Made by a program: the position numbers and the translations under genes. From Rubripirellula sp. (GTDB taxonomy: Bacteria; Planctomycetota; Planctomycetia; Pirellulales; Pirellulaceae), in the NCBI GenBank assembly GCA_965216875.1, contig OZ244207.1, positions 3,168,001-3,232,000 of the forward strand: a stretch of 64,000 nucleotides of DNA, written 5' to 3'. Of the stretch, positions 1 through 64,000 are shown piece by piece. How positions within the stretch are numbered: position 1 is the stretch's first letter; every line of letters begins with the position of its first letter. The notes under the pieces were generated by a model, which saw only the letters and a program-made list of their open reading frames with translations, did not search any database and had not been told where the DNA came from.

Positions 1-2027
1 GAATCGGTGTCGGAATCGTCTTCGTCAGGCAAGTCCCAAGACTCGGGATACTCATCTTGGACCACGTCGTCATCATCGTTATCGAACCAGTTTCGAGCGA
101 CGGTCGATTCGACTTTGCGCATCTCGTGGAGCGGAAGTTCGCTCAAGAAGGGGCTCGCGATCACCGGTCGATTGTCACCACGCAATGTCCGTGTTTTGCA
201 ACAGCTCATTTGCAGCCACTGTTCGGCGCGCGTGATGCCAACAAAAAGCAATCGACGCTCTTCCTCGTATTGCCACTCGTCTTCTTTGGATCTCGCGTGC
301 GGGATCAAATTGTCCTCGACGCCAATGATGTAGACACGCGGGAACTCAAGTCCCTTTGCTGCGTGTAGGGTCATGAGCGTGACACGATCATTGGAATCTT
401 CGAACGCGTCGGTATCAGAGACCAAAGCGACCTGTTCAAGGAAGGCTTCGAGTGAACCGTCATCGGGATGTTGACGATCAAACTCGACCGCTGCCGTAAT
501 CAATTCGTCAACATTCGCCATGCGATCATTGTCGGCGGCGTCTTCGGAAAGTCCTTCGAGGTAGTTCTTGTAGCCAATTTCATCGACCAAATAGCGCAGC
601 AGATCCTCGACCGTCGCGGTCGCCTTGATGCACAGTCGATCGTAGATCGCCACAAATTTGGCAACCATCGTCGCGGATCGTTTCGCCAAGCCCTCGATCA
701 GGCCCGCTTCTCGCGCCGCTTCGAGCATCGGGATGTTCTTGCGGTCAGCGTGATCGCGCAACCGCTGAATCGTTTTTGCTCCGATGCCGCGAGTCGGCAA
801 ATTGATGACTCGCGTCAATGCGACGTCATGGCAAGGATTGTTGATCAGATGCAAATAGGCGATCAAATCCTTAACTTCTTTGCGTTGATAGAACTCGACA
901 CCGTTGACGATTTGGTACGGCAAACTGCGGCTTCGCAGTGCATGTTCCAGAGAACGCGACAGTGCATTCATGCGAAAGAAAATGGCGAAGTCGCGCGGCC
1001 GGGCGGCACCGGAATGCACGGTCATGGAGATTTCATCAATGATCTCTTCGGCTTCCTGGAATCCGTTTTCATAGATTCGCAAGACGACCGGATCGCCTTC
1101 GTCGTTCTCTGTAAACAGCTCTTTCTGTTTGCGGCGAACGTTGTGTCGAATCAATTGATCGGCAACCGACAAGATGTTCGGCGTGCTGCGATAGTTCTGC
1201 TCGAGGCGGACTGTCTTGACCGACGGATAGTCCTTTTCGAAGTCAAGAATGTTGTTCAGGTCCGCGCCGCGCCACCCGTAAATCGATTGGTCGGGATCGC
1301 CGGTGACGGCAAGGTTCGGATGGTCGATCGACAACGCACGGACGATTGCGTACTGGGCAAGGTTCGTGTCCTGGTATTCGTCGACCATGATGTACTTGTA
1401 CTTGGCATCCATCTCGCTGCGAATCTCAGGATTCTCGCGCAGCAAACGTGCCATGTGCAAAAGCAGGTCATCAAAATCGACCGCATTCGATGTCAGCAAC
1501 TGTTGCTGGTAGACCGGATAGACCTTTGCAGCCACAGCGTCTCGCGAACGCATCGCATGGCCCTGCATCATCTCGGGGGTCACTAGGCGATTCTTCGCTT
1601 GGCTGATCGAGTTAGCGATTTGATCAGGCGTTGCGTGCGAGAGCGATATCCCAGCCGCTTCGATGGCACGCTTCATTGCCGCTTTGGCATCGGCCGTGTC
1701 GTAGATCGAATAGTTCTCGGCCAGTCCCACCATGGGCGCAAACCGCCGCAAGTGCTGAGCACAAAACCGGTGAAAGGTCCCCATCCAAACCGGCTGGCCA
1801 GGGGCCAAACGATCGACGCGGGCGCGCATTTCTTCGGCAGCTTTGTTGGTAAACGTCAGCGCTGCGATTTGCCATGCTTCGACGCCCGATTGAAGCATGT
1901 GGGCAATGCGGTGGGTGACCACCCGCGTCTTTCCTGAACCGGGACCGGCTAAAATCAGAAGCGGACCGTCCGAGTGCTCGACTGCGTCGCGCTGTGCTTC
2001 GGTAAGGTCTCGAAAAATCGCGTCCAT
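1..2027 (-). CDS. ATP-dependent DNA helicase, UvrD/PcrA family (3' end runs off the window)
   Basis: Absent from the ORF track because there is no stop in the window. Translated by hand from ATG at 2027: MDAIFRDLTEAQRDAVEHSDGPLLILAGPGSGKTRVVTHRIA (Q motif and Walker A), then TFTNKAAEEMR, VDEYQDTN, GDPDQSIYGWRG, LEKDYPSVK and LMTLHAAKGLEF, all SF1A helicase motifs. Confidence 0.95.
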   Translation of the reverse strand, partial: MDAIFRDLTEAQRDAVEHSDGPLLILAGPGSGKTRVVTHRIAHMLQSGVEAWQIAALTFTNKAAEEMRARVDRLAPGQPVWMGTFHRFCAQHLRRFAPMVGLAENYSIYDTADAKAAMKRAIEAAGISLSHATPDQIANSISQAKNRLVTPEMMQGHAMRSRDAVAAKVYPVYQQQLLTSNAVDFDDLLLHMARLLRENPEIRSEMDAKYKYIMVDEYQDTNLAQYAIVRALSIDHPNLAVTGDPDQSIYGWRGADLNNILDFEKDYPSVKTVRLEQNYRSTPNILSVADQLIRHNVRRKQKELFTENDEGDPVVLRIYENGFQEAEEIIDEISMTVHSGAARPRDFAIFFRMNALSRSLEHALRSRSLPYQIVNGVEFYQRKEVKDLIAYLHLINNPCHDVALTRVINLPTRGIGAKTIQRLRDHADRKNIPMLEAAREAGLIEGLAKRSATMVAKFVAIYDRLCIKATATVEDLLRYLVDEIGYKNYLEGLSEDAADNDRMANVDELITAAVEFDRQHPDDGSLEAFLEQVALVSDTDAFEDSNDRVTLMTLHAAKGLEFPRVYIIGVEDNLIPHARSKEDEWQYEEERRLLFVGITRAEQWLQMSCCKTRTLRGDNRPVIASPFLSELPLHEMRKVESTVARNWFDNDDDDVVQDEYPESWDLPDEDDSDTD

Positions 2028-2140
2028 GGCCTGATTGTTTTACGGGGTCCCTGTGGTTCCAGGTCCAGTCGCCAAAGGGTCAACTGTGCTATTACTATAC
2101 CGATAGACACGTCGTTTATTGTCAAGACAGGGTGCAAACG

Positions 2141-2506
2141 ATGCCTGGAAAAAACGTCCTCGGTGGCGAACTGGAAACCTGCAGCGTCAAACCGATGACC
2201 GGTTTTTATCGAGATGGCTGCTGCAATACGGGTGCTGAAGACGCCGGGCTACACACGGTATGTACCCAGGTGACGGCCGAATTCTTGGAGTTCAGCAAGT
2301 CGCGTGGCAACGACTTGTCGACGCCGAACCTGACGTACGACTTTCCCGGTTTGGTCCCCGGTGATCGCTGGTGCCTCTGTGCCGCGCGCTGGAAAGAAGC
2401 GTACGACGCCGGGATGGCTCCGCCGGTCGTCCTCGAAGCGACCCACATGTCGACGCTGGAATTCGCCTCAATTGAAGAGCTAAAAGAGCACGCGGTCGAT
2501 CGGTGA
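2141..2506 (+). CDS. DUF2237 family protein
   Basis: KNVLGGELETCS..PMTGFYRDGCC, HTVC and PGDRWCLCAARW are characteristic of DUF2237. ATG at 2141. Confidence 0.88.
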   Translation: MPGKNVLGGELETCSVKPMTGFYRDGCCNTGAEDAGLHTVCTQVTAEFLEFSKSRGNDLSTPNLTYDFPGLVPGDRWCLCAARWKEAYDAGMAPPVVLEATHMSTLEFASIEELKEHAVDR

Positions 2507-2628
2507 AATTGGCGGAATCCAGCTGGCGAGACCGAGATTTGGCGGGAATTTTCCGGTGAAACACTGTATTTTTGAGCCCTCAACGCGTTAACGGCCGCGG
2601 CCTGACTTGCCCGGGTTCACGCGCGATC

Positions 2629-2759
2629 CACAATCACCCTCCCGCTTGCGGGAGGGTCGGACGCAAAGTCCGGGGAGGGAATGATCCTTCCCAAACAAAC
2701 CCTCTCCGGGGCCTTAGAGCCCGACTCTCCCAAGGGAGAGTGTTAACGTGCGCAATTGC
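2629..2759. repeat. Composite palindromic intergenic repeat (REP/BIME-like), copy 1
   Basis: Contains hairpins ACCCTCCCGC-TT-GCGGGAGGGT and ACTCTCCC-AA-GGGAGAGT. A near-identical inverted copy lies at 16711-16843. Confidence 0.9.
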
Positions 2760-2904
2760 GGACGGCTATTGACGCTAAATTCGGGCGATTTCTATACTTC
2801 CGGGCTTCTGATACAACAAAGAATGCGGCGGAACGCACGAAGAGCGTCTGCCAACACTGACAAATCAAAATCCCGTCCTTTCGCGGACCCAAAACGGGCA
2901 AGCT

Positions 2905-3894
2905 ATGAAAGCCGATCGCCGTCACGAATTGCAGCAGAATGAATTGGCTGCCTACTTGGGAAAGATCAACAAATCGATTGAACCCTACTCGCGAATCATC
3001 GCCGTGGTGGTTGGGGTCGGCATTTTCGGCCTGATCGCGTACGCGTTGTACAAGAGTAAGGAGACTGAGCAGCGGAGCGATGCAACGCTTCAGCTGATCC
3101 AGGCTGCCTACTCGGAAGACGTTGAAGACCTCACCAAGGTTAGCGATACCTTTCCCGGGACGGCTGCAGGAGCTTGGGCCCAACTTTATGAAGGCAACCG
3201 ATACCTCAACGAAGGTCTTCAAAAGCTGTTCACCAATCGAGTCGACGCCGAGGACACGCTCAAGCAAGCCCAAGAGGCCTTTGAAAAAGCGATCGCTCGC
3301 AGCGATGACATGGTTCTGAAGTCGCGTGCTAACCTTGGCATCGCCCGTGCCGCCGAATCGCTCGGCGACGTGGACACCGCGGTGAAGGCATACGAAGCCT
3401 GCATCGCCGCAAACGAGTCGGAACCGATGCTCAAGTTGGCCCAACGCCGCATCGACAGTTTGTCGAGCGACGAAACCCAAGAGTTTCTCACTTGGTTTGC
3501 CGAGCAAGATTTCAGTCCGCCCGAACCATCGTTGCCTCCGACATTGCCTGGTGGCGCGACCCTGCCAACGATTCCCGATTTGAAATTGCCAGAGATCGGT
3601 GGTGCCGGCACACCAAGCGCCCCGAAAGACGGCATCGAAATGCCAGCCGAAGGTGCTGACGCTGCAAAAGACGCTGCTTCCGGCGAAGCTGAAGAAGCCG
3701 CCGCCTCCAACGACACAGAATCACCCGAACCTGCTGCTGGTGAAGATGCCTCTTCCAATGGTGAAGCGGACGCATCAGAAGAAGCGGCTGCGGAGTCAAC
3801 CGAAGCTGCGTCGAGTGACGAAAGCGGAACCGAGGCGAGTGAATCGGAATCGACCGCAGATGATGCCTCTGGCGCTGAAGAAGGAAACGGCTGA
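2905..3894 (+). CDS. Membrane-anchored TPR-like (YfgM-type) protein with acidic disordered C-terminal tail
   Basis: MKADRRHELQQNELA N-terminus, one TM helix (IIAVVVGVGIFGLIAYALY), helical TPR-like repeats (ANLGIARAAESLGDVDTAVKAYE) and a Pro-rich then E/A/S-rich tail. Confidence 0.75.
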   Translation: MKADRRHELQQNELAAYLGKINKSIEPYSRIIAVVVGVGIFGLIAYALYKSKETEQRSDATLQLIQAAYSEDVEDLTKVSDTFPGTAAGAWAQLYEGNRYLNEGLQKLFTNRVDAEDTLKQAQEAFEKAIARSDDMVLKSRANLGIARAAESLGDVDTAVKAYEACIAANESEPMLKLAQRRIDSLSSDETQEFLTWFAEQDFSPPEPSLPPTLPGGATLPTIPDLKLPEIGGAGTPSAPKDGIEMPAEGADAAKDAASGEAEEAAASNDTESPEPAAGEDASSNGEADASEEAAAESTEAASSDESGTEASESESTADDASGAEEGNG

Positions 3895-3956
3895 GCACGT
3901 TTTTCTGCCACACTGAATCGCAGTGGCAATCAGAATCACAGCGCCATCGCAACGAC

Positions 3957-5018
3957 ATGTCAAAAGACGACGAACTGGAATCCGAGGACGTCGTCACGTC
4001 ACCTGTGATTGCTGACAGCGAGGAATCTTCTGATCCAGCCGAGGAAGAGGTCTATCGCGAATTCGTCGTTCCCGACTCTGCAAGCGGGCAACGAATCGAT
4101 CTGTTTCTTTCGCAATGTTGCGATGGCTTTAGTCGCACTCAAATCCGCGCGGCCGTTCAGGAAGGCGGCGGGGAAGTGGATGGGCGGGTCGTGCGACCAA
4201 GCGTCAAACTCAACGCGGGTCAAAAAGTCCGGTTCAAGCTCCCGCCCCCTCCACCGGACACATCGATTCCGGAGAATATCCCACTCGATGTGCTGTACGA
4301 GGACGATGGACTTGTCGTCGTCAATAAACCCGCTGGGATGGTGGTTCACCCAGCGCGGGGGCATTGGTCCGGCACACTGACAAGTGCACTTGCCTATCGA
4401 TTTCAATCGCTCTCGGATGTTGGCGGACCCTCACGACCGGGTATCGTCCACAGGCTTGATCGAGACACCAGTGGCGTGATCGTGGTCGCCAAGACCAATG
4501 CGGTGCACATGCATTTGGCTGACCAATTTCATGATCGCCATGTTCAAAAAGAGTACATCGCCATCACATCGGGCGCGATCGACCGCGATCGCGACGTGAT
4601 CGACGCTCCGATCGGACGCCATCCCTATCAGCGTGACAAAATGGCGATTCGCGAAGACCACGTGACGAGCAAACCGGCATCAACGTTTTATGAAGTGATG
4701 TCGCGTCATGGCCGATTCACAATCGTTCGTGTGCGTCCCAAGACCGGACGCACTCACCAGATCCGTGTTCACTTGAATCACATTGGTGCCCCCATTCTTT
4801 GTGACCGATTGTATGCGGGTCACTCCGAGGCAACCGAGTCAATGCTACGCGGCAAGACTTCGCGTCCCAACGAAGAACCGATTCTGTTGCGGCAGGCGTT
4901 GCACGCAAGAAAGCTTGAGTTCTGTCACCCACAAACAGGAAAAACGATCAGCTTCGAAGCGCCGCTGCCGCCAGACATGGACCGTGTCGCAACATTCCTG
5001 CAAAGCGCCAGCGATTGA
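3957..5018 (+). CDS. rluD: RluA-family pseudouridine synthase with S4 domain (RluD-like)
   Basis: S4 domain (GQRIDLFL...SRTQIR), VVNKPAGMVVHP, GIVHRLDRDTSG (catalytic Asp), TGRTHQIRVH and RQALHA. Confidence 0.9.
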   Translation: MSKDDELESEDVVTSPVIADSEESSDPAEEEVYREFVVPDSASGQRIDLFLSQCCDGFSRTQIRAAVQEGGGEVDGRVVRPSVKLNAGQKVRFKLPPPPPDTSIPENIPLDVLYEDDGLVVVNKPAGMVVHPARGHWSGTLTSALAYRFQSLSDVGGPSRPGIVHRLDRDTSGVIVVAKTNAVHMHLADQFHDRHVQKEYIAITSGAIDRDRDVIDAPIGRHPYQRDKMAIREDHVTSKPASTFYEVMSRHGRFTIVRVRPKTGRTHQIRVHLNHIGAPILCDRLYAGHSEATESMLRGKTSRPNEEPILLRQALHARKLEFCHPQTGKTISFEAPLPPDMDRVATFLQSASD

Positions 5019-5061
5019 TCGTGAATCGTGATCGCGCACGCAGCCGGACCTTTCAGGTCGC

Positions 5062-5139
5062 GTAGCTACGCTCGCCAGAGCGTGGTGATTGTGGGGAGCG
5101 GTCAACCAATGAAAACCACCTTCTGGCGAAGGTAGCTAC
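5062..5139. repeat. Inverted pair of GTAG-type REP palindromes (family A)
   Basis: GTAGCT-ACGCTC-GCCA-GAGCGT-GG at 5062-5085 and the reverse complement of GTAGCT-ACCTTC-GCCA-GAAGGT-GG at 5116-5139. The same pair recurs at 12697-12757. Confidence 0.85.
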
Positions 5140-5177
5140 GGCCTGTAACGCCGCGCGGGGAATGTGCGGCGAGTTAT

Positions 5178-5255
5178 CGTGAGCCGAACGCGCTAGCGTC
5201 GGGCCTCGCACTCGTTCACATCACGAACGACCAAACGCTAGCCCATTCGGCTCAC
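5178..5255. repeat. REP-like palindrome family B (GTGAGCCG-NACGCGCTAGCGT-CGGGCC) with a degenerate inverted partner
   Basis: CGTGAGCCGAACGCGCTAGCGTCGGGCCT at 5178-5206 and a partner ending CGGCTCAC at about 5234-5255. Related copies at 10531, 12788 (inverted) and 21291. Confidence 0.8.
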
Positions 5256-5276
5256 CGTGACTCCTGAACTCAAGAA

Positions 5277-6902
5277 TCAGGGCGTATTCGTCGGCGACCT
5301 TTTAGGTTCAACGGGACTCGCCGCACACCCGCAACCACTCCCGCAATTGATTCGCGCTTCCAACGCGAGTGATGTCGGTGTTTGAGCGAGCCCACCCAGC
5401 GCGGTGCAGCGATGTTCTCGCGGCATGCGTTCAGCGACACTTTTTGCTGCAGCAATCGTTTCATCAAGAGGGATCACTGCGTCAAATCCCGCAAGCGCCA
5501 TGTTGGCACACGAGAGCGCGTTGCTTGCCGCCATCACGTTCTTTCCCAAACAGGGCACTTCGACTCGATTTGCAACCGGGTCACAGATCAGGCCAAGCAT
5601 GTTTTGCATCGCCATCGACGAAGCCGCCACACCTTGCTCGAGCGAACCACCAGCAAACGTCACGAGTGATGCGGCCGCCATGGCCGATGCCGAACCACCT
5701 TCCGCCTGACAACCACCGACCTCGGCTGCAAAACTCCAATGCGTCGCGATAAAAACGCCAACGATTCCAGCGGCAAGCATTGCTTTGGCAATCTCTTCGT
5801 CATCACGGTCAAGCATTTCGCCCACCGCAAGGCAGGTTGCCGGAAGTGCGGCGCATGCACCCGCTGTCGGCGCGGCGACGATCACTCCCATCGAGCTTTT
5901 GACTTCCATCAAGGCCGTCGTATACAGCACGACGCGGTTCAATAGGCCGCCGTCAAGCAACTGCCCTTTTTCCATCGCTTGCTGAAAGCCACCCGACTGA
6001 AACCCGAGAATGCGGTCTTCGTACTCGGTTCCTGCAAGCCCGGCGATAACACTGCGACGCAAAATCTTGACGATGTCTTGCATCTTGGCAATAACCGCCT
6101 CTTCAGTTAGACCACCTCGCGCCATCTCATATTCGCAGGCGAGCTTCCAAAGTGGAGCGGATGTATCGCCCGCGTGCTCCAACATCGCCGCACATGTTTG
6201 GAACGGAACGCTCACACCTTTGCGCGAACGGATCGGCAAGACAGCCGTCATACGCCGAATCTTGGACACACTTGCCGGAGACAGCACCGCGTTGATCTGC
6301 ACGTCGTCAACGGGCTGTTGCGACCTGATTTGAAGAAGTGTTTGCTCGCCGCAGTGGTGCGTGAGGATTTGATCAACCCCCAGCTCACTGCAAACATCCG
6401 CGGCATCGACTTGCCGATCGACCCAAACAAGGGTTTCGTCGTAGTCACCGCCCATCGCGAGCGCGACACCGTCGATCGACAAGACTTCGAACATCCCGCC
6501 ACCAGTCGATATCGCGATCAACTCATGCTGACGTTCGCGGCCGACAAGTTTTAGGCGATAGGTGTTGGGATGGGGATCTGCGAGATCGAGGTAGCGAAAC
6601 TGCAACTCAATCCCCGCTTCTTGAAGGTACTGCTCCGCCTCGGGCAAACGTTCATCGTCGGCGTCCCAACCAAGCAAACCGCCAAATAATCCCATGTCGG
6701 AACCTTGGCTCGTGTGCGTCGCAGGTAATGACCCGCCATTGTCAAATTCGACAACCACCGAATCGATCTGGCCGCCCATCAAGTCACGAGCCAACCGGCC
6801 AATCCTTAACGCCGCCGCACAATGCGAACTCGAGGGGCCACGCATCACCGGGCCAATCACGTCATTAAAAATGCTGACTATCATGCCAACCAGTTTAGCC
6901 AT
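5277..6902 (-). CDS. Fe-S-dependent L-serine ammonia-lyase, fused beta and alpha chains
   Basis: Beta-chain motifs SIFNDVIGPVMRGPSSSH, HPNT and STGGG. Alpha-chain motifs IVAAPTAGAC, EVGGCQAE, LGLICDPVANRVEVPC and ALGGLA. The start may be ATG 6902 or 6884. Confidence 0.9.
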   Translation of the reverse strand: MAKLVGMIVSIFNDVIGPVMRGPSSSHCAAALRIGRLARDLMGGQIDSVVVEFDNGGSLPATHTSQGSDMGLFGGLLGWDADDERLPEAEQYLQEAGIELQFRYLDLADPHPNTYRLKLVGRERQHELIAISTGGGMFEVLSIDGVALAMGGDYDETLVWVDRQVDAADVCSELGVDQILTHHCGEQTLLQIRSQQPVDDVQINAVLSPASVSKIRRMTAVLPIRSRKGVSVPFQTCAAMLEHAGDTSAPLWKLACEYEMARGGLTEEAVIAKMQDIVKILRRSVIAGLAGTEYEDRILGFQSGGFQQAMEKGQLLDGGLLNRVVLYTTALMEVKSSMGVIVAAPTAGACAALPATCLAVGEMLDRDDEEIAKAMLAAGIVGVFIATHWSFAAEVGGCQAEGGSASAMAAASLVTFAGGSLEQGVAASSMAMQNMLGLICDPVANRVEVPCLGKNVMAASNALSCANMALAGFDAVIPLDETIAAAKSVAERMPREHRCTALGGLAQTPTSLALEARINCGSGCGCAASPVEPKRSPTNTP

Positions 6903-6929
6903 CGGCCTGTCGCAACGCGACGACAACCG

Positions 6930-8450
6930 TTAGCGGCTCCAGGCAAGCCACTTTTTCATCGCTGCAGCGACGGTGGGCGTCAAACGGGTGCGATTGAATT
7001 GGTCCCCCAATTTACGAATCGCTTCGGCCTGAGTCGGGTAGGGATGAATCGTCGATGCGATCTTTTTGAGCCCGATTCTGTGCTTGATCGCCATCGTTAA
7101 CTCTCCAATCATGTCGCCGGCATTGGTCGCAACCACCGTTGCCCCGACAATCTTGTCCGTTCCCTTTTTGACGTGCACCCGCACAAAGCCCTCCGTATCG
7201 CCTTCGAGAATGGCTCGATCGACCTCGGCAAAGGGCTGGGTGTAGGTGTCAATTTCGATTCCTTGTTGTGCAGCCTCCTGTGGCTGCAAACCAACATGGG
7301 CAAGTTCCGGTGAGGTATAGGTGGCCCAAGGCACCAACAACGAACTCGCCTTTCCACGTCCCATGAAGAGTGCATTTCCGATCACGATTCGCGCCATAAA
7401 ATCGGCCGCGTGTGTGAACTTGTATTTGGAAGCTACGTCCCCCGCTGCGTAAACGTTCGGGTTGGTTGTTTGCAGGCGATCGTTAACTTCAATACCACGT
7501 CGAACATCAAATTGGACTCCCGCGTTCTCAAGCCCCATCCCTTCAACGTTGGGCGAGCGGCCGATGCCAACCAAGATTTCATCACCCACAATCTCGATCT
7601 CTTCGCCTCCCCGCTCAACAACGACAACCTTTTCGTTGTCGCGCCGCTGCATTCGCTTGACTTGCGCGTTCAAGACAAATTCAACACCATCTCTTCGCAT
7701 CGATTCTTGAACCACGAGAGCAGCATCGCTGTCCTCTCGAGGCAAGATGTGATCCGACTTTTCAATTTGCGTGACTTCTGATCCGAATCGCACAAAACTC
7801 TGTGCCATCTCGGTTCCGATCGGACCGCCTCCGATCACAACGAGCCGCCGTGGCAACTCGGTAAGTGAAAAGATGGATTCGTTCGTGAGCGGTTCGACTT
7901 CATCCCACCCGTCAATGGGCAGCTTCGCCGCCCGAGCCCCCGTCGCGATGACGGCCTTCTTGAAGGAAAGCGTTTGCCCATCAACTTCGATCGAATTCGC
8001 ATCCACGAACTTGCCGCTTCCCATGTAGACGTCGACGCCAGCGTCGCGAAAACGGGCCGCCGAGTCGTGAGGGCTGATGCCGGCTCGCAGTCTGCGCATC
8101 CGCTGCATCATCTCAGCAAACTTGACGTTGACGTCGCCCTGAATGTCCACGCCGAATGGTTCCGCGGCTCGAGCGACGGCGGCCACGCGAGCTGCGCTGA
8201 TCAACGCTTTTGATGGAACACAACCAACGTTCAAGCAATCGCCGCCAAGGAGGTCGCGTTCGATCAGTGCAACCTTGGCCCCCAAACCGGCTGCACCGAT
8301 CGCGGAAACGAGCCCGGCGGTTCCGCCTCCGATCACCACCATGTTGTAGCGTCCCGAAGGCGTGGGGTTTTGCCAGTCAGGCGGATGCACGTGCGACTGG
8401 AGCGTTTGGTTGTGTTCGTCGAAAGGTTGAAGTTGAACAAGTGTCGACAT
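6930..8450 (-). CDS. Class I pyridine nucleotide-disulfide oxidoreductase (MerA/LpdA-like, often labelled mercuric reductase)
   Basis: VIGGGTAG FAD motif, GGDCLNVGCVPSK redox disulfide, VIGGGPIG, YAAGD and IHPYPT. There is no C-terminal Cys-Cys pair. ATG at 8450. Confidence 0.9.
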   Translation of the reverse strand: MSTLVQLQPFDEHNQTLQSHVHPPDWQNPTPSGRYNMVVIGGGTAGLVSAIGAAGLGAKVALIERDLLGGDCLNVGCVPSKALISAARVAAVARAAEPFGVDIQGDVNVKFAEMMQRMRRLRAGISPHDSAARFRDAGVDVYMGSGKFVDANSIEVDGQTLSFKKAVIATGARAAKLPIDGWDEVEPLTNESIFSLTELPRRLVVIGGGPIGTEMAQSFVRFGSEVTQIEKSDHILPREDSDAALVVQESMRRDGVEFVLNAQVKRMQRRDNEKVVVVERGGEEIEIVGDEILVGIGRSPNVEGMGLENAGVQFDVRRGIEVNDRLQTTNPNVYAAGDVASKYKFTHAADFMARIVIGNALFMGRGKASSLLVPWATYTSPELAHVGLQPQEAAQQGIEIDTYTQPFAEVDRAILEGDTEGFVRVHVKKGTDKIVGATVVATNAGDMIGELTMAIKHRIGLKKIASTIHPYPTQAEAIRKLGDQFNRTRLTPTVAAAMKKWLAWSR

Positions 8451-8559
8451 GGTCAAGGATCGGCAGGTAAAGAGTGTTCCGTTTCGCCGCTCGCACTGCC
8501 TTCTTCCGATGCGAGCCGGCCAAAGGTCAGTCAATAGACAGGTTTGATTCTCGAAGTCT

Positions 8560-9369
8560 TCATGGGGATGGTGTCAATCGATTCATGATCTTGCGAACCA
8601 GCAACGGAAAGACGCCCAACAGGCCAAATGCAACAACGAGTTGCGCGAGTTGGGAGGGCGAAAAAACAGCCTCCGCACCTTGCTCAGCAAGGATGGTCAG
8701 GTTCGGGACTCGAGAACCAGCGTAGACATACACAATCGTCCCCGGCAACATTCCGAGCTGGCTGACCCACCAGTAGGTACGAGTCTTGATCGGCGTCAGT
8801 CCCATCACCAAGTTGATGACGAAAAAGGGTACGGCGGGAATCAGCCGAAGAGTAAAAAGGTAGAAACCACCCTCTCGCTCGAGCTGCTCGTTGAAGGTCG
8901 TCAGGCGATCCCCAAACTTGGCTTGCACCGCGTCGCGCAACAAATAGCGACTCATCAAGAACGCCAAAGTAGCGCCCGCCGTTGAAGCAAAGCTGACAAG
9001 CACAACGGTTCGCAAAAACCCGAAATACCAACCGTAGACGAGCGTCAGTGCCGCCGCGCCCGGCAACGAAAGCCCGGTCACCGTGACATAGACGATGAAC
9101 GCGATGCCATAGACCAGATAGGGGTTGTTTGCCTGGAACGCACGAAGCTTTGTCTCTTGCTCGGCCAAATAGTCGATCGACAACAGGTGACCAAATTGCC
9201 AAAAGAGTCCGGCAGCAATGGCAATCACAACCACAACGAGCAGAGGTTTGAGCGATCGCCTTTGGTCGCCCACCGAAGTCCCTTGGCTGCCATCAGTCGC
9301 TTCGCTGCCATCGGTCGCGCCGCCGTCGTCAATTGGCTGAGTCGGATCGTAGGGATTGTCGGAGGTCAT
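8560..9369 (-). CDS. TVP38/TMEM64 (DedA/VTT-domain) membrane protein
   Basis: LSLPGAAALTLVYGWYFG, GATLAFLMSRYL, LRLIPAVPFFVINLVMGLT and SQLGMLPGTIVYVYAG, with multiple TM helices. Confidence 0.9.
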   Translation of the reverse strand: MTSDNPYDPTQPIDDGGATDGSEATDGSQGTSVGDQRRSLKPLLVVVVIAIAAGLFWQFGHLLSIDYLAEQETKLRAFQANNPYLVYGIAFIVYVTVTGLSLPGAAALTLVYGWYFGFLRTVVLVSFASTAGATLAFLMSRYLLRDAVQAKFGDRLTTFNEQLEREGGFYLFTLRLIPAVPFFVINLVMGLTPIKTRTYWWVSQLGMLPGTIVYVYAGSRVPNLTILAEQGAEAVFSPSQLAQLVVAFGLLGVFPLLVRKIMNRLTPSP

Positions 9370-9689
9370 GGTGTTTTCGCTTGAATACCTATCCACGCCG
9401 GACGGTTCGGGCCCGCTTAAGGCTCGAGCCGCTGACGCTACGGCGACAGTGGCAGCAGCCTTGGTCGACCGCTCATTTGATTGTCGCTGTCAATGTTAGC
9501 GATCTTACGCCGAATCTGCCGGATAGTCCGTAATGGATTTGCTCCCTCTCGGACCGCCAGCCAAGTCGCTTGCCCCTTCCCAATGATCTGACGGCGGTCG
9601 CATGGGCGACGTGGTCATTGAAAAGTGCACTCTCAAATGATGAGGAAGCACGCTCAACCATGGTCGCGCGAAAAGGATGTCCGACGAAG

Positions 9690-10511
9690 ATGAGAACGAT
9701 TCTGCCCTTCTGTTGTCTCGCCTTGGCATGGGCATTGACCTGCCAAAACAGGTCGCACGGCGGTTCGCCCGTTTACGTCGGGACGAAAGCATCAGCCGAC
9801 ATCTCGATGGACTCCGTTGATCATTCGCTATGGAACCAACTTCTCACCAAATATGTCGATGGCGAGGGGATGGTCGACTATCGATCTTGGAGAGCAAATC
9901 GCCAGGACATCATGTTGCTGGATCAGTATTTGCAAACGCTTTCCAGCGCCAGCGAACGTGTTCATGCGACCAAGCAAGCGAAGCTTGCTTTCTGGATCAA
10001 CGCCTACAACGCAGCGACAATTCGAGGCATCTTGCGTGAGTATCCGACGACGAGCATTCGCAATCACACCGCGCGCCTGTTTGGATACAACATTTGGAAG
10101 GACCTCAAACTCTATGTCGGCGGAACCCCGATTTCGTTGCACGACATTGAACACGAACGGTTGCGGACCATGTCGGAACCGCGTATTCATTTCGCCATCG
10201 TCTGTGCATCCATCAGTTGCCCTCGATTGCTGAACGAGGCCTACTTGCCCGATCGGGTGGACCAGCAGCTTGAATCGAACGCAAAAGACTTCTTCTCGCG
10301 CCAACGCAATTTTCGATTCGACCGATCGCAGCAACGCTTTGAACTCTCATCGATCTTGAAATGGTTCGCCGAAGATTTCGGTTCAAACCAATCAGCCCAG
10401 CTCAAACGCATTGCGGATTGGCTGCCTTCGAAAGAGTCACAACGGATCGCGAGCCTAGGCAAAGGGAACATCACCTATCTCGACTACGACTGGGGATTGA
10501 ACAGCCAGTGA
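9690..10511 (+). CDS. DUF547 domain exported protein
   Basis: Signal-peptide-like start (MRTILPFCCLALAW), G.VDY, LAFWINAYNA, EPRIHFAIVCASISCP, LSSILKWFAEDF and YDWGLN. Confidence 0.9.
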   Translation: MRTILPFCCLALAWALTCQNRSHGGSPVYVGTKASADISMDSVDHSLWNQLLTKYVDGEGMVDYRSWRANRQDIMLLDQYLQTLSSASERVHATKQAKLAFWINAYNAATIRGILREYPTTSIRNHTARLFGYNIWKDLKLYVGGTPISLHDIEHERLRTMSEPRIHFAIVCASISCPRLLNEAYLPDRVDQQLESNAKDFFSRQRNFRFDRSQQRFELSSILKWFAEDFGSNQSAQLKRIADWLPSKESQRIASLGKGNITYLDYDWGLNSQ

Positions 10512-10673
10512 GAGTGGGGTAACGAGGTATCGTGAGCCGCACGCGCTAGCGTCGGGCCTTTCAGGTTGGACGTGTTGAAGCCCTGGTGAACGTGAAGCTG
10601 TATGCGTGTCATGCGAAGCATGACCTACGAAGACGTCCGGGTGTGCGTTACCACGCAGAGCGGGGTAACGAGG
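10511..10673. repeat. Intergenic REP cluster (family B copy plus CGTTACC-ACGCAGAGCG-GGGTAACGAG-type palindrome)
   Basis: AGAGTGGGGTAACGAGG at 10511-10527 matches the 3' end of CGTTACCACGCAGAGCGGGGTAACGAGG at 10646-10673. A family B copy lies at 10531-10559. The cluster sits between convergent genes. Confidence 0.7.
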
Positions 10674-10752
10674 AGGGAGGAGGAGGTTTTATTGTCAGCC
10701 TGTAACCGGCGCGAGAGACGCCGGTGTTTGAGAATCAATAGGCGATCGGTAC

Positions 10753-12531
10753 CTACCGCATTGCGAGCTGTTCAGGCTTTGCCTGTTCCGCTGCGCGTTT
10801 CTGCCGGGCCTCTTCCTGGACCTTGATGGTCAAATTGCGGATTCGGTCGGCTGCGGTCGGTGACACTTTTCGCAGGACACGCTGGGCTCGAACCAAGAAC
10901 TTCAAGCTCGAGGGCGGATTTGCCTCCAGCGCTGAAGCCCATCCTTCGGCCATCGCAGCGATGAGTTCGCTTTGCCGGACTCCGGCAATGGCATGAAGCT
11001 GAACGCAATCGCTGTTTGCAACCACGAACAAAGGTCTTGCCGAACCACGCGCTTCAAACGGAGGCTGCTTGGTGAGCTGGCTAAGCGCCGGACCTTCCTT
11101 CAGCGGCATGATGACCACCACGTATTCTTCCATCAGCAACTGAAGTGTTGGATCGAGCGTCGGTGGCTGCCACGTCGTTCCTTCGTGCAGCACGAAGAGA
11201 ATCGGTCGGCCAGCATGCTTCGCCATGGCAAGTCGATTCTTGGCTTGGATCAATCGCGGCCCCGCCTTACTCACCTTTTGGCCCAAAATATCCTCGAAGA
11301 TCTCTTCATAGACGAGCTTGAGGTGCGGCAGCGGCTGGTTCATCAACAGTTCGTGGACGCGTTTGTCTTGGCCACTGGCCGGATTCCAACTCGCTTGTTG
11401 ATGCGCCCAAGCGATGTGGTTCATCCGAGCCGACTGAGATGTCTTTGCCGTTGCGATGCCGTACATATCCAGCGCCCAATGCGCTTCGCTAAGCAACACC
11501 TCTGCCGAAACGGGTCCCGTTACCGAATGAATGACGTGACCATCCGGCGTTAAAAAGTGGCTCGCAACGTTGCCACCATTCTTTTGAATTTTGCCGCCTA
11601 CCGAGACAGCACGAAAATCACCAACTTGTTGAAACGCACAAACGAATTCGTCGGCAAACACTTCACCAACGATGGGGTCGGACAGGGCACCCACCCTGTA
11701 TTTTGATGCGTTGTTTCACGTAAACCCAGGGATCTCAAAGTTGCCTGACACATGAATCAGAAAGACAAGCTTGTCCTTCTCTTTGGCCAACCGATAGGCC
11801 GCGGCCGGTGAATCCGCCCATTCCAGCGCGGTCCCATGAGCTTCCATGGCAACGCACGTCGACTCGTCCTGCTTGGTATGCAAAACCGACGCGTTGGGTT
11901 TGGCCAGAGACATGATCGACTCAAATCGACCAGGCTTGGTCGCAACGGCCAAAGGATTCTGAGCTGGCGCTAGCGATACTGTTTTCACCTCGACCGTTTT
12001 CGCCTTGGGACGGGCGTCAGCCAATTGCGACGCGATCGGTGCTTGTTCCTCGACCGGCAAAGACGGCTCGGCAATCTTTGGCTCACGTGGTTGTTCTGCC
12101 GATTTCGATTCGGTAGGCACCGCCGCGGCCACTTCGGCGGGACGTTGCTGCAGCGACTGCGATACCGCGACCTGAGGTGCCGGTTCGCTAATCACTTCCT
12201 CGCCGCCAAAATCAAACGTTATGGCGCCGCGCGAGGGAATCAAGACAGGTTCATTTGCCGCGATGGCATCCAAAAACCTACCGGCGGAACGAAGTTCATG
12301 ATCCGCGACATAGCTCGATGGAGCGTCGCTGGATGGCAATCCAAGTTTGCCGCAAATAAACCCCAGAGCAAGGAACGTCCCAGCAACAACGACGTAGGTC
12401 GCAGTCATCCGAGATTGTTCGGAGGTCAGGTCAATGGTTTCCTCGTCGAACTCGTCGGCTCGCGGGGGCGGCACGACGGGTGGCGGGGAAACGGCCGGTG
12501 CGCCGATTGGCGGAGGCGAATGTTGGTGCAT
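10753..12531 (-). CDS. Putative membrane-anchored thioredoxin-fold (SelN-like) selenoprotein, 592 aa if TGA 11718-11716 is read as Sec (otherwise two ORFs, 11716-12531 and 10753-11694)
   Basis: Both ORFs are in the same frame, separated only by TGA plus 7 sense codons: ...AYRLAKEKDKLVFLIHVSGNFEIPGFT-[TGA]-NNASKYR-VGALSDPIVGEVFADEFV... The first ORF stops in mid Trx-like fold. N-terminal TM helix and Pro/Ala-rich linker. Confidence 0.75.
11667..11718 (-). promoter_or_regulatory. Candidate bacterial SECIS hairpin immediately 3' of the in-frame UGA
   Basis: mRNA reads UGA AA CAACG CAUCAAAAU ACAGGGU-GGGU-GCCCUGU CCGACCCCAU CGUUG. This gives a 7-bp upper stem, a G-starting tetraloop 24 nt after the UGA, and a 5-bp lower stem (CAACG/CGUUG). 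Confidence 0.6.
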
Positions 12532-12696
12532 ATTGTCGCCCAGTTAGGGGAAGAGAAGAAAAGTCCTAGGCACCAGGATTGATCATACCACCCAACGGCG
12601 GCAAAAGTCAAAAGAGACCCGAACACTGGCCGCACGCCCATCCAACGGATGGCACTTTTCGTGGGGAGTGCGTGGAATTTTCGGGCTAAAAGCGTC

Positions 12697-12815
12697 GTTG
12701 CTACCTTCGCCAGAAGGTGGTCTCTTGCAGCTCCACGCTCTGGCGAGCGTTAGCTACCGGGGAAGCGCAACTAGTGGGAAGTGGTAGGGCCCGACGCTAG
12801 CGCGTGCGGCTCACG
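12697..12815. repeat. REP family A inverted pair plus a family B copy
   Basis: GTTGCTACCTTCGCCAGAAGGTGG (12697-12720), CCACGCTCTGGCGAGCGTTAGCTAC (12733-12757) and GGCCCGACGCTAGCGCGTGCGGCTCACG (12788-12815). Confidence 0.85.
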
Positions 12816-12841
12816 GGCAAGGAATTCAAACCGCGATTTCC

Positions 12842-13702
12842 CTAGGCAGGGGCACCGAGCAGATGCTCAGCTGCTTCGCACTTGTTGAGTACGTAATAGT
12901 GGATACCGGGAACACCTTTTTCCAACAGGTCTTCCTTCTGCTGGCGTGCATGCTCGAGCCCAACCTTGAATTGATCGGTCGCTTCGGCGCTCGCATTCAT
13001 CGCGTCCGCTAGCGTCTCGGGGATGCTCGCCTTGCACATCGAAGCAATGCGTTGAGCTTGCTTGAAGTTCGTCACTGGCAAGAGTCCAGGAACAATCGGC
13101 ACGCGGATTCCGATCGCGTCGCATTTGTCACGAAAACGATAGAAATCGTCGTTGTCGTAGAAGAGCTGGGTGATGACCACATCGGCTCCCGCGTCGACCT
13201 TGCGTTTCAAGTTCTCGAGGTCAGTTTGAGCGTCGACGGCTTCTTGGTGCACTTCGGGATAGCCAGCGACCGCGATTCCAAAATCGTCGAACTTGGCTTG
13301 AATCAGCTCAACCAACTCGTTGGCATAGCGCAATCCACCCTCGACCGCCTCGAATTGATCGCTTCCTTTCGGTGGGTCACCTCGCAAGGCAACGATGTAG
13401 TCCGTACCGATACTCTTCGCATCGCGAAGGTATTGCTCGAGCTGCTCGGTGGTGCGACCGACACAAGTAAGGTGCGAAGCGACGGGCAGATCCGTGATCT
13501 CCTTGATTCGCTTGAGCACCTTGAGTGTGGTTTCCTGAGACGATCCACCCGCACCGTAGGTACAGGTGAAGTAGCTCGGATCGAAGTCAATCAACCGCTT
13601 GACGGTTTCCAAAAGCGACTCGAGCCCCGCTTCCGTTTTTGGCGGAAACAGTTCAAAGGAAATGGCGCATCGCTCGTTTGCGTAGTGGGACGCGAGACTC
13701 AT
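12842..13702 (-). CDS. metF: 5,10-methylenetetrahydrofolate reductase
   Basis: ISFELFPPKT, TYGAGGS, SHLTC, VALRGDPP, VAGYPEVH, KVDAGAD, ITQLFYD and IHYYVLN. Confidence 0.95.
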   Translation of the reverse strand: MSLASHYANERCAISFELFPPKTEAGLESLLETVKRLIDFDPSYFTCTYGAGGSSQETTLKVLKRIKEITDLPVASHLTCVGRTTEQLEQYLRDAKSIGTDYIVALRGDPPKGSDQFEAVEGGLRYANELVELIQAKFDDFGIAVAGYPEVHQEAVDAQTDLENLKRKVDAGADVVITQLFYDNDDFYRFRDKCDAIGIRVPIVPGLLPVTNFKQAQRIASMCKASIPETLADAMNASAEATDQFKVGLEHARQQKEDLLEKGVPGIHYYVLNKCEAAEHLLGAPA

Positions 13703-13773
13703 ACAAAGTGGGCCTGATCGTTGTCGTTAAAAGCTAGTGGCGTAGAGGCCTAACCGAACCAAAGAGTTCACAT

Positions 13774-14610
13774 TCACGGAGTCGTTGGTTTTGATGCACC
13801 GGGCCAAAGCTTGGCATCGGCGTTGCCGCTGAGTACCACACCTTTCTTATTCCAGTCCAAGTAGGCCAACACGTCCGCTGGACAATATCGCAACGTCAAA
13901 CCGCATCGACGTCGATCGGAATCATTCGGGGCCGACCCGTGCAACAACAGATCGCTGTGAATGGAAATCTGTCCGGCCTTGAGAGGCGTCAATTGTTCGC
14001 GACCGTATTGCTCAGGATTCTTGACCGATTGGTCAAGCACATTGTCGGAGTCGTCGCCACTGGCATCAAAGTCGATCAAACCATAGGTGTGCGACCCGGC
14101 AAAAACTTCCATGCAGCCGTTGGCTTTGTCCGCATCATCGATCGCCAACCAAACGGTCACTGCTTTGGTGGGAGTCAGCGGCCAGTAGCTGCAGTCCTGA
14201 TGCCAATCAACACTCTTGCCGTCGCCAGGTAATTTGCAAAAGAAGTGGCTGCCCCATCCGACGACGTCTTCGCCAAGGAGATCAGCGACATAGTTGACGA
14301 TCTTCTCGTTCGACAAAATGTCCCAAACGCGTGCGTGCTTGAGGTGAGCGCTGCTGATCGAGTAGCTGTCCTTTCCTTCGGCCAACGCGTCGGCAAGCAG
14401 CTGATCAAAGTAACCGCGGATGTCGACGATCTCGGCATCGTCGTAAACATCAAGCGGCCCCAAGTACCCGTCATCATTCCATCGCTGGATGTCGCTCTCG
14501 GCAAGCACCTTGGGCGAATCGTTCGAGGTGGGATAGAAGCGGATATCGCGTTCGACCGAATTGATCGATTCGCGGTCTGGGATGATGGCAAAGTCAGTTT
14601 GCTGATTCAC
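13774..14610 (-). CDS. Phytanoyl-CoA dioxygenase (PhyH) family Fe(II)/2-oxoglutarate dioxygenase
   Basis: FFCK, WHQD, VWLAIDDA...NGCM...GSH, and LLHGSAPN.SDRRRCG (HxD...H facial triad plus 2OG-binding Arg). Confidence 0.9.
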   Translation of the reverse strand: MNQQTDFAIIPDRESINSVERDIRFYPTSNDSPKVLAESDIQRWNDDGYLGPLDVYDDAEIVDIRGYFDQLLADALAEGKDSYSISSAHLKHARVWDILSNEKIVNYVADLLGEDVVGWGSHFFCKLPGDGKSVDWHQDCSYWPLTPTKAVTVWLAIDDADKANGCMEVFAGSHTYGLIDFDASGDDSDNVLDQSVKNPEQYGREQLTPLKAGQISIHSDLLLHGSAPNDSDRRRCGLTLRYCPADVLAYLDWNKKGVVLSGNADAKLWPGASKPTTP

Positions 14611-14981
14611 GGCAATTTCTGCTGAAACTTGGGCTCTCGAGCAACATCCGAGAGACCCTCTCGAATGCCGTTGGGCTCGATAATAGCACGCCGAGGAGGC
14701 TTCTTCCTAGGACGCTAGTTCTGCAGGTTTGAATTGTGATTCTGCCAAAACGAATTCCGATCCCAAGTTCACTCCGATGAGCCGCGGCTCGCTTATTCGG
14801 CCTGGACTTGGAAGCCATTGCGCGTGGGGCAAACCATTGCGCGTGGGCAAGGTCCCAAAACCTCAGGGGGCCAGATGAGGCTGGGGCCCGAGGCCGAGGC
14901 CGATTGCCCTTGCGTGAAACTGGACGTTTTTCGTATTCAACGATCGTGTTTGCCTGAAATCGCGAATGGGAGGGCGGTCGT

Positions 14982-15494
14982 TTGGATACCCCGATTGAGT
15001 TGCTCGACAGCGAAACGGTCGCGGACCAGAGGGAAGCCCTGCATGCGATCGTCGCCGCTGACGCTGTCGTTACTGGGCACGCCGCACGGATTGTCCAGCT
15101 GGCGGGAAGCCGAGACGACAACGTTCGCATGTATGCTGCCCAAGCCCTTGAAGCGAAGGTGGTTGCAACCTGTGACGAAATCGAGACGCTCGCCGGACTC
15201 CTTGATGATGGCGAGGACGGTGAGACTTGTTACTGGGCTGCAACGATGATCGGCCGGGTCGGAAGCGCGCGCGACATCGGTGATCGAATCGACGGCGTCA
15301 TCGATGCCCTGCAGCAATGTATCGGCGATTCGATGTACCTACCCGCTCGTGAACAAGCCACGTGGGCCGTCGCACAGATCGGACCTCCGGCACAAGCCGC
15401 CGTGCCGACCCTACGCGAAACGGCTCAAACCGCACCGCCAAGATTACAGCAGATGGCCCGCCAAGCATTAGAAGTGATTGGCGACCCGAACTAA
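14982..15494 (+). CDS. HEAT/PBS-lyase-like repeat protein
   Basis: Helical repeats: DDNVRMYAAQAL, TCYWAATMIGRVG, AREQATWAVAQIGPPAQAAVPTL and LQQMARQAL. Confidence 0.7.
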   Translation: MDTPIELLDSETVADQREALHAIVAADAVVTGHAARIVQLAGSRDDNVRMYAAQALEAKVVATCDEIETLAGLLDDGEDGETCYWAATMIGRVGSARDIGDRIDGVIDALQQCIGDSMYLPAREQATWAVAQIGPPAQAAVPTLRETAQTAPPRLQQMARQALEVIGDPN

Positions 15495-15595
15495 GACAAC
15501 GAAGCCGAAACGATCAACCGCAAGAATGCGGTTATCGACAAAGCGGCACTTTACTGAAAGAACACGATCGACATCGCCGAGGCAAGGAGGCTGAG

Positions 15596-16699
15596 GTGGG
15601 ACTTATCTTCGGCCGACGCCGACGCTCGTCACGCAAAAAGTCGGTCACCAGCAACATTCCGTTTCTAAAATTCCTCGGTCCCGGCAGCACGCTTGCCGGA
15701 ATCGTCGCGACCGTCTTTTGCGCCATGACAGGGCGCATCGACTTGTCCTCGCTCGACCAAATCATCGGATCGGGGACCGGCGACGATACGCAGCAAATCC
15801 AAGCGATCGAGATTCACCAACTCGGTGACAAGTCGCCCGATACCGTGAGGGTGGCAACTTTCAACATCCAACACTTTGGCGACTCCAAGTCGTCTAAACC
15901 GGAACTGTTGGCGGCCATCGCCAAAGTGATTTCTCGGTTTGATGTCGTCGCCATCCAAGAAGTGCACGGTGACGACGCGGCTGCGATTCGCCGACTGGTC
16001 AATCTGTTGAACGCTTCCGGCGGTCGATACACGGCGACGGTCAGCGTTCCGATCGGACGCCCCAATTCCGAAGGCAAGCGAGGCTACACCGAAGCGTATG
16101 CGTTCGTGTGGGATGAATCGAGAATCCAAATCACACAGCCGGCCTACGTCGTGCACGACCCCGATGACCGCATGTTCCGCGAACCGATGGTCGCCTCGTT
16201 CCAAGTCCAAACGGGAGCTGCCGACGGACGTGTCCCGTTTCGGTTCACGCTCATCAACGCCCACACTTCGCCCAAGGAAGTCGCCGCGGGTGCGGTGGGC
16301 AACGAAATGAATGTGCTCGACGACGTTTTTGTGAGCGTCCGACAATACGAATACGATGCCAACCGAGAAGAGGACTTTATCCTGCTCGGTGACTTGAACG
16401 TGGACACCAAGGGCTTGCGAGAACTGGGACAAATTCCAGGCGTGGTGACCGTTGCGGGCGACATGAAAACAAACACGCGGTTGACCAAGACTTACGACCA
16501 CATCCTGATCGACCGACGTATGACTCGCGAATACACGGGTCGATGCGGTGTGATCGATCTGCAAAAGGAATTCGGGATCAGCGAGGAAGAAGCGATCCAA
16601 ATCAGCGATCACCTGCCGCTGTGGGCAGAATTCTCGGCCTATGAGATGCCGCGGTTCAACGAAGTCGCAGCCGGGCAGGGCAGTGCGACGCAGCGTTAG
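15596..16699 (+). CDS. Endonuclease/exonuclease/phosphatase family, DNase I-like, with N-terminal membrane anchor
   Basis: ATFNIQHFG, FDVVAIQEV, EAYAFVW, MFREPM, NAHTSP, LLGDLN, YDHI and ISDHLP. GTG at 15596 is preceded by AAGGAGG. Confidence 0.88.
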   Translation: MGLIFGRRRRSSRKKSVTSNIPFLKFLGPGSTLAGIVATVFCAMTGRIDLSSLDQIIGSGTGDDTQQIQAIEIHQLGDKSPDTVRVATFNIQHFGDSKSSKPELLAAIAKVISRFDVVAIQEVHGDDAAAIRRLVNLLNASGGRYTATVSVPIGRPNSEGKRGYTEAYAFVWDESRIQITQPAYVVHDPDDRMFREPMVASFQVQTGAADGRVPFRFTLINAHTSPKEVAAGAVGNEMNVLDDVFVSVRQYEYDANREEDFILLGDLNVDTKGLRELGQIPGVVTVAGDMKTNTRLTKTYDHILIDRRMTREYTGRCGVIDLQKEFGISEEEAIQISDHLPLWAEFSAYEMPRFNEVAAGQGSATQR

Positions 16700-16710
16700 A
16701 GCTGTGGGTT

Positions 16711-16843
16711 GCAATTGCGCGTGTGATAACACTCTCCTTGGGAGAGTCGGGCTCTAAGGCCCGGAGAGGGTCTGATTTGTAACGATCATTCCCTCCCCGG
16801 ACTTTAGCGTCCGACCCTCCCGCAAGCGGGAGGGTGATTGTTG
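16711..16843. repeat. Composite palindromic intergenic repeat, copy 2 (inverted relative to 2629-2759)
   Basis: The reverse complement aligns across about 130 bp with 2629-2759, differing mainly in the central spacer. A further palindrome CTTTCGC-GGA-GCGAAAG follows at about 16917-16933. Confidence 0.9.
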
Positions 16844-16939
16844 GAGCGCACGTTAACCAACCTCATGGCTCGGGGTACTACGAAACGCACGCGATCGCGG
16901 CTGAGGATTCTGGCTACTTTCGCGGAGCGAAAGGCGATG

Positions 16940-17926
16940 CTAGGCGGCGCGTCGTTTCTCGAGACGCTTTTGCACCTTGGGTGGTGGCTGGCGCCAGCGT
17001 CGGTGCAGCCACCAATACTGTTCGACCGACTCTTCAATCGCTTCGCCAAGTTTTTCGTTGTACCACTCGGTCATGGTTGTCACTGACGAACTCTCGGCCG
17101 AATCATCCCGGGGGTCGATGTCGCCAAAACAAGCCAGCTCGAACTGCATCGGTTGACGATTGATTCGCCGCGTGCCCACAACAAGCATCGGCGCGTCACT
17201 ACTTAACGAGAACAGGGCAAGTGCCTTGTGACATGACGCTGGGACACCCATGAAATCGACCCAACACCCCTTCGGGCCAGCGTGTTGGTCGGCGAGCAGC
17301 GAGAGGATGCCACCCTCCTGCAGGTGCTGGTCCACCTCGGTCGCACATCCATCCTTGTCGACCATGTATTGGCCTTTGGCTCCACGAAACCGCTCCACCC
17401 AATCATGCAGGTAGCGATTGTCGAGCCGCCGTGCGATCGTCAGGGTCGAAAGGCCCATCAACCCCGAGACATAGCCGCCAACTTCGAAATTTCCGAAATG
17501 GCCCGTGACCATCACCGTGGGGCGTTGGCTGAGGGCGTATTCGAGCATTTTGCGGTTGTCGCGGAACCGCACGTGCTCGGCCCAATTGGTTCGATGCAGC
17601 CGACGCTGGGCCCAGGCGATCTCGCAGACCATCAGCAACAGGTGATGCCACATCTGGAATTCGAGCTCACTCCGCCGCTGGGGGGTCATGTGGGGAAAGA
17701 CCTGCGAGAGGTTGTCGTGGGTGATTCTGCGACGAATCCCCAGCCCCGAAGTGACCACTCTTGCAAGGCCGCGGCAGATCGAATCGCCCATATCGACCGG
17801 CAGGGTTTGGACGGTTGCGACCAGCAGCCGCACGAGTCCATAGCCAATCGCCTCGCCCAGTCGGGAGAAAAGTGGCCTGAGCACTTTGTTTTTGAATCGT
17901 TTCGCTCGTTGGGTGATCGCGTTCAC
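16940..17926 (-). CDS. Lipid A acyltransferase / lysophospholipid acyltransferase (LpxL/HtrB family)
   Basis: TGHFGNFE (H-x4-E), RRLDN, LLADQHAG, VDFMG and EQYWWLHRRW. The start is uncertain (GTG 17926 or ATG 17968). Confidence 0.88.
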   Translation of the reverse strand: MNAITQRAKRFKNKVLRPLFSRLGEAIGYGLVRLLVATVQTLPVDMGDSICRGLARVVTSGLGIRRRITHDNLSQVFPHMTPQRRSELEFQMWHHLLLMVCEIAWAQRRLHRTNWAEHVRFRDNRKMLEYALSQRPTVMVTGHFGNFEVGGYVSGLMGLSTLTIARRLDNRYLHDWVERFRGAKGQYMVDKDGCATEVDQHLQEGGILSLLADQHAGPKGCWVDFMGVPASCHKALALFSLSSDAPMLVVGTRRINRQPMQFELACFGDIDPRDDSAESSSVTTMTEWYNEKLGEAIEESVEQYWWLHRRWRQPPPKVQKRLEKRRAA

Positions 17927-18135
17927 AGCTTCCCTGCTTGAAATCCGCGTCAAATCGACGGCCATCATTGTCGCCCAAGGGTGCCGCGAGACGCCAGACA
18001 GATTCGACGCCTTGTGAGATTTGCTGGCAGAGACGACCATTGTGGGGCGCACCGCCAAACACCCTCAACGAGCCCACTCTTCCAGCCGGGGAGTGAAGCC
18101 GCCAGCTGAGAAGCGAAGTACCCGATAGAAACGCA

Positions 18136-18921
18136 ATGAGCAGCCCCAACAGCCATCCAGCGGACGAGTCGAACGCCGAACCCTGTGCCGTCATTTTGGC
18201 CGCAGGCAAGGGAACCCGCATGAAAAGCGAGCTCCCCAAGGTCCTTTGCCCGGTCGTCGATCGCCCGATGATCCACTTTGTCCTGGACGCTCTGGAAAAA
18301 GCGGGCATCCACCGCCAGATCGTGGTGGTGGGCTACCAGGCCGACGCCGTGCGAAGCGAGCTGGAAGGTCGCGGTGGCCAAATTGAGTTTGTTGAGCAGA
18401 CCGAGCAGCTTGGCACGGGGCATGCCGTACAGATGGCCCGCGAAGCCCTGCAGACGCAAACCGGACCGACGATCGTGGTCGCGGGCGACTCGCCACTGAT
18501 TCAATCGACAAGTTTGTCAAAACTGCTCGAGCACTTCCAAAACACCCAGCCGGCACTGTTGCTCGGAACTCTGAAAAAAGACGACCCCACGGGGCTCGGG
18601 CGGATTGTGCGAAACGATGCTGGCGAGTTTATTGGCATCGTCGAGGAAAAGGACGCGACCGAAGAGCAGCGTGCGATTGATGAAGTCAACATGAGCACGT
18701 ACCTGTTCAAGACGCCCGAACTCTTGTCAGCGCTCAACGACCTCAGCAGCGACAACGCTCAACAAGAGTATTACCTCACCGACTGTGCCACCATTTTGCG
18801 TGGTGCAGGTCGGCCGGTGGAAGCCTTGCCGGTGCTGCAGCCGTGTGAGTCACTGTCAATCAACAACCCTGACGAACTCAAGATCGTCGACGAAACGATG
18901 CGGACCATGGGCTATGCGTGA
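18136..18921 (+). CDS. GlmU-like nucleotidyltransferase, N-terminal domain only
   Basis: VILAAGKGTRMKSELPKVL, QTEQLGTGHAV, GDSPL, GRIVR, EEKDA and NAQQEYYLTD. It ends at 261 aa with no hexapeptide acetyltransferase domain, and its stop overlaps the prs start. Confidence 0.88.
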   Translation: MSSPNSHPADESNAEPCAVILAAGKGTRMKSELPKVLCPVVDRPMIHFVLDALEKAGIHRQIVVVGYQADAVRSELEGRGGQIEFVEQTEQLGTGHAVQMAREALQTQTGPTIVVAGDSPLIQSTSLSKLLEHFQNTQPALLLGTLKKDDPTGLGRIVRNDAGEFIGIVEEKDATEEQRAIDEVNMSTYLFKTPELLSALNDLSSDNAQQEYYLTDCATILRGAGRPVEALPVLQPCESLSINNPDELKIVDETMRTMGYA

Positions 18922-19864
18922 ACTGAAAATCTTCAGTGGTCGAGCCAACCCCGAACTGGCCGCAAAGATCTGTCGCCACCTGCACCTGGAACCTGCTGCG
19001 ATCACGCTGGGCAAGTTCCCTGACGGCGAGAACCAGTGCCGTTTGGACGAAGACGTGCGCGGCCGCGATGTCTTTCTGGTCCAACCGACCTGCCCGCCGG
19101 TCAACGACAATCTGATCGAATTGCTGATCATGATCGATTCGTGCAAACGGGCAAGCGCTCAGCGAATCACCGCCGTGATCCCCTATTTCGGCTACGCTCG
19201 CCAGGACCGCAAAGACGAGGGCCGCGTTCCCATCACCGCCAAGCTGGCCGCCAACATCATCACCCGCGCCGGTGCCGACCGAGTGCTGACGATGGATTTG
19301 CACGCTGCCCAGATCCAAGGTTTCTTTGACGCGCCGGTCGATCACCTTTACGCCGCACCCGTGCTTAACGACCACTTTCTCGAACGTGGATTGTCCGACG
19401 ACAAAATCGTTGTGGTGTCCCCCGATGAAGGAAGCATCAAGCGGGCCAGTGGTCACGCCAAACGGCTCAATGCGAAACTCGCGATTGTCGACAAACGTCG
19501 GCACGATGCATTGGAAGTCCGACAAAACACCATCATCGGCGGACCGGTCGAAGGCAAAATCGCACTGCTGTTTGACGACATGATCTCGACCGCAGGGTCA
19601 ATCTGTGGCGCAGCCGAATTGGTCCACGCCAACGGTGCGGCCGAAATCCACATCGCTTGCACGCATGGTGTCCTTTGCGGTCCCGCAATCGCGAAGCTAC
19701 GAAACACCAAAGTCGACTCGATCGTGACGACCGACACGATTCCGATTCCAGCTGAAAAACAGCTTCCCAACCTCGTTCAATTGACCGTCGCTCCCTTGCT
19801 CGCCGAAGCGATCAAGCGAATTCACCACGATCAATCGATCAGCGAACTGTTCCGCGAACGGTAG
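18914..19864 (+). CDS. prs: Ribose-phosphate pyrophosphokinase
   Basis: MRELKIFSG, FPDGE, PYFGYARQDRK, MDLHAAQIQGFFD, VVSPDEG and DDMISTAGS. ATG at 18914. Confidence 0.96.
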   Translation: MRELKIFSGRANPELAAKICRHLHLEPAAITLGKFPDGENQCRLDEDVRGRDVFLVQPTCPPVNDNLIELLIMIDSCKRASAQRITAVIPYFGYARQDRKDEGRVPITAKLAANIITRAGADRVLTMDLHAAQIQGFFDAPVDHLYAAPVLNDHFLERGLSDDKIVVVSPDEGSIKRASGHAKRLNAKLAIVDKRRHDALEVRQNTIIGGPVEGKIALLFDDMISTAGSICGAAELVHANGAAEIHIACTHGVLCGPAIAKLRNTKVDSIVTTDTIPIPAEKQLPNLVQLTVAPLLAEAIKRIHHDQSISELFRER

Positions 19865-19900
19865 GCTCAAGCGGGATGCCAGTCGCGGTAAGACGACACG

Positions 19901-20269
19901 ATGCCCAATCCCTACGAGCCGCCCGAAACAATCGCAAAAGAAGAAAGCTCGGCAAGCGTCGATGAATCGGCTCGGCCCTCGCTGATCGTGAAACTGGTGG
20001 TCGGCACGATCTTGTTTTTCCTGTTTGTCTTCTTCAGCCTCGGTACCTACCTGGCGCTCAACCCGGACGCGATCACCAGCGGAAACATCGCGCAGCGTCT
20101 CAATCCATCGCCGCCTCCTAAATATGGAATCGCCGCCGCATGGGCGCTTCTGTCGGCAATCGTCTTGGCGGCATTGGTTGCCTTGATCCGAGATACCATG
20201 CGGGCTCTCCAGTTGAGACTGGACGCTCGAGGACGCACTCGCGGCGGACGGCGACAGTCGAATCTGTGA
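19901..20269 (+). CDS. Small two-TM hypothetical membrane protein with N-terminal NPY motif
   Basis: MPNPYEPP start and two hydrophobic segments. Confidence 0.6.
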   Translation: MPNPYEPPETIAKEESSASVDESARPSLIVKLVVGTILFFLFVFFSLGTYLALNPDAITSGNIAQRLNPSPPPKYGIAAAWALLSAIVLAALVALIRDTMRALQLRLDARGRTRGGRRQSNL

Positions 20270-20435
20270 GTACGCTCATTCGAGCAATTCGTGTGATTCG
20301 TGGTTCCGCATCTTCCGCTGATACCGATTTCTTTCTCTTGCTTTGGCGGCTCGGATTTTCGTAGCGTCACCTCCCGTGGGTTGATGTTCAATCAACCCGG
20401 TGAAATCGCAGAGTTTCACACGGGGTTTCCGTGTC

Positions 20436-21287
20436 ATGTCGACGAGTCATTCACCGTCAAATTCGCCGCAACCGCGTCGGGTGACCTCAATCTTTGGCAG
20501 TCCGCAGATTTGCAAGACCGCCAACTTCCGCCTCACGAGCCTGCTATGGATGGCAGGAATCGCGTTGCTGATGGTCCCCTTGATGACGCTGGTCGACGTT
20601 CCCATCTCGCGCTGGTTCTCCAAAGACCCGCTACCGAGCGAGGTCGGCGATGCCCTCGACCTGATCATCATCTACGCACACGGCACCGGCATTTTCCTGA
20701 TCATGGTCGGGATCATTTTGCTTGCGCCACGGCGGCGCTGGCACGTGCCTCGGCTCGCAGCCCTCGCAATGGGCGGCGGTGCGGTCGCGACGATCACCAA
20801 AATGTTCGTGCTGCGACCAAGGCCCAACAGCCTGAACCTGAACATTGCCACCTACGACTACGCGTGGATCTGGTCCTTCGACTGGACGCTCGAACACGTC
20901 GCCTACTTTGATCCAAGCACACGCGCTTTCCCGAGTGCCTATTTGGCCACCGCGACGGCGTTGACCGTAGGACTGTGGGTAGCACTTCCACGTGGACGCT
21001 GGTTGTTCCTATCGCTTTGCCTGGCCACGATGGTGCAACGGCTCTATTGCGGTGCCCATTTCATGAGCGACCTGTTTGGCTCAGCCGCCGTTGGCCTTTT
21101 CTGGGGCTACGTCTGCTACCACCCGAATCTACTCGGCACCTTGTTCGACAAGATGGAGCCCGAGAAATCTCCTCGTCGACGCAGGATGGCCAGCCAACAG
21201 CAGGTCAAAGCTGAACCGGTTGGCGATACTGAGGATGAGACGCTCGATCAAGACGCGCCAGACAAGAGTGACCGAATCGCCGCGTAG
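20436..21287 (+). CDS. PAP2-family membrane phosphatase-like protein
   Basis: C1 KMFVLRPRP, C2 variant FPSAY, C3 QRLYCGAHFMSD, and multiple TM helices. Confidence 0.8.
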   Translation: MSTSHSPSNSPQPRRVTSIFGSPQICKTANFRLTSLLWMAGIALLMVPLMTLVDVPISRWFSKDPLPSEVGDALDLIIIYAHGTGIFLIMVGIILLAPRRRWHVPRLAALAMGGGAVATITKMFVLRPRPNSLNLNIATYDYAWIWSFDWTLEHVAYFDPSTRAFPSAYLATATALTVGLWVALPRGRWLFLSLCLATMVQRLYCGAHFMSDLFGSAAVGLFWGYVCYHPNLLGTLFDKMEPEKSPRRRRMASQQQVKAEPVGDTEDETLDQDAPDKSDRIAA

Positions 21288-21290
21288 CCC

Positions 21291-21382
21291 CGTGAGCCGA
21301 ACGCAATGTTTGTAGAACCGCCTTCAGGCGGAAGATTCCGGCTAAAGCTCGGGACTACGAACCGTTGAGATCGCGGCTCACG
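21291..21382. repeat. Nested REP-like composite
   Basis: Outer inverted ends CGTGAGCCG (21291) and CGGCTCACG (about 21374-21382) enclose an inner inverted pair GTAGAACCGCCTTCAGGCGG...CCGGCTAAAGCTCGGGACTAC. Confidence 0.7.
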
Positions 21383-21394
21383 ACATCAGCTGCT

Positions 21395-21598
21395 CTAGCG
21401 TTGTTCGCGGTAGGTCACCCAGCTCATGTAGATCATTGCAGCACCGAGCACAATGAACGTGATGTTCATGAGGGGTTTGGTGTATCCAAGCGGCGCGATG
21501 TTCGTCATTCCGGCCATGCCCATCGCGGCATCAAACAGGAACAGGACGACGATCAAAATCGACGCCACAAGGCTGGTCAGACAGAGAGCCTTGGGCAT
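21395..21598 (-). CDS. Small two-TM hypothetical protein
   Basis: MPKALCLTSLVASILIVVLFLFD...ITFIVLGAAMIYMSWVTYREQR. Clean ORF in an otherwise unoccupied gap. Confidence 0.7.
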   Translation of the reverse strand: MPKALCLTSLVASILIVVLFLFDAAMGMAGMTNIAPLGYTKPLMNITFIVLGAAMIYMSWVTYREQR

Positions 21599-21792
21599 CA
21601 AAAACCTCGTCGAAAAGCAGCGGGGAGAAGAGACGACAGTGAAGTAAACACAGTTGTTGGGTCGCAGTATAGTTGCTAACTGCCGTGTTTCCCAAGCCTA
21701 CGGGCAATCGCTAGATTATCGAGACTGGAAAAAGTCACATTTGTAGCGATTAATCCGGGGATTCCAACATGCTAGGGGACTCAGAGGACAGT

Positions 21793-22986
21793 ATGTCAGC
21801 CGCAGCCGAGATTTCAACGGGCGACGATTCGCTCGAAAAAACACCCTGGCGGTGGTGGCGGGATCGGATGCCGGTGACCGCAAAATGGGCCTATTTCGAC
21901 CACGCGGCGGTCGCCCCGCTGTCTCAGCCCGCCGGCGACGCGATCGCCCAAATGACCGACCAAGCCGTCCACATGGGCGACACCGTTTGGCCAGAATGGG
22001 CGGCCAAGCAGGACGCATTGAGAACCGGGTTCGCCGAGCTGACGGGGGCCCCCACGGGCGACATTTGTCTCGTCCCCAACACCACGACGGGCATCAACCT
22101 CATTGCCGAGGGTTGGCCTTGGAAGCCCGGAGATAGCGTTGTTTTGCCCGAGGGCGAGTTTCCAAGCAATCTCTTCCCATGGCTCAACCAGCAATCACGC
22201 GGCGTCGAGGTGAGGCTGGTCCCGCGTCGCGAGGGAGGTGAAGTCCTTGTCGAAGATCTGATCGACCACTGTGATGCGACCACTCGGATCATCTCGGTCA
22301 GCTGGGTGGGCTATGCGAGTGGTTTTCGCATCGATGTCGATTCACTGGTCAAGCAAGCCCACCAGCGAGGGATCGCGGTGTTTCTTGACGCAATCCAGGG
22401 CCTCGGAATCTTCCCAATTGATTTAAGCGAGACTCCGGTCGATTTCTTGGCTGCAGATGGGCACAAATGGTTGCTCGGCCCGGAAGGGGCCGGCGTGGCG
22501 ATCATTCGCAAGGCCCATCTGGATCGACTGCGCGCGGGCAACGTCGGTTGGGCGAGCGTCAAGAATTCTTTCAACTACGCTTCCCCGACCTTCGAGCTCC
22601 GCGGCCAAGCCTCACGTTTCGAAGGTGGTTCAGCCAATCTGCTTGGCATGGCGGGCCTCGCCGCGAGTCTCGAGATATTCTTGCAGGTCCGCCGCGTGCA
22701 CGGCGCCAACGCGATCGGCGAGCGCGTTGTGGATCTGGCGAGCCGGCTGAGCGATCAACTGCAGGCCGCTGGGGCGGAGAGCCGCTTTCCGACTGCGGAA
22801 GACCACCAAAGCGGAATCGTCACGTTCAATGTTCCTGGGGTCGAGGCGGCCGAGGTGCGTCGGCGTGGGCTTGAGCAGCACGTCGTTTTGAGCTGCCGAG
22901 ACGGGGGCGTCCGGGCGGCGATTCACGCCTACAATAATGATGACGATCTCGACCGGTTGATTTCACTCGTGAAGTCGCTGAGCTAG
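21793..22986 (+). CDS. Aminotransferase class V, PLP-dependent enzyme (cysteine desulfurase/Sec lyase superfamily)
   Basis: YFDHAAVAP, PNTTTGIN, EFPSN, LDAIQGLG, DGHKWLLGPEG (PLP lysine), RFEGGS and HAYN. Confidence 0.9.
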   Translation: MSAAAEISTGDDSLEKTPWRWWRDRMPVTAKWAYFDHAAVAPLSQPAGDAIAQMTDQAVHMGDTVWPEWAAKQDALRTGFAELTGAPTGDICLVPNTTTGINLIAEGWPWKPGDSVVLPEGEFPSNLFPWLNQQSRGVEVRLVPRREGGEVLVEDLIDHCDATTRIISVSWVGYASGFRIDVDSLVKQAHQRGIAVFLDAIQGLGIFPIDLSETPVDFLAADGHKWLLGPEGAGVAIIRKAHLDRLRAGNVGWASVKNSFNYASPTFELRGQASRFEGGSANLLGMAGLAASLEIFLQVRRVHGANAIGERVVDLASRLSDQLQAAGAESRFPTAEDHQSGIVTFNVPGVEAAEVRRRGLEQHVVLSCRDGGVRAAIHAYNNDDDLDRLISLVKSLS

Positions 22987-23036
22987 CGCCGCCGCTGGCA
23001 CTTTTCTTCCTCTGAACTCGCTTCGAAAGCCCATCG

Positions 23037-23537
23037 ATGTCCAACCCACGCGTCGCCGTCTACACCGGATCGTTCGACCCGGTCACGCTGGGGCATCTGC
23101 ACATCATCCAACGTGCCGCGCCGCTATTTGACGACTTGGTCATCGGAATCGGCATCAACGCTGACAAGCGTGCCCTGTTCGATCCCGAGCAACGGGTCGA
23201 GCTCGTTCGTCTTGTCACTGGTGAATTGAGCAACGTGCGAGTGGAGATCTTTACGGGCTTGGCCGTCGACTTCGTCAAGGGTCTCGAGGCGCGCGTGATG
23301 ATTCGCGGGATTCGACCGCTTACCGACATCGCAGGTGAATTCACCATGATGATGGCCAATCACCAGCTCGACCCAAGCATCGAAACGCTCTTCTTGATGG
23401 CTGACGAGCGATTCGCGCACGTCAGCAGCAGCCTGTTGAAGCAAATCGCCGCCCTCAGTGACGACGACGAACAACTAGCCAAGTTTGTGCCAAGAGAGAT
23501 CATCGCTCCGCTTCGCGAGCGACTCAGCAGCAAGTGA
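23037..23537 (+). CDS. coaD: Phosphopantetheine adenylyltransferase
   Basis: YTGSFDPVTLGHLHII, IRGIR, N..LDPSIETLFL and VSSSLLKQIA. Confidence 0.95.
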   Translation: MSNPRVAVYTGSFDPVTLGHLHIIQRAAPLFDDLVIGIGINADKRALFDPEQRVELVRLVTGELSNVRVEIFTGLAVDFVKGLEARVMIRGIRPLTDIAGEFTMMMANHQLDPSIETLFLMADERFAHVSSSLLKQIAALSDDDEQLAKFVPREIIAPLRERLSSK

Positions 23538-23560
23538 TCAAACGGGTTCGCTTGGCAACG

Positions 23561-24850
23561 TCAAACCTTATTCAGAATCTCGCGCACATCCATGACATAG
23601 ACTTGCCGGCCGCCGTCATGGGGACTGTCGACGGCGACAAGGGTGCCGTCGTCGCTTGATCTTGGGTGCGTGTCGCATCGCCACTCTCCACGGTAAGGCT
23701 TCGGGGAGGGAAATCGACCGAGATCAAATCGTTGGCCACTCGGCACGTGATACAGGAAAACGGTTTGCCGCGACGTCCGGTCAGGATAGGTGTCGTTCAG
23801 AATCCAATCGCCGTAGGGCGCCGGAAGATAAGTGTTGTGCCCATTGGTGGGCATCTTGTCCTGACCGACTGGAACGACTTTTCGCGTCTTGTCAGTAAAA
23901 CGATAGAAGCCGTTTTTCTCTCCCGCAGGTCGTGTCCACATGGTTACATCGACATCGTCTTTCCAAATGAAGTGCGACGTGTACCCTGACGGGTCAAGAA
24001 CATAGCGGTCCGTACCATCGACGTTGGCCGTGATCATCCGCGTGACAAACCCACCCTGGTACTTCAGTGTTTTTGGGTCGAACTTCGGTCGATAACGGTG
24101 CAAAACAATGAAGCGGGTTCCCGATGGATTGATCAACAGGTGGTTGAAGTAGTGCCAAGCTTCCTCGTGTTTGCTGCCATCGGGCCATGCGATCTTTGCA
24201 ACGTCCGCCAACGAAAGAATCAATTCGTCGCGTCCGGTCTTCAGGTCGACGCGCCAAATCCCCGACTCCTCGGGCGCTCGCTGATCCACATAGGGATCGG
24301 CTAAACCGTCATACCCATACCCTGGACGCAAATTGTCGATGCGTCGAAAGTCGGCGGACAAACCAAAGGATCCATCACGTGAAACGGTGTAGATGGGGCG
24401 GGGCAGGGTGCGTGTTTGTTGATCGCCGAAGGAGTGAATTCGGGAGACAAAAGCGTCACCCTCGCGATCATTCCACAGGATTTTGTCACCACCGGCGCCA
24501 ACCCATTGCAACATGCAACCTTGCTGCCATCCCCACGCATGGCTCTGGCCAACCTCGACCCACGCATCGTGATTGCCGGTGTCAACGTAACCGACCTTGA
24601 TCGAATCCTCGCCCGTAGGTGTGCGTCCCTCGAATGCGATTTGATTCGCGAGCACGTATCGATTGTCGGGACTGAATTCTCGCTTGTCGTAGTAACCGAA
24701 CCAATGGTTGAGCGGACCGCGAGTGATCGCGCGCGTCGGCACGAACGTTTCAAGTGGCCCCGTTTCCGCTGCAAAAGATTGTCGAGAAAAGAACGTGCCG
24801 GCCGTGGATGCAGCGGCAATTGCGAGACATTGTCGGCGCGAACAATGCAT
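23561..24850 (-). CDS. Tat-exported beta-propeller protein (TolB/oligogalacturonate-lyase-like)
   Basis: SRRQCL twin-arginine leader. Motifs HWFGYYDK, WGWQQGCMLQW, YFNHLLINPSGTRF, SHFIW, NDTYPD and RCDTHPR. Confidence 0.7.
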   Translation of the reverse strand: MHCSRRQCLAIAAASTAGTFFSRQSFAAETGPLETFVPTRAITRGPLNHWFGYYDKREFSPDNRYVLANQIAFEGRTPTGEDSIKVGYVDTGNHDAWVEVGQSHAWGWQQGCMLQWVGAGGDKILWNDREGDAFVSRIHSFGDQQTRTLPRPIYTVSRDGSFGLSADFRRIDNLRPGYGYDGLADPYVDQRAPEESGIWRVDLKTGRDELILSLADVAKIAWPDGSKHEEAWHYFNHLLINPSGTRFIVLHRYRPKFDPKTLKYQGGFVTRMITANVDGTDRYVLDPSGYTSHFIWKDDVDVTMWTRPAGEKNGFYRFTDKTRKVVPVGQDKMPTNGHNTYLPAPYGDWILNDTYPDRTSRQTVFLYHVPSGQRFDLGRFPSPKPYRGEWRCDTHPRSSDDGTLVAVDSPHDGGRQVYVMDVREILNKV

Positions 24851-24994
24851 GATGACTTTCAATTCAAAGGTGGGAAGTGTTGGTAGGAGCCGACCAGTAT
24901 AACTTCCCGCTAGGCGATGCTTCCAGCTTACGACACGCGTTCGGTGCCGCGCCGAATGACCTCAACGATCGCAAGCTGAAAGACGCCACCTATG

Positions 24995-25058
24995 AAAAAA
25001 ACACCATCAGGCCGAGGGTCTGCCGGGGCACTGCAGACATCTCAGACCTGATGGCGTT
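24995..25058 (-). terminator. Long hairpin plus U-tract downstream of flgK
   Basis: Minus strand AACGCCATCAGGTCTGAGATGTCTGC-loop-GCAGACCCTCGGCCTGATGGTGTT, running into a T7 tract. Confidence 0.65.
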
Positions 25059-25184
25059 GGCTCACTTAAAGACGCGTGAAACGGCGCAATGACCGCCGCG
25101 TTTTTTTGAAAAACGTGATCTTGCCGTTTTGCCTACGCAAGAACCGGCGACGCAACGAACGAAAGGTTGCGAAGAAAAGAACGC

Positions 25185-26873
25185 CTAGAGAGCGACGAGG
25201 ATCTCGAGCATTTCACTCGCTGTCGAAATCACCCGCGAAGAAGCTTGAAAGGAACGCTGATAGGCAATCATGCGAATTGATTCTTCGTCAATGTTCACAC
25301 CCGTGATCGCCAAGTGCTGACTCTGCAACGTTGCGTAGAAGTTGCGAAGTCCTTCCGTGGCACTGGTCTGCAGATTGATTTGCTGACCGAGAACTGCCAC
25401 AGCGTCTTCATAAGTCTTGCGTACCGACCCGCCGCCCAGATGGTCCAGCGGGCGGTCAACCAAATCGATCATGTCGGTCAGCACATCGGTGTCTTCCCCG
25501 ATTCCCGTTCGACTGACCGCCAAGTAGTCCGCGTTCTCTTGAAGCAACGGGTTAACGGCGATATCGACCGTGCTGCGTCCGACAAAGAACGTGTTGATCC
25601 CCATCGCGGCAAGAAAGTCACTGGTGTCGTCGGCGAAGGTAATCTGCGCGGTCGGTGAATCGGACGTGATTTCCAAGCGTCCGGAACTTGAAACCGAAGC
25701 CGAGATCCCATTGATCGCGTCAATGTCCGCCGCGATCGAATTCAGCGTCGAGTCGGTTACCTGCCCGAGCCTGCGGACGTTGATGCGGTGGTTCGAAATC
25801 ACGAGCCCGTCGACGTCAACAAGGTTGATGTCGAATGTTCCATTTTCCGGAACCCACGGGAGCCCCGCATCCGCGAGCGGAACGCCTGGTTCGCCGACGT
25901 TGGCGGAAATAATCTCTGAGTAACCCTTGCGGCCCTGACCTTGCGCGTGAACCTCGTTCACTGCGCGAATGAGCGCCGTCCCAATCTCATCAACATTGTC
26001 GATGAAGCCGCCGAAGATCTCATCCCGCGCTTGGACGGTGGCCGCCAGAGTACCGCCGGTGACTTCGAGAGGTGAATCCGTTTGAATGATTCGAACCTCG
26101 TTGCCGCCCGCGTCATTGTCGTACGCGGTATAGACTTCGCGGTGGATCCCGTTGCTGACCAGAAAGTCACCGCCCACAAAGACAGCGACCGAACCGCTCT
26201 CTTGCTCTTGAATGTTGATGGAGACGTACGAACTGAGTTCTTCCAAATCTTGCAGGCGTTGATCGCGAAGCCCCGCGGCATCGCTGTGAACCAAACCGCC
26301 CCCTTCGATGGTCGCGATCTGCAAATTCAACCGTGCAATCCGCTCAATCAGTCGATTGATCTCGGTGGCGATATTATCGAGGTCGCCATTCCACGACTCT
26401 TTACGATCAATGACCTCCTCGCGCGTCCGCTTCAGGTTGGTCGCGAGGGTGTCACCCTGAAGAATCACGAAGTCTCGCAGCGAAGAATCGTTTGGTTGGC
26501 CGGCCAGTTCGAGCAGAGCGTTGTTGAATAGCGAGAGTTGTTGATTCAGCCCCGAGTTGTCCAAGTCCGTCGTCAACTCCTCGAGCTGCGAATAGGCTTT
26601 GTCGAGTGTTTCGCCTCCGGACATCGCTGTTTGCGCCGCAAACATCCGTTCGGCCAGGGCTTTGTCGACCGCTTGGGTGATCCCAATCGCTCGAACGCCG
26701 TGGCCCTTGATGAGATTCCCGTCACGAACAGCCTCGGCAGGAACCAATTCAAGGCTTTGCCGAATGTAGCCAGGGGTGTTCGCATTGGCGATATTATTGC
26801 CAACCACCTGCAGACCGATTTGCGAGGTCTGCAGTGCCGCGGATGACTGTTGAATTGTGCCCAGAAGGCCCAT
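25185..26873 (-). CDS. flgK: Flagellar hook-associated protein 1
   Basis: GLQVVGNNIANANTPGYIRQ, LRDQR..DLEELS, GVNIDEE and YQRSFQASSRVI. Confidence 0.93.
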   Translation of the reverse strand: MGLLGTIQQSSAALQTSQIGLQVVGNNIANANTPGYIRQSLELVPAEAVRDGNLIKGHGVRAIGITQAVDKALAERMFAAQTAMSGGETLDKAYSQLEELTTDLDNSGLNQQLSLFNNALLELAGQPNDSSLRDFVILQGDTLATNLKRTREEVIDRKESWNGDLDNIATEINRLIERIARLNLQIATIEGGGLVHSDAAGLRDQRLQDLEELSSYVSINIQEQESGSVAVFVGGDFLVSNGIHREVYTAYDNDAGGNEVRIIQTDSPLEVTGGTLAATVQARDEIFGGFIDNVDEIGTALIRAVNEVHAQGQGRKGYSEIISANVGEPGVPLADAGLPWVPENGTFDINLVDVDGLVISNHRINVRRLGQVTDSTLNSIAADIDAINGISASVSSSGRLEITSDSPTAQITFADDTSDFLAAMGINTFFVGRSTVDIAVNPLLQENADYLAVSRTGIGEDTDVLTDMIDLVDRPLDHLGGGSVRKTYEDAVAVLGQQINLQTSATEGLRNFYATLQSQHLAITGVNIDEESIRMIAYQRSFQASSRVISTASEMLEILVAL

Positions 26874-27012
26874 CGGAAACCCCTCCCGTAGAATCGGGCG
26901 CGCACCACACGGCGCGCATAATCCGATCCTTCATCCATTGATTCGACCATCCCAACCGGCACAATCCACAAAATCAGCCAACTTTGCCATCTTCCGTACG
27001 GGGGAATCATCG

Positions 27013-28875
27013 ATGAGAAAGGGGCTCTACCCAGCCGCTGTCGTTTTTTTGCTAGCCACTCCACTTGCAGCACAATCGGACCCGCACGAGACCGTCCCAG
27101 CGTGGGCCGCCGACGCGGTCTTCTATCAGATCTTTCCTGAGCGATTTCGAAATGGTGATCGCAACAACGACCCGATCTTCGATTCAATCGAATACCGATC
27201 CTCCGTTTCTTCGACCTGGAAGATCTCGCCTTGGACAGCCGATTGGTACAGCCGCCAACCGTGGGAGGTCGCATCCGGAGACCACTTCTTCAACAACGGT
27301 GTGTTTCACCGGCGCTACGGTGGCGACTTGCAAGGAGTCATTGATAAGCTCGACTACCTAAGCCAGCTTGGCATCAACGTCATCTATTTCAATCCGGTCT
27401 TTTATGCGCGTTCGATGCATAAGTATGACGGCAACTCTTTTCACCACATCGATCCTTATTTTGGCCCATCGCCCGAAGAGGACTTTCGGGCCATGGCAAA
27501 GGAGACGGCCGATCCAAAAACATGGCGTTGGACCGCGGCCGACCGCTTGTTCTTGAAGTTGATCCAAGAAGCTCACAGACGTGACATTCGCATCGTGATC
27601 GACGGTGTCTTCAACCATACCGGACGCGACTTTTTTGCATTCGAGGACCTTCACAAGAATCAACAAGCGTCGCCCTATCGTGATTGGTACATCGTCGAGT
27701 CGTTTGATGATCCGAAAACCGAGCGCGATGAGTTCAAGTACGAGGGATGGTGGGGCGTCGAATCATTGCCCGTGTTTGCCGACTCGCCGGACGGCAGTGA
27801 TCTGCACGAGGGCCCCAAAGCATACGTGTTCGATGCGACGCGACGCTGGATGGACCCCAACGGCGACGGAGACCCGATCGACGGCATTGACGGCTGGCGC
27901 CTCGACGTCGCCGCGGAAGTACCGCTCGGCTTTTGGAAAAGCTGGAATGAACATGTCCGACGTCTGAACCCTCATGCCTACACCGTCGCTGAGTTATGGG
28001 GCGATGCAGCCTCGACGCTTGTCGAGGGGAAGTTTTCAGCAACGATGAACTATCAAGGCTTTGCGTTTCTCGTCAAAGGCTATCTCATCGACGGCAAACT
28101 TTCGGCGGCAGACTTTGCAGACCTGTATCAAGAACGACTCGAAACGTTCCCGCAATCGATGCGCCCCGCATTGCAGAACTTGATCGACTCGCACGATACC
28201 GAAAGGGTCGCGTCGATGGTGGTCAATGCCGAGCGGCGTGGAAAGACTCCCTACCGGCAACCCGAGAAATTCGACTATGACGTGGGCGAAAATGCGTCGC
28301 CACGCTACGACGAAGACTACCTGATTCGCAAACCCAACGGCCGCGAGAGGCAAATCCAACGGTTGGTCGCCCTGTTTCAATTCACTGCGGTCGGCGCACC
28401 GATGATTTACTACGGCACCGAAGCAGGAATGTGGGGGGCCGACGATCCCTGCGATCGAAAACCGATGGTTTGGGACGACCTCACGCACGCCCCCGAGACT
28501 TCACACCCCTTTGGCAAACCGCGCCCCAAAGACACCGTGCATTACGACCAGGACCTCGGTGACTACTATCGCAATTTGATCCGACTGCGCCGCGAACACG
28601 CGTCCCTTCGAACCGATGACTTCGTTCTACTTCACGCCGCCGACGATGCATCGACATTGGCGTTTTCAAGGCCGCTCGGCGATCAGTTGTTGGTGGTTGC
28701 TGTGAATCGTTCGACCGATGACAAGACGATCGAGCTCGATTGGCCAACAGGCAAACGATGCGAAAAGATCTTTAGCAGTTCATCCAACGTCGCGGCGACG
28801 GCAACGGTCACCGGAAAAGGCAAAGTCACGCTGCAATTGGGAGGCCTGAACGCCGCTGTCTTTCATGCTCGATAA
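27013..28875 (+). CDS. Glycoside hydrolase family 13 (neopullulanase/cyclomaltodextrinase-like), exported
   Basis: Signal peptide MRKGLYPAAVVFLLATPLAA. Motifs FYQIFPERF, YGGDLQG, HKYD, DGVFNH, GWRLDVA (nucleophile), AELW and DSHD. Confidence 0.92.
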   Translation: MRKGLYPAAVVFLLATPLAAQSDPHETVPAWAADAVFYQIFPERFRNGDRNNDPIFDSIEYRSSVSSTWKISPWTADWYSRQPWEVASGDHFFNNGVFHRRYGGDLQGVIDKLDYLSQLGINVIYFNPVFYARSMHKYDGNSFHHIDPYFGPSPEEDFRAMAKETADPKTWRWTAADRLFLKLIQEAHRRDIRIVIDGVFNHTGRDFFAFEDLHKNQQASPYRDWYIVESFDDPKTERDEFKYEGWWGVESLPVFADSPDGSDLHEGPKAYVFDATRRWMDPNGDGDPIDGIDGWRLDVAAEVPLGFWKSWNEHVRRLNPHAYTVAELWGDAASTLVEGKFSATMNYQGFAFLVKGYLIDGKLSAADFADLYQERLETFPQSMRPALQNLIDSHDTERVASMVVNAERRGKTPYRQPEKFDYDVGENASPRYDEDYLIRKPNGRERQIQRLVALFQFTAVGAPMIYYGTEAGMWGADDPCDRKPMVWDDLTHAPETSHPFGKPRPKDTVHYDQDLGDYYRNLIRLRREHASLRTDDFVLLHAADDASTLAFSRPLGDQLLVVAVNRSTDDKTIELDWPTGKRCEKIFSSSSNVAATATVTGKGKVTLQLGGLNAAVFHAR

Positions 28876-28912
28876 ATCGCATCGCTAAAAAGCCTCGGTC
28901 GGGCACTGCAAT

Positions 28913-28950
28913 AAAAAACCCTCCTGTTGCCAGGAGGGTTGTTTGCTTTT
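28913..28950. terminator. Bidirectional intrinsic terminator between the convergent GH13 and giant-protein genes
   Basis: AAAA-AACCCTCCTG-TTGC-CAGGAGGGTT-GTTTGCTTTT. Confidence 0.85.
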
Positions 28951-28969
28951 CGCGTCTTCTTGATCGAGC

Positions 28970-31900
28970 TTACAGCAGGTCTGCCATCGCCGCATCAATG
29001 GCGTCCGATGAACCCGTGTCGGAACCACCCGACTCGCGACCATTGGCAATCAAGTCGACGACTTCCGCCGCAACCGACTCGACTTCCGACGCGTCGATCA
29101 CTTTCAGAGCATCGGCTTCCGCCAACGAGCTTCCAGGATCAACGGTCGAGCTTGCCAGGTCGGTCCCCGTTGCTTGAGGAGCAACCTGTTCTGGAGCGAA
29201 GGTATCAAGTGCGTTGCGTCGAGCAATTTCGTTGATGACGTTGTTCGCATCCAGAGCCGTGATGCTCAAGCTGCCGTTGACGTCATAGAAGTTCGGCCCG
29301 CGATCCTCTGGCATGACCGGAATTTCGATCGCATCATTTCGGCCAAGATGGTTGATGATCAACAACGCATCCAGTGCGGTCACAAAGCCATCGTCATTGA
29401 CGTCGTGGTTGAGGTCAGGGTTTTGCAACCGGCTGGCCACCACTTGAGTATCGACGGTAGCGATGTTACTTGGACGCCCTTCTTGATCGAAGATGCGATA
29501 GGTAAACGAGTCACGACCAACGAAGCCTGGTTCCGGCACGTATTGGACAATGCCGCCGGCCTGTGGAATCGCTTCACCACGTTGCGGTGGGTTCACGATC
29601 TGGATGCTATCCAAATCGAGTGCTCCATCCGGGTCGATGTCGTTTGCAGCAACATCGATGTCGACAGGCTCTTCAAGGAAGGTGCCGCGAGCGTCGTCTG
29701 CAGCAATCGGGCTCGAGTTCGCCGAAATCGTCACCAGAGCTTGCTGACTAACCGCTTGCAGATCGTCCCGAACGGTATAGCGGAACTGATCCACCTCGCT
29801 GAAGCTGACGAACGGTCGATAGATCAGTGTTCCGTCGGGTTGAATATCAATCGCACCAAACGCAGGCTGAAGCGTGATATCAATCGATCCTGGCAGGATC
29901 ATTCCGTCGACGTCGACATCGTTGTCGAGCGGTCGGATCACCGTCACGTCGTCTGGAACCAAGCCCACTTCGTCGTTAGCGACGATCGGAGCATCGTTGA
30001 TTCCGCTAACGTTCAAGCCGACGGTTACCAATCCGCTTACCACACCAGCGGCGTCACGCACTTTGTACGAGAACGAATCCGCTGCGGTGTCACCTGGCCC
30101 TTGAGCCTGGATCTCGACAGCGTTTGTCGGATCGTAAGTGATGTCGCCGGTTGCCGGATCGAGCGTCACGCGTGCACCGTTGACCGAGAACAGTTCGTTG
30201 TTATCGATCAGAACGGTTAGGTTCTCAAACGGATTGGTCACCAAGTCAGGATCAATATCATTGGCCAACAGTTCGGCCGATGTGATCGTCAGCACGCTGT
30301 CTTCATCGGTATCGAACGAGTCACTCACAGGCACCGGTGGGTCGTTGATTTCGCTAATCGAAATCGTCAGCGTGACCGGGTCGGTCTGACCGCCTTCGGA
30401 ATCGATTGCGGTGACAGCGATTTCAGCCGGACCGGTGGGGTTGTCGGTATTTTGATTCTGTTCCGGAGTGAACCGCAACAAACCTTCTGGAGTGATCAAT
30501 GGCAGATCACGGAAGATGTGCTGGAACTCCGCAGGCGTCGTCACAACGAAGCCGACGGTTTGCGAAGACTCATCATCTGGACCAGGCGAGATGTCGGTTG
30601 CCCAAATCTCGGCATAAGGTCCGTTGTCTTCGGAAATGAAGACATTTTCGCCAGCCGTGAATTCGGGAGCATCGTTGACCGCATCGACGTTGATCACAAA
30701 CGTTGCTTCCATGCTTTCGTTTTCGTCGCCAATCTGGTTGGCATCTGGTCCGGTATCGATCAACACCACCCTGAACGTTGCCACACCGTTCGCATCGGGT
30801 GCGGTTTCGTAGACGAGCGTTGCCGAGTTACCGTTGATCACCGCACGAGGTGGAGTGACAAAGAGGTCTGTATTCGACGAGATTTGCTCGAATTCGAATT
30901 GCAAGCCTTGAGGCGGTACGTTTCCAAGCCCGTTGATTTCATCAACCGCGGTAACCGGCCCAGCTTGAACATTGGTCGCCCAGTTTTCGATACTGACTTC
31001 GCCGTCGTCTTCAGCACTCGTGACGTTACCAGCTCCACTGAACTGAGGTGCGTCGTTCACCGGCAAGACGTCGAACGTCACGGTGTGCGAAGCGATCCGT
31101 GGATCGTCCTCGGCAACGCCTCCGGTACCAACGCGAACCGATTGGCCGTCGTCGGTGACCGTGTAAATGAACGAGTCCATTCCGACAAAGTCTTCGCGTG
31201 GGAAGTAGATCAATCGCGTGATCTGGCCAGTGCCTTGATCGCGTTCGACTTCAATCGTTCCGCCATCAGCACTTGTCGCTGGGATCGGTTGCCCCAACGA
31301 AACCGACTGATTGCCACCGATTTCCGGAGCGATATCGGCCGCTTCATTGTCTGGACCGACAAGGAAGACGTCGAGCAAGCCAGGACTTGTATTGTCACCG
31401 GTCACAAGGATGTCGACGGAACCATCTTCAAGCAATGTGAAGTGCAACGGCGCCGCGGTAGGATCAACCACGGGTGGGTCATTGGTTGGCTGAACATCAA
31501 TCGTCAACGTGACCGGAATCGATCCGTTGATGTCACCACGCTGGTTTGCTCCAGCGTGGTCGCCCAGACCATTGTCTTGCAAGATCAACTCGAAGTCGAA
31601 TTCGCCGAAGACATCCGGAGCGGCCTGGAATACCAGTTCACCGGTGTCACGGTTGATCGACGGAGCGACTTCGAAGAAATCACTGAGTTGACCAGCAGGG
31701 AAGCTGAGTGGATTGACGACGAAGTTAACCGATTGCCCAGTGCTCACATGCACTTCGTCAAACGCTGAAATCGGTGGTCCGGCGTTGATGTTGAAGGCAT
31801 AGTTTGGCACCACAGAAACCGAATTGTCTTCAGGCACTTCAAGGAACGTCGTCGACACCTGGAAGATCGGTGCATCGTTGACAGGATTCAACCGGAGGCT

Positions 31901-34900
31901 CACGCGGTTGGTTGCGGTCAATCGATCTGGGATCAAAGCATCGGCAGCCAAGGACCATGTTTCGCCACCCGTCGTGCTGTCATCACGCACTTCGTAGGTG
32001 AAGGAATCGACGCCACCAAAATCGCTGTTGAAATCAACCGGTGGCCGGTATTCCAAACCGATCACAGTTTGGCCGCTAAAGACAGCTCGCAGCCGTCCAC
32101 CGAGATCGGTCGAGAACTCAGTGTTGTTGCCAACCGAGGCATTCCCGAAGCTGAGCAATTCGAGCACTTGCGACCCACCGGGAACTGCGGCGGCTTCGTT
32201 GGCAGGGCCAACCGTGAAGACGTCCAACAGACCGACTTGTTCATAGCTGCCCGTTTGGGGGCCACCGTTAAGTGGGATGAAGAATCGCTGCGACGTGTCG
32301 CCGCCAAATTGCGTGTTGTCTTCGCGAAGCGTGTAGGTGATCTCGCCCGTTGGCGCGACCGAGTACGCGAGATCCGGATCGGTGTCCGACGCGTCCGACA
32401 AGACTGCCGGCAGCTCGATGCGTGGTACATCGTTCACGGGACGCACGTTGATCGTGACCGTTTGCGAAACCGATTGGGCAGGAACGCCGTTGTCAGTTCC
32501 GGTGATCACATAGGTTGCTTGACCGAACTGATCGGGAGCGGGGAAGACCTCGATAGAGGTGCCTGTGATAATCGGTCGACGCACCATCAATCCAGCAGGA
32601 ACGGAAAGTTCGCTGATCGAGAAGAAGACGTTTTGCAGTGCGTCCTCGTCCAAAGCCGTGCCTGGACCGCCCGATACATTCGTGATGAAGTTGTCGATGC
32701 GGCTCGATTGGAAATCATCACGTTCCAAGACGTCCGACTCGACTTGCACATCAAACACCGGCAGGTCGTTTGCCGGAGTCACGGTCAACGAAACGGTTGC
32801 TGGCACCGAAGTCGCTGGCAAAGTGTCGGGAGTCAGCACATTGCCGACCGGGAACTCGTGAACTCCATTGTCGGTCACCGTGTAGGTGAACGTGTCCTCA
32901 GGAACAAAGAACGGTGCAGTGGAGTTGTAGTCGACCGGTGGTGTGTAAACCGCTTCGGTGAAGAAGCCGTTACTGTCAAAGGTAACCGCAAGTTCGCCGC
33001 CCGATGCCAAGATCAAGGTACCGGTGGTGGTTCGCGTGATGCCTTCGGCGGTGATCGATGTGATGCGCAGATCCGGTGTTTGGATCGACTCGTCATACGG
33101 CGCTGCCAACGTCACATCGCTTGCCGATGCATCCAAGGTTGGGTTCAGCAAGTCGGCTGGTGTGCCGAGCAACAAGTCGTCTTGCAACAAACGAATCTGT
33201 GCCGGAACAACGCTACCGGCAGGCTGTTCAACCGCTTCAACAACATTGAAAGCGCGGTCGACGGCCACAGGCAGGTCGTTGATCGGCTCGAGGAAGATTC
33301 GCGAGATCACCGTCGAGGTCAAAGGCGCGGGGAGCTTTGGTGCGGGATTACCCAACACGTCAAGTTCCGCAGCCTGGTCGATGCCGCTATCGATTGCGGT
33401 GTAGCTGAAGAAGACTTCGCCGTAGATGTCGTCTGCTGGCACAAAGGTCAGGTCGCCAGTGATTGGATTCACGCTGATCGTACCGTGCGATGGATCAAGC
33501 ACCGACGCGGCAATGATGCGCAGTGCACCGTCATTGCCATTGAATCGGCTACGTTCATCTGCAGCCAACACAGGACCTTCTTCGTCGTTTTCGAGCAAGA
33601 ATGCCGCTCGAATGGTCAGCGACTCATCCTCCATAGGCGTCACGACTGGAATGCCGCGAATCACGTGGAATTGAGTGTACGCACCATTTGGATCGGTGAC
33701 GGACACATCATCCGTATCAAGTGCCGGCGGATCGTTCTGTGGCGTCACGCGAATGAACGCGGTTGCCGATGCGGTTTGAGGATCCGGAGGTGTTGGAAGG
33801 GCTGGTGGGATTGGAACCGAAATGCCATCGTCAACAACGGTGAAGATGAACTCGTCATCGAGGAACTGACCAAGGGTCGGTGGCAAGTTCTCACTATTGA
33901 AGTCTTGCGACGGTTGGTAGAGAACTGAGGCAATGTTGCCGTCGGTATCAAAGGTCGCTGACAAAACGCCACCGCGAACCGTTGGAATGCTTGCGGGGTT
34001 GCCGACATCAAGTGTTCGAGTGACACCGCCAACAACGGTCGTGATCGATTGCAAGAAGATCTCTTGGTCACTTTCATCCTGCGGCGGCCCAATCATTGGG
34101 TTGCCGTGTGACGTCGCATCAGCAAGCAGCACGGACGCGTCAATGCGGAATCCGTTGTCGATAACATTCTCTTCTTGAATGTCTTCGATCGTTCGCAAGA
34201 AGGCGTCGCTCACACCGGGAGCATCATTCACTGGCGTGACCGTGATGTTCACGTCGGCAAATTGCAGGAATTGATCAACTTCCGAACCCGAGTTGCGTTG
34301 GGTGCTAACCGAGTAGCGGAACGAATCGGGACCGTAGTAATCGGGATCAGGCGTGTAAGTGAAGTGCCCCAAAGCAGCGTCATCGACACGCACTTGACCG
34401 TGCTCAGTGCGATAGATGACATCCGTTGGATGCGGAATCAACTCACCAGCAATCGTGTATTGCGATTCAACGAACTCTTCGGTGGGCAACACATCATTTG
34501 CAAACAGAGATGGGTGAACACCACCATCGACCGTCAACACGTTGTCTTCAGCCACGGTATAGGTGTCGTCATCAGGAACTGGCTGCACGATGTCGAAGAT
34601 CGTCACGGCGTAGTCTTCGACTTCGCCATTGTTAGCAATTCCGGCAAACGTGCCGCTTCCCTCGGACGAGATCCGGAATCGCGCCCAGGTCGAGCCAACC
34701 GTCGCTGTCGCTGGCGTCGTGACGCGAAGAGGATTCAGGCCATCACTTACTGGAACGCCAGCAAACACATGCTCGTCCAGGTCAAGGAAGTCTCCATCAC
34801 CATTGAAGTCGATCCAGGCGTCCAACAATCCAGCACCGGTGACGGTGATCGGAATCACGGCTCCAGCAGGGTCATTGCGATTCAGGAATGCAACCACTTG

Positions 34901-37900
34901 GCCGGGGTCAACAGTCGAACCATGAATCGAATCGTCTAAGAACAATCCTTCTGTGATCGCGGTACCCACGAACCGTCCGACAGGCACACCATCTTCGTCA
35001 TCGCGTGGGATCAGACTGAATGAACTCGTACCATCTTGATATTCGGCAAGGACGGGCCCATTGTTCTCGGTGACACCTTGCGAAACGGCATCGGACAACC
35101 GGCTGGCAATGTCCTCGATCGTATCGACGCTCAGATCAAACGGAACAGGAATTCGTCCGAGTGAGGCATTGCTGCCTGCAACAACAAACTCGAAAACGGT
35201 TCGTGATCCATCAGCAAACTCAATCGCGAGGTTGTCACCTGCGTTCGGCAGGACATTCAACGTCACGATCGAGCCCGATGGATCGGTGACAATCGTGAAG
35301 GGGCCATCGCCGGCAACACCTTCGTTTCCTTCCACCGTGAACACCGCCGGAATGTCATCATTGCCGACAGGTTGCCCGTTGGCTTCAGAGTCGATGAACC
35401 GCCCTAGTCGAGGCAAGGCGTCACTACTAATCGCGTGTCTTGGTCCATTGCTCGCCGTGAGCGTTGAGTATTGGTCTGGTGCATCACCAAAGTCCAACTC
35501 CACATCAGGCATCACGATTGTGAATCGAGTCTCACCGTTCGCACGATTTGACTGCAAAGGATTGCCCGCGAGGTCCTTGATCGCTTCGATCGGGACGCCA
35601 ATATCTTGCGCCACATCGTTACGGATACTCTGAGCCTCAAATGCTCCATCGAGCAACACGGTGCCACCGCCGCCCGAAATCGGCGAAAGCTCAAGTGGCG
35701 AAAGATTGATCGCTGCGATCAGGCCTGCCGCCGAAGCAGCCGCCGTGAATGTCGGGCTCGGCAAGAAGGTAACCGGAATTGCACCACCACTAATGCCGTC
35801 GACGACGAGCCCCGATGTCACCGGCGAAATGCTGCTGCGAACCTGTTGTGTTCCAGGTGGAATAATTGCGGGCTGCTCGCCGAGCAACACGGTGCTACCA
35901 TCCGAAACGGGATTCAGGTCACCGGCAAAGGCGATCCCAACTTCCGTAGCGATTCGTGCAGCGATATCCGCGGTGTCGCTATTGGCATCCAGCACGACAA
36001 GTCGGCCGGAAACGGGAAGAGTTGGATCCGTCGAGAACGTGAACGACTCTGTCACATTGCCAACGGTCACCTCAAAGCGATTCGCTTCAAGGGAAGCGGG
36101 AGTCGCACCATCAGGGACTGTGATAGAAAGCGAAGCCTCCACACTGACGCTGCCTTCAATTGTCAGCGTCGAGTCAAGCAGGTCGATAACGTCGGTCGCC
36201 GCACCACCAATCAAGACCACATCGTCGACGTTCCGAGCAGTCGGCAAGCCGAGATTGGCTCTGGCAGCTTCCGCAATTGCATTGGCAATCTCACCTGGCG
36301 TGCTGGTCCTTTCAAATGGGATGGCAGTACCGAGGCCGACAGCAGAATTGGAATCGAATTCAAAGATGGTGGTGTTCAAACCATCGTCGTAACTGAATTG
36401 CTGACCGTCTTCGATTCCGGCTGCCGTACCAAAGACTTCCAACCCAACGGCGTTGTCAGTAACGCTATGCCCCGCGAGGCTTCCAATCTGGATGACGTCA
36501 TCACCCACTCTGCGTGGCGCAAGGTCAAGAGCCGATGTGATCGAGGCTGAATCAATCGCATCGAAGATTGCGTCGCGTACTCCGACGATCGTGCCGGCAT
36601 TGCGAAGGTCAACCGGAATACGACCACTCGAAACGGAGCCAGAAAGGTTAATTTCGAACGTACGCGTCGTGCCGTCGGGAGCGGTAATGGTGAAGGTTTC
36701 GCCATCAACAAATCGGTTGTCGGCATCGGTGATTCGCAATGACAACGACGTTGGCACACGTATCGCGTTGCCAGCTTCGAACTCAAAGACAGACTCCGTG
36801 CCATTTTCGTCGACCAGACGAATCTGATCACCATCCCGAATGTCCGGTCCTGGTGCAGTTTCGATTGCAAGGCGATCGCGATTATTCAACGAGACCAAGT
36901 AAACCGCGTCGGGTCGCCAAATACCCGACAGTGGTGTCAGTCGAATGGTCCGGCTCGAAGCGTTGTAGCCGAAGACATAATCAATGCCTTCCTCGAGCAA
37001 TCGACCGCTTTCTGTAATCGAAACTTGGTCAGCGGTGACCGTTTGGGCGTCGGGCCCCGTGCCGATGTTTTCGGAAACGAGTATCTCGAAACTGTCCAAC
37101 GTCCCACGCTGGAGTTGAATGAAGGTGATCTCGGGATCGAGATCAAGGCCGTCGATATCGTTGTCAAGCGGATTCAGAATCGTCGCTTGTGGCCCCACAA
37201 TGTCAGATCGATCAATCGCACCTCGGTCAACAAATACATTCACCACCTGGCCGGGAGTGGTGTTCACATTCTGGTCATGCTCTGCGCCAAAGAGGTCAGT
37301 AGGCGCCGTGATGATTGGACTCAGCCCGATACCAGCGGCAACCTTAACCGTCCCAAAGTCCGTCCGTTCACCGAGGAAAGTGACCGAACTGTCAATCGCT
37401 GCGATCCCATCTTCGAGATAGAAGTTGAACTCCGATGGATCGACAAACGCCGGTGAACCGTCACCAATTTCGACAAACGTTCCGATCGGCACGCCCGTGC
37501 CAACATCGTTGACGTTGTCATGGAAGAACGTGGCACCGATCACAGTACCCGACCGGCTGCTCACATCGACATTGATGCCGGTGTTGGTTTCGGAAACGAT
37601 GTTATTCAACAAGGTCGGGTTCGCCGAATCTTGAACATCAATACCGGTTTGTCCACCAAAGATGGTGTTGTTGACCACACGCACAAACGGAACGGACGCG
37701 ACAGGAACGGCACCCGCTTGACCAGAGATCGAGATTCCGCCCGCACCGTTGCCAGCGAGCACATTGCCACGCAGCACGGCGCCGGGAACGAGATCGTCTT
37801 CGTTCGGCGTAGGCAGGTTGATCACTGCACCCGAGCGAGCGAGCTCCGTTGACGCACGCGGTGAGCGATCGCTGCGATCGCTGCGTCCAGCGTCAATCAC

Positions 37901-40720
37901 AATTCCAAAGTTAGACGAATCCCGAACGATTGTCTGTTCGACAATGAATTGCCCTTGCTCGCGACGTCGATTGACATCTCCATCGTCTGGTCCATCGGCG
38001 GTGTCGCCCCCATAAACAACCTCATTCAATATGCCAGGCATTCCGAAGTTGAAGCCGCCCATTCGATCGGTCGACACAGGGCCAAAGAAGATCAAACGAT
38101 TCGAATCAATCGCCTCGGGGCCAGTCGGACTCGAGCTCGAAATCGTTTCTCCACTTACCGTTGCCGCTGTCACACCAAGGGTGTTTGACACGGACGGGAA
38201 GTTGAAAGCCGCAAGAACGGACTCGGCAAGCTTGACATCGGTCATGCGCCCAGAGAACGGAATTGGCACATTGCCCGGCGCCACGCTGTTCCCGACTCCG
38301 TCGATGTCATTGAACTCGAAAGTGATCTGATCGATACCGTTTGAAAGCGTGAAGGTATCGCCATCGCTAATAAACGCAGCGTTGCCAACTTCAACGCCGA
38401 ACCCTTGTGCCAGGCGATCATTCGAATCGAGGCTCGGACGAAACGGATCAAACAACTGCTCAGGGAATGTTTCATCATCACTGAGTCCGTAGTCACGAGA
38501 AACCCTGACTTCGATTTGGTACTCACCAAACTCGCGCTCAGTCACTTCACCGAGGGGCGAGGTGTACCCAAAACGATTGTGCGTTTGCAAATTACGGTTG
38601 GTCGTTCCTGCGTTGAGGACAAGCTCACCGCGTTCGGCCAAGCCGATGATCACATCGTCGATGTAGATCCCTTCGGCTTGAGTCGAGTATTGAAAACGGA
38701 ATCGATTCGAACGCAATTCGGCTTCCGAATTATTCCACCCATTCCCATAAATACCAAACCCTTCACCACGCGTTGAAATGCCGGTGTCTTGTCCGCCAAA
38801 GACAGTGAACGGTCCAGTGTCGCCAAACTCGAAATCGTAAAGCGCGATACTACTCTCACCCGCGCTCGGATAGACGCTGATATTGGTTTCTTGCCCGGCG
38901 ATGTTGAATTCATTGGCCATTGCCAGCCGAATCGCATCGCGAACTTGTGTCACCGTGTCATTGATATCGACTTCGATCTTTGTCGTTGCCGAAACGATGC
39001 GGTTACCAATGACCATGTTGGCTGGGATTCCCGAAGTCGACGTGATGGTGGCAGCAGGAACATTCACCAGTGCCGCGCGACCAGCGTCCGATTCGACAAC
39101 GAACCCGGCAGCTTGGAATGCAAATCGCATCGCAGCTGCGACTTGAGCCGAATTCATACCATCAGCGATCAAGATGGTGTTCGGTCCTGCAGGCGTGCGG
39201 CTAAACGTAAAGGTTGTCGTCCCAAAGCCGGCATTGAGGGCAATCGTCGCACCATCGTTGATCGTCACGCCGGATGAAGCGGCAAGCAACGCACCGAATT
39301 CAACCTCGAGCGCCCCTGCCTGCCCCGTAGTGATCGTTTGCAAGGTGACCAAATCACCGTCGGTCAAACGATCAGGCGAGGTGGCAAAAAGATGTGCCTG
39401 GTAGGGGAGCGTTTCGCCAGCCGAATCATATTCGACACGAATCTGAACGTTCGATTGACCTGCCCATGGTGAAAGCGAAATACGTGCTTGTCGCCAATCA
39501 CCTGTATCGCTGAGGTGTTCAACAAATTGGTATCGATTTGCCTCGTCGACGAAGTCCGCCCCAAGTCCCCCCAACAAGATGTCATATTCATCATTGAAGT
39601 CGTCGACCGAGTTGCTGTCGGCTCCGACGTCATTGTTGGTCGCAATGAGCGTCCATTCACCGTCATCACCGGCCACGTAAACGCGTAAGGAGTCGGTGAC
39701 GCCGCCGTTGGTTCCGGGGTTGATTGCACCACCGGTGTTGTTCAACGTCGAAAGGTAGTTGAAGTAAAGCATCGGCCGATCGCCACGTTCATAATCAGAC
39801 AGATCGATGATCTGACTGTCCAATGCTCCCTTTGCACCTGCGTTGAGCCCAAAATCGCCATCGTTGTCGGGTCGTTGCGACGCAGTTTGATAACCTCCAT
39901 CGTTTTGGTTGTGGTCACCCGATGCGGCTTCAAAGCCGAAGTACAGGCTGTCACCACCGTTCTCACCGGTCAACCGGAAACCATCAAACGATGGATCGAT
40001 CCCATGACCTGGGTCGTTCTCGCGCCGGTCGGTCACGTGCCAAAGGTTGGTGTCCAGGTTGGCCAGGGCAAGACCATTGACCGCACCCGCTCCCGAGGCA
40101 CCGATGTTCAAATCAATGGTCGAGCGACCACCGATAAAGATATGCTGGGGGTTACCGTCGACGTCAAAAGCGTGCAAGCGGTTGGCCTGATCGGTACCGA
40201 AGAGAATCTGGTCGTACGGCACGCCCTCGGGGGAAGCCCCACTGAGGTTCAACAAACCACTGGTCAGGTCAGTGAATTGAATCGCCACGCCGTTGTCGTC
40301 CAACACTTGGTGCCCCGATGTGGGATGCACCAACGACTCGGTTGAGCTAAGCATCAAGGTTGGGTGGGTTGCAAACGTCACCGTCCCGCCGCCAACACCA
40401 ACCGCCGTTGCACGTGCCGGTAGGTTGCCGTTACTTGCTGGAGCACCAACGCGGAAAAGACCACCGCTGGCATCGACCGCATACAAAACCGAATCAATCT
40501 GAGCCATGCCCGTGACGCGCGAAGTCGAAGGCACAAACGCGTGCGGCGTGAACTGAGTCCCGTCGGCCGGTTCAGAAGCATTGTTGCTACCTGGCCCATT
40601 GACGTTCGCGCGGATTGGTTCGTTGCCGCCTTGAGCCGCGCCTGCACCGTTGGGTTGCAGAACACCGCCAGTGCCGATGTCGAGCTGGTAGACATAGTTG
40701 TAGGCGACCAAGTTCGGCAC
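28970..40720 (-). CDS. Giant surface protein A, C-terminal part (beta-helix, GEVED, tandem-95/cadherin-like Ig repeats, dockerin-like domain)
   Basis: DFGDAP...GEVEDY, repeated VNDAP/NDPP...ED...FTYTV units, and C-terminal DVNDDGFVTALDALLIIN...YDVNGSLSITALDA. Continues the upstream ORF across a -1 frameshift near 40746. Confidence 0.85.
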   Translation of the reverse strand: MPNLVAYNYVYQLDIGTGGVLQPNGAGAAQGGNEPIRANVNGPGSNNASEPADGTQFTPHAFVPSTSRVTGMAQIDSVLYAVDASGGLFRVGAPASNGNLPARATAVGVGGGTVTFATHPTLMLSSTESLVHPTSGHQVLDDNGVAIQFTDLTSGLLNLSGASPEGVPYDQILFGTDQANRLHAFDVDGNPQHIFIGGRSTIDLNIGASGAGAVNGLALANLDTNLWHVTDRRENDPGHGIDPSFDGFRLTGENGGDSLYFGFEAASGDHNQNDGGYQTASQRPDNDGDFGLNAGAKGALDSQIIDLSDYERGDRPMLYFNYLSTLNNTGGAINPGTNGGVTDSLRVYVAGDDGEWTLIATNNDVGADSNSVDDFNDEYDILLGGLGADFVDEANRYQFVEHLSDTGDWRQARISLSPWAGQSNVQIRVEYDSAGETLPYQAHLFATSPDRLTDGDLVTLQTITTGQAGALEVEFGALLAASSGVTINDGATIALNAGFGTTTFTFSRTPAGPNTILIADGMNSAQVAAAMRFAFQAAGFVVESDAGRAALVNVPAATITSTSGIPANMVIGNRIVSATTKIEVDINDTVTQVRDAIRLAMANEFNIAGQETNISVYPSAGESSIALYDFEFGDTGPFTVFGGQDTGISTRGEGFGIYGNGWNNSEAELRSNRFRFQYSTQAEGIYIDDVIIGLAERGELVLNAGTTNRNLQTHNRFGYTSPLGEVTEREFGEYQIEVRVSRDYGLSDDETFPEQLFDPFRPSLDSNDRLAQGFGVEVGNAAFISDGDTFTLSNGIDQITFEFNDIDGVGNSVAPGNVPIPFSGRMTDVKLAESVLAAFNFPSVSNTLGVTAATVSGETISSSSPTGPEAIDSNRLIFFGPVSTDRMGGFNFGMPGILNEVVYGGDTADGPDDGDVNRRREQGQFIVEQTIVRDSSNFGIVIDAGRSDRSDRSPRASTELARSGAVINLPTPNEDDLVPGAVLRGNVLAGNGAGGISISGQAGAVPVASVPFVRVVNNTIFGGQTGIDVQDSANPTLLNNIVSETNTGINVDVSSRSGTVIGATFFHDNVNDVGTGVPIGTFVEIGDGSPAFVDPSEFNFYLEDGIAAIDSSVTFLGERTDFGTVKVAAGIGLSPIITAPTDLFGAEHDQNVNTTPGQVVNVFVDRGAIDRSDIVGPQATILNPLDNDIDGLDLDPEITFIQLQRGTLDSFEILVSENIGTGPDAQTVTADQVSITESGRLLEEGIDYVFGYNASSRTIRLTPLSGIWRPDAVYLVSLNNRDRLAIETAPGPDIRDGDQIRLVDENGTESVFEFEAGNAIRVPTSLSLRITDADNRFVDGETFTITAPDGTTRTFEINLSGSVSSGRIPVDLRNAGTIVGVRDAIFDAIDSASITSALDLAPRRVGDDVIQIGSLAGHSVTDNAVGLEVFGTAAGIEDGQQFSYDDGLNTTIFEFDSNSAVGLGTAIPFERTSTPGEIANAIAEAARANLGLPTARNVDDVVLIGGAATDVIDLLDSTLTIEGSVSVEASLSITVPDGATPASLEANRFEVTVGNVTESFTFSTDPTLPVSGRLVVLDANSDTADIAARIATEVGIAFAGDLNPVSDGSTVLLGEQPAIIPPGTQQVRSSISPVTSGLVVDGISGGAIPVTFLPSPTFTAAASAAGLIAAINLSPLELSPISGGGGTVLLDGAFEAQSIRNDVAQDIGVPIEAIKDLAGNPLQSNRANGETRFTIVMPDVELDFGDAPDQYSTLTASNGPRHAISSDALPRLGRFIDSEANGQPVGNDDIPAVFTVEGNEGVAGDGPFTIVTDPSGSIVTLNVLPNAGDNLAIEFADGSRTVFEFVVAGSNASLGRIPVPFDLSVDTIEDIASRLSDAVSQGVTENNGPVLAEYQDGTSSFSLIPRDDEDGVPVGRFVGTAITEGLFLDDSIHGSTVDPGQVVAFLNRNDPAGAVIPITVTGAGLLDAWIDFNGDGDFLDLDEHVFAGVPVSDGLNPLRVTTPATATVGSTWARFRISSEGSGTFAGIANNGEVEDYAVTIFDIVQPVPDDDTYTVAEDNVLTVDGGVHPSLFANDVLPTEEFVESQYTIAGELIPHPTDVIYRTEHGQVRVDDAALGHFTYTPDPDYYGPDSFRYSVSTQRNSGSEVDQFLQFADVNITVTPVNDAPGVSDAFLRTIEDIQEENVIDNGFRIDASVLLADATSHGNPMIGPPQDESDQEIFLQSITTVVGGVTRTLDVGNPASIPTVRGGVLSATFDTDGNIASVLYQPSQDFNSENLPPTLGQFLDDEFIFTVVDDGISVPIPPALPTPPDPQTASATAFIRVTPQNDPPALDTDDVSVTDPNGAYTQFHVIRGIPVVTPMEDESLTIRAAFLLENDEEGPVLAADERSRFNGNDGALRIIAASVLDPSHGTISVNPITGDLTFVPADDIYGEVFFSYTAIDSGIDQAAELDVLGNPAPKLPAPLTSTVISRIFLEPINDLPVAVDRAFNVVEAVEQPAGSVVPAQIRLLQDDLLLGTPADLLNPTLDASASDVTLAAPYDESIQTPDLRITSITAEGITRTTTGTLILASGGELAVTFDSNGFFTEAVYTPPVDYNSTAPFFVPEDTFTYTVTDNGVHEFPVGNVLTPDTLPATSVPATVSLTVTPANDLPVFDVQVESDVLERDDFQSSRIDNFITNVSGGPGTALDEDALQNVFFSISELSVPAGLMVRRPIITGTSIEVFPAPDQFGQATYVITGTDNGVPAQSVSQTVTINVRPVNDVPRIELPAVLSDASDTDPDLAYSVAPTGEITYTLREDNTQFGGDTSQRFFIPLNGGPQTGSYEQVGLLDVFTVGPANEAAAVPGGSQVLELLSFGNASVGNNTEFSTDLGGRLRAVFSGQTVIGLEYRPPVDFNSDFGGVDSFTYEVRDDSTTGGETWSLAADALIPDRLTATNRVSLRLNPVNDAPIFQVSTTFLEVPEDNSVSVVPNYAFNINAGPPISAFDEVHVSTGQSVNFVVNPLSFPAGQLSDFFEVAPSINRDTGELVFQAAPDVFGEFDFELILQDNGLGDHAGANQRGDINGSIPVTLTIDVQPTNDPPVVDPTAAPLHFTLLEDGSVDILVTGDNTSPGLLDVFLVGPDNEAADIAPEIGGNQSVSLGQPIPATSADGGTIEVERDQGTGQITRLIYFPREDFVGMDSFIYTVTDDGQSVRVGTGGVAEDDPRIASHTVTFDVLPVNDAPQFSGAGNVTSAEDDGEVSIENWATNVQAGPVTAVDEINGLGNVPPQGLQFEFEQISSNTDLFVTPPRAVINGNSATLVYETAPDANGVATFRVVLIDTGPDANQIGDENESMEATFVINVDAVNDAPEFTAGENVFISEDNGPYAEIWATDISPGPDDESSQTVGFVVTTPAEFQHIFRDLPLITPEGLLRFTPEQNQNTDNPTGPAEIAVTAIDSEGGQTDPVTLTISISEINDPPVPVSDSFDTDEDSVLTITSAELLANDIDPDLVTNPFENLTVLIDNNELFSVNGARVTLDPATGDITYDPTNAVEIQAQGPGDTAADSFSYKVRDAAGVVSGLVTVGLNVSGINDAPIVANDEVGLVPDDVTVIRPLDNDVDVDGMILPGSIDITLQPAFGAIDIQPDGTLIYRPFVSFSEVDQFRYTVRDDLQAVSQQALVTISANSSPIAADDARGTFLEEPVDIDVAANDIDPDGALDLDSIQIVNPPQRGEAIPQAGGIVQYVPEPGFVGRDSFTYRIFDQEGRPSNIATVDTQVVASRLQNPDLNHDVNDDGFVTALDALLIINHLGRNDAIEIPVMPEDRGPNFYDVNGSLSITALDANNVINEIARRNALDTFAPEQVAPQATGTDLASSTVDPGSSLAEADALKVIDASEVESVAAEVVDLIANGRESGGSDTGSSDAIDAAMADLL

Positions 40721-43700
40721 AGCCGGCCCAATGTCGAGCGATCCGTTGCATCGAAATCGGCGATCACCGCTCCGGTCCAGGTATCGGTCGCCGAGCGACC
40801 AGCGACACCATAAAGCCGCGTGTTGTTGGCAGCCGTTGAGAACGACAACGCCTCGAACTGCATCCCGAACCCATTGCCATTGTTCAAACGCGTGGTGATC
40901 GGGTTTCCTTGGTTGTCAACGCCACGGTCAAACGTCTGAAGCCCTGTTCCAGCCAGAACGTTTGCCGAGTCTGATCCGGTTGTGAATGTAACAAGGGCAT
41001 CAGAGTTGGCGTCATTGGTTCCGGTTTGAACTCCATAGAGCACACCCGTTTGTGGATGCACCGTCAGCGCGCCAACCCGGGTGAAATCACCGCTTTGGAA
41101 TATCGCGTCGGCACCACCGCGGAATGGATTGCTCGCAACAAGACGTGAATTGTCGGCGCCCTGGTTACCAACCAAGAATAGCGGGATGTCACCAAGTGAA
41201 AACTCAACGGCAGCATCGGCTGCGGTACCAAAGACAGGCGGCGTTGCGAAGCCAACGGATTCGTCCGAAATGACCGGAGTGTCTGTCGGATCAAAGTCGA
41301 AGTCGAACCGGTCGGTTCCAATTCGGGCAGAGGCCTCGATGGGTTCGACACGCACAAAGGTGTCACCGTCGGCGCCAAAGAACTCAGCCAAGTCTTGCGA
41401 AACTTGTCGCGAACTACTCACCACGAGTGAATAGAAACCTGCTGGCAGCTCTTTGCTGCCGAGGAAGGCATCCAAAGTCCCGAACGATCCTCGATCGAGA
41501 TCGGTTGTGTTTGTCGGATCGTTTGGATCGACTTGGTCATCGGCAATGTTCGACTCAGCACCAAAGGCAACCAATCGATACGCATCAGCATTATCCGTAT
41601 CAGAATAATAGAGATAGAAGTTCAGGTTGGGGCGAGCAAGTCCATCGCTGAAGTCTGCGTCGATGGTGATTCCGTAGTGCTCCAACGGGAAGTCACCAAT
41701 CACCTGGACGCCATCTCGAATGACTTGGAAGTTGTAGCGAGTCTCGTCAAGAGATTCCGTAATCTGCCCAGCTGCTGACACAGCTGCGCGATCCGAGTTG
41801 CCGAGATTTCCTAAGTCGATATCCGTTCCTGTTCCGAGTGCGCCCTCGCCCTCGAGAAGTGAGTGTGCGGGCAACCCGAACGTTTGAATCCCGGTTTGAG
41901 CGTATCGAATGTCGGCGTAGCGAACAGTCGATCCGCTAATTTCGTCGGTCTCGCGGAGTCGCAGATGCAATTCGTAGCCACCTTGACTCTGACCATCACG
42001 GACGGCTGACATATCCGTGATGTCATCGTTGCTACTTCGGACCCGCACGTAGTACGTACTGATTTGGGTTGGTGGACCTTGCAAGACAACGCGCATCCCT
42101 GCATCGTTGGGATTGATTGAGTAAAGGTCGCGGTAACTACCATCTGCATTGCGTGCGGCAAGGGGACTACGTTGCATTGGCATCGCGTGCCCGGCTGGCA
42201 ACGTCGAAGCGGGCAGGGTGCCTGCATCGTTTTCAGCCAGTGAATCGTCACTTGCCGCAAGCACGTTGCCGGCGGCGTCGATCAATTCGACAACGCTGTC
42301 CAAGGCAAGATCAGTACGATCAATATCGATCCACACCAGAGTACCCCCGGTTGCGTCGAATCGATAAACGTCCAAATCGCTAGGCGCAGAAATCGTTCCC
42401 TGAACTTCAAACCCGAGTCGCGAATTCTCGTCGCCAGCTTTCTCGCTCGCCGCAAGCGTACCAAGCAGTTGCGCCGTTGCTGGAATCGAATTCGAATCTC
42501 CAAAACCGCCGATTTCGCCTTCGGCTTCGATAGCAACGCCAACATTTCGGTCGTGGCTAAACTCGTCAAACACAAGCCCTGTCCAACTTCCCGAATTCCC
42601 GGTTGTCGGGCCATCGTTCGCCGTGTCGACCGCAGGCAAACCATCAGGGCCGAAACCTGCGCCGACGCTATCGTCGCCCAATCCGGTCAAGATCACCGGG
42701 AAGCCGGGCGTGCCAACGACTTGAATCCGGCCTCCAATTCGATCGTCGATATCGAGTGGCAAGCCAGTCGCTTCGATCGATGCATTCGAGCCGAACTTGA
42801 CTACCAAACTCTCGCTTTCGCTACTTTCCAGGCGCAACCCGCCCTTGTGCGAAAAGTCGGGAACCAAGATCGTCGCGTTGTTTTCGACAACATGGACGAT
42901 GCTGGTGTCATCAAAGATGCTTTGTGTGGTCAACGTCTGCGGGCGCACCACCATTCCGTTGATGGCGTTACCTGAAAGTTCGTTGCCTTCCACAATCGGT
43001 CCGGAGTTACCCGGTGCCGACTCAATGATCTCACTCGTTCCAGTTTGCCGTCCGAAATCTTGACGCTGAACATCATTCAGTGCGTTCGCATTGATGCTGA
43101 TCACGGCGGCGTTGTTATTGACAAACGTATTGTCAACGATGAAGGGTTGTGCCCCCGCTACGTAAATCACCGCAGGAGCATTTGTCCCCAGGTCTTGGCG
43201 GGTGTCGTTACCGTTGCCGGTCGCCCCTGCGTCATTGTTTTCAAATAACGTGTTTGTAATGCGAGCTTCAGCTTGATGTAGCTCAATCGCATTCGTCGAC
43301 ACAAACTCACCGGTCGTGGTTGAGTTTCCGCCACCATATGCAAACACGGCATTGTCAAGCGAAACACGCGCGAATGCGCTTCCGAAGATACCGCCCCAAT
43401 CGCCGGCTGCGCCGCTACTTGGGCCGTTGTTATTCGTATCGTAGGTTCCCCCCGTTCCATACCGATCATCGCTAGACGATGTAAAGATTACGGGTTTGCC
43501 AGGACGACCCTCGGCGATCATCGTAGCGCCCATTTCAAGTTGGAATCTTGAATCAGCACTCTTAATGATGACACCAGGATCAACAATCAGTGATCCTTCG
43601 GTTCGAGCACGTTCGCGAGCCAAACCGATCGCGTCTCGGAAAGGTAATGGTACTCCTGTGCTGCTGCCGTTGTCCGTAAAGGTCGGAGTCGTGCTGTCGA

Positions 43701-46700
43701 GTTCAGCGACAAACTCGAGTGCGCCGCCATTGGTACTTCGGTAAAGGCGTCGAGCAACAAAATCGCGTTCAACGCTAGGCAATCCAACCAAAGCGAAAGC
43801 ATTACCTCCAGCCCCGATCGTGAAGGTCGCGCTGATGTCACTCGGCAAACTCTCGCCGCGTTGTGAATCAACGAAGGTCACTGCATAAGCAACTGTGTCG
43901 CCCGGGCTTAGTGTGCCATCAGCGACACTCGCAGTTGCCCCATTGATTAGCAAACTCTGCGGTGCCAGTGCGCTCTGTTCGAGGAATGCGCCACCTGGAG
44001 TTCCCGAAACAACCAAAGACTCGACAAACGAGTGAACAATATCGGTATCGTCAAAACGCCCGGCAACTTCAAGTTCGTTGAGCTGCCCAAGTGCATTGGA
44101 ATCGATCCGAACCTGCAGCGCATTGATTGAGTTGTTCGTTAACCGGTTGCCAAGAAACTCGGGACCGACACGGTCATAGTCGGGAATAAAGGTGTCAATG
44201 AACTGGTAGCGAGCCTCGTTGAAGGTTGTTTCTTCGAACGAGTTTGGATCGGCCGAAATCGCAGCACCCAGCGAGTTTTGAATCTCATTGTGCGTAAGCT
44301 CGGGACGCGCTTCGGATAGCTGAATCGGATCAATCGACCGATTGCCTGCAGTTGTTGGAACGACGCCCCCACCGAAATGGATTTCGCTATTGCTGATGTA
44401 ATTTAAAAAGATGCCTTCTCGTTCGAGATCGGGACGGCCAAGCCCTCGATCCACGTCGTTTCGAATTTCGATACCACCCCAATCACCGGCGCCTGGAACC
44501 GTGTCGATCGGATTGACTTGGGCACCGCGAACGGGGTCACTGTAGCTTGTGAATACCACCGGGCTGTCTGGCGTACCGAGCGACTGGATCACGCCTCCCG
44601 CGCGACTAGTACTGACTCCGTCACTACCGACCAGAATCGCCGAGTCGTTGAATTTGAGGATTGCGCCCTCATCAATCGATAGCGTCACACCAGCGGGGAC
44701 CTCCAACCGCACGCCGTCAACAAGCGTCGTGTTAGTCGCTGCTACCCGACCAATCTGATACGCATCGTTATCGGCAAGCGTGTTCACGTCACCATCAACA
44801 CCACCGTTGCCAACGACCCGAATCATATCAATCGCGCCACCACTTGCTGCGACTGCAGCAAGTGCATCATCAATCTCGCGGAACGGTGCATCGATCGCAC
44901 CCGTGGGAGTCACGGCATCAGAAAGCTTGTCAACGTAAACGGTGTTGGCTGCGGTATTGGCGTTGAACCAGAAGTTATAGACGCCGCCCGCCACACCATC
45001 ACCATCACCATCAATCGGCGTGTCGTTTTCATCGACGAGCGCTGACCCTCCATCAGCCTTGAAGTCGACTCGCAATTCGTAGTCACCTTGACTGCGACCG
45101 CCACTGCCACTTGCGTCGACGGTCGGGTCGTAGTTGATTTCGGCCGATGCGGAAACACCGATGAAGTAGACGCCTTCATCCACACGCACGCGAATCAAAG
45201 AGTCTTGACTGAAATAGTCATCATTGGCAGCAACCTGAACAAGACCATCTGGACCTTGTTTGAACAGCGTGATCCGGCTGTCGAGGTTACTCGAGTCACG
45301 CAAGCGTTCGGCGATGGTTTCAACAGTCACCTCACCAGCTTGCCCCGACTGCACCTCGAAGCGATACAGGTCAACATCCATGTTATCGGGACGATGGATG
45401 TGCTGCCCATGAATGATGTCTTGGTCGCCTGGGAAGACGAATTGGTTGTATCCGGTTTGTGGAATCACGGACGTCAGGTCATTGGGATCACCAAAATTGC
45501 GACCCGCTGGTACACTGCCCTGGATCGTTCCATCCGGTAGGTTGTAGGTGTGGCCAAGACCAATGGCATGCCCAACTTCGTGCAACATCACGTCAAAGAA
45601 ACTGCCGCCGAACCGGTCATTCCAGTTCTCGGCTGCGTCCATAATCACGCCGCCACCGCCACCGACGCCTGCGACGCCACCAGGCCCACTTTCAAAACCG
45701 GATGGGAACAAGTCACCAACCACGATGGCCAGCCCGCTCGATTCAGTTTCGACAAAATCGATTCCCAAGAGCGAACCGTAAAACTCAAACACTTCGCGCG
45801 TGCGTTGCATCTGAGTGGGGTTGATTGAGGTAAACAGGGGATTGCCGAAGGCATCGTTCCCGTAAGATATTCCCAATGAAAAGTTGTATTGCGTGGTCGT
45901 GATGTTCGGGCTGGCATCGACACCCACATTCACGTGCCGATTCCCCCCATTGTCGATGTCACGTTCACCCGGCTCGTCGTGAGCTCCGAGGTAATCGGGG
46001 CGCAGCTGGTCGCCAGCCGTGACTCGGATCGATTCTTGGATCAGCAGATGGGTATCCGCGTTGAAGACGCCGAGATCTTCTGCAGATCCAGCCGCAATGG
46101 TTGACCCTGGATCGGTTGATGGGCCAACAACCACTGGCGCTTGAGTGTTGATCGCCGACGCGATTGCGGCATCGGTACCCACACGCAATCGGATGGAGGC
46201 AGCGGCAAGTCCAGTGATGTCACCGGCAGCGAAGTCAAGGCGAACCCGGACCACGTCACCTTCTGCAAACGCACTTACCGCAACCGGCGCAACAACGACA
46301 TCATCATTATTGCTGACCGTATCCTGAGTACCAATCAATTGGTAGAAACGCGGGTCTGTTAGCGTGGCGGAGCCGAGCACGTCAAGGTTATCAAAGTAGA
46401 CGTCGATCGAGTCTTCGGCTTGCTGGAGGTCGCCAGCAACACGATCCATTGGCTGAGGGACCACACCGATGACCTGGGCACCAAGTTCAAGGTCAAAGAG
46501 AATTGTCTCGGTGGTCGTGCCATCACTTGCAACAAAGGGAGCGCCAGCAAGGTTCCGAAGCGCGACGATTCCCTGGTTCGTATCGTCCGCACCATGGACG
46601 TCGATCCGGTACAAGTCGTCTTCGAGTGGCTCGGCAAATCGCATCAAGACGGTTTGTTGCGAGTCGCCAAATCCGACAAACCCAGGGGTGATCAACTCTT

Positions 46701-46980
46701 CGTTACCGTCAACAAAGGACCGGTCACCACCGGCTCTTGTGATTCGAATCCCGCCTAACGTGGCGGGGTCGATGTCGGCTCCGCCATCAAAGCGAAACGT
46801 CAGCTGACTGGGCGATTCGGTCAGCTCGTTGATCTCGGCTTCTTGAAAGATCTCTTGCGCATTTGGGTTAACGCCAATCAAATCAAATGCGAGCAGCTCA
46901 CGCTTTTCAAGCGTTTCACTATGCAGCCGGCGAGATTGATCTTTTGAGAGGAGACGCCGATTTTTTCTGCGTTTGGCCAT
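40378..46980 (-). CDS. Giant surface protein A, N-terminal part (planctomycete export motif, metzincin-like domain, PPC-like and beta-helix domains)
   Basis: MAKRRKNRR...RRLHSETLEKRELLA, HEVGHAIGLGH, DVDLYRF...ANDD units and YVDK...GAIDAPF. Sequence after ...DFDA (about 40748) looks out of frame. Confidence 0.85.
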   Translation of the reverse strand: MAKRRKNRRLLSKDQSRRLHSETLEKRELLAFDLIGVNPNAQEIFQEAEINELTESPSQLTFRFDGGADIDPATLGGIRITRAGGDRSFVDGNEELITPGFVGFGDSQQTVLMRFAEPLEDDLYRIDVHGADDTNQGIVALRNLAGAPFVASDGTTTETILFDLELGAQVIGVVPQPMDRVAGDLQQAEDSIDVYFDNLDVLGSATLTDPRFYQLIGTQDTVSNNDDVVVAPVAVSAFAEGDVVRVRLDFAAGDITGLAAASIRLRVGTDAAIASAINTQAPVVVGPSTDPGSTIAAGSAEDLGVFNADTHLLIQESIRVTAGDQLRPDYLGAHDEPGERDIDNGGNRHVNVGVDASPNITTTQYNFSLGISYGNDAFGNPLFTSINPTQMQRTREVFEFYGSLLGIDFVETESSGLAIVVGDLFPSGFESGPGGVAGVGGGGGVIMDAAENWNDRFGGSFFDVMLHEVGHAIGLGHTYNLPDGTIQGSVPAGRNFGDPNDLTSVIPQTGYNQFVFPGDQDIIHGQHIHRPDNMDVDLYRFEVQSGQAGEVTVETIAERLRDSSNLDSRITLFKQGPDGLVQVAANDDYFSQDSLIRVRVDEGVYFIGVSASAEINYDPTVDASGSGGRSQGDYELRVDFKADGGSALVDENDTPIDGDGDGVAGGVYNFWFNANTAANTVYVDKLSDAVTPTGAIDAPFREIDDALAAVAASGGAIDMIRVVGNGGVDGDVNTLADNDAYQIGRVAATNTTLVDGVRLEVPAGVTLSIDEGAILKFNDSAILVGSDGVSTSRAGGVIQSLGTPDSPVVFTSYSDPVRGAQVNPIDTVPGAGDWGGIEIRNDVDRGLGRPDLEREGIFLNYISNSEIHFGGGVVPTTAGNRSIDPIQLSEARPELTHNEIQNSLGAAISADPNSFEETTFNEARYQFIDTFIPDYDRVGPEFLGNRLTNNSINALQVRIDSNALGQLNELEVAGRFDDTDIVHSFVESLVVSGTPGGAFLEQSALAPQSLLINGATASVADGTLSPGDTVAYAVTFVDSQRGESLPSDISATFTIGAGGNAFALVGLPSVERDFVARRLYRSTNGGALEFVAELDSTTPTFTDNGSSTGVPLPFRDAIGLARERARTEGSLIVDPGVIIKSADSRFQLEMGATMIAEGRPGKPVIFTSSSDDRYGTGGTYDTNNNGPSSGAAGDWGGIFGSAFARVSLDNAVFAYGGGNSTTTGEFVSTNAIELHQAEARITNTLFENNDAGATGNGNDTRQDLGTNAPAVIYVAGAQPFIVDNTFVNNNAAVISINANALNDVQRQDFGRQTGTSEIIESAPGNSGPIVEGNELSGNAINGMVVRPQTLTTQSIFDDTSIVHVVENNATILVPDFSHKGGLRLESSESESLVVKFGSNASIEATGLPLDIDDRIGGRIQVVGTPGFPVILTGLGDDSVGAGFGPDGLPAVDTANDGPTTGNSGSWTGLVFDEFSHDRNVGVAIEAEGEIGGFGDSNSIPATAQLLGTLAASEKAGDENSRLGFEVQGTISAPSDLDVYRFDATGGTLVWIDIDRTDLALDSVVELIDAAGNVLAASDDSLAENDAGTLPASTLPAGHAMPMQRSPLAARNADGSYRDLYSINPNDAGMRVVLQGPPTQISTYYVRVRSSNDDITDMSAVRDGQSQGGYELHLRLRETDEISGSTVRYADIRYAQTGIQTFGLPAHSLLEGEGALGTGTDIDLGNLGNSDRAAVSAAGQITESLDETRYNFQVIRDGVQVIGDFPLEHYGITIDADFSDGLARPNLNFYLYYSDTDNADAYRLVAFGAESNIADDQVDPNDPTNTTDLDRGSFGTLDAFLGSKELPAGFYSLVVSSSRQVSQDLAEFFGADGDTFVRVEPIEASARIGTDRFDFDFDPTDTPVISDESVGFATPPVFGTAADAAVEFSLGDIPLFLVGNQGADNSRLVASNPFRGGADAIFQSGDFTRVGALTVHPQTGVLYGVQTGTNDANSDALVTFTTGSDSANVLAGTGLQTFDRGVDNQGNPITTRLNNGNGFGMQFEALSFSTAANNTRLYGVAGRSATDTWTGAVIADFDATDRSTLGRLCRTWSPTTMSTSSTSALAVFCNPTVQARLKAATNQSARTSMGQVATMLLNRPTGLSSRRTRLCLRLRASRAWLRLIRFCMRSMPAVVFSALVLQQVTATYRHVQRRLVLAAGR

Positions 46981-47078
46981 GGGGGACCCAAAAGGGAGGC
47001 TAAAAGGACTTTGATGGATAAACGTTAACTTAGCCAAAACAGCTCCAACCAAAATCTTGGTCGGGTCTGCCTTGGCCA

Positions 47079-47100
47079 GTAGGACGCGGCTAGCCGCGTC
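47079..47100 (+). repeat. Single GTAG-led perfect palindrome (REP-like)
   Basis: GTAG followed by GACGCGGCTAGCCGCGTC, an 18-bp perfect palindrome in the gap between the two giant genes. Confidence 0.6.
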
Positions 47101-47171
47101 GTGGGAATGAATCAGTTTGCTTGCGAATCACAGCATTTACCGGTGAACATGATACCTGAGCGGAATCGGGA

Positions 47172-50100
47172 TCATTCGACCAAGTCTCCGAGATCGAGGT
47201 CAAATTCGTCCAGCACCGACGAGAGGACCTCATCGATGCTCTCGGGTTCGCTGGAACTTTCGTTGTCCAGGACAACCAAAGCGTCAACCGCTTGCTCGCC
47301 AGATTGAGCCTGGATGACCAAACCGTCGGTGAGCAGCGAATCGCGCGGATCTTCGATGACGGCAACGTGCTCGGCATTTCGAACGGGCAGGTTCGGCGTT
47401 CCGGCAGTCACAAAGTTCGACGACGCGGCAAGACCTGCGATCGCTTCGGGCTGAGCAATCTGAACATTGTTCAGCTGGCCCAGTCGGGTGATCACGTTGT
47501 TCGCATCCAGTGCCGAAACTTTGCCGTTACCGTTGACATCAAGGAAGTCTGGCGGTGGCGATCCGATTTCGGTGACCGGTACTTCGGTGCCGTTGCTGAA
47601 GATCAGCTTACGGCTAAGGAAGTTGATAATTCGCAGAGCATCGAGGGCAGTGGTGCGGCCGTCGGCGTTGACGTCCGTTTCCATTCCGTCGATTGGGTTC
47701 TGGTATCGCGAATCGTTCAGATCAAACGTCACGGTGACAGGATCACTGAGCCGTCCGGTTGTGTCTCGAACACGGTAAGTGAACGAGTCTTGACCGCCTA
47801 CAGCACCACTTGTGTTGGTGTAGATGAACGTTCCGTCGGCGTTGATTTCCAAATCACCCAAACTTGGACCCACGATCGACGCTGGATCGGTCACGACCTC
47901 AATGTCATCTCCGTCAGCATCGAAGTCGTTGGCAAGCAATCCGCTGGACGGATTGAGCACCTGAAGGGCCGCACCGATTGGCACATTGAATCCGTCAGGT
48001 CGTGCTTCAGGACGATCAGCCACTGGAGTGACATTCAACGTGAAGGTGTCGGCCACCACGAACTGGGCGGTATCGCGTGCTGCGATTTCGATCTCAGCCG
48101 AACCCGATTGGTCTGGTTTGAGAGTGATTCGCAGCTGTCCATTGTCCGTCGAGATCGCGTCGACCACTGGGTGGGCAGCAATCTGTGCTGCGGTCGGATT
48201 GAACAAGTTATCCAATCGCGAAACCGTGAAGGTCAACACATCACTGTTGAGCGGGTCATCGGTGATGTCTTTGTCTTCGAAGACCGTCGACAAATCACGA
48301 GTGATGATCGAATCCTCATCTGCCGTGATCTCTTGGATCGGAGCAATCACGGTTGGTGGATCAGGCGTGTTGGTGATGTTGAGCGTCACCGCACCGACAC
48401 CAGCCTCTCCATCTGGATCCTCTGCTCGAAGCGTGATGGTGGTCGTTGAGAACTGGAACGGCTGGTAGGTCAACAGCAGCAGATCATCAACCACACGTGC
48501 CTCGACCGTATCCGGATCGGACGACACGACACTGTACGTCAAGTCGTCGCCCTCGGGATCAAAGAACCAAGTGCTCAGGTTGTACGTGTCTTGCTGTGCA
48601 TCTTCCTTCGCCTCATCGCGGGTGATCGAAGTCACCTGTGAATCGCCGTTGACTCCGACAAACATCGGACCGTTGTTGACACCACCAATGTTGATGGTGA
48701 CCGTTGCCGTCGAAACGGCACCCTGCGTATCACGCACTTCGTATTGGAACGAGTCCGTGCCGCTGAAGTTCAACGGTGATTCGTAAACCAAACCTTCGGC
48801 AGTCCGCGTGATCGTGCCATTGCGGAAGGTCGAAATGGAGTCGTCGATGTTTTCCAGATCGCCCGTCAGGAAGATGTCGGGGTTCTCGTCAACTTCGTCT
48901 TGAGGTCCAGCAAAGTCGTTGTCCAGGATACCCGGAGTAAGGACGTTGTTGATTTCCGTCAAGCGGAGTGGAATCGTGAGCCCTTCACCTTCATTGATCG
49001 AGTAGGTGTCATTACCCAATCGCGGCGGATCATTCTGGGCCGCGATGTCGATGATCACGGTACCAACGGTTGCCGCAGCTTCCGACTGTCCTTGCAGTGG
49101 AATATCCGCGACGGTGTAGGTGAACGAATCAAGCGGATTGAGTGGATCGACCATGTTGTTGAAGTCAGCCGGCGGCGTGTAAATCACGCTGCGACCGTCA
49201 TCAGAAATCGCAACCGTACCGCCTTGCTCGGTCACGAACGCGCCACCACTGCTTTGCACCGACTGAATGATCATCGGTTGGTGTGACTCGTTGGCCGGAC
49301 CAGGTACATACCGATCAGCGATCAAACCTGGGACGGTTTCGCCGCCGACCAACTGATCATCCACATGGAAGACTTGTTGTTCGTCCTCGAGGATGTCGCG
49401 AGTGATTGGTGACGAATCGACAACGACTGGTGGATCGTTGACTGGTTCAACCACGATCGTTACCGAAATCGGAGTCGAGTTGACCAGTTGGGCACCTGGA
49501 TCAAACGGCTGGATATCGGTGACGCGAGCGGTGAAGACGACGCCTTCCACTTCGCCAGTCGCCGGATCGACGCTATTGAAGTCTGGAGCAGGCAGGAACG
49601 TGAACGTTCCGTCTGCGAACACCTCCAACGTCCCTGCTTCGACGCCGCTAGGCGTGGTCAACGTTCGAACGCCAACATCATCTGGGTAAATCGCAATGCT
49701 GTCGCCGTCAAGATCCACGACGCCGGTAAGCAATCCGTCATCGTTGCTGTTATCAACCGTAAAGGTACCGTCATCGAGGGCCTGCAATACGCGATCTTCT
49801 TCGACGGTGAATGCACGGTTAGGTTGACCGATCTGCGGCGGGCTGCCGGGAAGGATCAACAAGGTGTAGTCTTCGACTTCGCCGCTGAGGGCCAAACCGG
49901 TTGGTTCCAAGCCGCCATCACGCGAAACGCGGAAGCGAGCATAGGTCTCGGTCGGTGAGAGCGGGTCAGGTGTCGTGGCGGGAACAGTGACGTTGAAGGT
50001 CCGCGTGATTGCGGCACCCGCATCACTAAAGATCGCACCCGGTGTTGCAGCCGTAATGATCTGCTCGCCCGGATCGTCCCAGTCGCCATCGGCGTTGAAG

Positions 50101-53100
50101 TCAATCCATGCCTCAAGCACACCACTTCCAGAGACGGTGACGTCGATCGGCGTGGTCACACCTTTGTTCAAGACCCCTGTTGGGTTGACCGAACTGATGA
50201 AGTTGACGCCATCTTCGTCATCAGCGACCACAAAGACGCTGACCGAATCCATCGACAAGCCGGACGCAGCGAGCGGGCTGCCTGCAATCGCAACACGCAT
50301 CGCGTCAGCGATCGAATCGCGTGATGCTGGGTCAATCGGGCTGACCGGAATGTTGCCATCGGCGACGACACCATTGCTGTCGAATTCGAAGGTCGCTTGA
50401 GCGCCGTCGATCGAAATGGTGAACGTACCACCTTCGACCGCCGTCGTTTCAATTCCGCGACTGATTTCGAACACCTTGCTGTTGGAGAAGGTCGCAACTC
50501 GCAGCAGGGTGTTGACACCACTTAGCTGGACGTCAACCGCTTCCACTCCGAGCAATCGGTGACCGTTGATCAAGCCTGCTGGACGCAGTGGGCTTTCGAC
50601 AATCGCTTCCACAACGGCGTCGGCAATCGAACTCGGCGATTCCTTGTCGATCGGACGCACTGCGAAGTTGTCTTCGTCGAAGCGGCCGTCCAGGTCGAAC
50701 TCGATGGTTGCCAAGTCAACATTGGTGTTGATGGTAACGGTGTCACCATCACGTCCGTCGATATCGGCCGGCGTGTGAACCTTGATCTCAGCAGCACCAG
50801 GGACAACCGACGTTCCGAACAGTCCACCTGAACCAACGATATCGATTGTCAAGTCGTCGCCATCGGCCGATCGGACCGGTTGGCCATCGAGATCGGCGTC
50901 CACGTAGTGGCCGAGCTTCAGCTCGCCATCGACAACGTGCCGCGGTCCATCATGTTCGGCCAAGGTCGGGTAGCGACCTGGGACCTGTAGGACTGGATCA
51001 GGAGCATCACCGTAGTCGAGTTCGACCGTCGGCATCAAGATCGTGAACTGGGTCGTTGTGTCGCTGCGGTTTGCTTCCAGCAAGTTTCCAGCGAGGTCTT
51101 TGACACCTGGCAGGAAGTAGTTTGCCAATGGTCCCTCGAAGATCTCACCGTTCTCAACAAAGAAGGTTGCTCCGCCGCGATCCTCTGCCATGAGCGTCGT
51201 CACAGGGATTTCACCCGGTGGGTTGACTGCGGCAAAGGCATTCAGCAGTGAACGTTTCACTTCCGTTGCTGTGAACGCTGGCGAAATCCGAACCGGAATC
51301 GCACCACCAGGAACACCAACCACATTCAATGTCGGTGCGGCAGTCACGTCGATGACGGTGCCTGGCAGGTCATCAAGCAAGACCTGACCGGTCGGTTCCA
51401 TCACAACGTTGTTGTCGTCGTCCAAAACAGGGTTGCCATCGGCGTCAAGCACCGGTGCAAGTTCCGCTTCAGCCGAAATCCGCAATGCACCGCGGTTGTT
51501 GTTGATGGCCGCAGCAAGGCTGATGGCCACATCGCCAATGGTGCTGCCCGGCTGGAAAGCAACCGCGATGTTGTTTGGTGCAACTCCACCGCCGTTATTG
51601 ATCGACTCAAACTCAAAGCTGACCGTGGTCGTGCCTTGACGAATCGACAGCACTTCGCCGTCGCTCACAATTCCGCGACGAGTCGTCAATTGAGGCACAC
51701 CGGGAACCGAGTTGATTGGATCAACAAGGTCTGGGATACCGCCGAGATCAACGCGAGATTCACTAATGCGTCCCAGCGATACCCGACCGTTACCTTGATT
51801 GACTGCGGGGATACCAATGTTCGCTAGGTTGATTTGCGTGACCAGGTTATCGGCCAGAACGTCGACCAGATCGAAGGTGTTGAATGGCACAACAAAGGCA
51901 CCAGGCACCGAAGGCGTGGTCGCAATGTTGTTGAATTCGAAGATCACATCGTTGCCGTTGTCATCTTCGAGAATCAGCACGCTACCGTCGTTGATCTGCT
52001 GAGCACCGACCAGCGGCAACTGTAGCAGCAGGGGACCAAAGACCTGGATCGTTGATGCGCCGGTCACATCTGGCGAACCGGTCACTTCAAAGCTTGAACC
52101 CGAGACCGCGAAGCCAAGTCCCTGTTCACCGCCAACGGCAAGCAGACCGCCAGGAATGACTTGAACGTCATTCGGATCCAGGCCAGCGATCTCTTGACCC
52201 TGCAGTTGGTTCGCAATCAAACCGGCAAGTTCATCCGCGGTCGTCAGGCGGGTAATGTTGATTGGCACATGAGCATCACCAACACCATCGTCCATTGGGC
52301 CGTCAGGACCAGGCTCATCCGTTCGATTGACTTCGAGCGTGATATCGGTGCCCAGACCCGTGGGCGAGATCTGGATTGTGTCGCCGTCGACTGCGGTGCG
52401 AGCCAGTCCGACCAAACGCAGTTGTCCGCCTGGAACCGTCGCATCACCATCGATTGGCAAGTTCAAGAAGACGTTCGTGCCGTCCACTTGCGGGGTCAAG
52501 CCAAGTGGCGAGTTTGCAATCGCTCCCTGAATCTTCAGCGCGACGATTTCGGCATCGTCGGTGGTGAGAACAGGAACCGGAACATTCGTTGCCGTGTTCA
52601 AGCCGGGCGAAGCATCGGTGTCAAATTCGAAGGTCACCGAAGCCGTTCCGTTGCTGACCACAAATGTGTCGCCATCGCGAATACCGGTCAGAGGATCAAT
52701 TCCCATCTGAGGCACTTGCAGAGCCAGCGTTCTTGGCAACTGTTGCAAACCGCTTCCGCTGGTTACAGCGTAGGTGCCGGGCTCGGCACCGACCACCACG
52801 CGATCACCCAAGACTTCGACGCGAGTGTCGACGTCAAGCAAACCGAGGTTGGCTTGCGACTGAATCGCCGTTGCTACGTTGACAGCAATTTCATTGAGGA
52901 ACCGGTCCAATTCGCCGGAATCGGTTGGAGTCGGACGGCTTGGCAACGGAACTTCGACCGTACCTGGCAAGGTCGTGCCATCGCTATTGAATTCGAAGAC
53001 GACGATTGGGTTGCTACCATCGTCGATCTGGAAGATGTCGCCATCGCTCAATCCACCACCGTTGGTACCGACGCGTGGAACCACCAAAGTGATTGGCTCT

Positions 53101-56100
53101 GGCACGAGCAGTTGGTAACCCGACTCAAATTCGAACACCACGGTTCCGCCAAGCGTGTCGGTGATCGCGATTTGATCACCGTCATTGACTTCACTTGGAT
53201 CCGGTGCGACCAGCACGTTGCGGTCGCGGTTGTTCAAGGCAATTCGGTAAGAACGATCGCTTTGCCAAATGCCTGTGAGCGGCGTTAGCGTGATGGTGTT
53301 CTTGGTTTCGTCGTAGTTAAAGACGTAGTCGATTCCCTCGGTCAACAACCGATCGTTCTCGAACAACGTCAACGTCGAACCGGTCGGACGCAGCCCCGGA
53401 ATCTCTGGAATCACGACGGTGGTGTCATCGATTCCAACACCCGCAAATGGGTCGGATGCGTCGCCGTTGTCGCGAAGCTGAATGCGGAACTCGTTGTAGG
53501 TTCCGCCGGAAAGGTTGATGAAGCCGATAGCACCGTCGACATCAATACCCTCGGCATCGTTGTCGCGTGGTGTTTCGGCGATCGCCACAGGGCCAACAAA
53601 GTCGGCCAGTTCGGTTGAACCGCGATCCTTGAAGACCTGCGATCCCAAACCGCCCGGAGTCGCAAACAACGGATTGTCTGCACGAAGGACACCACCGACA
53701 TCTCGGTTCGGAGCCAGGATGTTGCTGACTGGAATGCCAACCGTGTTTTTCAACGCGGCAAAGGCGTCGCGTTCGATCAACGAGTTGGTCGCACTGTCGA
53801 TGACATAGGAACCGGCGGCAGGTTGGAAGTCGTCGCCGGCAGGGTTTTCAAGCAATGGCTCGCCGCTTGGCAAGATGACATTGAAGTCGTCATCGCCACC
53901 GTTGACGTTCGAGACGCTTACCAAAACGTCCGTCACGAGGCTCGGATCACCACCTGGCGAGAACGGAGTCGCATCCAGGTTCGTTTGGACGGCACTGTTG
54001 AGGTGTTCGTCGTATTTGAACACGGTCGCCGAAACGATCACTTCCATTGGTTTGGGGAAGTTGTCGCGAAGGAGCCGGTCGTTGTGGTCGGTGAACGGCC
54101 CAAACCGCCGCCCGAAGCCATTGATCGAAGTTTCCTCGCGAACGATGCTTTGGTGCGTGTTCACAATCACGTTGTTGACCAACGTGGGGCTCGCACCACC
54201 AGCAATCATGACACCTTGCTCGGTGATCAGTTGATCCGACTCTTGCGAGAGGTTTCCATCTCGCTCGTCGGGACCAACATAGAACATCGCCGCGGCCGCA
54301 TCGTTTAGTTCGACGTCCGCAACATTTCGCAAGAAGGTGTACAGCTCCGAAGTACCGGATGTCGTCGTGAGCGGTGCTGTCGGAATGTTGAGCCGGTCAT
54401 GTCCGAAGCCACGCTGCCAATCGGTGACCCCGAAGGTTCGGTAAACATGCGGCGGCCCGCCAGTTCTTGAAAGGTTAGGCAGCCCAGGATTGTCGTTGTC
54501 GATTCCTCCCAATGCCTTTGCCTCGACGCGATTGACTGCCGTGTTGAGGTTAAGCAAGGAACTACGGTTAATCGCATCGGTCAAGGACCGCATGATATCG
54601 GGCACACGGTCTGCTTCTGCACCGTTGGAAATACCGATTTGGTACTCAGTGCCCTGGTCGATGTCAGGAGGATTGCCTGCACCAGGTGCGAAGGTAAAGG
54701 TGACCGAGTTGCGAACATCCGGATCAACATCGCTCACCTGCGTGATGGTGATTTCCGCACCGACCAAGTCCGCACCAACCGTACCGACGTCGCGTCCGGC
54801 ACCTTGGATACCGATCACCGCAGTACGTCCGGCGAAGACGCGAATTCCAAGCTGGTAATCGCCCGTTCCACCTTCACCGCCATCTCGGCCGGAAAGGCTA
54901 TTCGGGTCGTAGTTGTCGTTACCCGATGCACTGACCGCGACGTAATAGGTTCCCTTGCGTGGTGCAAAGAAGTCGACGTACGGGTCGGCTGGGTTTGCCG
55001 CGTCGGTGACGGGGTTGTCCCGATGATCGCGAGCGGTTGTTTCCGGATCGAGGTAGCCCGGAACTTGTCCCGATTCAACAGGAGCAATCTGAGCTTCACC
55101 AAACTCGTTGAAGATTTGCAGCACCGTATCGACGCCACCAACAACTGTATCGATGTCAGCCACCAAACGGTCGCCGACGTTCAATTCGACCTTGAAGAAG
55201 TCGACGTCATTTTCGGGGCTGACCGGTCCACTGTTGTCACCGATCGATGCGGTGTGAACGTAGGACGAGCTATTGCGGTGTGCAATTCCCTGTTTGGTAT
55301 CGATCGCGTCGGCGATGATGTCATCATCTTCGCGGTCCGCCATTTCGAAGTCGAGCGATTCACGTCCGTCCGCACCGTAGATGGTGTTGTTAACGACGCG
55401 AGCAAACGGCTGTGGAGCTTCGTGAACGGGTGCCTCATTGACCTGGAATGGCGACCGACCCGCAAAGTAAACCGCACTCGCACCCTGCAACCAAACGGCT
55501 GGGTTCGGGAAGTCGGCAAAACCGCGATTGAGTGCGAAGCCTTCGAGGCTTGGATTGCGTTGGAACGGATCGATCGACATGAATGGAGTGACCAACTCGA
55601 CCATATCGTTCGTGACCAGGATGCTACCTTGAATCGCTTCAAAGATCGCATACATCAGCTCGAACGAAGTCGATGGGGGCAGCCCGCGACCGTTGTAGAC
55701 CGTACACGGCGTGTTACTGCAGTGGCGGTAGTAGATCGGCACATGACCGTCACCGTATCCGTCACCACCTGCGATTTCACCGTGACCGTTGTCACCTTGA
55801 ATGTCTTCGAACTCAAAGACAACTCGCGTGCCAGCGGCATCGATGACCATCAATGCGCCGTCATCGACTAGGTTGCCGGTGTTGTATCCCTCGATTCCGT
55901 GGATCACCAACGGCCGTGTTTCACCTTCGACCTTGATGCCAGCCATCTGAGCTTGGTCAATCGTGTTGTTGACGATGACCGCGCCAGGGGCCAGGCCACC
56001 TTGGACGGAATCGTTCAGCGTTGGCAAGTTCCGCACAGCGCCGGGATAAGTATTCCCCGCTGGTGGAAGCTGCAGGTACTGATGCTGGATTGGGAACGAA

Positions 56101-59100
56101 TCAGGATCAAAAGGATCACTCCTGATCGTTAGCTCAGGATCGTCGCGCAAGTCACGAATGTCGGTATCGCGAGTCCCGGGCTCGGTCCAAATGCCGATTG
56201 CGTTGACATCGCTGATCGTATTGGAATCAATGATGATCTGACTTTGTGGTCGCTCATGATTCACGTCACCAAACAGGTTGTCAAAGACCGCAGAGATCAA
56301 CACGTTTCCATCTGGCGAAGTCGCCAATGGGGCTCCAGTTGGTGCAAGCTCGTGTGATTCGATTTGCAGGAAGTCACCATTGATGATTCCGAACAGATTC
56401 AGGCGAGCATCTTCCATCGGCCCCGTCGCATCACCCGATGCCGAAGCGGCTTCGGCATCCAAGGTTGGCGACAGGTTGATTGCACGTCGAATGGTTTCCG
56501 CGATTTGAACCGCCGAATCGGTCGGATCAAACAAGACAGGAGCGGCGTTGAATGCCGTGAAGCCGTCGGTCGTGAATTCAAAGATCTGGCGTGTCGTACC
56601 GTCACTTAGGACGAACGTGTCACCATCAACGACTTGGTCACCAGCAGGAGCGACAATCGTGATTTCTTCGCTGTGACGCTGGTTCGTGTCAAAGTCACGT
56701 GTCAGAACGCCATCGACGTTGTATTGCGTCCCGCGACGCAGCTCCAACTGGTATTCACCTGACTGAGTGCCAAAACCACTGAAGTCGTTTTGCCCTTGTC
56801 GCGCGTTAAAGATCGTTTCACCACGCTCGGCGAAACCGACAATGAAGTCGTCAAGGTAAAGGCCTTCGCCAAACCCGAACCCGTTCGAGGTGTAATCAAA
56901 CGTGATTTGGATGTTTGTGTGCCCAGCAAAAGCATCGAGATCAACAACCTCTTGCAGCCATGCGTCATCATTTTGCAGGCCGCCGAATACTTGCCCAACC
57001 GGATTCTCGTTACTCGTAACGGTGTAGCCAACGTTGTCACCAAGCCCGGAATCAAGCAAGTAGTTGAAGTAGAACCGCGGACGATCCGCAGCCGAGTACC
57101 CGAGCAGGTCAAACGGCTCACTGGTCAACGTGCCATTGGTGAAGTTCTGGCGGTTGAAGTGAATCGATTGATTCCCCGCACCCGCTGGCACAACGTGATC
57201 TTCCACGGAGACATGCAACACATAGCTGCCCGTCACCGGCGGGGTATCGTTGGACGGTGGCTGTGCCACCCCATTGTCAATGGTAGGCGTCGTTCCCGGC
57301 GGAACGACGTAGATCATGTAGATTCCCGTATTGAGCCTTGTATCAACAAAAGGGTCAAGGCTGACGGTATTGAACACGGTTCCGTCACCACCAAGACTAC
57401 CCGCTCGGCCATCTTCGACATTACTCGTATTGATCTCTGGCGTAACAAAGAAGTTGTTGCCGAGCGAAGTGACGTCAGCGATGCGAAGTCTCAGGTCAAC
57501 GCTATTCGGATCTGGGACGAACGGTGGCGTGTCAGGATCGTCGTCATCAATACCCTGCTGGGGATTAAAGCCAGCATCAACATCGATGATGACACGAGTG
57601 TTGTCTTCCGGAATGCTGATCAGGAAGACGTCACCAGGGTCACGTGCCATGCTTCCGTTGATCGTGACGTGCGGAATAACGGCTGACGTGTTCTCAGGTC
57701 CGAAGATCGAATCGCTTCCAATCAGCGGATCATCTGCAAGCGACCAGACCAGACCGTCAAGATTGGACGCGAATCCAATCCCCGGAACGGCAAATTCGGA
57801 AAACACTCCGTCGTTGACGGGGACATCGACACTCGAACCATCGAAGTGCTCTGGCTTGCCGTGGCCAGGTTCTGCACCGCGGTTTCCAGTCACAACAAAA
57901 TCGCTAGCACCAATGGCTGCATCCGAGAACAGCTCGGGGAAACGTGGTCCGTCTGCGGTGCTTGGTGTCGAACTGTTGTCGACGCGGTCTTCGAACAAAC
58001 GCTCGACCGAGTTGACAGGCTCGCGGCGCACCAAGTCGTTTTCAAACAACTCCGAAGGCAAGCGACCATCTTCGGTCACGGCAACGTAATAGGTCCCTTC
58101 GCTCAATGCAGCCGGACCGATGAACGGATCCTGCGTGCTGACCGAACCATTGGAAAGTCGTTCCGATTCGTCGTCCTCACCAAACGGTGTGGTCAAGTCT
58201 TCGGCGATGTTGGCTCCTTGACCAAGCAAAACCAATCGAGGCTCGGCGCCACCGTAGAAACCATCTTCGTCGTAGAAGACCGAGATGTTGGTATCGGGAC
58301 GACTCAAACCAGCCGCGTAATCGATATCAAACACAACGGACTCGGTAAGCCCGTCGCCAATCGTAAAGCCTGATCCCAAAATCCCGCCAGGAATCGTTCC
58401 CACAGCACCGTTGGCTGCGAAATCGACGTCGAAACTGTAGAAGTCAACATCGAAGCCCGAATCCAACGCACCACCGACGCTGATAACGTTCGCGCGATTC
58501 TCGACCAGATTTCCGACGCCTTGGGCTCGTTGGAACGGAAACGCTACAGAACCCTCGATGGCATCGTTGCTGGCGAAGAATGGCTCAAGTTCCTCGTTCT
58601 CCTGAGCTTCACCGAGCAACGGCGAGCTGCTTGGCAGACCACGAACGTGAATCCCGTGGTTCGCATAGCGGATGTCGGTGTAGCGAGCGATGTTGCCTGG
58701 GAAGATTTGTTCTTCCGTCAATCGAATCTGGAAGCGGTAGCCGCCACCTGTCAAACCACCCTGGAAGTCATCCGGGTTTACACTGCGGCTGCGAATACGG
58801 AAGAAGTAGGGACTCTGGGCACCGGTATTCCCTGGGAGCGTGAAGTGCAAACCTGCATCACGCTCGTTGTACGACCCAAAGTCCTCGTAAAGGCCGCCAG
58901 CTCCGAACGAAGTTACCGCGTCGGGGCGTGTCTGCAATGGCGTCGCGGTGCGTTGCAACTCGGGATCGAGCAGCACCAATTGGTCACTATCTGCGACCTC
59001 TGCGAAGCTGTCGTCACTACGTGCCACCACACGACCTTGAGCGTCGAGCACTTCAAGCACGGTGTCATTGGTGTAGAGGGTACGATCGACGTCGATCCAA

Positions 59101-62100
59101 ACTTCGGTTCCGGCGTACCCCGTGAAGGCGTAGGTATCAACGTCCGTCGAACCGGCGAGATATCCTTCGACCTCGAAACCAAGGCGAAGCTTTTCGTCGC
59201 TGGCGGTGATCCGTTCGGCCAAGAATCCGAGTTCCTGGGCGTTGACCGTCGTTCCATTGAGACCTGGAGCTGATTCGGTCGACAGTTCCGATTCCAAGAT
59301 GAAGTCGGCGTTGTAATCGTTGCTGTACTGATCGAAGAAGACACTTCGCCAATCGTTTGGCTCTGCACGCGATCCGATACCATCGCCGTTGTTGTCAGTG
59401 AACTGCGATCCGTCCGGTTTCAAACCGGCACCAACGCTGTCGTCACGGAAGCTTGTCAAAACAACCGGGGCACCCGGGAAACCGATCAACTGAACCGTAC
59501 CGCCGACCCGATCCAAGATGTCGCTTTCGTCACCACGCGCGGTCAGACCTGTTCCGGGCGTTTGACCAGCAACACCACCGGGACCTGAAAGCTTCACAAC
59601 CAAGCTTTCATCGGGACGGCTGATCAACCGCAATCCACCGCTGCTGTGGAAGTTGTTGACAATGACCGAATCAAAGAGCAAGTGAACGATGTCGGTATCG
59701 TCCCAGACCGATTCGGTGGTCAGATTGCCGCCGCGGATCTCCATCCCGGTGACTTCGTTGTCTTCGTAGCGATTGAATCGAACCATCGGGCCACGGTTAT
59801 CATCCAATTCGCTGAACCGCTCGTTGGATCCCGTTTGACGTCCGTAGTCGAGACGGTAGTCGCCGTGCAACGAATCGGAGTCAATGTCGATAATCGTGCC
59901 GCGATTGTTGGTGAAGGTGTTTCCAACAATGATCGGGTCGGTACCGCGAGCAAAGATGGTCGCTGGCGTGACGGCAAGTCGACCGAATCGTCCCTCAGGA
60001 CCGGCACCTTGCTGGCCCGAGTCGTTGAACTCGAACCGCGAATTGGTCACACGCGCTTCGGCTTGATGCAATTCCAAAGGCAAGAAACCGCGACTCAGGC
60101 CGCCTTCGATGTTGCTGATACCACCGCCGTAAGCCACGACCGCGTTATCAAAGCTAACCACGGCAGTTGGTCCGGCGTAGATACCTGACCAATCGCCAAG
60201 TGATGGCGGCAGGTTGCCGTTGAACAGGTCACGGTCATTGTTGGTGTCGAACGTTCCGCCGGCACCAAAACGATCGTCCAGCGAACTGGTAAAGACGACT
60301 GGATCGGAAGTCAAACCTTCGGCGAGGAATTGTGTGCCTTGGCCAAGTTCGATACGTGAACCGCGGAACTTCATCACCAAACCAGGATCAGCGACCAACG
60401 ACGCGTCGAGGCGTCCTCGGATGCCCTGGCGTGAAAGGTCCAGTACACCGTCGCTTGATGAGCCGTTATCGATGAAACCGATACTGGATGCATCCAGGTC
60501 GGCAACCAACACAAACTCGAGGGCACCACCGGTGTCCATCGCACGATAGATGCGACGTGAGACGTAGTCGGTGTTTGGATCGACCACAGGCAGGCCGATC
60601 ATTTCGACGCTTGTGTTGTCGATCGTCGTGATCGTGAACACGTCGTCGCTGGCGCGTGACTCGAAACCATCGTTATCAACGAAGGTCATCTTGTAGAGAT
60701 AGGTTCCATTGGCAAGTTGTCCGCCACGCAAAACGCGTCCGGAGACCAAACCGACCGACGGAGCAAACCCATCGTTGATCGATCCGCCAGGCTTGCCTTC
60801 GACTGCGAGATTCTCTGGCACGTAGTGAACCAACTCGGTGTCGTCAAAACGCGCGGCAACAGTGAATGGGCGTGGAGGCGATGTTGGCGTGGTTGCCACT
60901 CGAATCATCACGCCATTGACACTGTTGTCGAGCACAAGGTTGTTGTGCATCTCAGGACCGACTCGGTCGTAGTCGGCCGTGAACGATCCGCCCTGTTGGA
61001 AACGCGGCTCTTGGAAGCTCGTTTCTTCAAAGCTATTGGGGGCCGCACTAATTGCAGCATCCGCACTTTGCGTGATCTCGTTGAAGGTGATCGTCGGACG
61101 CAGATTGACGATCTGGATCGGATTGATCAGCTGCTGGATGGCATCGGCAACAATGTTGCTACTACCGCCATAGCGAAGCTCGGCGTGATTGACGCGTTGC
61201 AGGAAGATACCTTCGTCTTCCAGATCGCGTCGCCCTTGAGCCTGATCAACGTCACGTCGATAGACGATACCGCCCCAGTCGCCAGAAGCAGCAGGAATGC
61301 TGTTGCCCGCCGCCGCAAAGTCGACATCTCGGTCACGTACGCTAGTCAGAATCACACGACCATCGTCATAACCTGGGCTGAAGACGTTGTCATCGCCAAG
61401 CAGCGTTGTCTTCACTGGCGCGTCGCCGGTGCTCAACTGCACAAGTCGCGGTGCACCGAGGATTTGCAAGACACTGTTGCTACGATCGACTTGGACCGTG
61501 CTACTACCGGCAACAATTCGCGCCGCACGCAGCTTCAGCACCGCGCCGGCGTCGATCATCGTGGTCACGCCCTTGGGCACTTCCATCATCCGGCCATCTT
61601 CCAGCACGGCTCCGCCCGTGTCAGCCAGACCGATTTGGTAGCTGAAGTTGTCGATTTCGGTTGTGATGTCGCCGTCCGCACCACCGTTGCCGACAATTCG
61701 CACAATGTCGCCTTCGAGTGTTGCATCGAACGCGTTGGCGACAACGGGATTGCTGATGTTGTTGAACGGATGATCCAAACTTCCGTCGGCAAGTGGGCCG
61801 GCAGTTTTGTCAACAAAGATGTTGCGACCGAAAATCTCTGCGCCGCGGAAATCTGCCGACACTTCAATGGTGCGTTCGCCAATGAAGCTAACGTTGGACG
61901 TCCCCGGTGTTGGCAGCAACGAGACGCCGGTCTCGCCCTGACGCTGATTAACCGCCGCCGCAAGTGCTTGAGCCAAACCGAACGATGGAGTCGGGAAACC
62001 GTTGCTTCCGTCGCTGTAATTGACAGGAATATTGCCCGGTCGTGATGTACTACCAAGCGGAACAAACTCGTAAGTTCGCGTCACGCCGTTGCCACTGATG

Positions 62101-64000
62101 ATCGTGACCGTTTGCCCTGGCGTGATTGCTTCGCCGCTGTCAGTGAACGACATCAAACGGTTCAGAGGGCGAGTCTGGAACCAGAAATTGTTCACGCCTC
62201 CAGGCGTTCCATCACCATCGCCATCAATGGGTGTTCCCGGAACGTCAACGCGATCGCTATCCAAGTCGCGAATCACGTCCACTTCATCTGCTTGAGGCTC
62301 GAACTTCAAATGCAGATCGTAACGTCCCTGTGAACGTCCGCCGTTACCGCTCTTTTCAATCGTTGGGTCATAGTGATCGTTGCCGCTTGCTGCGACACCG
62401 ATGTAGTAGACCCCTGCACCTAGGCGGGCGATGATTCGCGAGTCTTCGCTGAAGTAGTCGTCGTTGCGACTGACCTGCACAACACCACCACCACGCAGCA
62501 GCAGCGGACTGTAGCTGAGGCCACCGCCGGAAACATCGATCGACGCGTCGCCGGTCGTGATTTCAGCGCGGAACAGCGAGCTTGCAAACGGGTCATTGTT
62601 GATCGCGTCAACGACGTCCCCAACCGGAACTTCGCTGATGTTCACGCCGCGACGAGGCATATCGATCGTGATCGCGTTTTCAATGAAGTTGCCAACCGAA
62701 TCGACTTGACGGTTGATACGAACTTCGGTGTCGCCCGGTCCTCGCTCACTTTGGATGAAGTCGATCCGAGAATTGTTGCCCAAACGTCCTTCTGCGAACG
62801 CAGTGATTTCGACTTCGAGCGACGTCCCAACACCAAAGTCGGTGCGGACGGATGCCTGCACTTGCTCGAACAGCGTCAAAGTCGTATCGAGCAGACTGCT
62901 ATCGGGCAGACGCTCGGCGAACGTTTCGGCGGTCAGCGTTCCGACTTTGTCAGCATCACCAAGATTGACTTCGAAGCGATACAGGTCGACATCGATACTG
63001 TCCGCACGGTGCAAATAGTTGCCGTGAAGAACGTCGTAGTTGCCTGGGAAAACCGGCTCGAGATCGGTCAACACGTCAATGTCGGCATTCAAGAACGCGC
63101 CGCTTTGACTCAGCAGTGTTTGCGCTGGGAGGTCGGGCGTTTCCTCGAGACCGAGGATCAGGCCAATCGCCGTCGTAGCTTTGCGCGTGAAATCTTCGCC
63201 GTAGGCCGTTCCGAAATTGACTTGGTTACTGAAAACCACCGCCGAATTCGTGAACGTAGGATCGACTCGAACCGCTGCATCAAGCGAGAAGTTGATGGAA
63301 GTGTCCGAACCCACCTCGTTTTGGAGGTCGTTGACGTTACCGAGCGCGAACGTGATGCCTTCATCTTCCGTTTCACGGAATTGAACGCCGATGTAGTTGG
63401 CCCAGAGGTTCAACGCCTCACGGACGCGCAGTTTTTGGCGTTCCGTGATTTGGTTCAGGAAGTCATTGCCAGAATTGTCGCTGTCAAAGATGCCATTGAA
63501 GTTGTAGGCAATCTCGGTGATTCCGTCCTGAGTGTCAGGCCCGAATCGATCGTTGATGTGCTGACGGTCCGTGCCTGCGCCGTCGGGAACTTGGATGTGG
63601 CCAGGATCATCATTGCCACCAAGAGGCTCGATCAAGAAAGTCTGCGGGTCGATCGACTCGCTAAAGACCAAGCTGCTCAATTCGTTGTTACGACCAAAGA
63701 TGCCGACATCAAGGGCCGTCCCAAGGGTATCGCCAACGGCCTCCAGGATGAGCGCCGGACGATCGACCATACGTTGGGGAACTTCAAGCGAGCCGCCACC
63801 GGGGGCTCCGTCGAGCTCGGTCTCAATTTCGATCACATCGCGTACACCCGGGGTGTTCTCGGCGACGGCGATCAATTCAGCGAAGGTTGGTGTGTCACCA
63901 CCGAAATCAAAGACAATGCTTCGACCATCGGTGTCAAAACGGGCTGACAGATTGTTGCTGCCGGTATCTTCAAATCGCACGCCGCGACCTGCTGCACCTT
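47172..64000 (-). CDS. Giant surface protein B (more than 5600 aa, 5' end outside the window), paralog of protein A
   Basis: The frame is open to the window edge. Same domain order as A: degenerate metzincin-like segment, PPC-like domains, beta-helix, DYGDAP...GEVEDY, Ig/cadherin-like repeats and C-terminal DVNADGRTTALDAL...DVNGNGKVSALDA. Confidence 0.9.
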   Translation of the reverse strand, partial: GAAGRGVRFEDTGSNNLSARFDTDGRSIVFDFGGDTPTFAELIAVAENTPGVRDVIEIETELDGAPGGGSLEVPQRMVDRPALILEAVGDTLGTALDVGIFGRNNELSSLVFSESIDPQTFLIEPLGGNDDPGHIQVPDGAGTDRQHINDRFGPDTQDGITEIAYNFNGIFDSDNSGNDFLNQITERQKLRVREALNLWANYIGVQFRETEDEGITFALGNVNDLQNEVGSDTSINFSLDAAVRVDPTFTNSAVVFSNQVNFGTAYGEDFTRKATTAIGLILGLEETPDLPAQTLLSQSGAFLNADIDVLTDLEPVFPGNYDVLHGNYLHRADSIDVDLYRFEVNLGDADKVGTLTAETFAERLPDSSLLDTTLTLFEQVQASVRTDFGVGTSLEVEITAFAEGRLGNNSRIDFIQSERGPGDTEVRINRQVDSVGNFIENAITIDMPRRGVNISEVPVGDVVDAINNDPFASSLFRAEITTGDASIDVSGGGLSYSPLLLRGGGVVQVSRNDDYFSEDSRIIARLGAGVYYIGVAASGNDHYDPTIEKSGNGGRSQGRYDLHLKFEPQADEVDVIRDLDSDRVDVPGTPIDGDGDGTPGGVNNFWFQTRPLNRLMSFTDSGEAITPGQTVTIISGNGVTRTYEFVPLGSTSRPGNIPVNYSDGSNGFPTPSFGLAQALAAAVNQRQGETGVSLLPTPGTSNVSFIGERTIEVSADFRGAEIFGRNIFVDKTAGPLADGSLDHPFNNISNPVVANAFDATLEGDIVRIVGNGGADGDITTEIDNFSYQIGLADTGGAVLEDGRMMEVPKGVTTMIDAGAVLKLRAARIVAGSSTVQVDRSNSVLQILGAPRLVQLSTGDAPVKTTLLGDDNVFSPGYDDGRVILTSVRDRDVDFAAAGNSIPAASGDWGGIVYRRDVDQAQGRRDLEDEGIFLQRVNHAELRYGGSSNIVADAIQQLINPIQIVNLRPTITFNEITQSADAAISAAPNSFEETSFQEPRFQQGGSFTADYDRVGPEMHNNLVLDNSVNGVMIRVATTPTSPPRPFTVAARFDDTELVHYVPENLAVEGKPGGSINDGFAPSVGLVSGRVLRGGQLANGTYLYKMTFVDNDGFESRASDDVFTITTIDNTSVEMIGLPVVDPNTDYVSRRIYRAMDTGGALEFVLVADLDASSIGFIDNGSSSDGVLDLSRQGIRGRLDASLVADPGLVMKFRGSRIELGQGTQFLAEGLTSDPVVFTSSLDDRFGAGGTFDTNNDRDLFNGNLPPSLGDWSGIYAGPTAVVSFDNAVVAYGGGISNIEGGLSRGFLPLELHQAEARVTNSRFEFNDSGQQGAGPEGRFGRLAVTPATIFARGTDPIIVGNTFTNNRGTIIDIDSDSLHGDYRLDYGRQTGSNERFSELDDNRGPMVRFNRYEDNEVTGMEIRGGNLTTESVWDDTDIVHLLFDSVIVNNFHSSGGLRLISRPDESLVVKLSGPGGVAGQTPGTGLTARGDESDILDRVGGTVQLIGFPGAPVVLTSFRDDSVGAGLKPDGSQFTDNNGDGIGSRAEPNDWRSVFFDQYSNDYNADFILESELSTESAPGLNGTTVNAQELGFLAERITASDEKLRLGFEVEGYLAGSTDVDTYAFTGYAGTEVWIDVDRTLYTNDTVLEVLDAQGRVVARSDDSFAEVADSDQLVLLDPELQRTATPLQTRPDAVTSFGAGGLYEDFGSYNERDAGLHFTLPGNTGAQSPYFFRIRSRSVNPDDFQGGLTGGGYRFQIRLTEEQIFPGNIARYTDIRYANHGIHVRGLPSSSPLLGEAQENEELEPFFASNDAIEGSVAFPFQRAQGVGNLVENRANVISVGGALDSGFDVDFYSFDVDFAANGAVGTIPGGILGSGFTIGDGLTESVVFDIDYAAGLSRPDTNISVFYDEDGFYGGAEPRLVLLGQGANIAEDLTTPFGEDDESERLSNGSVSTQDPFIGPAALSEGTYYVAVTEDGRLPSELFENDLVRREPVNSVERLFEDRVDNSSTPSTADGPRFPELFSDAAIGASDFVVTGNRGAEPGHGKPEHFDGSSVDVPVNDGVFSEFAVPGIGFASNLDGLVWSLADDPLIGSDSIFGPENTSAVIPHVTINGSMARDPGDVFLISIPEDNTRVIIDVDAGFNPQQGIDDDDPDTPPFVPDPNSVDLRLRIADVTSLGNNFFVTPEINTSNVEDGRAGSLGGDGTVFNTVSLDPFVDTRLNTGIYMIYVVPPGTTPTIDNGVAQPPSNDTPPVTGSYVLHVSVEDHVVPAGAGNQSIHFNRQNFTNGTLTSEPFDLLGYSAADRPRFYFNYLLDSGLGDNVGYTVTSNENPVGQVFGGLQNDDAWLQEVVDLDAFAGHTNIQITFDYTSNGFGFGEGLYLDDFIVGFAERGETIFNARQGQNDFSGFGTQSGEYQLELRRGTQYNVDGVLTRDFDTNQRHSEEITIVAPAGDQVVDGDTFVLSDGTTRQIFEFTTDGFTAFNAAPVLFDPTDSAVQIAETIRRAINLSPTLDAEAASASGDATGPMEDARLNLFGIINGDFLQIESHELAPTGAPLATSPDGNVLISAVFDNLFGDVNHERPQSQIIIDSNTISDVNAIGIWTEPGTRDTDIRDLRDDPELTIRSDPFDPDSFPIQHQYLQLPPAGNTYPGAVRNLPTLNDSVQGGLAPGAVIVNNTIDQAQMAGIKVEGETRPLVIHGIEGYNTGNLVDDGALMVIDAAGTRVVFEFEDIQGDNGHGEIAGGDGYGDGHVPIYYRHCSNTPCTVYNGRGLPPSTSFELMYAIFEAIQGSILVTNDMVELVTPFMSIDPFQRNPSLEGFALNRGFADFPNPAVWLQGASAVYFAGRSPFQVNEAPVHEAPQPFARVVNNTIYGADGRESLDFEMADREDDDIIADAIDTKQGIAHRNSSSYVHTASIGDNSGPVSPENDVDFFKVELNVGDRLVADIDTVVGGVDTVLQIFNEFGEAQIAPVESGQVPGYLDPETTARDHRDNPVTDAANPADPYVDFFAPRKGTYYVAVSASGNDNYDPNSLSGRDGGEGGTGDYQLGIRVFAGRTAVIGIQGAGRDVGTVGADLVGAEITITQVSDVDPDVRNSVTFTFAPGAGNPPDIDQGTEYQIGISNGAEADRVPDIMRSLTDAINRSSLLNLNTAVNRVEAKALGGIDNDNPGLPNLSRTGGPPHVYRTFGVTDWQRGFGHDRLNIPTAPLTTTSGTSELYTFLRNVADVELNDAAAAMFYVGPDERDGNLSQESDQLITEQGVMIAGGASPTLVNNVIVNTHQSIVREETSINGFGRRFGPFTDHNDRLLRDNFPKPMEVIVSATVFKYDEHLNSAVQTNLDATPFSPGGDPSLVTDVLVSVSNVNGGDDDFNVILPSGEPLLENPAGDDFQPAAGSYVIDSATNSLIERDAFAALKNTVGIPVSNILAPNRDVGGVLRADNPLFATPGGLGSQVFKDRGSTELADFVGPVAIAETPRDNDAEGIDVDGAIGFINLSGGTYNEFRIQLRDNGDASDPFAGVGIDDTTVVIPEIPGLRPTGSTLTLFENDRLLTEGIDYVFNYDETKNTITLTPLTGIWQSDRSYRIALNNRDRNVLVAPDPSEVNDGDQIAITDTLGGTVVFEFESGYQLLVPEPITLVVPRVGTNGGGLSDGDIFQIDDGSNPIVVFEFNSDGTTLPGTVEVPLPSRPTPTDSGELDRFLNEIAVNVATAIQSQANLGLLDVDTRVEVLGDRVVVGAEPGTYAVTSGSGLQQLPRTLALQVPQMGIDPLTGIRDGDTFVVSNGTASVTFEFDTDASPGLNTATNVPVPVLTTDDAEIVALKIQGAIANSPLGLTPQVDGTNVFLNLPIDGDATVPGGQLRLVGLARTAVDGDTIQISPTGLGTDITLEVNRTDEPGPDGPMDDGVGDAHVPINITRLTTADELAGLIANQLQGQEIAGLDPNDVQVIPGGLLAVGGEQGLGFAVSGSSFEVTGSPDVTGASTIQVFGPLLLQLPLVGAQQINDGSVLILEDDNGNDVIFEFNNIATTPSVPGAFVVPFNTFDLVDVLADNLVTQINLANIGIPAVNQGNGRVSLGRISESRVDLGGIPDLVDPINSVPGVPQLTTRRGIVSDGEVLSIRQGTTTVSFEFESINNGGGVAPNNIAVAFQPGSTIGDVAISLAAAINNNRGALRISAEAELAPVLDADGNPVLDDDNNVVMEPTGQVLLDDLPGTVIDVTAAPTLNVVGVPGGAIPVRISPAFTATEVKRSLLNAFAAVNPPGEIPVTTLMAEDRGGATFFVENGEIFEGPLANYFLPGVKDLAGNLLEANRSDTTTQFTILMPTVELDYGDAPDPVLQVPGRYPTLAEHDGPRHVVDGELKLGHYVDADLDGQPVRSADGDDLTIDIVGSGGLFGTSVVPGAAEIKVHTPADIDGRDGDTVTINTNVDLATIEFDLDGRFDEDNFAVRPIDKESPSSIADAVVEAIVESPLRPAGLINGHRLLGVEAVDVQLSGVNTLLRVATFSNSKVFEISRGIETTAVEGGTFTISIDGAQATFEFDSNGVVADGNIPVSPIDPASRDSIADAMRVAIAGSPLAASGLSMDSVSVFVVADDEDGVNFISSVNPTGVLNKGVTTPIDVTVSGSGVLEAWIDFNADGDWDDPGEQIITAATPGAIFSDAGAAITRTFNVTVPATTPDPLSPTETYARFRVSRDGGLEPTGLALSGEVEDYTLLILPGSPPQIGQPNRAFTVEEDRVLQALDDGTFTVDNSNDDGLLTGVVDLDGDSIAIYPDDVGVRTLTTPSGVEAGTLEVFADGTFTFLPAPDFNSVDPATGEVEGVVFTARVTDIQPFDPGAQLVNSTPISVTIVVEPVNDPPVVVDSSPITRDILEDEQQVFHVDDQLVGGETVPGLIADRYVPGPANESHQPMIIQSVQSSGGAFVTEQGGTVAISDDGRSVIYTPPADFNNMVDPLNPLDSFTYTVADIPLQGQSEAAATVGTVIIDIAAQNDPPRLGNDTYSINEGEGLTIPLRLTEINNVLTPGILDNDFAGPQDEVDENPDIFLTGDLENIDDSISTFRNGTITRTAEGLVYESPLNFSGTDSFQYEVRDTQGAVSTATVTINIGGVNNGPMFVGVNGDSQVTSITRDEAKEDAQQDTYNLSTWFFDPEGDDLTYSVVSSDPDTVEARVVDDLLLLTYQPFQFSTTTITLRAEDPDGEAGVGAVTLNITNTPDPPTVIAPIQEITADEDSIITRDLSTVFEDKDITDDPLNSDVLTFTVSRLDNLFNPTAAQIAAHPVVDAISTDNGQLRITLKPDQSGSAEIEIAARDTAQFVVADTFTLNVTPVADRPEARPDGFNVPIGAALQVLNPSSGLLANDFDADGDDIEVVTDPASIVGPSLGDLEINADGTFIYTNTSGAVGGQDSFTYRVRDTTGRLSDPVTVTFDLNDSRYQNPIDGMETDVNADGRTTALDALRIINFLSRKLIFSNGTEVPVTEIGSPPPDFLDVNGNGKVSALDANNVITRLGQLNNVQIAQPEAIAGLAASSNFVTAGTPNLPVRNAEHVAVIEDPRDSLLTDGLVIQAQSGEQAVDALVVLDNESSSEPESIDEVLSSVLDEFDLDLGDLVE

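Follow-up and report, generated by a model that had tools for sequence, protein, structure and literature searches.

Two neighbouring 'hypothetical' genes of a planctomycete, Rubripirellula sp., are most likely a single gene which encodes a membrane-anchored, thioredoxin-like protein and in which an internal TGA stands for selenocysteine (Sec). The window, i.e. the whole stretch of DNA analysed, comprises 64,000 nucleotides, and all features described here lie on its minus strand and are given in its coordinates. Taken together, the evidence is best explained, and we say so with good confidence, by a Sec protein of 592 residues that is membrane-tethered and thioredoxin-like and that has a proposed role as oxidoreductase. 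Most likely it represents a large family of the Planctomycetota that current annotation splits in two.

One reading frame across an in-frame TGA

The first of the two open reading frames (11716 to 12531) encodes 271 amino acids from an ATG start, the second (10753 to 11694) 313 amino acids from a GTG start. An earlier reading of the letters and their open reading frames (hereafter the sequence-only reading) had placed both in one frame, separated by one TGA and seven sense codons, and the list of open reading frames and a translation with TGA read as U agree on this point. The TGA is located at 11716 to 11718 (tca on the plus strand) and is followed by the codons for N N A S K Y R (11695 to 11715) and by the GTG (11692 to 11694). 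Translated with TGA as U, positions 10753 to 12531 form a single frame of 592 codons with one recoded codon, U272 in the motif F-T-U-N-N-A, that ends with a TAG at 10753 to 10755. The peptide quoted around U by the sequence-only reading is identical to this translation. Its remark that the GTG lacks a convincing Shine-Dalgarno sequence also fits, as far as inspection goes, since the sole purine-rich run (ACAGG) appears to abut the GTG without a spacer. Judged from the sequences, the two-ORF arrangement is far beyond chance.

It had further been allowed that raw reads might expose the TGA as an error. The TGA is no assembly error: it recurs in an independent metagenome contig from run X5, which has a depth of 53 and differs at 29 letters over 1901 bases, and run X1 shows no difference from the window. 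Between the X5 strain and the window, codons 215 to 592 contain 12 differences, of which 11 are synonymous; all 5 that precede U272 are of this kind, as are 6 of the 7 that follow it.

Of 28 aligned homologues from the same bacterial family, 24 have a TGA aligned to that of the window; this alignment comprises 28 of the 30 loci L015 to L044, as L042 and L044 were dropped as duplicates of L027 and L025. The same holds for all 80 further loci from named Planctomycetota MAGs, which were retained from among 156 relatives found with the narrower alignment A4, and in a phylum sample of 401 genomes one TGA lies within 23 of the 24 non-self matches. The amino acids on both sides of the codon are conserved in the family alignments, and Cys takes the place of Sec in L037, L040, P0047, P0093, P0116 and P0134. 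Thus homology on both sides with TGA or Cys in the column, for which the sequence-only reading had advised to look, was found. U-N-N-A itself is invariant in 20 of 20 aligned Sec forms. Column entropies at codon positions 1, 2 and 3 are 0.52, 0.30 and 1.32 in the 20 codons before the TGA and 0.37, 0.36 and 0.94 in the seven codons after it, and variation lies mostly at third codon positions straight across the TGA.

These observations bear on the current annotation, according to which the TGA would be a true stop and a separate membrane protein of 271 residues would be followed by a protein of 313 residues translated from the GTG. Translation table 11 does yield two ORFs, and in public databases the halves stand under separate entries, as hypothetical proteins. 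Among the best 150 cluster representatives (clusters at 50% identity from a library of 1.84 billion proteins), 129 have their N-terminus just past the Sec column. This is expected if gene callers stop at TGA, and it bears out the prediction that standard gene callers would cut the gene in two; the relatives are likewise split hypotheticals. However, the seven codons between TGA and GTG are conserved as protein, with their variation at third positions. The nearest in-frame start codon beyond the TGA lacks such conservation, as it shifts between +6 and +61 codons among the 24 TGA-bearing homologues. In addition, strand beta1 of the predicted thioredoxin domain is encoded before the TGA and the remainder of the domain after it, and full-length homologues with Cys or other non-Sec residues are single proteins. 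Together with the SECIS-like hairpin and the Sec machinery described below, this makes a pair of separate genes extremely improbable.

Decoding of the UGA codon

From its sequence signatures, the UGA is very probably decoded as Sec. A SECIS-like hairpin is located at 11682 to 11699; in the centroid structure it has a stem of 7 bp, a GGGU loop and a free energy of -9.7 kcal/mol, with a spacing of 23 nt from UGA to loop. For bacterial SECIS elements, a loop of 3-9 nt, a stem of 4-16 bp, G in the first two loop positions, a spacing to the UGA of 16-37 nt and a free energy of at most -7.5 kcal/mol have been given (PMC13188914, Fig. 2 legend), and the hairpin satisfies all four published constraints. 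RNAalifold on 17 main-clade sequences returned six pairs, which are intact in all 102 cells, and two compensatory pairs, in both of which the changed bases are all at third codon positions and synonymous. On all 24 TGA-bearing sequences the same program returned no consensus pairs, because the subclades use different hairpins; three subclades have other hairpins at about the same place. When the cells of all 24 sequences were counted, 83.3% pair, compared with 27-55% for slid partners, and this value was reached by 1 of 500 shuffles. A hairpin that meets all four constraints accompanies 51 of 88 distinct Sec sites and 129 of 1760 control in-frame positions (7.3%) in the same genes, which corresponds to an enrichment of about 8-fold; 37 of the 88 Sec sites fail this strict test, which allows no bulge. 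The single-sequence fold of the window region around the TGA is not significantly stable (z -0.89). A second in-frame TGA was observed in the homologue G006; no clear hairpin follows it and it was not counted as a second Sec.

A search of the genome for selA, selB, selD and tRNA-Sec, as suggested by the sequence-only reading, found all four. The tRNA-Sec scores 71.5 bits against RF01852 and is called SeC with the anticodon tca by ARAGORN, and selD, selA and selB form one cluster and are all above curated cut-offs. Across genomes, selA is present in 21 of the 22 that carry the TGA form, the exception being 64% complete; as a test of Sec this association is weak, since 78% of the sampled genomes (118 of 151) have selA and related genomes are not independent. 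A global reassignment of TGA is ruled out, as TGA ends 16 of the 32 long frames in the window and is the commonest stop there.

If the UGA were read through by a near-cognate tRNA (Trp, Cys or Arg) or by means of another recoding signal, the conservation on both sides of the codon would be explained too. However, with its spacing and its small, G-rich loop the hairpin fits the published bacterial SECIS model and is enriched over controls, Sec and Cys exchange for each other among homologues, selA accompanies the gene in nearly all carrier genomes, and TGA serves as the main ordinary stop in the window. Trp at the Sec column was seen neither among the aligned homologues nor among the representatives that span the column. 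Consequently, we regard read-through other than as Sec as very improbable.

Besides Trp, variable residues at this position had been named beforehand as evidence against Sec, and these do occur in distant relatives. Of the best 150 representatives, 17 reach across the column and show Cys (4), Ser (4), Ala (4), Gly (2), Glu (2) or a gap (1) there, and L035 and L036 have G or A. As the non-Sec distant relatives share 28-38% identity with the window protein and in most cases have no partner Cys (see below), we take them to have lost the redox centre and not to speak against Sec. The Ser, Ala, Gly and Glu forms thus indicate that the fold can exist without Sec or Cys. Under Sec decoding, SelB with Sec-tRNA(Sec) would bind the hairpin 23 nt past the UGA, and Sec would then be inserted as residue 272.

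Predicted architecture and proposed chemistry

From N- to C-terminus, the product would consist of a short Pro-rich stretch, a membrane helix, a long disordered linker, a flexible arm with Cys226, a thioredoxin_7/DsbH-like domain, a helical connector, a second thioredoxin-like domain without redox residues and C-terminal helices. The membrane anchor is predicted from a single hydrophobic stretch, residues 42-65 (12337 to 12408), with a Kyte-Doolittle maximum of 1.99 over 19 residues; the charges that flank it do not settle the orientation. Residues 66-214 (11890 to 12336) form an Ala/Pro/Ser-rich, fast-evolving linker in which 11 of 16 strain differences are non-synonymous. Both features correspond to the N-terminal transmembrane helix and the Pro/Ala linker that had been proposed. 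Shorter paralogues seem to have a signal-peptide-like segment at the N-terminus where the anchor stands. Further downstream, thioredoxin-like domain 1 (residues 227-361; 11449 to 11853) spans the UGA and is followed by the helical connector (residues 362-424; 11260 to 11448; helices at residues 152-201 of the AlphaFold model), thioredoxin-like domain 2 (residues 425-534; 10930 to 11259) and the C-terminal helices (residues 535-592; 10756 to 10929; helices at model residues 329-377).

The AlphaFold model across the TGA is one compact region (pLDDT 93.4, pTM 0.85) with two thioredoxin-like domains, so that the expectation of a thioredoxin-like fused product is matched by a confident prediction. 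In the model, Sec is positioned at the N-terminal end of the helix that follows strand beta1, as is typical of the thioredoxin fold, and a weak profile match to 3ira_A (E 0.036) places the Sec column at the first Cys of T-C-H-W-C. Going by the model, the protein quite probably adopts a thioredoxin fold with Sec at the position of the first Cys of CxxC. The narrower claim of a Thioredoxin_7-type fold fared less evenly: the model and the profile match speak for it, but no Pfam match exceeded the gathering score. Both halves and the fusion gave 0 Pfam families at E <= 1, and among 57 family members Thioredoxin_7 was hit in 7 (best E 0.0019) and Thioredox_DsbH in 5, all below threshold. Foldseek against the PDB gave no match at E <= 0.001, the best being thioredoxin h at 1.1e-2; structurally nearest are thiol-disulfide oxidoreductases and relatives that have one active Cys, AGR3 among them. 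In a protein atlas the Cys-form homologue P0093 was matched to unnamed clusters at 0.89-0.90 and to Thioredoxin_7 clusters at 0.77-0.79, which serve as leads only.

A dithiol motif of the CxxC, CxxU or UxxC type is absent, and U-N-N-A contains no second Cys or Sec. Domain 2 has neither a Cys nor a Sec motif, in line with the proposal of a non-CxxU Sec site followed by a second thioredoxin-like unit devoid of a redox motif. A possible partner of Sec was found further upstream instead. Of 86 distinct Sec forms, 85 have a Cys (or U) at 66 to 26 residues before Sec, compared to 1 of 11 non-Sec homologues; elsewhere Cys occurs at a frequency of 0.68%. The window protein has a sole arm Cys, Cys226 (11854 to 11856), 46 residues before Sec, and close homologues show C-x-D-G-x-C in the flexible arm, sometimes repeated. 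As AlphaFold does not place the arm Cys (pLDDT < 50), it is their co-occurrence that suggests a Sec-Cys pair.

We envision a membrane-tethered, extracytoplasmic, selenol-based oxidoreductase. With its motif T-U-N-N-A and no second Cys, Sec272 would stand in for the attacking Cys of CxxC, attack the substrate and then form a selenenylsulfide with the arm Cys as the resolving step. Substrate binding is a possible role of the inactive second domain, as it is of the non-catalytic domains of PDI. This redox pair and the role as oxidoreductase are put forward tentatively, with an even chance of being right at best.

Alternatively, the protein might be a genuine selenoprotein whose Sec272 and arm Cys act in metal or metalloid binding, or as carriers of sulfur or selenium, and do not form a redox centre for thiol-disulfide or peroxide chemistry. 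The lack of a second Cys in U-N-N-A would fit such a role, the C-x-D-G-x-C motifs in the arm of close homologues could be a metal site, and several catalogued bacterial selenoproteins are metal-binding (PMC13188914, Table 1). However, in the model Sec stands where thioredoxin folds canonically have their nucleophile, the single arm Cys of the window protein suggests that only one is needed, and the nearest structural matches mentioned above are redox enzymes and one-active-Cys relatives. Thus a binding or carrier function is rather unlikely, and the selenol-based oxidoreductase remains our preferred reading.

Relation to known proteins and significance of the family

Among the closest known proteins are those with Thioredoxin_7 and Thioredox_DsbH folds (3f9u, 2lst, 3ira, DsbH 2ju5 and the C-terminal domain of DsbD, 1vrs). 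In contrast to these, the window protein has no significant Pfam match, uses U-x-x-A with Sec and no second Cys, and comprises seven extra residues on the way from strand beta1 to the active site; where the cis-Pro loop usually lies, it appears to have G-G-N-V. AGR2/AGR3 and PDI with its non-catalytic domains were compared as well, the AGR proteins being PDI-like with one active Cys, while sequence homology is not claimed. AGR proteins carry a CxxS motif, whereas the window protein uses Sec in place of Cys, is bacterial and is predicted to be membrane-tethered.

With the catalogued bacterial thioredoxin-fold selenoproteins, among them thioredoxin (UxxC), thiol:disulfide interchange protein (UxxC), Trx7/PDZ (CxxU), VPGUxxT and others (PMC13188914, Table 1), the window protein would share the decoding system, the general fold class and a Sec at the position of the redox motif. 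It differs from them in its proposed resolving Cys, which lies about 46 residues upstream and not inside the motif. For most catalogued families the list gives an NCBIfam or Pfam model id, and T-U-N-N-A is absent among the 119 prokaryotic selenoprotein families as listed there (PMC13188914, Table 1). A search of the fused protein against NCBIfam release 20.0 gave 0 families at E <= 1.

Eukaryotic selenoprotein N (SELENON) is described as having a single transmembrane segment at its N-terminus and a Sec-bearing thioredoxin domain on the non-cytoplasmic side. Its structure is stated to be unsolved (PMC7474598). The window protein has one hydrophobic stretch and Sec in a predicted thioredoxin fold, its topology being a prediction. 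No EF-hand was detected in it (0 Pfam matches), and its F-T-U-N-N differs from SCUG, the Sec motif of SELENON. Among the named database matches none is called selenoprotein N, in searches that depend on shared words. A more far-reaching reading, which we consider improbable, would see in the family the bacterial counterpart or evolutionary source of SELENON; the shared design would be a membrane anchor and a non-cytoplasmic thioredoxin_7/UAS-type domain with an active-site Sec. Irrespective of such kinship, this reading would take the family as near-obligate-Sec, multi-copy extracytoplasmic oxidoreductases of Planctomycetota that work through a selenenylsulfide between the active-site Sec and a Cys on a mobile N-terminal arm. 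If the family were related to SELENON, it would offer an accessible bacterial system for the study of a human disease protein of which no structure has been solved.

Judged by record titles, the family occurs in several lineages of Planctomycetota, among them Pirellulaceae, Isosphaeraceae, Gemmataceae and Planctomycetaceae, and some genomes of the 401-genome sample hold several copies. Every named relative among the database matches is a 'hypothetical protein', and we found no description of the family in the literature on planctomycete selenoproteins, on SECIS and thioredoxin-like selenoproteins and on bacterial relatives of SELENON. One 'hypothetical', split planctomycete candidate, with a reported SECIS and a closest match that has Cys, is given in Table S9 of PMC4807772; it is listed without sequence and is a possible member of the present family. 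The neighbouring genes (MTHFR, PhyH, DUF547, a VTT domain protein and a pyridine nucleotide-disulfide oxidoreductase) gave no supportable functional link.

Selenoprotein genes are routinely split by gene callers, and here a whole family has been treated in this way. Its recognition would offer for mechanistic study a predicted thioredoxin-fold enzyme that combines a Sec nucleophile with a distal resolving Cys, and it would extend the present list of 119 families of prokaryotic selenoproteins. Furthermore, hundreds of annotations would be corrected and estimates of selenium use by planctomycetes would rise.

A probable single gene read as two

The two ORFs listed as hypothetical, an upstream one of 271 aa with an ATG start (11716..12531, minus strand) and a downstream one of 313 aa with a GTG start (10753..11694, minus strand), lie in the same frame. 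If the TGA at 11716-11718 (minus strand) is read as U, both form a single frame of 592 residues with one recoded codon, U272, which ends at a TAG stop at 10753-10755. Between the TGA and the GTG at 11692-11694 lie seven codons for N N A S K Y R, an arrangement that exactly matches the sequence-only reading of two same-frame ORFs split by a TGA and seven codons.

Sequence error as the origin of the TGA was checked against read-derived contigs. Run X1, possibly the source of the window DNA, gave a sequence identical to the window, and the TGA is kept in the independent metagenome contig X5 (depth 53), which differs from the window in 29 of 1901 bases. We tabulated 28 of these 29 differences: 12 fall within codons 215-592, 11 of them synonymous (5/5 upstream of U272 and 6/7 downstream), and 16 within the linker (residues 66-214), 11 of them non-synonymous.

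Among 24 TGA-bearing homologues, the first in-frame start past the TGA varies from +6 to +61 codons, thus no downstream start is conserved. Third codon positions hold most of the variation on both sides of the TGA, with entropies at codon positions 1/2/3 of 0.52/0.30/1.32 for the 20 codons before and 0.37/0.36/0.94 for the 7 codons after it. Searched with HMMER, 1.84 billion cluster representatives yielded 641 matches at E <= 0.001. Among the best 150 of these 641, 129 start (within 12 residues of the N-terminus) just downstream of the Sec column, two are N-terminal halves ending at it and two are other fragments. Only the remaining 17 extend across the column, where they have Cys (4), Ser (4), Ala (4), Gly (2), Glu (2) or a gap (1). 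Every named relative is annotated as 'hypothetical protein'.

Two plus-strand ORFs overlap the selenoprotein gene (10972-11553, 193 aa; 12025-12582, 185 aa); they are probably shadow frames, arising in a GC-rich coding region. The adjoining genes (6930-10511) encode a pyridine nucleotide-disulfide oxidoreductase (534 aa) and a VTT/DedA-type membrane protein (278 aa), both on the minus strand, and a convergent DUF547 protein (313 aa, plus strand).

Decoding of the UGA

A global reassignment of TGA was ruled out, since TGA is the commonest ordinary stop in the window, where it ends 16 of the 32 frames of >= 300 codons. The genome, one contig of 8.26 Mb, encodes a tRNA-Sec (71.5 bits to RF01852), which ARAGORN called as tRNA-SeC with anticodon tca. 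In addition, selD, selA and selB form one minus-strand cluster (contig 325282-330621) and score above their curated cut-offs (249.3 vs. 125, 507.5 vs. 267.9 and 343.5 vs. 242.25 bits), so that all four components searched for are present. The first gene of this cluster encodes a 723-residue SelD fusion (L013:1387-3558, minus strand; contig 1 of the window's own genome G000, ~325168-327339), which carries a pyridine nucleotide-disulfide oxidoreductase domain at its N-terminus, ahead of the AIRS/AIRS_C selenophosphate synthetase part. selA was found at E <= 1e-40 in 118 of the 151 genomes sampled from the same bacterial family, and in 21 of 22 genomes with the TGA form, the exception being a 64% complete genome. 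This co-occurrence agrees with Sec use, but as a weak test, since selA is common in the sample and related genomes are not independent.

Using the read-through protein as query, matches were obtained in 26 of the 151 family genomes, and each codon-spanning match contains one TGA. An alignment with one segment per locus comprised 28 of 30 loci (L042 and L044, duplicates of L027 and L025, were omitted); the same column is TGA in 24 of the 28, Cys in two, Gly in one and Ala in one. The motif is [F/L]-T-U-N-N-A in 22 of the 24 TGA-bearing loci and M-U-S-A-G-H in the other two. A phylum-wide sample of 401 genomes gave matches in 14 genomes, with one TGA in 23 of 24 non-self matches. Finally, a one-genome-per-species scan yielded 156 relatives, of which 80 loci were kept, all with TGA at that column (80/80). 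The design of the scan did not favour TGA, because one search pattern had Cys there and the other lay far from the codon. Judged by record titles, the 80 loci stem from Rubripirellula, Rhodopirellula, Mariniblastus, other Pirellulaceae, Isosphaeraceae, Singulisphaera, Gemmataceae, Fimbriiglobus and Planctomycetaceae, and from a few MAGs labelled Alcaligenaceae. Homology thus extends across the codon, with TGA or Cys aligned there.

Some Planctomycetota genomes harbor several TGA-bearing paralogues (G484, contig C115:2344-5387; G254, G275, G059, G129, G100), one of them with a tandem array of three on the same contig. In the homologue L021 (genome G119), the C-terminal part shifts to another frame after residue ~464, which is a frameshift or assembly error unrelated to the TGA.

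According to PMC13188914, bacterial SECIS elements have an apical loop of 3-9 nt with a G at one of its first two positions, an upper stem of 4-16 bp, a UGA-to-loop distance of 16-37 nt and a free energy not above -7.5 kcal/mol. The SECIS-like hairpin at 11682-11699 (minus strand; stem of 7 bp, loop GGGU, spacing 23 nt, -9.7 kcal/mol) therefore falls within all four constraints. Two results count against a SECIS element: the single-sequence fold around the window TGA was not significant (z -0.89), and RNAalifold found no consensus for all 24 TGA-bearing sequences, since subclades use different hairpins. For 17 main-clade sequences, RNAalifold gave 6 pairs with 0/102 cells broken. Two of these pairs show two-sided changes (C-G to U-A once, G-C to A-U three times), and all bases changed are third codon positions. 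Across all 24 sequences 83.3% of cells were paired vs. 27–55% with the 3' partners slid, a value reached by 1 of 500 shuffles. In a strict search without bulges, a hairpin within all four constraints followed 51 of 88 distinct Sec sites vs. 129 of 1760 control positions, taken in frame from the same genes. The loops at Sec sites were GGGC, AGGU, CGUGU, GGGU and GGUC, with a spacing to the UGA of 23 or 18 nt. The distant subfamily L038 (G096) and L039 (G043), with TGA in the same column within M-U-S-A-G-H, has another hairpin, of 6 bp with the loop CGUGUC, at an equal spacing.

Taken together, the conserved TGA column, the SECIS-like hairpin and the Sec machinery support the earlier proposal, and the UGA at codon 272 is very probably decoded as Sec.

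Predicted fold and the arm cysteine

AlphaFold2 modeling of residues 215-592, with C replacing U and a 57-sequence alignment, gave a pLDDT of 93.4 and a pTM of 0.85. Structural searches identified two thioredoxin-like domains, as foreseen for the fused product; Foldseek listed thioredoxin-fold proteins only, none of them at E <= 0.001. Sec (model residue 58) follows strand 41-49 and immediately precedes helix 59-66. Comparing the family profile with PDB sequences, the Sec column falls opposite the first Cys of T-C-H-W-C in 3ira_A (a weak match, E 0.036). Sec thus likely occupies the position equivalent to CxxC in a thioredoxin fold. Domain 2 aligned to 3fk8 (E 0.0093), whose CxxC region lies opposite a stretch without Cys, in line with the suggested second unit lacking a redox motif. 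A Pfam search of the window protein found no family; among 57 family members the most frequent hits, all below threshold, were Thioredoxin_7 in 7 members (best E 0.0019) and Thioredox_DsbH in 5 (best E 0.0086).

Upstream of the domains, residues 42-65 form a single hydrophobic stretch, and a linker is rich in Ala, Pro and Ser; these correspond to the predicted transmembrane helix and Pro/Ala linker. The charges flanking residues 42-65 do not settle the topology. Judged from their sequences, shorter paralogues carry a signal-peptide-like N-terminal segment in place of anchor and linker, from which we infer that the domains would lie outside the cytoplasm.

Of 86 distinct Sec forms, 85 carry a Cys upstream of Sec, at a distance of 26-66 residues and mostly at -40 to -52; elsewhere in these proteins the Cys frequency is 0.68%. 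Of 11 non-Sec homologues having the region, only 1 has such a Cys. In the window protein this is Cys226, within a flexible arm that AlphaFold left unplaced. Based on this co-occurrence, one might propose a selenenylsulfide between Sec272 and Cys226; such a Sec-Cys redox mechanism is tentative, its chances being even at best. Compared with this single arm Cys, the close homologues L018 and L047 have three or four, arranged as C-x-D-G-x-C units through tandem C-Q-D-G-T repeats. One MAG homologue (L028 in G006, also L082) has a second in-frame TGA exactly at the arm-Cys codon, which is TGT in a sister genome (L029, L083). No clear hairpin follows this second TGA; it may encode a second Sec or result from a sequencing error, or the gene may be broken.

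Relation to known selenoproteins

The gene is standard in its decoding system and fold class. Table 1 of a review from 2026, which catalogues 119 families of prokaryotic selenoproteins, has no T-U-N-N-A family, and by a search of its text the review does not mention Planctomycetes (PMC13188914). In the same table, most catalogued families carry an NCBIfam or Pfam model id (PMC13188914); NCBIfam release 20.0 gave 0 matches to the read-through protein at E <= 1. In the literature searched on planctomycete selenoproteins and prokaryotic relatives of SELENON, the family is not described. One unnamed split candidate from a planctomycete genome appears as 'hypothetical' in Table S9 of PMC4807772 and might or might not belong to the same family. 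SELENON has been described as a type II membrane protein that has an EF-hand and, on the luminal side, a thioredoxin domain with Sec. Set side by side by description, its architecture is similar to that predicted for the window protein, which however has a different motif and no detectable EF-hand. We conclude that the gene is very probably a genuine selenoprotein gene, split in the current annotation, and that it belongs to a large, so far unnamed, family of the Planctomycetota.
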